IMG/VR virus record: IMGVR_UViG_3300032253_000012
Coordinates: 1 to 37,627 of that record
Strand: one strand, 5' to 3'
Length of the DNA stretch: 37,627 bases
From: a virus
Taxonomy: Duplodnaviria; Caudoviricetes
Shown: piece by piece, positions 1 to 37,627 of the stretch
Numbering within the stretch: the first letter of the stretch is position 1
How the letters are laid out: each line of letters begins with the position of its first letter
The notes under the pieces: generated by a model
Told to the model about the DNA's origin: nothing
The model's database searches: none
What the model saw: only the letters and a program-made list of their open reading frames with translations
Translations under genes and position numbers: made by a program

Positions 1-599
1 ATGTCAAAGATATATTGGTTGGTAATAATTTTATAACATCTTGTAATACTGATAACAGTAGTGGTGCATCAAGTGTTTATGTGTTTGGCCGTGACGGTTA
101 CACTACCAGCAATATAATCATATCTAACAATCAAGTATTAAAGTCTGTCCGTAACGGAATAACTGTCGCCTCTGAATCTGGCATACCCGCTTATTCTAAC
201 CATATTAAAATTATAGGTAATTTAATAGAGGGTGATTTAACATCACTAGATTCAGGTATTGGCATTAAATTCTATGGGGCTGATTCTATAGATGTAATAA
301 ATAACACTATTAGGGATTTTCATGCGGGCGGGGTTTATAGTGATAGCGGTACTATGTCAGGGGTTATCAATGTGTTCACCAATAGATTTGAAAACCTTAA
401 CGCGGGGGCTACATCATGGGTTGATGCAGTGTATTTCAGCACAGGCGCAAGTATTATTAACTTTCAAGGTAATATACAGCTTAATGGTTCTTATACTGTG
501 CAGCGTTTCCTTGAGGTAAACCAAGCTGTTTCCGTAATATTTGAAAATAATTATGGGGAAAATGTCTCGGTGTCTATTAACCGTATGACAATTCAATAA
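1..599 (+). CDS. C-terminal part of a parallel beta-helix (pectate-lyase-like) tailspike/depolymerase-type protein; truncated at left edge
   Basis: Frame is open to the window edge (VKDILVGNN...). Repeating I/V-x-I-x-G/N-N motifs (NIIISNNQV, HIKIIGNLI, IDVINNTI, INVFTNRF) typical of right-handed beta-helices; more AT-rich than core genes. Confidence 0.6.
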   Translation, partial: VKDILVGNNFITSCNTDNSSGASSVYVFGRDGYTTSNIIISNNQVLKSVRNGITVASESGIPAYSNHIKIIGNLIEGDLTSLDSGIGIKFYGADSIDVINNTIRDFHAGGVYSDSGTMSGVINVFTNRFENLNAGATSWVDAVYFSTGASIINFQGNIQLNGSYTVQRFLEVNQAVSVIFENNYGENVSVSINRMTIQ

Positions 600-617
600 A
601 CGTTATCGAGGGATAAA

Positions 618-896
618 ATGGAAGATATAAAACCAGATTGGCATTTAGATAGAAAAGTGACAATAGGGATTATTACAGCCTTATTGTTTAATGCGGGTTC
701 GTCAATCTGGTGGGCAAGTAAGTTAGATTTTATGGTTCAATCCCACGAATTACGTATCAAAGATAATAATATAAATATCAAAGAGCTTGGTAGTAAGTAC
801 TATGTAATCAATCAAAAGCTTACCCGTATTGAAACGTATCAAGAAATACAGACTCAAACACTTAAAGAGATTAAAAGCACCTTAAGGAAGAAATAA
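618..896 (+). CDS. Small membrane protein, N-terminal TM helix plus coiled coil (holin-like/accessory lysis-type)
   Basis: SD GAGGG; hydrophobic VTIGIITALLFNAGSSIWWA followed by heptad-rich KLTRIETYQE; function inferred only. Confidence 0.5.
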   Translation: MEDIKPDWHLDRKVTIGIITALLFNAGSSIWWASKLDFMVQSHELRIKDNNINIKELGSKYYVINQKLTRIETYQEIQTQTLKEIKSTLRKK

Positions 897-1008
897 AAGG
901 AATATAGGGCTATATCTGCTTCCCTTTCCTTTTTTATAAGATCAATGTATATTGATAATTAAGATTTATGCTTATGCTATCAAAAACAAACATTAGGAGA
1001 ATATAAAT

Positions 1009-1455
1009 ATGACTATTCAAACAGAGTTACATGGTAGCCGCTTAGGTCTTACCGCACAAGGCAACTTAGAAGGGGCAAACGGTAATCAAGTTACTGCACC
1101 ATGCGTTGCTGCAACAATTACGGTAGGTGCAGAGGCGGCAAATGTTCGTGCTATTACAATTCAGCTATCTGATGCAAATGGCGATGATATTAACTATGCT
1201 CAGGCAGTTACCGCTGTGGTGCTTGCTGATGCTGCTGGTGCTGCTTTTGCTACGACTGGTGGTTCAACAGGTATTGCTATTGGTACTGATGGTGCGTTGC
1301 TTGCTGTAGTGGCCAAGAAACAATTCACACTCATTTCTGAAACTGATGGTGATATTGATCTTACATGGACAGACACAGGTACAGAAGCGGCTTATCTTGG
1401 TATTATATTACCATCAGGTAAGATGGTTGTTAGTGCAGCTATGACAAATACATAA
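1009..1455 (+). CDS. Hypothetical virion structural protein (Ala/Thr/Gly-rich, beta-rich; decoration/head-fibre-like)
   Basis: Strong SD TAGGAG, codon usage like the capsid gene, followed by a hairpin-U tract. Confidence 0.5.
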   Translation: MTIQTELHGSRLGLTAQGNLEGANGNQVTAPCVAATITVGAEAANVRAITIQLSDANGDDINYAQAVTAVVLADAAGAAFATTGGSTGIAIGTDGALLAVVAKKQFTLISETDGDIDLTWTDTGTEAAYLGIILPSGKMVVSAAMTNT

Positions 1456-1480
1456 TATTAGCCTATTTCAATAAACATTT

Positions 1481-1510
1481 AAAAGGTGGTACAATCGTAT
1501 CACCTTTTTT
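1481..1510 (+). terminator. Intrinsic terminator-like hairpin overlapping an extended -10 promoter motif
   Basis: AAAAGGTG-GTACAATCGTAT-CACCTTTTTT; contains TGgTACAAT at 1487-1495, just upstream of terL. Confidence 0.5.
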
Positions 1511-1527
1511 GCATTCGGCAGGAATTT

Positions 1528-3198
1528 ATGAGCAGTACAAATTTATTAGATGAACTTATAGATCGTTTTGATAGTATGCCTCAAGACGATAAAGACACAG
1601 TTTTACAGGCTGCTATGCAGGCGACTGGTAGTATGGCATGGATACCATTGCCAGGGCCTCAAATGGATGCGTATTTATGTGAGGCAGATGAATTGTTTTA
1701 TGGTGGCTCTGCTGGTGGAGGGAAAACGGATCTAGGTATAGGGCTTGGTATTACCGCGCATCAGCAATCCTTGTTCTTAAGGCGTGAGCGTGATACTGCC
1801 AAAGATGCGTTTAACCGTGTTGAGGAAGTCTTAAACACTACAGATGGTCGTAATGCTGGTGATTTACTTTGGAATGTTCCTGATGGTGATATTCAGAGGA
1901 GAATCAAGTTTGCTGGCTGTAAAGATGAGAAGCACAAGCAAAAATATAAAGGTCGTCCTCATGACCTATACGTGTTTGATGAGATAGGAGATTTTCTTAA
2001 ATCTCAATATATGTTTATTAAAACATGGAATCGTAGTGCTGTTCCTGGTCAAAGATGCCGCGTATTAGCCACAGGCAATCCACCTACAACTGCGGAGGGG
2101 CTTTGGGTTATTGAATATTGGGGTGCGTGGCTAGATCCAAAACACCCTAACCCTGCCAAAGAGGGTGAGCTTAGATGGTACACCACAGATAAAAATGGTG
2201 TTGAGCATGAGGTTGATGGTCGTGGCCCTCATGTATTTAAGCATGAAGATGGTAGTACAGAAGAAGTTATGGCGCGTTCTCGCACTTTTATACGAGCAAG
2301 ACTATCTGATAATCCATACTTAATGAATACAGAATATGGAGCTAACCTTGATGCTTTGCCTGCTGAGCTAAGGCTTGCATATCGTGATGGTCGTTTTGAT
2401 TTATCACTTGAGGATAATATAAGGCAGGTTATTCCTACTCAATGGATATTTGAGGCACAAGAAAGATGGCGTGAGGTTTATTTTGGTAAGCCACCAAAGA
2501 ATGTTCCTATGTGTTCAATCGGTGTTGATATTGCGCAAGGTGGTAATGATGAGACTGTACTTGCACCAAGATATGATGGCTGGTATGCGCCTATGGTTTC
2601 TGTTCCTGGTAAAGATACTCCCGATGGTAAAAGTGTTGTGGCGTTGGTTGTGCAGCATAGACGTGATGGCGCGTTACCTATCCTTGATATGGGTGGTGGT
2701 TATGGAGGGGCAACCTCTGAAAAAATGTCAGATAATAAAATGGAGCATATCAAATATAAAGGTGGTGCTGGAAGTACAGCACGTTCTAAATGTGGTGTGT
2801 TTACTTTTAAGAACAAACGTGCCGAGGCATATTGGAAATTCAGAGAGGCCTTAGATCCTGAACAAAATGGTGGTAGTGACATTTGTTTGCCTGATGATCC
2901 TAAGCTTGTAGCCGATTTATCTGCACCATTATTTAACACCAAACGCGGCCAAGGCGGTGCATTGGAGTTGAGTATAACACCAAAAGATGATTTAATTGCT
3001 TCGCTTGGTAGAAGCCCTGATCGTGGTGATGCTGTTATTATGGCATGGACAGATGGTCAAAAGGCTGACAATTATGCTAGTATATGGCATAATAAGTCTG
3101 GTCATACCAAAGTGAACATGGGACACCAAGCAAGACGCAATAATTATAGAGGGTCTAACACCTCAGTTAATATGGGACACAACACCCGCCGCAGATAA
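1528..3198 (+). CDS. terL: Terminase large subunit
   Basis: Walker A YGGSAGGGKT, Walker B YVFDEIG, ATGNPP coupling motif, RNase H-like GVDIAQGGNDET and terminal SPDRGDA; ATG 1528 has SD GCAGGA. Confidence 0.95.
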   Translation: MSSTNLLDELIDRFDSMPQDDKDTVLQAAMQATGSMAWIPLPGPQMDAYLCEADELFYGGSAGGGKTDLGIGLGITAHQQSLFLRRERDTAKDAFNRVEEVLNTTDGRNAGDLLWNVPDGDIQRRIKFAGCKDEKHKQKYKGRPHDLYVFDEIGDFLKSQYMFIKTWNRSAVPGQRCRVLATGNPPTTAEGLWVIEYWGAWLDPKHPNPAKEGELRWYTTDKNGVEHEVDGRGPHVFKHEDGSTEEVMARSRTFIRARLSDNPYLMNTEYGANLDALPAELRLAYRDGRFDLSLEDNIRQVIPTQWIFEAQERWREVYFGKPPKNVPMCSIGVDIAQGGNDETVLAPRYDGWYAPMVSVPGKDTPDGKSVVALVVQHRRDGALPILDMGGGYGGATSEKMSDNKMEHIKYKGGAGSTARSKCGVFTFKNKRAEAYWKFREALDPEQNGGSDICLPDDPKLVADLSAPLFNTKRGQGGALELSITPKDDLIASLGRSPDRGDAVIMAWTDGQKADNYASIWHNKSGHTKVNMGHQARRNNYRGSNTSVNMGHNTRRR

Positions 3199-3279
3199 AA
3201 TCTGCTTTCTTACGTGCATATAACGTGCCTATCAAAAAGTGCTTATTTCTTTAACCAACCTTATGATGGAGATGTTCTT

Positions 3280-3465
3280 ATGGGCAATCCCTTTAAAAAA
3301 CCAAAAGCACCGCCACCTCCTCCACCTCCAAAAGCACCAGTGCCATTACCTGATCTTGAACAACAAAAGCGTACTCAAAGACGCACTGCGGCAACACGTG
3401 CAAGAGGATCAGGTCGTACAAGCACAGTGCTTACTAATGAAAATGGTAAACTAGGTGGTGGATAA
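3280..3465 (+). CDS. Small Pro-rich/basic protein preceding portal (conserved position in BPP-1/T7-like podoviruses)
   Basis: SD GATGGAG; KPKAPPPPPPP ... GRTSTVLT...LGG pattern; stop overlaps portal start (TAATG). Confidence 0.7.
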   Translation: MGNPFKKPKAPPPPPPPKAPVPLPDLEQQKRTQRRTAATRARGSGRTSTVLTNENGKLGGG

Positions 3466-5123
3466 TGGATTCACGAGCAAAAGAGCTACTTAAGCAAGGT
3501 GATTTTCTGTTTACAAAGAGGAGTCCTCTTCTATCTTTGTTTCAGGAGCAAGCTGATAACTTCTATCCAGAACGTGCGGACTTTACAATCTCTCGCAGCC
3601 TTGGTGATGAGTTTGCTAGTCACCTTACTACTTCATTTCCGATACTTACCAGACGTGAGCTTGGTAGTACGGTTAGCTCTATGCTTCGACCAAACAATAA
3701 AGAATGGTATAGCACCTCAATCAAACGAGAAGATAAGCTGGATAATGCAGGGCGTGCTTGGCTTGAGGAAAGAGACAAGGTAATGCGTAGAGCGATGTAT
3801 GATCGCAATGCGCTGTTTGTTCGTGCAACCAAAGAAGCTGATAATGATTTTGTTACATTTGGTAATGCAGTCATCTCAACTGAGTTAAACCGTTTAAGGA
3901 ACGGCTTGATTTATCGGTGTTGGCATTTACGCGATGTAGTATGGAAAGAAAGTGCTGAGGGTATTGTTGATACAATCCATAGGAAGTGGAAGCCTACAGC
4001 ACGTGAGTTAGCTCAAACATTTGGAGTGGATAATCTTCATGAAAAAGTTAAAGAATGTTTGAGTAATAGCAATAAGAATCCTTACGAGCAATTTGATTGT
4101 CGTCATATTGTTATGCCTGCCGAGCAATATCTGTCTATGTCTGGTGAGGGCGTAAGGTTTAATACCCCATTTGTGAGTATATATATTGATGTTAAAAACG
4201 GTCATATCATGCAAGAGGTGGGCGCTCATACCACCATATACAGCGTTCCAAGATGGCAGACAGTATCAGGAAGCCAGTATGGTTATTCGCCTGCGACAAT
4301 AGCAGCTTTACCTGATGCTAGATTGATTCAGGCTATGACACTTACTCTTCTTGAGGCAGGTGAAAAAGCAGTTAATCCTCCGATGATTGCACAGGGTGAT
4401 GTAACACGAAGCGATATTTCTATATATGCGGGTGGTGTTACATGGGTAGATAAAGAATATGATGAGCGCTTAGGACAGTCTATACGTCCTATTCCACAAG
4501 ATTATGGCTCATTACCTTTTGGCATGGATATGCGCGAAGATATCAAGGCAACCATCATGGAGGCATTTTATCTTAATAAGCTCTCATTACCGCCTGTGGG
4601 TGGGCCTGATATGACAGCCTTTGAAGTTGGTAAGCGCGTAGAGGAATATATCCGTAATGCTTTGCCATTATTTGAGCCTATGGAAATGGAATATAACGGT
4701 AGTGTTTGTGACATAACATTCGACACTCTTATGCGTGAGGGTGCTTTTGGTAGCCCTGATGATATGCCTGATTCCTTAAGTGGTGAAGATGTAGAGTTTA
4801 AATTTACCTCTCCTATCCGAGATGCGATTGATAAGCAGAAAAGCCAAACATTCATGGAAACAAAAGCCATGCTTGCCGAAGCTGCGGATATTGATCCTTC
4901 CTCTGCCAAAATGGTTGATGCCTCCACGGCTCTTAGAGAAACACTCAAAGCGATTGGAACGCCTTCGACATGGATGCGTGAAGAATCAGAGCTTCAAGAG
5001 CTTCAATTACAGGAACAACAGCAAATGCAACAAGCACAGCAAATGGCTATGGCTGAGCAGGGCGGTAAAGCTGCGGCTCAAGTAGGTAAAGCAATGAAAG
5101 AAATGGAACAAATGCAGCAATAA
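3465..5123 (+). CDS. Portal (head-to-tail connector), T7 gp8/BPP-1-like
   Basis: 552 aa after terL; motifs DFVTFGNA, VPRWQTVSGSQYGYSP, KAVNPP, MTAFEV and Q-rich C-terminus. Confidence 0.9.
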   Translation: MDSRAKELLKQGDFLFTKRSPLLSLFQEQADNFYPERADFTISRSLGDEFASHLTTSFPILTRRELGSTVSSMLRPNNKEWYSTSIKREDKLDNAGRAWLEERDKVMRRAMYDRNALFVRATKEADNDFVTFGNAVISTELNRLRNGLIYRCWHLRDVVWKESAEGIVDTIHRKWKPTARELAQTFGVDNLHEKVKECLSNSNKNPYEQFDCRHIVMPAEQYLSMSGEGVRFNTPFVSIYIDVKNGHIMQEVGAHTTIYSVPRWQTVSGSQYGYSPATIAALPDARLIQAMTLTLLEAGEKAVNPPMIAQGDVTRSDISIYAGGVTWVDKEYDERLGQSIRPIPQDYGSLPFGMDMREDIKATIMEAFYLNKLSLPPVGGPDMTAFEVGKRVEEYIRNALPLFEPMEMEYNGSVCDITFDTLMREGAFGSPDDMPDSLSGEDVEFKFTSPIRDAIDKQKSQTFMETKAMLAEAADIDPSSAKMVDASTALRETLKAIGTPSTWMREESELQELQLQEQQQMQQAQQMAMAEQGGKAAAQVGKAMKEMEQMQQ

Positions 5124-5141
5124 GAAAGTGAATAGTGAATT

Positions 5142-5453
5142 ATGACAGGAAAACCAACAAAAACATTAAAAGCAGCAAAGCAACCTCCTGCGGACATGCC
5201 TGCGGAGGCAGATAAGAAGGTAATCAAAGCTTTGCATAACCTATCAATAGGTGTGGCTAGTGATCACCAACAAAAAATGGCTTTGCAGTGGATTATAAAT
5301 GAGGCTTCACGTGCGCATAACCCTCAATTCAGGAGTGGCGATGATGGTCGAAGGAATACTGACTTTGCGTTAGGTCGCGCATTTGTCGGTCAACAAATTA
5401 TTGGCCTACTTAAAATAAATCTAATAGCTTTAACAGGAGAAGAAGATGCTTAA
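5142..5453 (+). CDS. Conserved phage protein between portal and scaffold (Bbp19-like)
   Basis: TDFALGRAFVGQQI matches the T-x-F-x-x-G-R-x-x-V-G pattern of this positional family. Confidence 0.7.
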   Translation: MTGKPTKTLKAAKQPPADMPAEADKKVIKALHNLSIGVASDHQQKMALQWIINEASRAHNPQFRSGDDGRRNTDFALGRAFVGQQIIGLLKINLIALTGEEDA

Positions 5454-6534
5454 ATATTTACTAATGTATGGATACTTACCTATGATCATGTCACCCGATG
5501 AAGGCGATGCTGGTGGCGCTGGTGGCGATGATGGCGCAGGTGGATTTGATGATCAGGGCAGTGATGATAGTTCAGGAGATTCAGGAGCAGATGATCAGGG
5601 TGATGATTCCAGCTCTGATGCTGGTGGTGCTGGATCTGATGATGCAGGCGGTGATGATAATCAAGGTGGTGATGATGGTGCTGGTGATCAGGGTGATGAT
5701 TCCAGCTCTGATGATGATGGTGATGATCAAGATGATAAAAAAGGTATCTGGTCAGAAAAATGGCGTGAAGAATATGCGGGCGAGGATAAAAAGAAGCTTA
5801 CATATCTTAATCGTTTTACTAGCCCCAAAGATTTGATGGATAAGGTGTTTGAGCAAGATAAGCTTATTCGAAGTGGTGCGCATAAAAAAGAATTAGGTGA
5901 GAATCCTAGTGATGAGGATCTTGCCAAGTATCGTGAGGAGAATGGCATTCCAAAAGATGCTGAGGGCTATCTTGATAAAATGCCTGATGGCTTAGTTATT
6001 GGCGAGGATTTAAAAGAGGAAGCAAAAGGTTATCTTGAAAGTATGCACGCTCTTAATGCCTCTCCTGAGATTGTTGCAGCAGGAATGCTTGAATATCAAA
6101 AGCAACAAGAAGAATATGCCGAGATGGTAAGCGCTCGTGACAAGGAATCTGCTGATAATGCTCAGAATGAGCTACGTGAAACATGGGGAGCTGATTATAA
6201 CTCAAATATTCAAGCTTTGCATAACTTCATTGATGGTCAATTTCCAGAAGATGTAAGGCAGGCATTTATGGATGGTCGTCTAGGTGATGAGACAGGCACG
6301 CCATTGCTTTCTCACCCTGCGGTGATTGAAGTATTTTCAAAGATGCAGCGTGAGCTTAATCCTCTTGGTGCTACAACATCAGGTACAGGCATGGATAATA
6401 TAGATACAATCAATGATACTATAAAATCCTATGAAAAAGAGATGGGTACTAAGGCTTGGTACAATGATGAGAAGAAGCAACAGCATTACCGTGATCTTGT
6501 TTCTGCCCGTGATAGGTATGCAAAAAGAGCATAG
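5446..6534 (+). CDS. Capsid scaffolding/assembly protein
   Basis: Directly upstream of major capsid; acidic D/G-rich N-terminus, helical body with LRETWGADY motif. Confidence 0.75.
   Translation: MLKYLLMYGYLPMIMSPDEGDAGGAGGDDGAGGFDDQGSDDSSGDSGADDQGDDSSSDAGGAGSDDAGGDDNQGGDDGAGDQGDDSSSDDDGDDQDDKKGIWSEKWREEYAGEDKKKLTYLNRFTSPKDLMDKVFEQDKLIRSGAHKKELGENPSDEDLAKYREENGIPKDAEGYLDKMPDGLVIGEDLKEEAKGYLESMHALNASPEIVAAGMLEYQKQQEEYAEMVSARDKESADNAQNELRETWGADYNSNIQALHNFIDGQFPEDVRQAFMDGRLGDETGTPLLSHPAVIEVFSKMQRELNPLGATTSGTGMDNIDTINDTIKSYEKEMGTKAWYNDEKKQQHYRDLVSARDRYAKRA
5592..5713 (+). repeat. 29-nt perfect direct repeat within D/G-rich low-complexity scaffold N-terminus
   Basis: TGATCAGGGTGATGATTCCAGCTCTGATG at 5592-5620 and 5685-5713 (DQGDDSSSD twice). 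Confidence 0.9.
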
Positions 6535-6544
6535 ATAAATTTTT

Positions 6545-6576
6545 AGGTATGCCATTATTGCAATGGTGTGCCTTTT
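6545..6576 (+). terminator. Terminator-like hairpin after scaffold gene
   Basis: AGGTATGCCATT-attgc-AATGGTGTGCCT (12 bp with G-U pairs) then a short T run. Confidence 0.55.
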
Positions 6577-6586
6577 ATGTCATAAT
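6558..6586 (+). promoter_or_regulatory. Sigma70-type promoter for major capsid gene
   Basis: TTGCAA-17 nt-CATAAT; same TTG...17...CATAAT layout recurs at 8674-8702. Confidence 0.6.
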
Positions 6587-6593
6587 TCAAATA

Positions 6594-6708
6594 TATACAG
6601 CTACCCTGTTTTCTACAGCCCTGTATAAATATTATTTAACGGCCCTGTTATTTACTGTGAAGCCCCTGCAAAGGCCACCCTTCGCATTAAAATCTACAGC
6701 TACCCCGT
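6594..6708 (+). ncRNA. Structured 5' leader RNA of major capsid gene with three repeated CC/CYACC internal loops
   Basis: Hand-folded: TATACAG-CTACC-CTGT-tttct-ACAG-CC-CTGTATA and ACGG-CC-CTGT...TGTGAAG-CC-CCT-GCAA-AGG-CCACC-CTTCGCA...ACAG-CTACC-CCGT; GNRA tetraloop and G-U pair support + strand RNA. Confidence 0.7.
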
Positions 6709-6753
6709 ACTAAAAAATCATTAAAATTTTAACCCTTATAATAGGAGTCTATT

Positions 6754-7602
6754 ATGGCTGATACAGCTTTCCAGACTCAATTCCGACAGGAGTTTATCCA
6801 AGGTTTTGAGCAACACCAGAGTCTTTTGTATGATTCTGTAACTAATGAAGTAATGATGAAAGGTAATCAAGCTACCTTCCTTGTTGCAGATAGTGGAGGT
6901 GTTCGCGCATCTACTCGTGGTACTAATGGTCGCATTCCTGGTCGTCCTGACAATTTAACTCAGAATACTATTACTTTGCAGGAAGTTCATGACAAGCCAC
7001 AACGTACTGGCTTTAATATCTTCGCATCGCAAGGTGATGGTCGCCGCATAATGCAGGAAACTGCACGCGCTGTGATAAATCGTGAGATTGATCTTACCAT
7101 TATTACTGCTTTGTCTGGTGCAACAGTTACCACTGGTACTGCGGCTTCGGCTTCACTTAATCTTGTTCTACGTTCTTTAACAATGCTTGGTAATGCTGAT
7201 GTGCCTTTAGATGGTCGCGTCTGTGCCGCTATTACACCCGCATTTTTGGGTAACTTGATGGCTGTTAAAGAGTTCAACAATGCAGAGTATGTATCCAATA
7301 AACCAATGGATAATAACGATGCAGCGTGGAAAGACGAGCGAGGCTTTTATAAGTGGATGGGCGTTAAGTGGATTGTTCACCCTAACCTTACAGGTGCAGG
7401 TACAGCGGCAGAAGAATGCTTTATGTATCATGAATCTGCTGTAGGTGCGGCTGCTCCGTCAAACTTGGTTCAAACATCTGCCAACTATAATGATGAAGAT
7501 GATTATAGTTATGCACGTTGTTCCGCTTATATCGGCTCTACAATCTTGCAGTCAAGCGGTGTGATCCAGATGAATCATGATGGTACATCACTTTCATCAT
7601 AG
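6754..7602 (+). CDS. Major capsid protein
   Basis: SD TAGGAG; N-terminus AFQTQFRQEFIQGFEQHQSLL and AVINREIDLTIITAL resemble BPP-1-like podovirus capsids; position after scaffold. Confidence 0.85.
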   Translation: MADTAFQTQFRQEFIQGFEQHQSLLYDSVTNEVMMKGNQATFLVADSGGVRASTRGTNGRIPGRPDNLTQNTITLQEVHDKPQRTGFNIFASQGDGRRIMQETARAVINREIDLTIITALSGATVTTGTAASASLNLVLRSLTMLGNADVPLDGRVCAAITPAFLGNLMAVKEFNNAEYVSNKPMDNNDAAWKDERGFYKWMGVKWIVHPNLTGAGTAAEECFMYHESAVGAAAPSNLVQTSANYNDEDDYSYARCSAYIGSTILQSSGVIQMNHDGTSLSS

Positions 7603-7608
7603 TCAAAT

Positions 7609-7632
7609 GTAGGAGCGATAACTCGCTCTTAC
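7609..7632 (+). other. Stable stem-loop directly after major capsid stop (mRNA stabiliser/attenuator)
   Basis: GTAGGAGCGA-taac-TCGCTCTTAC; lacks a U tract. Confidence 0.55.
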
Positions 7633-7669
7633 TAATACTTACTTTCAATTTTAAAAATAGGAGAGTCTT

Positions 7670-7957
7670 ATGGCTTATTCAACGTCTAGCCCACCTATCT
7701 TAGTCAGCACGGGTATTGCTGGTTCAGGACAGCGTTGGGAATATAAATCTACTGATGCCGCATCTGTTGTGCGTGTAGCTGGTTACATCACCAATGGTCA
7801 ATTATTGGGTATGAAGGTTGGCGATATTGTCGATGTTCATGATACTAATGCTTCACCTTACACTGTAAGCACACACATTGTTACATCTGTTAGCTCAAGT
7901 AACAACTCTGTTGATCTTGCTGATGCAGGTGCGACACATAGTACAGATACAGATTAA
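7670..7957 (+). CDS. Capsid decoration/cement-like protein
   Basis: SD TAGGAG; small beta-rich protein right after the capsid gene (GYITNGQLLGMKVGDIV), followed by terminator. Confidence 0.6.
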   Translation: MAYSTSSPPILVSTGIAGSGQRWEYKSTDAASVVRVAGYITNGQLLGMKVGDIVDVHDTNASPYTVSTHIVTSVSSSNNSVDLADAGATHSTDTD

Positions 7958-7980
7958 AATCTGTTTACTTTTTACTGCTG

Positions 7981-8011
7981 GAAAGCCACGTTCTTCCTGT
8001 GCGTGGCTTTC
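7981..8011 (+). terminator. Terminator-like hairpin after head genes
   Basis: GAAAGCCACG-11 nt-CGTGGCTTTC perfect 10-bp stem. Confidence 0.6.
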
Positions 8012-8055
8012 TCGTGTATTGTGATATTTTTATGATTCTAAAACAGGAGATAATT

Positions 8056-8574
8056 ATGATTAAAGAGTTTTATGGAACAAAGCGTCTTGGTGCAAAGCCA
8101 ATGACTAGACAGGAATATAATGACTATAGGGGCTGGAAGCTACCAGATGATGAGAACGGCGATGATGAGGGTTATCTGGTTGTTTATCAGGATAGCAATA
8201 AAAACACACCAGATTATGATGGATATGTTTCGTGGTCGCCAAAAGATCAGTTTGAAAAAGCATATCAGACACTAGATGCTCTATCGTTTGGCCATGCTAT
8301 CGAGGCAGCAAAAGCAGGGCAAAAAATTGCACGCTCTGGCTGGAATGGTAAAAATATGTTTGTGGTTTATATGCCACCGCTTAATTTGCCACCATACAAC
8401 ACAGAAGATACAGCAAGAAAAGTAAATGATCGTACTGCGAAATGGATTGGTGAGGATAAGCCTCTTAATTGTCAGCCATATTTTGCTATGTATAATGCAC
8501 AAGAAGAATGGATACCAGGATGGTTAGCCTCTCAAAGTGATATGTTAGCAAATGATTGGTGTGTTGTTGATTAA
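8056..8574 (+). CDS. tad2: Two-domain protein: N-terminal YxGTK...SWSPK phage domain fused to Tad2-like (DUF2829) immune-signal sponge domain
   Basis: C-half LSFGHAIEAAKAGQKIARSGWNGKNMF...WLASQSDMLANDW matches the DUF2829/Tad2 signature; ATG 8056 has SD CAGGAG. Confidence 0.8.
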   Translation: MIKEFYGTKRLGAKPMTRQEYNDYRGWKLPDDENGDDEGYLVVYQDSNKNTPDYDGYVSWSPKDQFEKAYQTLDALSFGHAIEAAKAGQKIARSGWNGKNMFVVYMPPLNLPPYNTEDTARKVNDRTAKWIGEDKPLNCQPYFAMYNAQEEWIPGWLASQSDMLANDWCVVD

Positions 8575-8619
8575 CCTTTAATTAACATTTTTATTATATA
8601 GTTAATATTCCCACACATT

Positions 8620-8657
8620 AAGGCTCGATGTTCTCCCCACGTTCATCGGGTCTTTTT
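8620..8657 (+). terminator. Intrinsic terminator after tad2-like gene
   Basis: AGGCTCGATG...CATCGGGTCT stem (G-U pairs) followed by TTTT. Confidence 0.65.
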
Positions 8658-8673
8658 ACTTTATGCGTGATCA

Positions 8674-8702
8674 TTGCGCTTTTTGTGATTTTACAGCATA
8701 AT
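8674..8702 (+). promoter_or_regulatory. Sigma70-type promoter for tail module
   Basis: TTGCGC-17 nt-CATAAT. Confidence 0.5.
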
Positions 8703-8782
8703 GTTTTTATGGGTTTTCCCTATAAACAGAAGTGCCTTCCCCTACATTTTAATTTTTTAATACCTAACAGGAGTATTTTATT

Positions 8783-9334
8783 ATGAGTCAAGCAGTAGTT
8801 AAAGAACAGGAAAAGGCAATAGTTTTGTCAGTAGGTGCATTGAAATATGCTGAATTTGAACAAACACACATCGTTGTTACGATTGATGATCTGTCTATAA
8901 CACCAGAGGATGTAGTTAAGCCTGAATTTTGGGCTAACCATGGTGTTGTTTTGGCCAACTCAATTAAGGGTCACGCCTTTCCAAAAGTTGATGTTTACTG
9001 GAAAGATGGTTCAATCATGATGGAGCTTATTTGTATTGGTGCTGGAAAGCTTTATGCACATATGCGTATTAAGTCTTGTGTTAAGCTTTGGAGGCCAGAT
9101 GATTTCTTTAATATTGATGATAGCGTTGATGATAATATAGAGCCTATCGCCCCGCCTGTAGCTGTAAAGACAGAATCAAATAATGATATTTCCAATGATT
9201 TTAAGGTTGGCTGGATAAGCCCCTCAAGTAAAAACGGTGTAAAGCGCTTATCAGATAAAGAAATTCTTGTTGATAAGCTTGAAACAAAAGAAGAGGCTGA
9301 GGTCTGGTTTAAGCAGTACCTTGAATCACAATAG
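8783..9334 (+). CDS. Hypothetical protein
   Basis: SD CAGGAG; 183-aa ORF in operon with tail genes. Confidence 0.75.
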   Translation: MSQAVVKEQEKAIVLSVGALKYAEFEQTHIVVTIDDLSITPEDVVKPEFWANHGVVLANSIKGHAFPKVDVYWKDGSIMMELICIGAGKLYAHMRIKSCVKLWRPDDFFNIDDSVDDNIEPIAPPVAVKTESNNDISNDFKVGWISPSSKNGVKRLSDKEILVDKLETKEEAEVWFKQYLESQ

Positions 9335-9348
9335 TTTAGGAGAAGTCC

Positions 9349-9978
9349 ATGGCCATTGATAAGCTTAAACTCTATAAAGGCGCACTTAGATTATGCGGTG
9401 AGCGTAGCGTTACACTCTCAGAAGAGCGTGAGCCAAGACGTTTGCTTGATGATGTATGGGATGAGGACGCTATAAAATATTGTTTAGAGCAGGGTCAATG
9501 GCAGTGGGCTACTCGCACAGTTGAGCTAACAGCAAGCTCTACTGTTAGCCCTGATTTTGGATATAGGTTTGCCTTTGAAAAGAATAGTGACTATGTGCGC
9601 ACCACAGCACTTGCTACTGATGAGTATTTCTCAAATGGCTTTACTCAATATCGTGATGAGGGTGGCTACTTCTTCGCTGATCTTGATACATTATATCTTG
9701 CTTATGTATCAGATGATGCCTCTTATGGTCGTGATTTCTCTCTATGGCCCTTAAGTTTTTCCAAATTTGTTATGGCTTATATGGCCTTTGAGGTTGCGCC
9801 ACGATTAACTGGTGTAAAAGTTGATATGGAAAAATTAGAGCGCCAAATGGATAAGCGTTTGCAAGAGGCTCAAAACAAAGATGGTGTTAATCGTCCAGTA
9901 CAGTTCAAGCCTCAAGGCTCATGGAATGGCTCTCGAAGAGGTGGGCGCTCTTATCCAAGAACAGAAAGGTGGTCATAA
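9349..9978 (+). CDS. Tail tubular protein A / head-tail adaptor (T7 gp11-like)
   Basis: ALRLCGE start, WQWATRTVEL, YRFAFEK, F..FVMAYMAFEVA..LTG pattern; position. Confidence 0.8.
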   Translation: MAIDKLKLYKGALRLCGERSVTLSEEREPRRLLDDVWDEDAIKYCLEQGQWQWATRTVELTASSTVSPDFGYRFAFEKNSDYVRTTALATDEYFSNGFTQYRDEGGYFFADLDTLYLAYVSDDASYGRDFSLWPLSFSKFVMAYMAFEVAPRLTGVKVDMEKLERQMDKRLQEAQNKDGVNRPVQFKPQGSWNGSRRGGRSYPRTERWS

Positions 9979-12663
9979 ATGCCTCGCGCATCTATTCCGT
10001 TACTTGCCTTTAATCGTGGTGTTATAAGCAGTCTAGCTTTGGCACGTACTGATATTCCAAGAACAGCTCTTTCTGCTGAGGAACAGACAAATTGGATGCC
10101 TCGTGTGTTGGGTAGTATGATGCTAAGACCTGGGCTTGAATATATCAGTGCATCTAAAAATAATGCTACGGCTTTTCATATTCCTTTTATATTCTCTACA
10201 TCAGATACCGCTGCCATACAAGTTTCTGATCAAAATCTGCGCGTTCTTGTTAATGATGCCTTGGTTACACGTAATTCTGTAAGCACTGCTGTGCAAAATG
10301 GTGACTTTGCATCTGCTACTGGCTGGACAGATATAGATGAAAGTGGCTCAACCTCTACCATAACTAGCAATCAATTGCAGCTTGTCGGTACAAAATTTGC
10401 GGCTGCTGGTCGTCAGCAAGCCCTAACAATAATTAGTGCAGATCAAAACATTGAACATGCGGTTCGTATTGTTGTGGATCGCGGTCCTATAACATTCAGG
10501 CTTGGTACTACATCAGGTAGTGATGATCTTATTAGTGAAACTACGCTTGGTGAAGGTATTCACTCTCTTGCTTTTACTCCGACAACAGGAACAGTTTATC
10601 TTGAAATGACTTCTCTTGCGCAGGCAATGAAGATTGTTAGCTCTTGCACCATTGAGTCCTCTGGTACGATGGATATTGCTGCTCCATGGCTTGAAGCTGA
10701 TTTGCAATATATAAGATATGATCAATCGGCTGATGTTGTTTGGGTTACTTGTAGTGGTTACGCGCCAAGGAAAATAGAGAGGAGAGCTACGCGCTCTTGG
10801 AGTATAGTTCTTTATGATCCGCAAGATGGGCCATTTGATAATATCAATACAAGTGTAACAAATGTTACTGCGAGTGCATTAACTGGTGATATAACGCTTT
10901 CCTCTAGCCGTAACCTTTTTAAAAGCACTGATGTAGATTCGCTTATGAAAATTGGTGGTGTTGGTCAAGAGGTTAATCTTACCGCTAGTGGTGAGAATCA
11001 GTTCTCTGATGATATACGGATAATTGGTGTTGGATCTTCCAGATATGCTTATGCGACAATTACAGGAACATGGTCTGCAACAATTACAGTTCAAATATCT
11101 TATGGCGCTCCTGGCTCATGGGTGGATTTTAGCACATACAGTACAAATGTTACAGATAGCTTGAATAATGATGGTTTAGATAACCAAGAAAACTATTTAA
11201 GAATAGGCATTAAGGCTGGTGATTATACATCGGGAACGGCCACTGTTACCCTAAGAACATCATCAGGTACAATTCTTGGTGTAGTTAAAATAACGGGATA
11301 TACAGATGAAAAAACAGTTAGTGCGGCAGTAGTTAAGGATTTAGGTAGCACAGATGCTACTGATGAGTTTTATTTAAACACCTTCTCTGATCGCAAAGGG
11401 CAACCTTCGAGTGTGAGATTGCATGAGGGGCGCTTATGGTTGGCAGGTAAAACAAAGTTGGTTGGTAGTGTATCTGATGCGTATGAAAGCCATGATGATG
11501 AGGTTATAGGTGATAGCGCACCATTAAATAGGTCTTTAGGGCAAGGGCCTATAGATGATGTTAATTTCTTAATATCTTTAAATCGCTTAATACTTGGTAC
11601 TGATGGTGCAGAAACCAGTGCAAGATCATCATCATTAGATGAGCCTTTAACAGTAACAAATTTTAGTCTTAAATCACCATCTACACAGGGTAGTGCAAAA
11701 GTTGATGCTGCAAAAATAGATGATATGGCTATATTTGTGCAGCGCTCAGGTTCAAAAGTCTATCAAATAAATAATAAAGGCGATCTTACATATGGTGATT
11801 ATCAATCGGTTGATCTTACAGAGCTTGCACCTGCCATTGGATTGCCTTCAATAGTAAGGCTTGCCGTTCAAAGACAGCCAGACACAAGAGTCCATTGTGT
11901 TCGCTCTGATGGTAAGGTTGCCGTTCTTGTAAGTGAGCCTGCCGAAGATGTGTTGTGCTGGATAGTTGTTGAGACTGATGGCCTTATAGAAGATGCTTTT
12001 GTTCTTCCAGGGACAGTCGAAGATGAGGTTTATTATCTTGTTAAGCGTACAATAAATGGCTCTACAGTTCGTTATCTTGAAAAATGGGCGCTAGAGAGCG
12101 AATGCCAAGGTGATGATATAAACAAGCAAGCTGATAGCTTTTTGGTTTATGATGATGTTTCTACCACTTCTATTACAGGTGTAGATCATCTTGAGGGCGA
12201 AACTGTAGAGATATGGGCTGATGGTATTTATGTAGGTACAAAGGTAGTTACATCGGGCGTGGTTACTTTGGATAATGCTGCATCTAAGGTTTGTCTTGGG
12301 CTTTATTATGAGGCTAGGTTCAAAAGTGCCAAGCTTGCTTATGCTGCTGCGATGGGAACGGCACTTACTCAGAAGAAAAAGGTTGATCATCTTGGGCTTA
12401 TATTAGAAAACACTCACCTTGATGGCATTCTTTATGGATCTTCATTTACCAAAGTAAATGGAAGTTATGTTGATCTGGATTCTTTACCAAAATATGAAGA
12501 GGGGGCGCTTGTTGCTGATGATACGGTACATGAAAGCTATGATACTGAGCCAATAGAATTTGATGGAACATGGGATACTGATTCTCGTGTTTGTCTATTG
12601 GGTAGAGCGCAGCGTCCATGTACTGCTTTGGCAGCAATAGTACAAATGAATACGAATGGTTAA
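9979..12663 (+). CDS. Tail tubular protein B / nozzle (T7 gp12, P22 gp10-like)
   Basis: FNRGVIS, LRPGLEYI, YDQSADV, PSSVRLHEGRLW, IFVQRSG, HLEGETVEIWADG motifs. Confidence 0.85.
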   Translation: MPRASIPLLAFNRGVISSLALARTDIPRTALSAEEQTNWMPRVLGSMMLRPGLEYISASKNNATAFHIPFIFSTSDTAAIQVSDQNLRVLVNDALVTRNSVSTAVQNGDFASATGWTDIDESGSTSTITSNQLQLVGTKFAAAGRQQALTIISADQNIEHAVRIVVDRGPITFRLGTTSGSDDLISETTLGEGIHSLAFTPTTGTVYLEMTSLAQAMKIVSSCTIESSGTMDIAAPWLEADLQYIRYDQSADVVWVTCSGYAPRKIERRATRSWSIVLYDPQDGPFDNINTSVTNVTASALTGDITLSSSRNLFKSTDVDSLMKIGGVGQEVNLTASGENQFSDDIRIIGVGSSRYAYATITGTWSATITVQISYGAPGSWVDFSTYSTNVTDSLNNDGLDNQENYLRIGIKAGDYTSGTATVTLRTSSGTILGVVKITGYTDEKTVSAAVVKDLGSTDATDEFYLNTFSDRKGQPSSVRLHEGRLWLAGKTKLVGSVSDAYESHDDEVIGDSAPLNRSLGQGPIDDVNFLISLNRLILGTDGAETSARSSSLDEPLTVTNFSLKSPSTQGSAKVDAAKIDDMAIFVQRSGSKVYQINNKGDLTYGDYQSVDLTELAPAIGLPSIVRLAVQRQPDTRVHCVRSDGKVAVLVSEPAEDVLCWIVVETDGLIEDAFVLPGTVEDEVYYLVKRTINGSTVRYLEKWALESECQGDDINKQADSFLVYDDVSTTSITGVDHLEGETVEIWADGIYVGTKVVTSGVVTLDNAASKVCLGLYYEARFKSAKLAYAAAMGTALTQKKKVDHLGLILENTHLDGILYGSSFTKVNGSYVDLDSLPKYEEGALVADDTVHESYDTEPIEFDGTWDTDSRVCLLGRAQRPCTALAAIVQMNTNG

Positions 12664-13039
12664 TGAACGTGTAGAAATAAGACCAGCCACAAGGCAGGAT
12701 ATTAAAGAATTTTATGGCAATACGATGAGGGATTCTTGTCGAGCATGGAGTGGATTTTATGATGGAAAACTTGTATGTGTCGCAGGCGTAGCCATAACAC
12801 GCAATCTTATGTTAGTATTTATGGAGATGCGTTCCGATGATGATGTGCCTGATATTACTGTTTGGAGGGGTGCATTAGAAATTTGGTCAAAAATACAAGA
12901 CCTTGGTTATAGCGTTCTTTATGCTGTAGCTGATCCGAAGTTAGAAACTGCACCAGCCTTTTTGTCTAGGTTGGGATTTGAACATATAGAAAGCTCTGTA
13001 AGAGGGGAAATATATAGATGGCCGCTCCAATATCAATAG
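12656..13039 (+). CDS. GNAT-fold-like protein (T7 gp13-position virion assembly protein)
   Basis: IRPATRQDI start and AFLSRLGF end typical of GNAT folds; position between nozzle and ejection proteins. Confidence 0.65.
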   Translation: MVNERVEIRPATRQDIKEFYGNTMRDSCRAWSGFYDGKLVCVAGVAITRNLMLVFMEMRSDDDVPDITVWRGALEIWSKIQDLGYSVLYAVADPKLETAPAFLSRLGFEHIESSVRGEIYRWPLQYQ

Positions 13040-13602
13040 GTTTAATGGTAGTATCAACAGCATTGACTGCTGCCTCCGCTATACAGCAAGGGAATGCTGC
13101 TGACGTACAAGCACAAGCGCAACAGCAAATGCTTAACTCACGCGCTTTGCAGGCTGATATGAAGGCCAATGAAGAGAGGGCGCTCACACAGCGTAGTGCC
13201 AATGAGGAGCGTAGGCAGGCTGAATTATCCACCTCACGCGCTCAGGCACTTACTGCGGCAAGTGGTGGCTCGACCTTAGATCCCTCTATTGTAAATCTCA
13301 TGGGTGATCTTGCTGCCGAGGGTGATTATAATGCAGGAATTGAAACATTTCAGGGTGAATCTCGTGCGCGTGATCTTGAGTTTGGTGCAGAGCTTGACAG
13401 ATATAGTGGTGTGCAAGAGCGCAAAGCTGGTAAAGCTGCAAGGAAAGCAGGCTTTTTAAAGGCTGGTGCTACAGTTCTTAAGGGCGGCTCTTCCATGTAT
13501 AGTAAATATGGAAGCGGGGCTGGTTCTGAAAAAATATATTGGAATGATGGCACGTCTGGTAATTATACAAGATCAGGTAACGTAATGAGAGGTTATAGAT
13601 AA
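13018..13602 (+). CDS. Internal virion (ejection) protein, T7 gp14-like
   Basis: Hydrophobic N-terminus, A/Q-rich helix, AASGG motif. Confidence 0.75.
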   Translation: MAAPISIGLMVVSTALTAASAIQQGNAADVQAQAQQQMLNSRALQADMKANEERALTQRSANEERRQAELSTSRAQALTAASGGSTLDPSIVNLMGDLAAEGDYNAGIETFQGESRARDLEFGAELDRYSGVQERKAGKAARKAGFLKAGATVLKGGSSMYSKYGSGAGSEKIYWNDGTSGNYTRSGNVMRGYR

Positions 13603-15743
13603 TGCCAGTATTACCAAATACCTATTCACGTAGAAGAACAGCAAGCTCACAGCGAGGCGTTAGAGGCTATAACACTTCTGCGAGTGGAAGAGGTGAGAGA
13701 GCCAATGCTGATGCTCTTGCTTCTGCTGGTAGAGATATTGGTAGTATAGCTGATGAAAGATATAAAGAAAAAGAACGTGAAGGCCGTAACACGGCACAAG
13801 AGGCAAGAACACGTAAAGAGGTAATGGATAAGAGTGCTATACTCAATGCACAAGAGCGTGAAAATACTGCGCAGCGCAGTATGCTTGATCTTATGTATGG
13901 CACTGATGATACACCTGGTCTATATCAAGCCAAGGGGTCTGATGCTCTTAATGCAGAAAGCACCTTTGAGGATAAATGGAAGAAAATTAAAGAAACAGGA
14001 TTAAATGGTGTTGAAAATGGCATTGCTAAAAGAGAGCTAGAAAAATCATTCCAAAATATGTATGAAACAACTCTTGGTAATGTAAAGCGTTACCGAAATG
14101 CAGAGAGTGATAAATATTTTGCTGGCTTATCACAGGATACAATTAGTCTTGAAAATAATCGTGTTCGTTTTGAGTATAATAATGATGATACTTTTGCTAT
14201 GGCTGAGGATAAGGTAAGGAAAAGTGCTAATAATTTAGCAATGGCAAATGGTGTTGATGCTACACCTCTTATAAATCAGCAAATATCATCATTATATCAA
14301 AGTAAAATAATTGGAATGCTTAGTAGCAATGATGCTTCAATTATTCTTGATGCACAAGATGTTTATGATAACGCACGTAAGCGAGGTAAAATAAAAGACT
14401 TTACTACAGCAATGAAGATAGAGAAAGCCCTTGCCTCTGTAGTTCCTGATGCTGCTGCCAAGCATATTTATGATACAAAAACTTATAAAGCAATGAAAAC
14501 AGATAAGGCTGACATTATATCCTTTATCGTGAATGACATTGAGGGTGGCGATGAAATAGCGCAAGAGCCTGATGGTGCGATTGCAAAATATGGAATCAAT
14601 AGTGAGGCCAATCCTAATGTAGATGTTGCAAATCTTGATGAGGCGGGGGCTAATGCTCTTAATGATAAGCGCTGGAAAGATTTTATGATTGATGATGTTC
14701 CTGAGGATATGAAGCTTATTGCTTTTGATACTGCATTTAATCATCGCCGTGATTTTGCTCAAAATGTAGTTGAGAAAATCCGTAGTGGAGCAACGCCTAA
14801 TGAGGTTCTTGATCTAAGATTAAAAGAATATCAACGCTTGGTTAAGGCCAATCCTAAAAAATATGGTAAATATTATAATGGCTGGAAAAACAGGCTAGAA
14901 AAAATATCAGATCAAATGGTGGGCGGCGCAAAGTTTGATGAGAAAAAGATTTATAAGACCGCTGAAAATCTTGATAAGAGATATAAGGGAGCAGGTAAGG
15001 CCCTTATTGATCTTTACAATGCTGATCAGAAACTTCGCGCAGAAGCAAAGAAAGCTGCAAAAACATCTGTTCAAGATCAGGTGATTAAATATAACTCACA
15101 AAATAATGGTGATTACAGTAACATGCCTGCTGATCTTAAGGCGCAGGCTGCACTTATGAATATTGATGTAACGCAGTATAAGGGCGTATCTGATCGTGAA
15201 ACTGTAGATGAGCTGGATATTATGACTTCTGATCAATTATCCAATGTTGATCTTGATGATCCTATCTATGCGCAGAATTTAACCTTTGATGATTTACAGA
15301 GCTATAAAGAGCAACAGCAAAAATTATCTCAGCCTGAGAGTAAATACCTCAAAGATAAAATTGATGGTGTTGTTGGGTATTTCTATAGATCAGAGCTAAA
15401 CAAAAATCCTGATGATAAAAAGGTTAAGGCTGATTATGCCAATATGAATAGATATGTCCAATTTGAGGCGCAAAAGATATTTGAGAAGAATGGTAAAGTA
15501 ACAGATAAAGAGCTTTCTGATTTATCAAAAGATTTCTTTAAAAACCGTATATATGATCCTGGTATTCTTAGCGGTGAGATTGCAAATGTCTATTCGATGC
15601 CAGTTAAGGATATTCCTGCTGATATTCGTAAGGCAATAGAGGTAAGCCTAGCTAATGAGGGCAAGCTTACAACTGATGAATCCGTAAGACAGCGTTATAT
15701 TCTGCACTTGCGCAGACAAGGACAAATAGAGGAAGCAAAATAA
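13602..15743 (+). CDS. Internal virion (ejection) protein with embedded GH108-like lysozyme/peptidoglycan-binding module
   Basis: Helical body; internal IEGG...KYGI...LIAFDTAFNH...YYNGWKNRL (about 14520-14910) follows the GH108 + PG_binding_3 pattern. Confidence 0.75.
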   Translation: MPVLPNTYSRRRTASSQRGVRGYNTSASGRGERANADALASAGRDIGSIADERYKEKEREGRNTAQEARTRKEVMDKSAILNAQERENTAQRSMLDLMYGTDDTPGLYQAKGSDALNAESTFEDKWKKIKETGLNGVENGIAKRELEKSFQNMYETTLGNVKRYRNAESDKYFAGLSQDTISLENNRVRFEYNNDDTFAMAEDKVRKSANNLAMANGVDATPLINQQISSLYQSKIIGMLSSNDASIILDAQDVYDNARKRGKIKDFTTAMKIEKALASVVPDAAAKHIYDTKTYKAMKTDKADIISFIVNDIEGGDEIAQEPDGAIAKYGINSEANPNVDVANLDEAGANALNDKRWKDFMIDDVPEDMKLIAFDTAFNHRRDFAQNVVEKIRSGATPNEVLDLRLKEYQRLVKANPKKYGKYYNGWKNRLEKISDQMVGGAKFDEKKIYKTAENLDKRYKGAGKALIDLYNADQKLRAEAKKAAKTSVQDQVIKYNSQNNGDYSNMPADLKAQAALMNIDVTQYKGVSDRETVDELDIMTSDQLSNVDLDDPIYAQNLTFDDLQSYKEQQQKLSQPESKYLKDKIDGVVGYFYRSELNKNPDDKKVKADYANMNRYVQFEAQKIFEKNGKVTDKELSDLSKDFFKNRIYDPGILSGEIANVYSMPVKDIPADIRKAIEVSLANEGKLTTDESVRQRYILHLRRQGQIEEAK

Positions 15744-18700
15744 ATGCCCGAAGATTTTAATGCAGATTACTTCTCAGGTCTTGCGGCTAATGCTAATGAT
15801 CAAAAATCACAAGAAGCTCGTAGGTCTGTTATTGCTGCGAGTGATTCCAATCCTGATCTAGCTGCGCGTGCAAGTGATGTTTCAAAAGAGCTAAGCGTTC
15901 CTCAGCGTGCAGTTGAAAAGGACCTTAGTTTTTATGAGCGCGAGAAAAACTTTAATGCAGATTACTTCTCAGAGATTGGTAAGAAATATCCTTCTATGCT
16001 GGATTTTGTTTCTGATCCTGATAATGCAAGTATTGTTCATGATGATTTATCGTATTTAGAGAACACAGGTAAGGCTTTAGGCTCAATGGGTAGAGCCTTT
16101 GGTGTTGGTGCTACTTATGATGTTACGTCTGGAATTTATGGAGCAATCGAGGTTGGCTCTGGCGTATTATCAGATGTTATAGGAAAGCCTGCTGATAAAT
16201 TACTTTCCTATATGGGTGCAGATCAAGGAAGCTCTGTTGATATTTTTGGGGCAGTTAGTGAAATTGCAAAAAGAGGACAGATTGCGACACAAAGCCAGTC
16301 TGATATAAATACAGAAATATTAAGCAAAGACTCCAATCTTGCTATAAACCTTCTTACCTCTGCATCGCGCTCTGTTGGTACTACATTGACTGGTACTGTT
16401 GGTTCTGTACTAACAGGTAATCCAGCAATAGCACTTTCATCTATGGGTACAGTTACAGGCGGTAGCGCCATGGCAGATGCAAAGCGACAAGGGCTATCAA
16501 ATGCAGATTCATTAAAATATGGTATTCTGCAAGGCGGTGTTGAGGTAGCTACAGAAGCTATGCCTATGTTCAATCTTATAAAAGATTTAGATGCAGGATC
16601 AGGCTTTTTTAAATTGATCGCCAATCAAATGATTGCAGAAGTTCCTGGTGAGCAAGTGGCTACATTACTGCAAGATTTTATTGAATATTCAACATTGAAC
16701 GAAAGGGGCATAACTTTTCAGGAATATCTTAACTCTATTCCAGCCTCACAAGCTTTTACACTTGGCTCTACTGTTATAGCGGTAGGAATGCAAACAGGGG
16801 CAGTACAGGCAATCAATAGAGCCTCGCGTGGCAAGAGAGAGCCTGAGCCTAACCCGAATGAGGTTGCCAGTTATATTAAGAATGTTGGTAAAGCTATTGC
16901 TGATAAAAACGGTAAGCTTATGGGCAGATCAAAGCCAAAGATGCGTGAGTATATCGAAAAAACAACAGGTGATAAGACTTTCTATCTTGATGCTGAGGTA
17001 GTTTCAACACTCTATCAGAGCATGACAGAAGAACAGCAACAAGAAATACTTAATGCCATACCTGATTTTGAGGCTTCTCTTGATCAGGCGGTAAATACGC
17101 TAGATAGTTTTGAAATACCTGCTGCTGATTTCTTCACATATATACAGCCAAATGATACAGAAAATGTACTTGATGAGTATGTTACCTTTGCACCTGAGCA
17201 TTATAGCGCTGCGGATATACGAGAAGTTGATGAGATGATCTCTGATCTTATAGAGCAAGCAGATCAAGCGCAGCAAGAAATGGCTAATGGTGATGTTGTA
17301 GAAAATAATATCTATCAGCAATTACTACAGACATTCAATGGCAGGAAAGCACCTTCTGGCCGCATTGATGTTGCGCGTATGATGGCACAAAATCCAAGAG
17401 CTTTTTATGAAACTCTACTTGAGCGCACTGAGAATAACCCGCAGGTTAAAGAGATTCTTGATCGTCTTATACGTGATGTAACTATACAGCGCGAAGTGCC
17501 AAATCTTAAGCGTGTGCTTAAGGTTGAAAACATTGATCTTGATATTGATCGTGTTCGTGAGCGTGCCAAGCGCCGCGCAAAGGCAGAGCAAAAGGCTAAT
17601 GAGCAACCAGCCGATATGTTTGGTAATAAGAAAAAGAAGCGTAAAGGCAAAGCCAAGCCGACTCCTATTATAAGTTGGTTGGGTAAACGTGCAGGTATTC
17701 GCGCCACTGGTACAATGGCAAGAGAGCTTGCGGCCATGGATATTACACCAAAAACGCATCCACGGCTTTTCAGTTCAAAAGGTCTTGGTGCAGTAGATAA
17801 TATTCCTACAGAAGAGTTTAATGCAGAGATTGGTAATGATATAGGGCTTATAGCTCCTCCAAATGAGGCGGGTTATGTTGATCCTAATTGGCTTATAGAG
17901 CAGATTCGCAATGAAAGCTTTGGTGAAGGTGCTTTAACTCAGCAACAGCAACAAGATGAGGCTGATCAGAAATATCTTGATGATATAGAGCAGGTCATGC
18001 AAATGGTTGGCGTTGATATTGATATGGAGAATGCTCAGATAAAAGATGAGCTAAGCGCTTATTCCAAGAGGCTTCAAAATGAATTTGATGGCGCACAGGA
18101 TACTTTATATCAATTTGCTGGACGTAAATCTGAAACTGCTGATTTAACAAAACTTGATGAGGCTCAAGCTAGGCTTAATAATGGTGAAGATGCAGAAACA
18201 ATCAGGTATGATACTGGCTGGTTTAAAGGTAAAGATAATAAGTGGCGTTACGAGATTGATGATTCTAAGGCAAGTTTAAATGTTGATCCTGATATGCTTG
18301 TTGATGGTGGTAGCACAACACTCGGTATATTTTTTAATCATGATAAATTATATAAGTCATATCCTAATATTGAAGATAATATTCAAGTTGTTGTTGATTC
18401 TTCAATTAAGACAAAAGCGGGGTATGGATTTGATGGGGCATCTAAGAAGATGGCTATATTTATAAATCCTGAAAGATTAAAAGGAGAGAAAGAAATAATA
18501 TCTGGATTATCACATGAGATACAGCACGTTATTCAAGATATAGAGGGTTTTGATGGTGGTGGTAAGGCATCAGATATTATTAAAGCTCTTAAAAAGCAAG
18601 TCAGTGATGCTAAGGAGGAATTAAAGCATTATAAGGAAGGTAAAGATAATAAAGAAAGAAAAAGGCATCTTGAATATATTGCAAGCAAAACACCCGAAAC

Positions 18701-21700
18701 TCTATTAAGAGAAGCACATATAGAATATTTAGCTTTGCCTGGTGAGGTTGAGGCAAGGAACACACAATCACGCCTAAACTTACCTGAGCTTGGTAGAAAA
18801 ATAATAACACCCGAATCAACAGAAACTCGATATAATAAAGATAGTGCTGAAAGCAAACAAGAAGCTATAGATAAAAATAGCTCATTATTTTTTCAAGGCA
18901 CTGATCAAGCGCCACGCGGCTCTATACAGTTCTTGCCTGATGGTAAGGCTATCATAAATTTATTTGAAAAAGAGGATTTATCCACCTTTATGCACGAGGC
19001 AGGGCATTTGTACTGGCGTGCCATGTCTGAGATTGCAGCCATTGAGGGCATTCCTGATCAGATAAAAAAAGATGTTGCCACTATTCGTAATTGGGTTGGT
19101 GCAGAAGATGGCGCAACTCTTAGCGTAGAGCAAGAAGAAAAGATTGCTGATGGATTCCTTAGTTATATTCGCAAAGGTGAAGCTCCGAGTGTTGATCTCC
19201 AATCTGCGTTTGGTCGCATGAAGGCATGGTTTGTAAGAATTTATAGAGGTGTGCGTGATAGCCTGCCAAAAATAAACAAAGATGTTAAAGAAGTTTTTGA
19301 TCGTATGCTTGCCACTGATGATGCGATAGAGAATGTGCAGGCTGAGCCTAGCTTTAATATTGATCCTGTCATTCTTGGTTTATTGCCAAAAGTGCAGGCT
19401 GATAGAATGCAAAAGAAATTTGATAAAGCACTAAATAATGCAAAAGAAAGGCTTCTTAAAAAAGCAATCAAACAGGCCGAGCGTAAGGCAACCAAGACCT
19501 ATAAAAAAGAGCGTGCGACTATTCGTGCCAGAATAACAAAAGAAGTCATGGAGGAGCGTGCTTACTCAACTATGGCCATGATTACTGAGAATGGTGGTAT
19601 ATCCAAAAAAGGTATTGCTCAGGTATTAAATAAAGAGGCTGTTAAATATTTATCAGGTCATGGCTTGGTAAAACGTGGAGGTGTTCACCCTGATATTATA
19701 GCTGATATGACCTCATATCGTAATGGCTATGAAATGATTATGGAATTTATGAATACTCCAAAGCTCAAAGCACGCATAGATGAATTAACAGATCAGGCTA
19801 TGTTAGAGCGTTATGGAGATATGATGCAAGATGGATCAATCAATGACGAGGCCATGCGTATATATCATAACAACCTCCGCAAAGAGGTAATTGTTATGGA
19901 GATGCAAGCCATGAATGAGCTATCAGGTGTTGCAGGGCCAACTAAGGAAAGTATTGAGGCTGCGGCTCTTAAACTTGTTGGTGATCTTCCTGTAGGTAAA
20001 TTACAAGCCAATCGTTATTTGCGTGCAGAAAACAAAGCTTTCTTTGAATATGGTAAGGCATTAGGGCAGGATAATTTTGCGCGAGCTGCAAAGGCTAAAT
20101 CTCAGCAATTACTTAATCACCATTTATATAATATGGTAATAGATGCGCGTAGCACTGTAGATAAATCAGTTAAGGGCTGGAATAAGTTTGCACGTCCTGA
20201 TAAAAAAATTGCAAAAAGCAGGGGCATAAATATTGATTATGTCTATGCAATAAGAGCTATCTTAGCACGTCATGGTATAGGTAAAAGCGATTATCCTTTC
20301 AGAGATTGGTTTGATCAACTTACTCTTGAAAATCCAGATAGTGCGCAGAGCTTGGCGCAGTTAATAAACATGAATAGTGAGGGTGCGAAGCCTTATAAAG
20401 ACCTAAGTGTTGGTGAGTTTATGGGGTTAAAAGATGCTGTTGATGGCATTGTCCAGCTTGGGCGTGATGTATTAACTACAGAAATCGAAGGACAGAAGCT
20501 TACAACACGTGAAGCCTCAGAGCGTGCAGCCGATTCAATCTATGATAATGGCAAAGTTCGTAATGTTAAGCACTATGAAAATATTATTGATAAATCAAAA
20601 GAGTTTGTTTCTGGTTTTGATAAGGTTATTACCCGCATGGAGTTTATTTTAAAAGCTCTTGATGGCAATAAGCTTAATGGTGTTCTTGCGCAGATGTTTA
20701 TGAATCCATTGCAAGAAGCAGAAAATAATGAAGAGCTAATGATGCGTGAAGTATCTGAAAAGCTCAAAAATATAATCGAGAAGAATACTGGTGTTCGTAC
20801 CAGATGGAGACAAAAGATAACCGATGCGCGCCTTGATGATACATTCACAGTTCGCAATGTAATAACTATTGCTCTGAATATGGGTAATGAGGGCAACCTT
20901 GAAAAAATGCTTGATGGTTATAATTGGGAATATGCAGATGTTAAAGCCCTTATTGAGCGCACCCTTACCAAAGAGGATATGGATACGGTTCAGGAAATAT
21001 GGGATTTAATGGAAACATTACGACCTGATTTACAGCGCGTTCATAAAGAGGTTAATGGCTTTCCTATGGAGATTGTCAAATCTCAGCCAGTAGAAACAAA
21101 ATGGGGAACATATCGAGGAGGTTACTTCCCTGTAGTTTACGATGTAAAGCGCAGTGATATTGGTGCGCGTAATGCGGAAAAAGTTAGTGTATTTGAAAGT
21201 AATTTCATTATCCCTAGCGTTGGTAAGGGCATGACCAAGGGCAGATCCACCTTTACTGGTCCAGTGGATTTAAACTTTGATGCTATAGTTAGTAGCCACC
21301 TAAGCAAAACCATACATTTAATTACTCATGGCGCGGCTGTTAAAGATTTAAACAGGATTATCATGCAAGATAATTTTAAGAAGGCAGTCATTGAGGTTGC
21401 TGGTACTGAAACATATAGCAAGTTTAAGCCCTGGTTACAGGCTGTTGCCTCAAATAGCGTATATGACAGTCCTGTAGAGGCTCATGACAAAGTTATTAGG
21501 CATTTGCGCGTAGCAACCACACAGATGTTTCTAGGCTTCTCTGTAAGCACAGGTGTAAAACAAACACTTGGTATGACAGCCAGTTATGCTTCGGTACTTC
21601 GTGGTGAGGTAACTCAGCGTAACTTCTGGAAAGCTAATCGCCAATATTTCACAGATCCCGCCAATGCTTCAAAATTTATTCTTGAAAGCTCTGTATTCAT

Positions 21701-22496
21701 GCAATCAAGAATTAGAAAGATGGATGCTAATATTGCTACGGTTATGGCTGGCGTGTCAAAGCTCAACACTACCTATGACAAAGTAATGTATGCAGGTATG
21801 GCGGGTATGGGTTATTCGCAGCTTTACACTGTAGATATGCCTACATGGATGGCAGGGTATAATGAGGGCATGGAGCAATATAACGACCATGATAAGGCTG
21901 TTAATATGGCTGATACACTTGTAAGGCAAACACAAGGCAGTGGTGCGGTTAAGGATTTATCCACTTTACAGCGCGGTAATGAAACACAAAAAGCTGCATG
22001 GACAATGTTTGGTACGTTTATGATTGGTGTGCTTTATCCAAAATTAAGAGAGCTGGGTATTGATGTATCAAAAGGCCATGTGTTACGTTCAATTTTTTCT
22101 TTAACCTCCCTCCTGTTTATTCCTGCGGTATTAGAAGGGCTAATGAGTAGTCCACCTGAAGATGATGAAAGTTGGCTTGAGTGGATGCTTGTTAAGAATA
22201 TAAGCTATGGGGCTTCATCTGTTCCTATTGCTGGTGGTTTTGTAAATGCTTATTTAGAGGATTATGGTTATTCCATGTCTGCTACGGAAACGCCTATTGA
22301 TATGTTTATGAGTAATATCAAGAGTGATGATCCAGATAAGTTTGCCAAGGGTTTTGCTGTTGGTGTTGGTGTTGTAACCAAACTGCCTGTATATAAGCCT
22401 TATTTGGCATTAGATGAGCTGATAGATCAGGCATCTGGCGAAGAAGATTTGAATGTTATAGAGTTATTACAGCTAAGGAGAGATTCTGATAGGTGA
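15744..22496 (+). CDS. Large internal virion/DNA-ejection polyvalent protein (2250 aa) with LPD23-like and zincin HExxH domains
   Basis: TGWFKGKDNKWRYEIDD, HEIQHVIQDIEGF, GEVEARN (LPD23-like metallopeptidase region); DLSTFMHEAGH...EEKIADGF second zincin-like motif; position as largest gene before tail fibre. Confidence 0.8.
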   Translation: MPEDFNADYFSGLAANANDQKSQEARRSVIAASDSNPDLAARASDVSKELSVPQRAVEKDLSFYEREKNFNADYFSEIGKKYPSMLDFVSDPDNASIVHDDLSYLENTGKALGSMGRAFGVGATYDVTSGIYGAIEVGSGVLSDVIGKPADKLLSYMGADQGSSVDIFGAVSEIAKRGQIATQSQSDINTEILSKDSNLAINLLTSASRSVGTTLTGTVGSVLTGNPAIALSSMGTVTGGSAMADAKRQGLSNADSLKYGILQGGVEVATEAMPMFNLIKDLDAGSGFFKLIANQMIAEVPGEQVATLLQDFIEYSTLNERGITFQEYLNSIPASQAFTLGSTVIAVGMQTGAVQAINRASRGKREPEPNPNEVASYIKNVGKAIADKNGKLMGRSKPKMREYIEKTTGDKTFYLDAEVVSTLYQSMTEEQQQEILNAIPDFEASLDQAVNTLDSFEIPAADFFTYIQPNDTENVLDEYVTFAPEHYSAADIREVDEMISDLIEQADQAQQEMANGDVVENNIYQQLLQTFNGRKAPSGRIDVARMMAQNPRAFYETLLERTENNPQVKEILDRLIRDVTIQREVPNLKRVLKVENIDLDIDRVRERAKRRAKAEQKANEQPADMFGNKKKKRKGKAKPTPIISWLGKRAGIRATGTMARELAAMDITPKTHPRLFSSKGLGAVDNIPTEEFNAEIGNDIGLIAPPNEAGYVDPNWLIEQIRNESFGEGALTQQQQQDEADQKYLDDIEQVMQMVGVDIDMENAQIKDELSAYSKRLQNEFDGAQDTLYQFAGRKSETADLTKLDEAQARLNNGEDAETIRYDTGWFKGKDNKWRYEIDDSKASLNVDPDMLVDGGSTTLGIFFNHDKLYKSYPNIEDNIQVVVDSSIKTKAGYGFDGASKKMAIFINPERLKGEKEIISGLSHEIQHVIQDIEGFDGGGKASDIIKALKKQVSDAKEELKHYKEGKDNKERKRHLEYIASKTPETLLREAHIEYLALPGEVEARNTQSRLNLPELGRKIITPESTETRYNKDSAESKQEAIDKNSSLFFQGTDQAPRGSIQFLPDGKAIINLFEKEDLSTFMHEAGHLYWRAMSEIAAIEGIPDQIKKDVATIRNWVGAEDGATLSVEQEEKIADGFLSYIRKGEAPSVDLQSAFGRMKAWFVRIYRGVRDSLPKINKDVKEVFDRMLATDDAIENVQAEPSFNIDPVILGLLPKVQADRMQKKFDKALNNAKERLLKKAIKQAERKATKTYKKERATIRARITKEVMEERAYSTMAMITENGGISKKGIAQVLNKEAVKYLSGHGLVKRGGVHPDIIADMTSYRNGYEMIMEFMNTPKLKARIDELTDQAMLERYGDMMQDGSINDEAMRIYHNNLRKEVIVMEMQAMNELSGVAGPTKESIEAAALKLVGDLPVGKLQANRYLRAENKAFFEYGKALGQDNFARAAKAKSQQLLNHHLYNMVIDARSTVDKSVKGWNKFARPDKKIAKSRGINIDYVYAIRAILARHGIGKSDYPFRDWFDQLTLENPDSAQSLAQLINMNSEGAKPYKDLSVGEFMGLKDAVDGIVQLGRDVLTTEIEGQKLTTREASERAADSIYDNGKVRNVKHYENIIDKSKEFVSGFDKVITRMEFILKALDGNKLNGVLAQMFMNPLQEAENNEELMMREVSEKLKNIIEKNTGVRTRWRQKITDARLDDTFTVRNVITIALNMGNEGNLEKMLDGYNWEYADVKALIERTLTKEDMDTVQEIWDLMETLRPDLQRVHKEVNGFPMEIVKSQPVETKWGTYRGGYFPVVYDVKRSDIGARNAEKVSVFESNFIIPSVGKGMTKGRSTFTGPVDLNFDAIVSSHLSKTIHLITHGAAVKDLNRIIMQDNFKKAVIEVAGTETYSKFKPWLQAVASNSVYDSPVEAHDKVIRHLRVATTQMFLGFSVSTGVKQTLGMTASYASVLRGEVTQRNFWKANRQYFTDPANASKFILESSVFMQSRIRKMDANIATVMAGVSKLNTTYDKVMYAGMAGMGYSQLYTVDMPTWMAGYNEGMEQYNDHDKAVNMADTLVRQTQGSGAVKDLSTLQRGNETQKAAWTMFGTFMIGVLYPKLRELGIDVSKGHVLRSIFSLTSLLFIPAVLEGLMSSPPEDDESWLEWMLVKNISYGASSVPIAGGFVNAYLEDYGYSMSATETPIDMFMSNIKSDDPDKFAKGFAVGVGVVTKLPVYKPYLALDELIDQASGEEDLNVIELLQLRRDSDR
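15756..15972 (+). repeat. 22-nt perfect direct repeat encoding FNADYFS twice
   Basis: TTTAATGCAGATTACTTCTCAG at 15756-15777 and 15951-15972. Confidence 0.9.
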
Positions 22497-22550
22497 TAAT
22501 TCATATTTATTCTGTTATATTAAAACTAACCTTAATCCAAGGGAGTTGGC

Positions 22551-23567
22551 ATGAGTGTACTTGATCGTATAAATGGACTAAACCAAGGCGTAGCATATAA
22601 AGCCCCTGTGAGGGTGGCTACTACGGCAAATATAACCCTGTCTGGTGCGCAGACAATAGATGGTGTTGCTGTTGTTGCTGATGATCGGGTTTTAGTAAAA
22701 GACCAAACAGATCAAACACAGAACGGTATATATATTGCATCTGATAGTGGATGGAGTCGCTCGGCTGATTTTGATGGCAATCGTGATGTGACAGAAGGCA
22801 CAATGTTTATTGTGCTATATGGCTCTACCTCTGCTGGTTGGTTCTATAAGCTAACTACAACATCTGATCCTGTGGTTTTTGGTACAGATAATATTACCTT
22901 TGAAATTGTTCTTGATATGTCGGCAATTTCTGCAATCACTGCTTTTGGTGTATCTTTGATTTCTGCAAGCAATGCAAGTGAAGTAAATACTTTACTTGGT
23001 TTGGTGATTGGCACAGATGTTCAGGCTTATGATGCTACTCTCACGGCCTTAGCAAGCGCTCTTACTGCCGCCAATAAGATTCCTTATGCTACAGGTTTGG
23101 ATACCCTTGGTGAGCTTGATTTTATAGCAAGTGATACATTTGCAGGTGCTAGTACTACATCACTTAATGCAGCATCTAATACTAAAACCTACATAGACAC
23201 GGAAGTCGCTAGTGTAGCCTCCCAAAGATACATAAGCGCAGAACAGACTATCACTTCTAGTGGACCACTCACTTTAACTCATGGATTAACAGTAACTAAT
23301 CCACACACAATTTCTCTCAGGTATCATCTGGTTTGTCAGACTGCTGAGTACGGTTATTCCGTTGGGGATATCGTACCTATAGATTTTAACATGTCCTCTT
23401 TAGGGAATAATCATTACAGTATGGCTGTACTTAACACTACGGAAATAAACATTAGGTATTCCAGTGATGCTAGTGTGTTCAATGCTGGTAATTTTACTAC
23501 AGGTGCAGTGGAAGCTTTCACAAACGCCAACTGGAAATTAGTAGTAGTAGCTGAGATAGTAAAATAA
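22551..23567 (+). CDS. Tail fibre protein
   Basis: KAPVRVATTANITLSGAQTIDGV...DRVLVKDQT...QNGIY...WSRSADFD fibre domain, LGLVIGTDVQAYDATLTALA shaft motif, beta-rich C-terminal domain. Confidence 0.85.
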   Translation: MSVLDRINGLNQGVAYKAPVRVATTANITLSGAQTIDGVAVVADDRVLVKDQTDQTQNGIYIASDSGWSRSADFDGNRDVTEGTMFIVLYGSTSAGWFYKLTTTSDPVVFGTDNITFEIVLDMSAISAITAFGVSLISASNASEVNTLLGLVIGTDVQAYDATLTALASALTAANKIPYATGLDTLGELDFIASDTFAGASTTSLNAASNTKTYIDTEVASVASQRYISAEQTITSSGPLTLTHGLTVTNPHTISLRYHLVCQTAEYGYSVGDIVPIDFNMSSLGNNHYSMAVLNTTEINIRYSSDASVFNAGNFTTGAVEAFTNANWKLVVVAEIVK

Positions 23568-23585
23568 GATATGATAGGAATATAA

Positions 23586-23888
23586 ATGGCTGACTCAAAA
23601 GAACTTTTATTTCAACAATCTCAACGCCTAGACAGGTTTGAAGATCAACTTGGGGAGGTAAGTAAGGCTATAGTTCAAATAGCCAAGACAGAAGAGCGTG
23701 TGAGTGTATTGATTGAACAAAATTCTCTTCTATTTAAAAAAATGGATGTTTTCCAGAAAGCTGTTAATGAGATAAAAATCGAGAGTGCGACACAAAAACA
23801 ATCCCTTGGTTTTTTTGAACGTATTGGATGGATAATCACAAGTGCTTTTATTGGTGGTTTAGCTTGGCTTTCTGGAGGTGTAGGATGA
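23586..23888 (+). CDS. Coiled-coil protein with C-terminal TM helix (holin/antiholin-like lysis accessory)
   Basis: Heptads RLDRFEDQLGEVSKAIVQIAKTEER then IGWIITSAFIGGLAWL; first gene of lysis cassette. Confidence 0.6.
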   Translation: MADSKELLFQQSQRLDRFEDQLGEVSKAIVQIAKTEERVSVLIEQNSLLFKKMDVFQKAVNEIKIESATQKQSLGFFERIGWIITSAFIGGLAWLSGGVG

Positions 23889-24109
23889 TAACTCCTGAAA
23901 TTGTTAATCGTTGGCGCATTATACCGCGCGTAATGATTAGCCTTTATGGGTATATGTTTTGGCGTGTAGCAGAATGGTTCATGACCTTGCCAGATCCTAA
24001 CGCTGCGCAATCTGCCTTTGTTTCTGTTATGATTGGCGCTGCTGCAACATTTTTTGGACTGTACGTTAATTCAGGAGCAAGCCTTAAAGAGCTTAAAGAA
24101 AGTAAATAA
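23885..24109 (+). CDS. Holin (two TM helices)
   Basis: SD GGAGGT; WRIIPR motif, two hydrophobic segments, charged C-tail; adjacent to endolysin. Confidence 0.7.
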   Translation: MITPEIVNRWRIIPRVMISLYGYMFWRVAEWFMTLPDPNAAQSAFVSVMIGAAATFFGLYVNSGASLKELKESK

Positions 24110-24110
24110 T

Positions 24111-24560
24111 ATGAGAATCAGTAAACATTTCACAAGAAAAGAAGCTGAGAGAAGTCAAACAGCAAGGCGGAGAGGTATTGATAATACTATACCTAATGAA
24201 TTACTTGAAAATGTGGTTAATGTCGCAGAGAACATCCTAGAGCCTGTTCGTGTCCATTATGGTGTACCGTTTAGTCCGTCGTCATGGTATCGCTCTGAGG
24301 GTCTTTGTTTGGCTATAGGATCTAAAGCAACATCTCAACATGCTAAAGGGCAGGCTGTTGATTTTGAGGTTCCTGGTATTAGTAATTTTGAGGTAGCTGA
24401 GTTTATTATAGAGAATCTTGAGTTCGATCAATTAATTCTTGAATATTACGATGGAATTAATCCTAACAGCGGTTGGTTGCATGTATCATACAAGGATGTA
24501 TTAAATCGTGGAAACATTTTGCGATTTGACGGCCATCGTTACAAAGAGGGTTTATCATGA
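24111..24560 (+). CDS. Endolysin, peptidase M15A (Zn D-Ala-D-Ala carboxypeptidase-like)
   Basis: SSWYRS, SQHAKGQAVD, WLHVS zinc-binding motifs. Confidence 0.9.
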   Translation: MRISKHFTRKEAERSQTARRRGIDNTIPNELLENVVNVAENILEPVRVHYGVPFSPSSWYRSEGLCLAIGSKATSQHAKGQAVDFEVPGISNFEVAEFIIENLEFDQLILEYYDGINPNSGWLHVSYKDVLNRGNILRFDGHRYKEGLS

Positions 24561-24829
24561 TTGCGATCGTACAATTTGTTATTAGGTTTAGGTATATTTT
24601 TATTATTGGAAGTGCGCTTGTTGTGGTGTCTGGCTCATGGATTCATGGGTTTTATAAAGGTAAATCATATGGCCAAGTCAAAGTGATTACTAAAATCATT
24701 CAGGCTAATGCTGAGAGTAGGAAAGGATCGATTAATGTTAAAAGAGAAGAGCAAAGTCTTGACAGTGTTAAGCTTGATAATGAGCTGTGCCGTCTTGCAA
24801 TCGTGCGCCAAAACAGTGGTTGTGAATAA
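24557..24829 (+). CDS. i-spanin (Rz-like)
   Basis: N-terminal TM helix, periplasmic helix with C-terminal cysteines, follows endolysin with ATGA overlap. Confidence 0.7.
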   Translation: MIAIVQFVIRFRYIFIIGSALVVVSGSWIHGFYKGKSYGQVKVITKIIQANAESRKGSINVKREEQSLDSVKLDNELCRLAIVRQNSGCE

Positions 24830-24935
24830 TCATCCTGACTGGCTTGAGGTCGGAACGATATCATTAGAAGATACTGAGGAAACAAAGCGGTGGATGTACC
24901 GTTATGAAAGTAATAGATTAAGAGAAGTTAAGTAG
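24735..24935 (+). CDS. o-spanin (Rz1-like lipoprotein), overlapping i-spanin in another frame
   Basis: SD AAAGGA; basic N-terminus, hydrophobic stretch and lipobox LQSC. Confidence 0.7.
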   Translation: MLKEKSKVLTVLSLIMSCAVLQSCAKTVVVNNHPDWLEVGTISLEDTEETKRWMYRYESNRLREVK

Positions 24936-25110
24936 AATCAACTTTATTTAACTCTATGTTTTCATAGTCTTTGTATTCCAATTCCGACATTCTACGCTGA
25001 GCATTGTAAGAAGAAAAAAACTCCTCCTCTACTTTATCAATAATTTGCGGTGTGAATGGTGGACTAACAGGTTTATTGAGTAGTACGGCTGTTACTTTAA
25101 ATTTGCTCAT
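24928..25110 (-). CDS. Hypothetical protein, last gene of leftward arm
   Basis: SD GAAAGG; overlaps o-spanin end tail-to-tail by 8 nt. Confidence 0.55.
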   Translation of the reverse strand: MSKFKVTAVLLNKPVSPPFTPQIIDKVEEEFFSSYNAQRRMSELEYKDYENIELNKVDST

Positions 25111-25161
25111 TGTTAATACCTTTCATTAAATGGTTCATATTTTATCTCCTGAAATTTAATC

Positions 25162-25491
25162 CTAAAAAGGTATATTATCTTCTGGTGTGTTGTTTGACGC
25201 TATTTTCTCTGCGTATCCACCAACAACACAGAGTAAAAATTGTTGCCATTCTTCCGCTGATAGTGCGGCTAAGTTTGTTTTTCCTAGCCAATCTAGGTAC
25301 TCACCTCCCATATCACCACCATGTAATGCTGCTTCTATTTCATTTGTTGTTGGATCTACCATACCTTTTAATTCCTTTAATATGTTTAAGTGTTTCATTG
25401 AGCAGGCCCTTCCAGACCTACCGCTTTCTTTTGCAAGTATTGGATCATATCCAAAACTTCTTGCTTCTCTGGGGCATATAGAGCATTTCAT
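25162..25491 (-). CDS. Conserved phage protein with N-terminal Cys/His zinc-binding motif (DUF6511-like)
   Basis: CSIC...ACSMKH; GGEYLDWLGKTNLAALSAEEW; EDNIPF SSB-like tail. Confidence 0.65.
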   Translation of the reverse strand: MKCSICPREARSFGYDPILAKESGRSGRACSMKHLNILKELKGMVDPTTNEIEAALHGGDMGGEYLDWLGKTNLAALSAEEWQQFLLCVVGGYAEKIASNNTPEDNIPF

Positions 25492-26036
25492 CTGCCTATA
25501 AACTCCGTTTTAGTTTCCTTATCTCCGAATAAATACCAAGCGCAATTATCTTTGGCGTCGTGTGGGCTGTCTTTTATCCATTTAACTCTGCCTACACTTA
25601 CAATTTTTGAGCAGTATTTTAGTAATTCTGGTGTTGTTTTACAGCTGTTTCTTTTGGCCATATTTTTATGTATAGTGTGTGCCCAATCAGCGTCGAACAA
25701 TAACCATGTTGGGGCTTGGACTCTCAGGTGATTGATTAGCGGGTGTAATATTTCTCTAGTCCAGGGCGGGTTTGTGATGAAACAATCTATATTTCCAGTT
25801 AACAATGTAAGTGCATCTTTTTTCTCTATCCCATCAGCTTTAGGATCTATATCTCTAGCTCTAGCGCAGACATGGCCATGTGGCTTTAATTGTTTTATCA
25901 ACGCCCCATCGCCAGCGCAAGGCTCACAGTATCTTGTTTTTGGATTTAAATAAGGAAGTAAAGGAGTCACCGCCCTTGGATCCCAAGTGGTATACAGATC
26001 GTTCTTTCTTCTTTTGAAATCACTACGCTTGCCCAA
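25488..26036 (-). CDS. DNA N6-adenine methyltransferase (motif order I then IV)
   Basis: DLYTT, EPCAGDG SAM-binding motif, ITNPPW catalytic motif; likely TTG start at 26036 (GGAG 7 nt upstream), ORF track extends to 26069. Confidence 0.8.
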   Translation of the reverse strand: MGKRSDFKRRKNDLYTTWDPRAVTPLLPYLNPKTRYCEPCAGDGALIKQLKPHGHVCARARDIDPKADGIEKKDALTLLTGNIDCFITNPPWTREILHPLINHLRVQAPTWLLFDADWAHTIHKNMAKRNSCKTTPELLKYCSKIVSVGRVKWIKDSPHDAKDNCAWYLFGDKETKTEFIGR

Positions 26037-28590
26037 AATCATACTCCAATATATCGTCAAATTTTCCATTAGGTCTTACTAATATTCTTGTTGGTTTATC
26101 AAGCGTCTTCATAGCTTCCGCTGCTTCTTCCGCGCTTTGTGGTATGGCCGCCGCGCTACCTCCGCGTTTAATCCAGAAGCCAGCGAATCTTGTTTTCATT
26201 TTAGGGTTTTCTGGGAATACCCATTCAGGATAACTAGTTACGCCAACGTGATAGGATATCTTAATTGAATCTGGTTTACCTGTTTTCATATGAATATCAT
26301 AATAAACATCATCCACATCATACCATACCGATTCAATTTGGCTGGATAGTATGGCGGCTTTACTGCTATTGGTTTCCACGTTTGGTTCTGGTTCTGGCCA
26401 TTCATACCCGCAATCGAAGCACACGCGAACTGCCGCATGGTTTAAGCTTAGGCATTTAGGGCATTGTTTTATTGGTGCGTCTCCTGTGCCATTGCCCGGT
26501 GCTTTTACTTTTACATTATCTATGGGGCCAAGGGCTTTTACAACCCCGCCAAAATCCAATACCATACAGTTAGAAACTAACAACCCTTGGCAAGTGAAGC
26601 GATTTCTGGGTCCGGCATTGAGAATGTCCCATACCTGCCTTTTGGTTTGCTTGATTTTAGGTTGAAAAATCTGCACTCTATTTCTTGGAAAGAAAAACCC
26701 TTGTTTAATAGTTTTATTATTGTATCGTCTGCGTAACGCACGTTTGGAAATTGATCTCTGAATAAATGCATTTGTCTTGTACCAAAACTGCATCGCTGAT
26801 TGTTCATATTTATAATAGCTCGAACAAGACGAAGATTCCCCGGCTCGTAATGACCGTTGTTGTCTATTCTGTCTATTTGTAAGGACCGATCCAAACCAAG
26901 ATTGTCCATTATGTATTTGCCCATTAAGCTGGGGCTGCCAAACCTGAACTTGATTCCTCTTGCCCCATAATTTGGGTAACTTAAATCCTTCTTGTTTGTG
27001 CATCTCTGCTTCGCAGTAACACATCTCCGCTGTAGCCATTTTGGGACTCCAAGAACGGGCTTGCTGATATTTGTGATCCGTCCACATTTTCTGCACCCAG
27101 CAGTTTTTTTCCTCAGCGTATCCACAGCTTTTTCTTCCAGCCTCCCACATCCATTGCATAAGGTTTCTAAATACGGACGTGATCTCTCGCCCTTTCTTAT
27201 AACCACTCCTGTTGTAACCACTATCGAGCTTGATTTCCATCCCACCATATCCTGTAATACTGATGGGTATTTGTTTGGCGGCGCATTCTTTAAATTCTTT
27301 CCATCCATATTCTGTCCACACCTTATGATCGGGCGTTGCTATCAGCCCAGCATACTCAATTGTATTTTGGATACCTTTTGACACTATACCACCATGCCTC
27401 ACAAATGCAACACCATCCCAAACTTTCATTTGTTTTGTTATTTTTTCAATCGGTACCAACCCTATATCGGTTAGAATCTTTTGCCCTTCGGCAATACAAT
27501 CTGGTTTGGCTGATGAAGCGATCGCGGCCAGTCGTAGCTCTTTGGTCGGTAGGTTTCCGATAGAGCCATCAACCAACCTCATTCCACGGCCAACAATCTG
27601 AACATATGACGATGGGGCGCGTAGTGGGCGCATAAGAACAACGAGATCAATGCAGGGGATATCGATTCCTGTTGTCATCGTCATCACATTGACAACGCCA
27701 TCAACTTCCTTGCGCTCAAACTGGCCAAATATTATATCACGCTCTTCTTCTTTGGTGTCTCCTGTAATTAGCGCGAAGTTTAATCCACGCCTTTTAAATT
27801 CCTCCACTGTGTTTTCCGCGTGCTTAACAGTAACACAGAAAACTAGCGGGTAGTTTCTAGTTTCCATGTGGTGGATTACCTCAGTTACACAAGCCTCTGT
27901 AATTTCGCATTTGTTCACAGCTTCATCAAGTTGAGACACAACAAAATCTCCGCCACTCATACCAACACTAGAAACGTCCATTTCAATATTGGTTTTTGGT
28001 GTTATTACTGGCGTTAGGTATCCCTCCTCTAGCAAGTGCAGAACTGGTATTTCAAAAGCTATATCTGTAAATAAAGGATTCTTACCCTCAGTTAGATATC
28101 CTTGGTTCTGTCTGTAAGGTGTGGCCGTGTATCCGCATATTTTTAATTTAGGGTTGATTATCATCAGCGCAGCAATGAACTGTCTATACATTGTTGCTTG
28201 ATTGGGGGAGATTAAATGTGCCTCATCAATTAAAATTAAATCGACATGGCCAACGATAGAAGCCTTGCGATATATCGACTGTATCCCAGCAAATAATATT
28301 TTGGCGTGATGGTCTTTCCTGCCAAGGCTCGCACTATAAAATCCAAGTGGTGCATGAGGCCATTGCTTGATCAGTGTCGCGGCATTCTGTTTTAAAAGTT
28401 TAGCTACATGAGCTAATACTAATATTCTAGTTCCTGGGTATAGGGTACAAGCCCGCTTGGTAAATTCAGCGATCATTAAAGCTTTACCACTGGCTGTAGG
28501 AGCAACGATTAATGGATTACCATCGCTTATAGCCCAATAATCGAAAGGTGCGCGGATTGCCTTTTCTTGATATGGTCGGGGGGTGAACAT
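26023..28590 (-). CDS. SF2 DEAH-box helicase (RadD/YejH-like) with C-terminal zinc finger, interrupted by an intein (545 aa after splicing)
   Basis: PRPYQ, APTASGK, IDEAH, TATP, TTGIDIP, QIVGRGMR, spliced junction KPD|CMVLDFGG, CPKC...CFDCG. Confidence 0.92.
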   Translation of the reverse strand: MFTPRPYQEKAIRAPFDYWAISDGNPLIVAPTASGKALMIAEFTKRACTLYPGTRILVLAHVAKLLKQNAATLIKQWPHAPLGFYSASLGRKDHHAKILFAGIQSIYRKASIVGHVDLILIDEAHLISPNQATMYRQFIAALMIINPKLKICGYTATPYRQNQGYLTEGKNPLFTDIAFEIPVLHLLEEGYLTPVITPKTNIEMDVSSVGMSGGDFVVSQLDEAVNKCEITEACVTEVIHHMETRNYPLVFCVTVKHAENTVEEFKRRGLNFALITGDTKEEERDIIFGQFERKEVDGVVNVMTMTTGIDIPCIDLVVLMRPLRAPSSYVQIVGRGMRLVDGSIGNLPTKELRLAAIASSAKPDCIAEGQKILTDIGLVPIEKITKQMKVWDGVAFVRHGGIVSKGIQNTIEYAGLIATPDHKVWTEYGWKEFKECAAKQIPISITGYGGMEIKLDSGYNRSGYKKGREITSVFRNLMQWMWEAGRKSCGYAEEKNCWVQKMWTDHKYQQARSWSPKMATAEMCYCEAEMHKQEGFKLPKLWGKRNQVQVWQPQLNGQIHNGQSWFGSVLTNRQNRQQRSLRAGESSSCSSYYKYEQSAMQFWYKTNAFIQRSISKRALRRRYNNKTIKQGFFFPRNRVQIFQPKIKQTKRQVWDILNAGPRNRFTCQGLLVSNCMVLDFGGVVKALGPIDNVKVKAPGNGTGDAPIKQCPKCLSLNHAAVRVCFDCGYEWPEPEPNVETNSSKAAILSSQIESVWYDVDDVYYDIHMKTGKPDSIKISYHVGVTSYPEWVFPENPKMKTRFAGFWIKRGGSAAAIPQSAEEAAEAMKTLDKPTRILVRPNGKFDDILEYDFGQA
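26569..27498 (-). mobile_element. Intein (310 aa, helicase residues 365-674)
   Basis: Block A CIAEGQKILT, block B GLIATPDHKVWT (TxxH), block F VWDILNAGPRNRF, block G LLVSN followed by +1 Cys; removal restores the conserved helicase motif. Confidence 0.93.
26577..27308 (-). CDS. HNH-type (homing) endonuclease-like protein nested in the +1 frame of the intein
   Basis: DMVGWKSSSIVV...CNGCG...GCRKC zinc module, KQRCTN...YPNYGARGI, IDRIDNNGHYEPGNLR...NMNNQR beta-beta-alpha-like motif, C-terminal HTH-like segment; SD-like TAAGGTG upstream of ATG. Confidence 0.85.
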   Translation of the reverse strand: MDGKNLKNAPPNKYPSVLQDMVGWKSSSIVVTTGVVIRKGERSRPYLETLCNGCGRLEEKAVDTLRKKTAGCRKCGRITNISKPVLGVPKWLQRRCVTAKQRCTNKKDLSYPNYGARGIKFRFGSPSLMGKYIMDNLGLDRSLQIDRIDNNGHYEPGNLRLVRAIINMNNQRCSFGTRQMHLFRDQFPNVRYADDTIIKLLNKGFSFQEIECRFFNLKSSKPKGRYGTFSMPDPEIASLAKGC

Positions 28591-28592
28591 TG

Positions 28593-29264
28593 TTAATAAA
28601 ACATATCGGGTTGACGATATGCCTCCTCTATACGCTTATAGGCTATATCGAAGTATTTTTCTTCTAGCTCTATACCTATAAATTTACGCCCCATTTTGGC
28701 GCAAGCTACCCCTGTTGTGCCACTACCCATGAAGGGGTCAAGGATTATTTTGGTGTCTTTAGGCAGGTTATCAATACACCACTCCATGACCTCTACAGGC
28801 TTTTGTGTTGGGTGTTCTCTTACATCATCGCCTTTGCGTATCATACCATTCCACATGTATCTTTTTATCCTTACAGCTTTCTTTAAGCTTGTCCACGCCA
28901 TCTCAGCATCAGCAAAGTCATTAGCCCCATTCTCTTTATCCCATATTAACCAGCAAGATGTGGGCGGGAGAGGGAAATAGTTACCACCAAATATAATTTG
29001 TTCACCACTACAAGCCATCATTAAATCAAGGTGTTGCTTTCCAATAGGATATTTATCCCAATCATGCACCCCATAATCTCTTTGGTCAGCTAATGCCTTT
29101 GACTTCCCACCGCTTTTTCTCTGTCGTGACTGAGTTTTTTTACTATTTTCATTTATCCCATAAGGTGGGTCAGTCACAACAGCGTCAACCTTATTAATCC
29201 CCAGCATAACCTCCATACAGTCCCCTAAGTACAGCGTACAATCACCAATTATTTCTTTTATCAT
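28593..29264 (-). CDS. DNA N4-cytosine/N6-adenine methyltransferase (beta class)
   Basis: LYLGDC, VVTDPPYG, HPTQKP, LDPFMGSGTTG, FIGIE. Confidence 0.93.
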   Translation of the reverse strand: MIKEIIGDCTLYLGDCMEVMLGINKVDAVVTDPPYGINENSKKTQSRQRKSGGKSKALADQRDYGVHDWDKYPIGKQHLDLMMACSGEQIIFGGNYFPLPPTSCWLIWDKENGANDFADAEMAWTSLKKAVRIKRYMWNGMIRKGDDVREHPTQKPVEVMEWCIDNLPKDTKIILDPFMGSGTTGVACAKMGRKFIGIELEEKYFDIAYKRIEEAYRQPDMFY

Positions 29265-30235
29265 CCCTCATCCCTCCAAACGCTTCCATCTTCCATAGTG
29301 TACTCAATCCAATTTTCTTCTGGGCTAGAATCTATAGGCTCACCAGGAACAAGTGTTGGGTTGTATCTGTGGCTTTTGCAACCTCTTTCTTGGTGGGCGT
29401 AGTCTAGCGTTGTATCATTGTTTATATCCCTTAAAATCCCGCAGCTCCATGTACCATCCCTTTCAGCAGTAACATGGGCACACGTCCTGCAATTCCTATC
29501 AGCGGCCTCACGCCCCCTACAAAGCTCTTTAAAGTCACAGAATAAACATGGTGGCATTTTATCGCTATCACTAAACTTTTCTGGTGCTTCATCAGAAAAT
29601 ATAATTCTTTCGGCTTTGGCTTTTAGTTTAATAGCCTCCGCTGGGTCTGCTTCTGTTCGGACACCTATCTGTTTCCTGCCCCCTGGTGTTGTGACTGTCA
29701 TCCATGAGCGAGTAAGCCCTTCGTAGTCCATATATAAAACCTGTTGCGCGTAATAAACGATATCCCATATTGATAAAGCTGATTTTTCATTGATCGCCTT
29801 TAGCTTCTCAAGCTTGGCAAATTTCTTGTCATTTACCGCTTTATTTTCCCATAGGTGGAGTGTCGCTGGGGCTTGAAGTAATCCCAATAATATTCCATCG
29901 GCGTGCCCTCTGAGGTGTCCTCCAAAATCTTTCCATCCAATTTGTCTAGTTGAATCGCCTGACGCTGTGGTTTGTAACTCTAGTTGAGGCACAGCCTTTA
30001 TACGCTCAGCTACTAAATCCTCTGTACGGTGTCCGTCCTCAAAATAACGTAGGGTTTGAGCTTTGAATTTAATTGTTTTCACCCAGCGGAATCCATACCA
30101 AAGCTCACGAGAGCATTCTTTACCAAGTGAAGACATTCCTAAGTACGGTCTGCGCTTTTCTTCTGTTTGCGCGGCCTCTTGTGCTTTATCCATGGCTTCG
30201 AGGGTTGGGCATTGTGTGGTGACTGGTAGTTTCAT
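29261..30235 (-). CDS. PD-(D/E)xK exonuclease, Cas4/RecB-like with Cys cluster
   Basis: YLGMSSLGKECSRELW, GHADG, WENK, YYAQ..LYM, CLFCDFKELC, CRTCAH. Confidence 0.8.
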   Translation of the reverse strand: MKLPVTTQCPTLEAMDKAQEAAQTEEKRRPYLGMSSLGKECSRELWYGFRWVKTIKFKAQTLRYFEDGHRTEDLVAERIKAVPQLELQTTASGDSTRQIGWKDFGGHLRGHADGILLGLLQAPATLHLWENKAVNDKKFAKLEKLKAINEKSALSIWDIVYYAQQVLYMDYEGLTRSWMTVTTPGGRKQIGVRTEADPAEAIKLKAKAERIIFSDEAPEKFSDSDKMPPCLFCDFKELCRGREAADRNCRTCAHVTAERDGTWSCGILRDINNDTTLDYAHQERGCKSHRYNPTLVPGEPIDSSPEENWIEYTMEDGSVWRDEG

Positions 30236-30336
30236 GTTATCCTCGTGATTAAAAAGGCGGAGCCGTCTTGTGAATGCTATTGATTATTTACACTCCAACA
30301 TTCCTTGGAACGAAGTAACGGACAAGACGGCTCCAT

Positions 30337-30368
30337 AAAAAAAGTGCCAGCATATATTACCCGCTGGC
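30337..30368 (-). terminator. Intrinsic terminator after ssb-like gene
   Basis: Minus strand GCCAGC-11 nt-GCTGGC-AC-TTTTTTT. Confidence 0.65.
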
Positions 30369-30382
30369 TAGGATCCCTCAGC

Positions 30383-30895
30383 TTACTTATGCCAAGGAGC
30401 TGCGGCCTGTGCGGAAGTCGCAGGTGGTGCAGTAGTAGTAGGTGGTGCTACATTGTTTGTTGCTGGTGGTGTAGAGGCGGCTTGTGTAACAGCTCCAGCA
30501 ACAGGGCTATAATCAGCGATGTAAATTTCACCAATACTTTTGCCTTTAGTTTTTTTCTTTACTACAGCTACCGCACGTTTTTGCAATAAGGCAGCGGAAT
30601 CATTTGTGCCGGGAACCTGTGCGGCCATACGCAAGGTATTAAATTCCTCACCAGCAATTTTAACTGCAATAGGATTGCTGTTCCAAAAGTTTAAAATAAT
30701 GGTAAAATCAGCACCTTTTTGTGGGCCATCATCCACAACACAATTGTATTGAAGATATTTATTAGCTGGATTTGATTTTGCCTCCTTTATTTCTTCAGTA
30801 AGGATAATGAAGGGATGCTCACCTTCATCTAAAGGAAATCCGCCTCCTCCCATTTTAGGTGAGTTGTCATCAAAGTTTTGTCCTAAATCTGCCAT
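30383..30895 (-). CDS. Single-stranded DNA-binding protein (DUF669-like)
   Basis: SD CAGGAG before ATG 30895; OB-fold-like body, A/P/T-rich linker and APW C-terminus; follows Sak4-like ATPase. Confidence 0.7.
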   Translation of the reverse strand: MADLGQNFDDNSPKMGGGGFPLDEGEHPFIILTEEIKEAKSNPANKYLQYNCVVDDGPQKGADFTIILNFWNSNPIAVKIAGEEFNTLRMAAQVPGTNDSAALLQKRAVAVVKKKTKGKSIGEIYIADYSPVAGAVTQAASTPPATNNVAPPTTTAPPATSAQAAAPWHK

Positions 30896-30896
30896 G

Positions 30897-31658
30897 TTAT
30901 TTAGCTCCTGTTTTTTTAGGGTTAAAGTAAGGGATATGTTTAGTAAGTTCATTCCAATCCAGCGGCATTTCCGCTGGTAAAGAATAGCGGTTTTTGGCTA
31001 CGAACGCGGGGCGTTCCTCAGTGAACATAATTCGCTCACCTGCACCAACAGCTCGAACATTTTTCTTGTCCTTGCCATCTTTAATGGTGGTAACTCTGTA
31101 GTTAGCAAACAACACGATATCACTGTGTTCTAGTAATTTACCCGCAGCCTTATCCTGAAGCTTGATTTGATAGCGGTCATACGGCTCTGTAGTGGGGTCA
31201 TTATATTTCTTGGCAATAGAGTGTGCTGTTTGAATAATTGTCATACCCTTCTCATTGCGTAGATAATTTATCGCGTCGATGTATTCTGACCAATAAGTTA
31301 AAGCTTCAACATAGCCTCTGCCATAACCAGGATCCTCAATACTTGTCCAGTTATTAACTTCACAAGTATGTTGCCATATAAGCGGCTCCATCCAATCAAG
31401 AGAATCCTCCACAAGAGTTTTGAAGTCGTGTTCCTGTGTTGCTAGAACAGTTAAAGCGTCCATTACTTCTGCATAAGAATTGCACAGAGGAAAATGATCT
31501 GACTCTAATAATCCTAGACCGTCTTCTGTTAAGATAAAAATTGGATTTGGAGCATCAGCACCAAACTTGGTTTTACCAATACCTTGAACACCATGAATTA
31601 GTATTCTTGGAGGTAGATGTGATGCGCCTTTTTGAATTGATTTTAAATCGAATGCCAT
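30897..31658 (-). CDS. Sak4-like AAA ATPase / phage recombinase
   Basis: ILIHGVQGIGKT Walker A, TLVEDSLDW Walker B, GYGRGY, AKNRY. Confidence 0.8.
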   Translation of the reverse strand: MAFDLKSIQKGASHLPPRILIHGVQGIGKTKFGADAPNPIFILTEDGLGLLESDHFPLCNSYAEVMDALTVLATQEHDFKTLVEDSLDWMEPLIWQHTCEVNNWTSIEDPGYGRGYVEALTYWSEYIDAINYLRNEKGMTIIQTAHSIAKKYNDPTTEPYDRYQIKLQDKAAGKLLEHSDIVLFANYRVTTIKDGKDKKNVRAVGAGERIMFTEERPAFVAKNRYSLPAEMPLDWNELTKHIPYFNPKKTGAK

Positions 31659-32152
31659 TACACACTCCCCTCTACAAGTTTAATTGAGATTTTACGCTTG
31701 CCTGGTGTAACGCTGCGAGCTGGAGCAAATACCTTTTGAATTGCTTTTGGCCATGCATTAAAGGTAGCTTCAGGAATTGAACGCTTAACAGTTATATACT
31801 CTTCAGGATCTTCCTCCCAATCATCACGGATAACCTTCTCGCCAGCTTTCATAGCGTCAGCATCCCATTTAACATTTTTGGGGGTTTCAGCTTCTACCAC
31901 ATAACCATCTTGGCTATCGTCATTGAAGGTTGCCTTACCATAAATACTTTCCTTAGCCTTATAAGCTTCAGCCATTGGCTTAGCATAACGCTTATTAAGG
32001 ATGCTGTTATATATAGTGCCAATATCTTTAATTTTAGTGGCTTCAATAACAATCTCTTGCTGTATTAATAGCAGTTGATCTACTGTGAGAGCCTCTAAAT
32101 CTGCGGGGGTCATCGTTAGAAGATCCTCCATAGAAATTGAATTTTTCGTCAT
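31658..32152 (-). CDS. Conserved hypothetical protein of the phage recombination module
   Basis: SD AAGGA; PKNVKWD...FNAWP...FAPARSV pattern; translationally coupled to the ATPase. Confidence 0.7.
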   Translation of the reverse strand: MTKNSISMEDLLTMTPADLEALTVDQLLLIQQEIVIEATKIKDIGTIYNSILNKRYAKPMAEAYKAKESIYGKATFNDDSQDGYVVEAETPKNVKWDADAMKAGEKVIRDDWEEDPEEYITVKRSIPEATFNAWPKAIQKVFAPARSVTPGKRKISIKLVEGSV

Positions 32153-32204
32153 AGTTCTTTCCTTGTAGTTATCTATGGTAACTCATGTTGAGTACCTAAC
32201 AACA

Positions 32205-32235
32205 ACACTAAAGATATGTTGAATCTATGTCAACA
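32205..32235 (-). promoter_or_regulatory. Sigma70 promoter of recombination operon with overlapping palindromic operator
   Basis: TTGACA-17 nt-TAGTGT on minus strand; TGTTGA-N7-TCAACA palindrome at 32217-32235 covers the -35. Confidence 0.7.
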
Positions 32236-32250
32236 GTTTATTTGTATTTT

Positions 32251-32661
32251 TTATGATATCCACTCATCAAGAATAGCGAGTGCTTGATCTACAGCGTCTT
32301 GTGGGCAGTCAGCCTTAATCACACGCACATCATGGCCAAGTGAGCGCAATAGTTTATGGCGGGCTTTTTGAGTTTTAGATACTGATCCGCGTTTAGTTTT
32401 TAGTTCTATCATGCCAAGTCTGCCATCACCAAAGTATAACCTTAAATCGGCTTCCCCTGCTCTCATGCCAGACATTTTAGCTTTTATAGCTTGTTTTCTA
32501 CTTGTTCTTAAGCCATTTTGATCTGCTGCGAATGTGAATTTTGCTCCTGCAAGTTCTGCTTTATGCAGGGCTTCCGCAATAGCCATCTGCAAATGATCTT
32601 CTTTCCATGATAGACTGGGATTGCTCCATAGGTGACGATTTAGTATGGATAATTTAGGCAT
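32251..32661 (-). CDS. VRR-NUC family nuclease (Holliday-junction resolvase-like)
   Basis: E..LQ, GMRAGEADL, IELKTKRGSVSKTQK...LRSLGH. Confidence 0.8.
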   Translation of the reverse strand: MPKLSILNRHLWSNPSLSWKEDHLQMAIAEALHKAELAGAKFTFAADQNGLRTSRKQAIKAKMSGMRAGEADLRLYFGDGRLGMIELKTKRGSVSKTQKARHKLLRSLGHDVRVIKADCPQDAVDQALAILDEWIS

Positions 32662-32875
32662 TCAATAAATCCGCTGGGTTGATTTCAATTTTATGCTCTT
32701 TAGCCAGTCCAATGAATTTTTTCTGTAGGTCAGTGCTAAAAGTTCCACGCTTCATGGCGTGATGAAGGGTGGTGCGATCTATATTTATAGCCTCAGACAT
32801 TTTAGGTATTGATCCGTTGAAAGTAGGTAGAAATTTATCAACCATCTTCTCTACACGATTTTTTTCAGTAGTCAT
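32654..32875 (-). CDS. Small HTH Cro-like transcription regulator
   Basis: 73 aa; GSIPKMSEAINIDRTTLHHAMKRG HTH-like segment and INPADLL end; own promoter. Confidence 0.6.
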   Translation of the reverse strand: MTTEKNRVEKMVDKFLPTFNGSIPKMSEAINIDRTTLHHAMKRGTFSTDLQKKFIGLAKEHKIEINPADLLNA

Positions 32876-32914
32876 TATTTAATCCTAATTAAGTTGTGCC
32901 GCCGCACAATTAAT

Positions 32915-32945
32915 AGGATAGAGGATAGTTGAAGGAATGGCAACA
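32915..32945 (-). promoter_or_regulatory. Sigma70-like promoter of cro-like gene with degenerate copy of the same operator
   Basis: TTGCCA-17 nt-TATCCT on minus strand; AGTTGA-N7-GCAACA at 32927-32945. Confidence 0.55.
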
Positions 32946-32952
32946 TTAAAGT

Positions 32953-34263
32953 TTACATCACCACCAAACAATTACTTGGCCTTGTCACTGCGACATAAAG
33001 CATTTGCATCATTTCTTTAGTTCTTGGGTTTTTAAGGATATCATCCAGTATAAGAAACTGGTTTTCAAAAGTCGATCCTTGCGAGCAATGAACAGTCATT
33101 GCGTAAGGATGGCGTAGATCAGCATAATAATCTACATATGAAAAGAATAACGGCCACATTCCACCATGAGCTTTTGCTGCATCTCTGAGCGTAGATATAT
33201 TCCTTTTGTGTGTGGCGTCATCATCTACACAATAGGCTGTTTCCTCACCCTCTTCATATGAATCTAATCTCACGGCCCAGCACTCAACAGGATCAATTAA
33301 ATTTTGATTAGCGGCATAGGCTGCGGTTACTGCTGCATCCCTACCACATGGCCTATAAGGGACAGTTTCACGATACAGCTCCTTAACATTAAGCTCCTGA
33401 TTGACGTAAAAGGATTCCATCGCGTTATTCCTTAGCACAACAGTTTGATTGGGCATGAATGGTGTATCTGGATTATTATAGATATTGTTATAAGCCATTT
33501 TATTTATCATATTAACAGTTCTATTTGTCCATGCAACACAACGAAACTTATCGTTATCTTTTTCAAAATCTTTGGATTTAAAGGAATCCATCATCCATTG
33601 TAAGCCCACTTGGTATGGTGCCTCAATAATACCTGTGTGATCTTTCATATCAAAAGATTGCTTTAGACGATCCAAGTCAAAAGTTCCCGCGTCGATCATT
33701 TCTCTAAGTAGCATACTGGCCGCGATAATGGGATTTTCAGAAGCCTGACGTATTACAGTTTTAAGTTCTGTGCATTGCCCAGCATGAAAGGCTCCTGATT
33801 CTACCTCGCCAACTGGAGGTAATTGTGCTGGATCACCAATAGTTATAAATGATTTGCATAGTCTATTGAGATATTTCAAAAGTTCATCACTAACCATTGA
33901 TCCCTCATCAATAATAATAGTTCTATATTGCTTAGCGCTAGACGCTCTACCGCTCTTTAGGATTCTCTTTCCGCCACTAGAGCCAACAGTTAAACCAAGC
34001 AATTTAAAAGTTGTCATTATATCTACATCAATATTTGCATCACGCATTTTACGGCGTATTACATCTACAGCTTTATTGGTTGGAGCTGTAAGGCAGATAT
34101 TATAGTCCTTTTTTTTACAGCGTTTTACCAATTCAATTAGGCTATAAGTTTTCCCCACACCAGCATATCCCTTAATTACATAGCGTTTTTGATGCTCTAT
34201 TGCGTCCATAGCTGATGATACGGCATGTTCTTGCTCGTCGGTTAGATCTATATGATTCCTCAC
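32953..34263 (-). CDS. SF1B helicase, Dda/RecD-like
   Basis: GYAGVGKT, APTNKA, IIDEGSM, GDPAQLPPV, IRQ, YAMTVHCSQGSTF, LYVAVTR. Confidence 0.92.
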   Translation of the reverse strand: MRNHIDLTDEQEHAVSSAMDAIEHQKRYVIKGYAGVGKTYSLIELVKRCKKKDYNICLTAPTNKAVDVIRRKMRDANIDVDIMTTFKLLGLTVGSSGGKRILKSGRASSAKQYRTIIIDEGSMVSDELLKYLNRLCKSFITIGDPAQLPPVGEVESGAFHAGQCTELKTVIRQASENPIIAASMLLREMIDAGTFDLDRLKQSFDMKDHTGIIEAPYQVGLQWMMDSFKSKDFEKDNDKFRCVAWTNRTVNMINKMAYNNIYNNPDTPFMPNQTVVLRNNAMESFYVNQELNVKELYRETVPYRPCGRDAAVTAAYAANQNLIDPVECWAVRLDSYEEGEETAYCVDDDATHKRNISTLRDAAKAHGGMWPLFFSYVDYYADLRHPYAMTVHCSQGSTFENQFLILDDILKNPRTKEMMQMLYVAVTRPSNCLVVM

Positions 34264-34448
34264 GTCAAAAACTCCAAAATCATATAAATTAAAACCAAAG
34301 TGCCAAATATAGAGCTAGCTAATATATAAAAGTCTAACCATTCAAAGCCTTCGCTTTCTGGCTCTTTTATATTAAATGCTCTGGCCAAATATAGGGGGTG
34401 TGATAGGCGAGCTGGATTCATGTGGGGATAAACACACCCGCCTACCAC
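34260..34448 (-). CDS. Small hypothetical membrane protein
   Basis: C-terminal TM segment; stop overlaps helicase GTG start; true start uncertain. Confidence 0.45.
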   Translation of the reverse strand: MVGGCVYPHMNPARLSHPLYLARAFNIKEPESEGFEWLDFYILASSIFGTLVLIYMILEFLT

Positions 34449-34647
34449 TATCCTGACTAATGCAGGAATACTGTTCTAAATTCTCTTGCTCCTGTAGCTG
34501 CATTAGGTGTAATTCCCAACGAAGCTCTCGTAATCTTTTATCAAGGCAACCGCTTGGATCGCCGTAAAGATTACGCATCTCATAGATTTTTTCTGATTTC
34601 TCTAATATCTTATTAGATTTAATGTCTACAAAATCAATTATTTTCAT
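34372..34647 (-). CDS. Hypothetical protein
   Basis: 91-aa ORF on the coding strand of this arm, AGGAG upstream. Confidence 0.5.
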   Translation of the reverse strand: MKIIDFVDIKSNKILEKSEKIYEMRNLYGDPSGCLDKRLRELRWELHLMQLQEQENLEQYSCISQDSGRRVCLSPHESSSPITPPIFGQSI

Positions 34648-34690
34648 GTCCCAAAAAGCTCCTTAACGATTGCAGTTATAATAATAACAT

Positions 34691-34939
34691 TTATGTTGAA
34701 TTAGTGTCAACAGGTATTTCATAATAATAACCATCAATACCCTGCCTAGAATAAACATATTTTTTAAGCCTGCGTCTATATATCATCGGCTCTTGTTCTG
34801 GATGGGCTACGATTACATCACCATCATCATTAAGTATCATCAGCATCACCTCTTCTATGGCGCTATCCGGCCATCTTTCAGGAATTTTCAGCTCGTATTC
34901 AAAATGTCCGTAAACTTTTAGTGTTCTGTGTGCCATCAC
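34691..34939 (-). CDS. Hypothetical protein
   Basis: Coupled to primase stop, GAGGGGGAG upstream. Confidence 0.6.
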   Translation of the reverse strand: MMAHRTLKVYGHFEYELKIPERWPDSAIEEVMLMILNDDGDVIVAHPEQEPMIYRRRLKKYVYSRQGIDGYYYEIPVDTNST

Positions 34940-37227
34940 TTCTCCCCCTCTATAGCAATATAAGCCTCTCTTGGTCTACCTCTTTTACCCGAAGCTACCC
35001 GCTCATGTGTAACAAGCTCCGCAGATATAAGCGCATCCATTATATCGCCCATATCTCGTTTGCGGTGTTTCGAATATGGTGGTGTTTTTTGCATATCACT
35101 CCAACTCACGCCATGCTCACCAGTGCCTCGGATAGCCTCTAATACTTCTTTTTTATCGGCTTCAAAAGAAGATCCAGACATTTTCATTTTAAGAACATCT
35201 GCTGATTGATTAACCGCAAAGCGCACATATTTTACAGCCCAATTAATAGCCTCAATACCAACAATACTAGCCATAGGATCAATAGCTAGTTGCACAATTA
35301 TAGATATCCTCATTGCCATTTCTTTGGCACGCCCTGGTAGGGCCTCTAAACCAAAACGCTCTAATTTATTGGCAAGATCAACGCACTCTTGTGAATAGGA
35401 CCTGAGCATGGCTATAGAATCGCCATGAAAGGCCATTGTAATAAAGCTTGGCTCATTAACGGCGGTATCACTGGCTCCGAGATTATACCCTGCACGATCC
35501 TGTAGGGTTTCAATCCAATTGGTAATTTTATGTGGAACATCAATCATATCTTTATCATCGTGAACCATGCGCGGCATATTTGATTGGTGGATTATAAATC
35601 GCCCTAAGAATCCATCCGCAACGGCGTCACTGCGTAAATTAGCAAAAAAAGCAACTGGTGTTGTCATCCCCAGTAATGTTACCGCTGGGTTTTTAATGTG
35701 CCTGTCACTCATTTCTTTGGCTTTTTCTTTGGTCAGTGTCATTGTACTGTAACTGCTAGGGCGCATTGTCCCATGACAACGACCTATAGCTTCCATGAGC
35801 TGTGTGTTTGCCTCCATGAGTTGGGTGTTTTTGTTTCCTTGAGCAGCTTCCAGATATCGTCCAAACTCATCGATAATTGTAATGTGTTTGGGTGCGCGAA
35901 GTAGGGCAGAAAACACAGCTCCAGCACTAGTATATCCTGATCCGTTAATATAATCATGGAGTCCTGCTTTTGAGAGAATATCTTCGATGACGGTTTTACC
36001 GTGTTCTTTTCCTGTTCCTGATTTAGCTATATTTAAAAAATAAAGCGATGTGTGATTGCCTTTGGTTGATCTGTAATTCCTGCCCATAACAATAGAGCCA
36101 ATAGCTAATGCTGTTTGCACAGCGAATCCTGGTTGCGGAGCGCGTGCAGTAACGTTGTAATAGTTTGCTATATCCCCTAAAACTCCTGGTGGTGATAATA
36201 ATTCTGCTGGCATATCCTCATAATCTGTCTTTTTGATATATAGAGCTGGCTTCTCTTCAATGAGTTTTTTGACAGTCTCCAACCCCTCTAATGTGTGGAG
36301 GTCATTAAAGTCTACAGGCTTACTGGAGGTATCTTGAAAGATAGGAAATACAATACGGCATTGAGTAGCTTCACTGGCCGCAATTCCCTTAGATCTGCCC
36401 GTATTTACGTCCTTCCATATGTCATCATCGCCACAAATAATAACATTACTGTCTGGGTTTTGATCTTTTGCTGTGTTTGTAACATCAAGTAAATTATTGG
36501 CGTTATAGGCACAATATACTTTTGCACCTGTAGCTTCATTAATACTGGCTGCTGTGGCGAATCCTTCTGCTACATAAACAACATCACCAGTCCCCTTTAT
36601 GATGTGATAGCCACCACTAGTTTTTCCCTCAACCAAGAATTTCTTTTTCTCGCCCTTAATTTCCTGAAGGGATGCAATCGCTCCGTCTATTGTAACGGAT
36701 AGTATGAGCCATCCATTTCTAATACGTGCGCCATGTGGTTTTATTTGTTTACGCGCTAGATACTCATGGTCTTCTGGCGCTGGGTCTGCATTATCCCAAA
36801 TGGCCTGTGCTTTAATGGCCGCACGTTTATATGATTCCTCACGTTCTATTTGACGATTGATAACTGCTCTCTCAATTTGTTCATTGAATAAAGCTGTTTC
36901 TGTGGGAGACATTACGTTTTTACGCTTAGACGTCCACACAATACGCTCTTGAGATGGCTCTCTCCAATTGCCAAAAACACCAACACCAACCATGGCGCCA
37001 GGGCGGTAATCATCCTCAAACTCTGAATACCAGTACCAACCAGCTTTAGCTGATCCCTTATCGCCTGGTGTAGCAAACTTAACAACGCGGTCAATGTCTG
37101 GGGTGGCGTCTTTAATAGTGAAGCCGTAAGAGCGGAGTTCGGACATAAAGGCTGTGCGTGGGTCTTCCTCAGTGATAGTTTCTCTCTTCATTTTTCCAGA
37201 GAGATCAAAATTTGATAAATCAGTCAC
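34936..37227 (-). CDS. Bifunctional TOPRIM primase / P-loop helicase-like protein (DUF3987-like C-terminus)
   Basis: HEYLARKQI, YVAEGFATA, ICGDDD, DFNDL (TOPRIM); AKSGTGKE, IIDEFG, DGFLGRF (P-loop); GKRGRP end. Confidence 0.88.
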   Translation of the reverse strand: MTDLSNFDLSGKMKRETITEEDPRTAFMSELRSYGFTIKDATPDIDRVVKFATPGDKGSAKAGWYWYSEFEDDYRPGAMVGVGVFGNWREPSQERIVWTSKRKNVMSPTETALFNEQIERAVINRQIEREESYKRAAIKAQAIWDNADPAPEDHEYLARKQIKPHGARIRNGWLILSVTIDGAIASLQEIKGEKKKFLVEGKTSGGYHIIKGTGDVVYVAEGFATAASINEATGAKVYCAYNANNLLDVTNTAKDQNPDSNVIICGDDDIWKDVNTGRSKGIAASEATQCRIVFPIFQDTSSKPVDFNDLHTLEGLETVKKLIEEKPALYIKKTDYEDMPAELLSPPGVLGDIANYYNVTARAPQPGFAVQTALAIGSIVMGRNYRSTKGNHTSLYFLNIAKSGTGKEHGKTVIEDILSKAGLHDYINGSGYTSAGAVFSALLRAPKHITIIDEFGRYLEAAQGNKNTQLMEANTQLMEAIGRCHGTMRPSSYSTMTLTKEKAKEMSDRHIKNPAVTLLGMTTPVAFFANLRSDAVADGFLGRFIIHQSNMPRMVHDDKDMIDVPHKITNWIETLQDRAGYNLGASDTAVNEPSFITMAFHGDSIAMLRSYSQECVDLANKLERFGLEALPGRAKEMAMRISIIVQLAIDPMASIVGIEAINWAVKYVRFAVNQSADVLKMKMSGSSFEADKKEVLEAIRGTGEHGVSWSDMQKTPPYSKHRKRDMGDIMDALISAELVTHERVASGKRGRPREAYIAIEGEK

Positions 37228-37627
37228 TTATTTTTGTTCCTTTTAGCTTTTTCATATTCTTTACCTGATAAAGTTACCCCATTTTTAAAGTCTTCTGGTA
37301 GTAGTCCATTATTACAATGGGGGCAACATGGGACTGTGCGTTTTTTTCTCCACGCCTTGTCAAGAATTTTCCCTGCTATGGTTCTTATTTTGAAACTCTC
37401 AATTTCATTAAGCTCTTTTTCTCTTGCTCTGATTTCTCCATCTTTTCGAGCAAAATACTTAACAAGTATTACAAATGCGTCAAACGGCTCTACATCATGC
37501 TCACAGTCCTTGCACCATATCCTGCGCTCTTTTTCATCGTAAACAACGCGGTAATGATTGCATGAAGAAACGTTCCTTCTGGTCATACCACGGGCTACGC
37601 GATAATCTCCAATATCTACAACTCTAC
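37224..37627 (-). CDS. Zinc-finger hypothetical protein, truncated at right edge
   Basis: CNH...CKDC and CCPHC motifs; frame stays open upstream of ATG 37586 to the window edge (RVVDIGDYRVARG). Confidence 0.7.
   Translation of the reverse strand, partial: RVVDIGDYRVARGMTRRNVSSCNHYRVVYDEKERRIWCKDCEHDVEPFDAFVILVKYFARKDGEIRAREKELNEIESFKIRTIAGKILDKAWRKKRTVPCCPHCNNGLLPEDFKNGVTLSGKEYEKAKRNKNK

Follow-up and report, generated by a model that had tools for sequence, protein, structure and literature searches.

The window, as we call the whole stretch of DNA analysed here (37,627 nucleotides), is a linear virus record of 37.6 kb that is 72% complete and has a GC content of 40%. Its layout is that of a tailed phage: terminase, portal, capsid and tail genes and an ORF of 2250 aa lie on the plus strand (1486-23567), and a replication module comprising a primase-helicase, a Cas4-like exonuclease, a single-stranded DNA-binding protein, two methyltransferases and a helicase lies on the minus strand (25162-37227). 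In each of the three public runs, short contigs whose flanks are unrelated match a 34-base segment of a methyltransferase-like gene (25576-25609; four differences in X1); the segment could be a CRISPR spacer or a chance match. The helicase gene is interrupted by an intein, and a second ORF is nested out of frame in the intein codons. The features are as follows.

28590-26023, minus strand: SF2 helicase gene, RadD/YejH-like, 855 aa with the intein included
27499..28590, minus strand: N-extein, helicase residues 1-364 (Pfam ResIII, DEAD and Helicase_C; PHROG 16 helicase, E 2e-78)
26569..27498, minus strand: class-1 intein of 310 aa, helicase residues 365-674 (from the translation, the empty site in L262 and profile matches)
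26023..26568, minus strand: C-extein of 181 aa, the +1 Cys first (from the translation; collinear with L262)
27339..27353, minus strand: the family's commonest start position for the nested ORF, ATG at 27353, closed in the window by two stops three codons on
27306..27326, minus strand: likely start of the nested ORF, ATG at 27308, with a weak ribosome-binding site, within the intein codons for H-K-V-W-T-E-Y; the first ATG, GTG or TTG past the last stop in the +1 frame
26577..27308, minus strand: HNH-like endonuclease ORF, 243 aa, in the +1 frame relative to helicase and intein (PHROG matches, 788 homologues, structure model)
26577..26579, minus strand: stop codon TAG of the nested ORF, made by the intein codons Leu(TTA)-Val, 8 nt before the intein end

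The N-extein matches the NCBIfam RadD model at E 1e-74, which is under that model's cut-off, and the C-extein contains the last strand of the helicase core and a Cys4 ribbon. L262, a helicase of 547 aa with 86% identity over the N-extein, is missing precisely the 310 intein codons and has the Cys that follows them. Class-1 inteins splice through Cys1, the His of block B, the terminal Asn and the +1 Cys. The window insert has Cys1, a block B TxDH motif, the block F Asp and a Ser-Asn end followed by Cys; the penultimate residue is Ser, not His, in the window intein and in 37 of 149 elements of its family. Self-splicing of the insert appears likely; a stop in its middle would sever the helicase from its last 181 residues. 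A profile built on 35 N-terminal parts of the family had 22 matches in the PDB, 21 of them inteins or Hint domains, the best being the Mtu RecA intein (E 0.0014). Hint_2 was found in 13 of these 35 members, always below cut-off, and not in the window intein, which neither Pfam nor NCBIfam recognised above cut-off. Its single-sequence structure model has a pLDDT of 30.

The intein family, its sites and its relics

The nested ORF has 788 homologues of similar length, and their most conserved part is the tail, where intein blocks F and G are read in the +1 frame. Alignment scans of three collections covered the best 80 loci each of at least 539, at least 507 and at least 250 confirmed matches; of 255 sequences examined, 253 match the profile and 226 are distinct. 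Among the matches listed, 169 of the 172 loci scoring at least 160 bits have a stop-free -1 frame, that is, the frame of the intein; the other frame is open in none of them. Two of the three close relatives with intein-frame stops, L056 and L070, contain frameshifts (decay or assembly error), and the third, L073, has no match to the intein N-part. Weaker loci, again among the matches listed, have an open -1 frame in 5 of 54 cases, three of which are inteins too. The expectation in the first-pass annotation that homologues outside such inteins would lack an equally long open frame held: with five intein loci left out, the frame is open in only 2 of 49 weak matches, two short ones of about 60% GC, and in none of the 29 that reach at least 140 codons.

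A motif search yielded both intein ends in 149 of the 174 open loci, all with Cys1...Asn and then Cys or Ser; the remaining 25, mostly cut by contig ends, were dropped. Dereplication at 80% identity left 123 representatives. Cys1, the block B TxxH, the block F Asp and the terminal Asn are present in 123 of 123, the representatives having been picked by their end motifs. By hand labelling, their insertion sites number 12 and lie in SF2 helicases, family-A polymerases and one DnaB-like gene. The family has hundreds of phage members and includes cultured phages. The nested members, with two extra loci, form one clade (support 0.99) separate from 51 of the 53 weaker matches. Distances in the HNH and splicing domains correlate (Spearman 0.54), and either tree requires 18 changes of site label (minimum 11; about 60 when shuffled). 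Two polymerases, L162 and L252, carry two or three inteins, two of them from this family at different sites.

Distribution within the family is patchy. The helicase closest to that of the window, L262, is empty, and the closest element among those listed (60% identity in the HNH, 71% in the splicing domain) sits in a helicase that is only 33% identical. Likewise, four relatives of an invaded Streptococcus phage polymerase, 84-90% identical to it, are all empty. Mini-inteins of the same family exist, and a decay series can be assembled (L260:2501-3004, L213:2556-3548, L007, L259 and L252:1956-2369) that includes a copy in which an in-frame deletion has spared a third of the HNH shadow, another whose HNH is interrupted by a stop, and mini-inteins. 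At L216:2718-3871 and L221:2700-3682, an HNH gene separates the N- and C-parts of the intein, whose frames differ, as in natural split inteins. This spread through empty, mini, deleted, stopped and split forms fits what homing would produce. Related polymerase inteins of Salmonella phage VT223 (L258, 2501-3400) and Pseudomonas phage MR14 (L261, 2501-3370) hold a related HNH in the +2 frame, which indicates that capture or frame change occurred more than once.

Whether the element carries its own +1 Cys into new sites was considered and rejected at the window site, where L262 already has the Cys, and at the main polymerase site, where four of four empty relatives do. It may apply at one helicase site only (L037, L047, L052, L053, L066 and L188), at which the six invaded genes have the +1 Cys versus a conserved Asp in 71 of 76 other helicases.

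The nested ORF and its start and stop signals

The nested ORF encodes a beta-barrel with four Cys, a beta-beta-alpha core with DR for DH and a helical C-terminal domain, its tail being overprinted on intein blocks F and G. It matches PHROG 374 (E 7e-19), PHROG 3377 (E 3e-16) and also PHROG 2081, which are HNH or restriction-endonuclease families; no match above cut-off was found in Pfam or NCBIfam. The structure model (pLDDT 86.9) has a weak match to PacI over residues 83-173 (Z 5.0, rmsd 3.2, 77 residues), with which two unrelated chains tie, and a Foldseek search with the model returned nothing at E 0.001. In a protein atlas, the matches are viral clusters without names, the nearest named one being I-HmuI NUMOD-like (26% of members). 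At the position of the general-base His, after the metal-binding Asp, the protein has Arg147, which a weak profile match (E 0.31) pairs with the DH of I-HmuI. Because of this replacement we call the ORF HNH-like and not a canonical member.

The product is a predicted nuclease, against whose activity the Arg, the lack of a Pfam match and the weak structural match all count. One could envision that the protein is made and selected for as something other than a homing nuclease: it might bind DNA, have a regulatory role or be an HNH without catalytic activity. That Arg is all but invariant at the catalytic position (121 of 123 nested members) and that structural matches are weak speak for such a role. 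However, the DR motif is shared by 48 of 53 other matches, including free-standing relatives annotated as HNH; the Asp and Asn of the motif are invariant or nearly so; and the patchy distribution, with its deleted or stopped copies (L260, L213, the mini-inteins), is as in a homing cycle. We regard this alternative as unlikely.

How the nested ORF is expressed is suggested by its signals. In the family's commonest arrangement, the start is an ATG formed from a Tyr codon ahead of block B, and a GAGGT formed from a Glu-Val pair lies 8 nt upstream. The Glu codon is GAG in 31 of 36 elements with the nested ATG, as against 1 of 7 elements that lack the ATG; in exteins the figure is 67 of 136. In 100 of 149 elements, 8 nt separate the end of the stop from that of the intein. 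The Leu codon that forms it (ending in TA, before Val) is used by 80 of the 102 elements whose HNH frame gets there and by 2 of the 13 whose HNH frame has already ended; the background is 293 of 2133 Leu-before-G codons in exteins (14%) and 53 of 200 in the intein N-part. These start and stop tallies come from 123 related sequences, which are not independent events. The tuning is reciprocal: silent positions in the intein motifs supply the ribosome site, the start and the stop of the nested gene, whose ORF extends through block F in 109 of 123 representatives.

These signals also bear on the possibility that the nuclease is made as a fusion, by ribosomal frameshifting from the helicase/intein frame, and not by internal initiation. 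The +1 frame does open inside intein block B, start positions vary across the family, and the window ribosome site is weak (-3.0 kcal/mol with a short anti-SD, -6.7 kcal/mol with a longer one). Against this, an in-frame candidate start is present in all 123 representatives, and the GAGGT and ATG are selected at silent positions in the largest group. In addition, the region around the start, compared over 47 elements, is less strongly folded than 77% of the other intein windows, a comparison uncontrolled for composition; no hairpin masking the nested start was found in the window. We therefore consider frameshifting improbable.

Since the start most common in the family is closed in the window and the remaining ribosome site is weak, this particular copy may be poorly expressed. 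A more extreme form of this idea is that the HNH ORF of this phage is a recent relic, its start lost, its protein no longer made and its open frames simply inherited. The two stops following the ATG at 27353 and the weakness of the remaining site would agree with it. Yet all 243 codons are open, an outcome that recoding of the intein frame produces in only 58 of 100,000 trials, every invariant residue is in place, several relatives likewise use starts downstream of block B, and most changes relative to the four nearest relatives leave the HNH protein unaltered. That the ORF is a relic strikes us as very improbable.

Selection and stop avoidance in the two frames

Selection was estimated in each frame from 29 disjoint pairs of elements, 68-97% identical and with the window in none of them, by a simple site count. 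In the middle of the element, omega is 0.13 (0.10-0.16) in the HNH frame and 1.15 (0.83-1.57) in the intein frame. The N-terminal, non-overlapping part serves as a control and gives the opposite picture (1.26 in the HNH frame, 0.20 in the intein frame), and in the C-terminal splicing region values are low in both frames (0.25 and 0.08, respectively). In the N-terminal part, variation sits at intein third positions; in the middle, it has shifted to those of the HNH codons. Counts between the window and its relatives are small and agree in direction. The middle thus combines a nuclease-like protein under selection with what is, for the intein, a neutral stop-free linker; amino-acid selection on the shadow peptide was looked for and not found (omega 1.15), stops alone being selected against. 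In these pairs, more than 40% of HNH silent positions differ, so a frame still free of stops calls for continuing selection and not merely a lucky founding event.

The same constraint is visible in the codons of the window ORF. The first-pass annotation had placed it at 26700..27250, where the nested gene indeed lies, although the ORF is wider (27308-26577). It had noted, correctly, that a T-ending HNH codon before AA, AG or GA creates a stop in the intein frame, and all eight codon strings that it quoted are found in the ORF. Its central claim, that T endings are avoided at such codons and used freely elsewhere, is borne out by the counts: none of 65 at-risk codons ends in T versus 32.75 expected (P about 7e-23; the expectation is based on 24 window genes or parts of genes, with 10,114 codons in all, 41% of them T-ending), and 58 of 131 harmless ones do (Fisher P 4e-13 against the at-risk codons). 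HNH codons 14-220, which are clear of the splicing motifs, give 0 of 56 versus 50 of 113 (P 6e-15) by themselves. The lack of T at at-risk positions restates the open frame, so the two count as one line of evidence and not as a second proof, independent support coming from the relatives; for the family, a table of zero T before AA, AG or GA is circular, the loci having been chosen as open, and was not counted. Before dinucleotides that cannot complete a stop, third positions show a general deficit of C only, and choices making Cys or Trp are not avoided.

Randomisation leads to the same conclusion. When the HNH ORF was recoded with genome codon usage, as had been suggested, the intein frame acquired a mean of 29.5 stops and stayed open in none of 100,000 trials, with no open run longer than 108 codons; when the codons of the gene itself were permuted, the mean was 16.9 stops and again 0 of 100,000 were open. 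The third frame is ordinary (17 stops versus 14.8 expected), and none of the 24 control genes has a -1 frame that stays open beyond 64 codons. The AT bias of the genome is only moderate; an open frame by chance is nonetheless unlikely. From this selection we infer that both frames are translated.

An assembly artefact (as the first-pass annotation also argued), or an RNA intron, for which the host frame could contain stops, can be dismissed as next to negligible. The three runs, two of which barely cover the stretch, list no joint across the intein. The only run covering the whole 4.5-kb stretch (without a difference) may be the window's own source, but at least 169 independent loci keep the arrangement, identical 151-nt contigs inside the ORF occur in two other studies, Rfam gives no match at E up to 1, and the protein-splicing residues are conserved in every representative.

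A probable dual-coding intein and its relation to known systems

Homing nucleases spread their own element by cutting empty alleles. In our view, the locus is very probably a dual-coding mobile intein, in which a likely self-splicing helicase insert carries a nested HNH-like gene that is likely initiated internally and would act in homing. Ribosomes in the helicase frame would read through the 310 intein codons, after which the intein would splice itself out. Other ribosomes would initiate at the internal start and make the separate HNH-like protein, which would serve as the homing nuclease and copy the element into empty helicase genes. Stops would be purged from the shadow because only ribosomes that have crossed it can make the C-terminal splicing residues and the last 181 residues of the helicase. 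As to its origin, a free-standing HNH gene probably entered a mini-intein once, out of frame and without breaking the intein; start and stop would later have been taken from the flanking splicing motifs, and the gene would have spread with the intein to new helicase and polymerase sites. It is tempting to go further and view the arrangement as a stable, co-adapted cassette and not a passing stage: one ancient capture of a DR-type HNH, with its signals and C-terminal tail housed in silent positions of the intein motifs, whose independence from the intein protein allowed a single lineage to radiate into helicases, family-A polymerases and a DnaB-like gene, at about a dozen sites altogether. We offer this second proposal tentatively, as possible. 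If true, the family would provide a large natural set for studying the spread of inteins to new sites and DNA cutting by an HNH with Arg for His.

Whatever the fate of that proposal, the class is not rare, with hundreds of phage members, and because the nuclease lies in another frame, annotation pipelines call these inteins decayed or nuclease-free. They also present a clean natural case of overlapping genes under asymmetric selection, one frame being selected for its protein and the other only for staying open. Their mini, partly deleted, split and +2-frame relatives support the model in which inteins gain mobility by capturing free-standing nucleases.

Several known systems invite comparison. 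In the article texts of open-licence PMC and bioRxiv, we found no paper on this HNH family, on its overlap with splicing blocks or on silent intein codons making a nested start or stop. The polymerase P45 of Hamiltonella phage APSE-1, with its nested P46 "HNH endonuclease" (NC_000935.1, database annotation), has an intein of the same family (44% identity over 68 residues). As in the window, the HNH relative occupies the +1 frame and the intein frame is open; the host gene and site are different, however, the HNH match is weaker (66 versus 327 bits) and the stop falls inside block F. The APSE literature that we searched mentions neither intein nor HNH. Another published hidden HNH ORF, one with zinc fingers, likewise has a stop-free shadow frame; it has no splicing domain and no detectable ribosome site, whereas the window has both. 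In the fractured genes reported by Dassa et al. (2009, PMC2677866), a free-standing endonuclease lies between the halves of split inteins. An endonuclease gene inside an intein is common to both arrangements, and L216 and L221 show the split state with related parts; the window intein, unlike those, is not split.

The passages that we draw on from a preprint by Phillips, DeSimone and Gogarten (bioRxiv 10.64898/2026.09.14.751524), in which Gorbalenya 1998 is credited for precedent, describe a cyanobacterial dnaX intein with an out-of-frame LAGLIDADG HE. According to these passages, that intein shares with the window overlapping frames, frame-dependent omega, a putative Shine-Dalgarno sequence before the nested start, mini-inteins and empty alleles. 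It differs in having a LAGLIDADG enzyme at one site in a cellular gene, where the present family has an HNH and occupies phage helicases and polymerases at about a dozen sites; the same passages report no test of stop avoidance and no start or stop made from silent intein codons. Same-strand, out-of-frame intein nucleases had already been published by Gosselin et al. (2025), likewise with an intact intein frame and a gene for a beta-beta-alpha-type nuclease in another frame of the same strand, and likewise with a proposed origin through invasion by a free-standing HEN. The inteins of that study are described as having an endonuclease VII-like HEN in frame 3, a description that the window does not fit: its nuclease is of the DR-type HNH, lies in frame +1, has hundreds of members and, in 109 of 123 representatives, runs on through block F. 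The layout of an out-of-frame nuclease within an intein is therefore already in print, and the present analysis confirms that it is real, under selection and common in phages.
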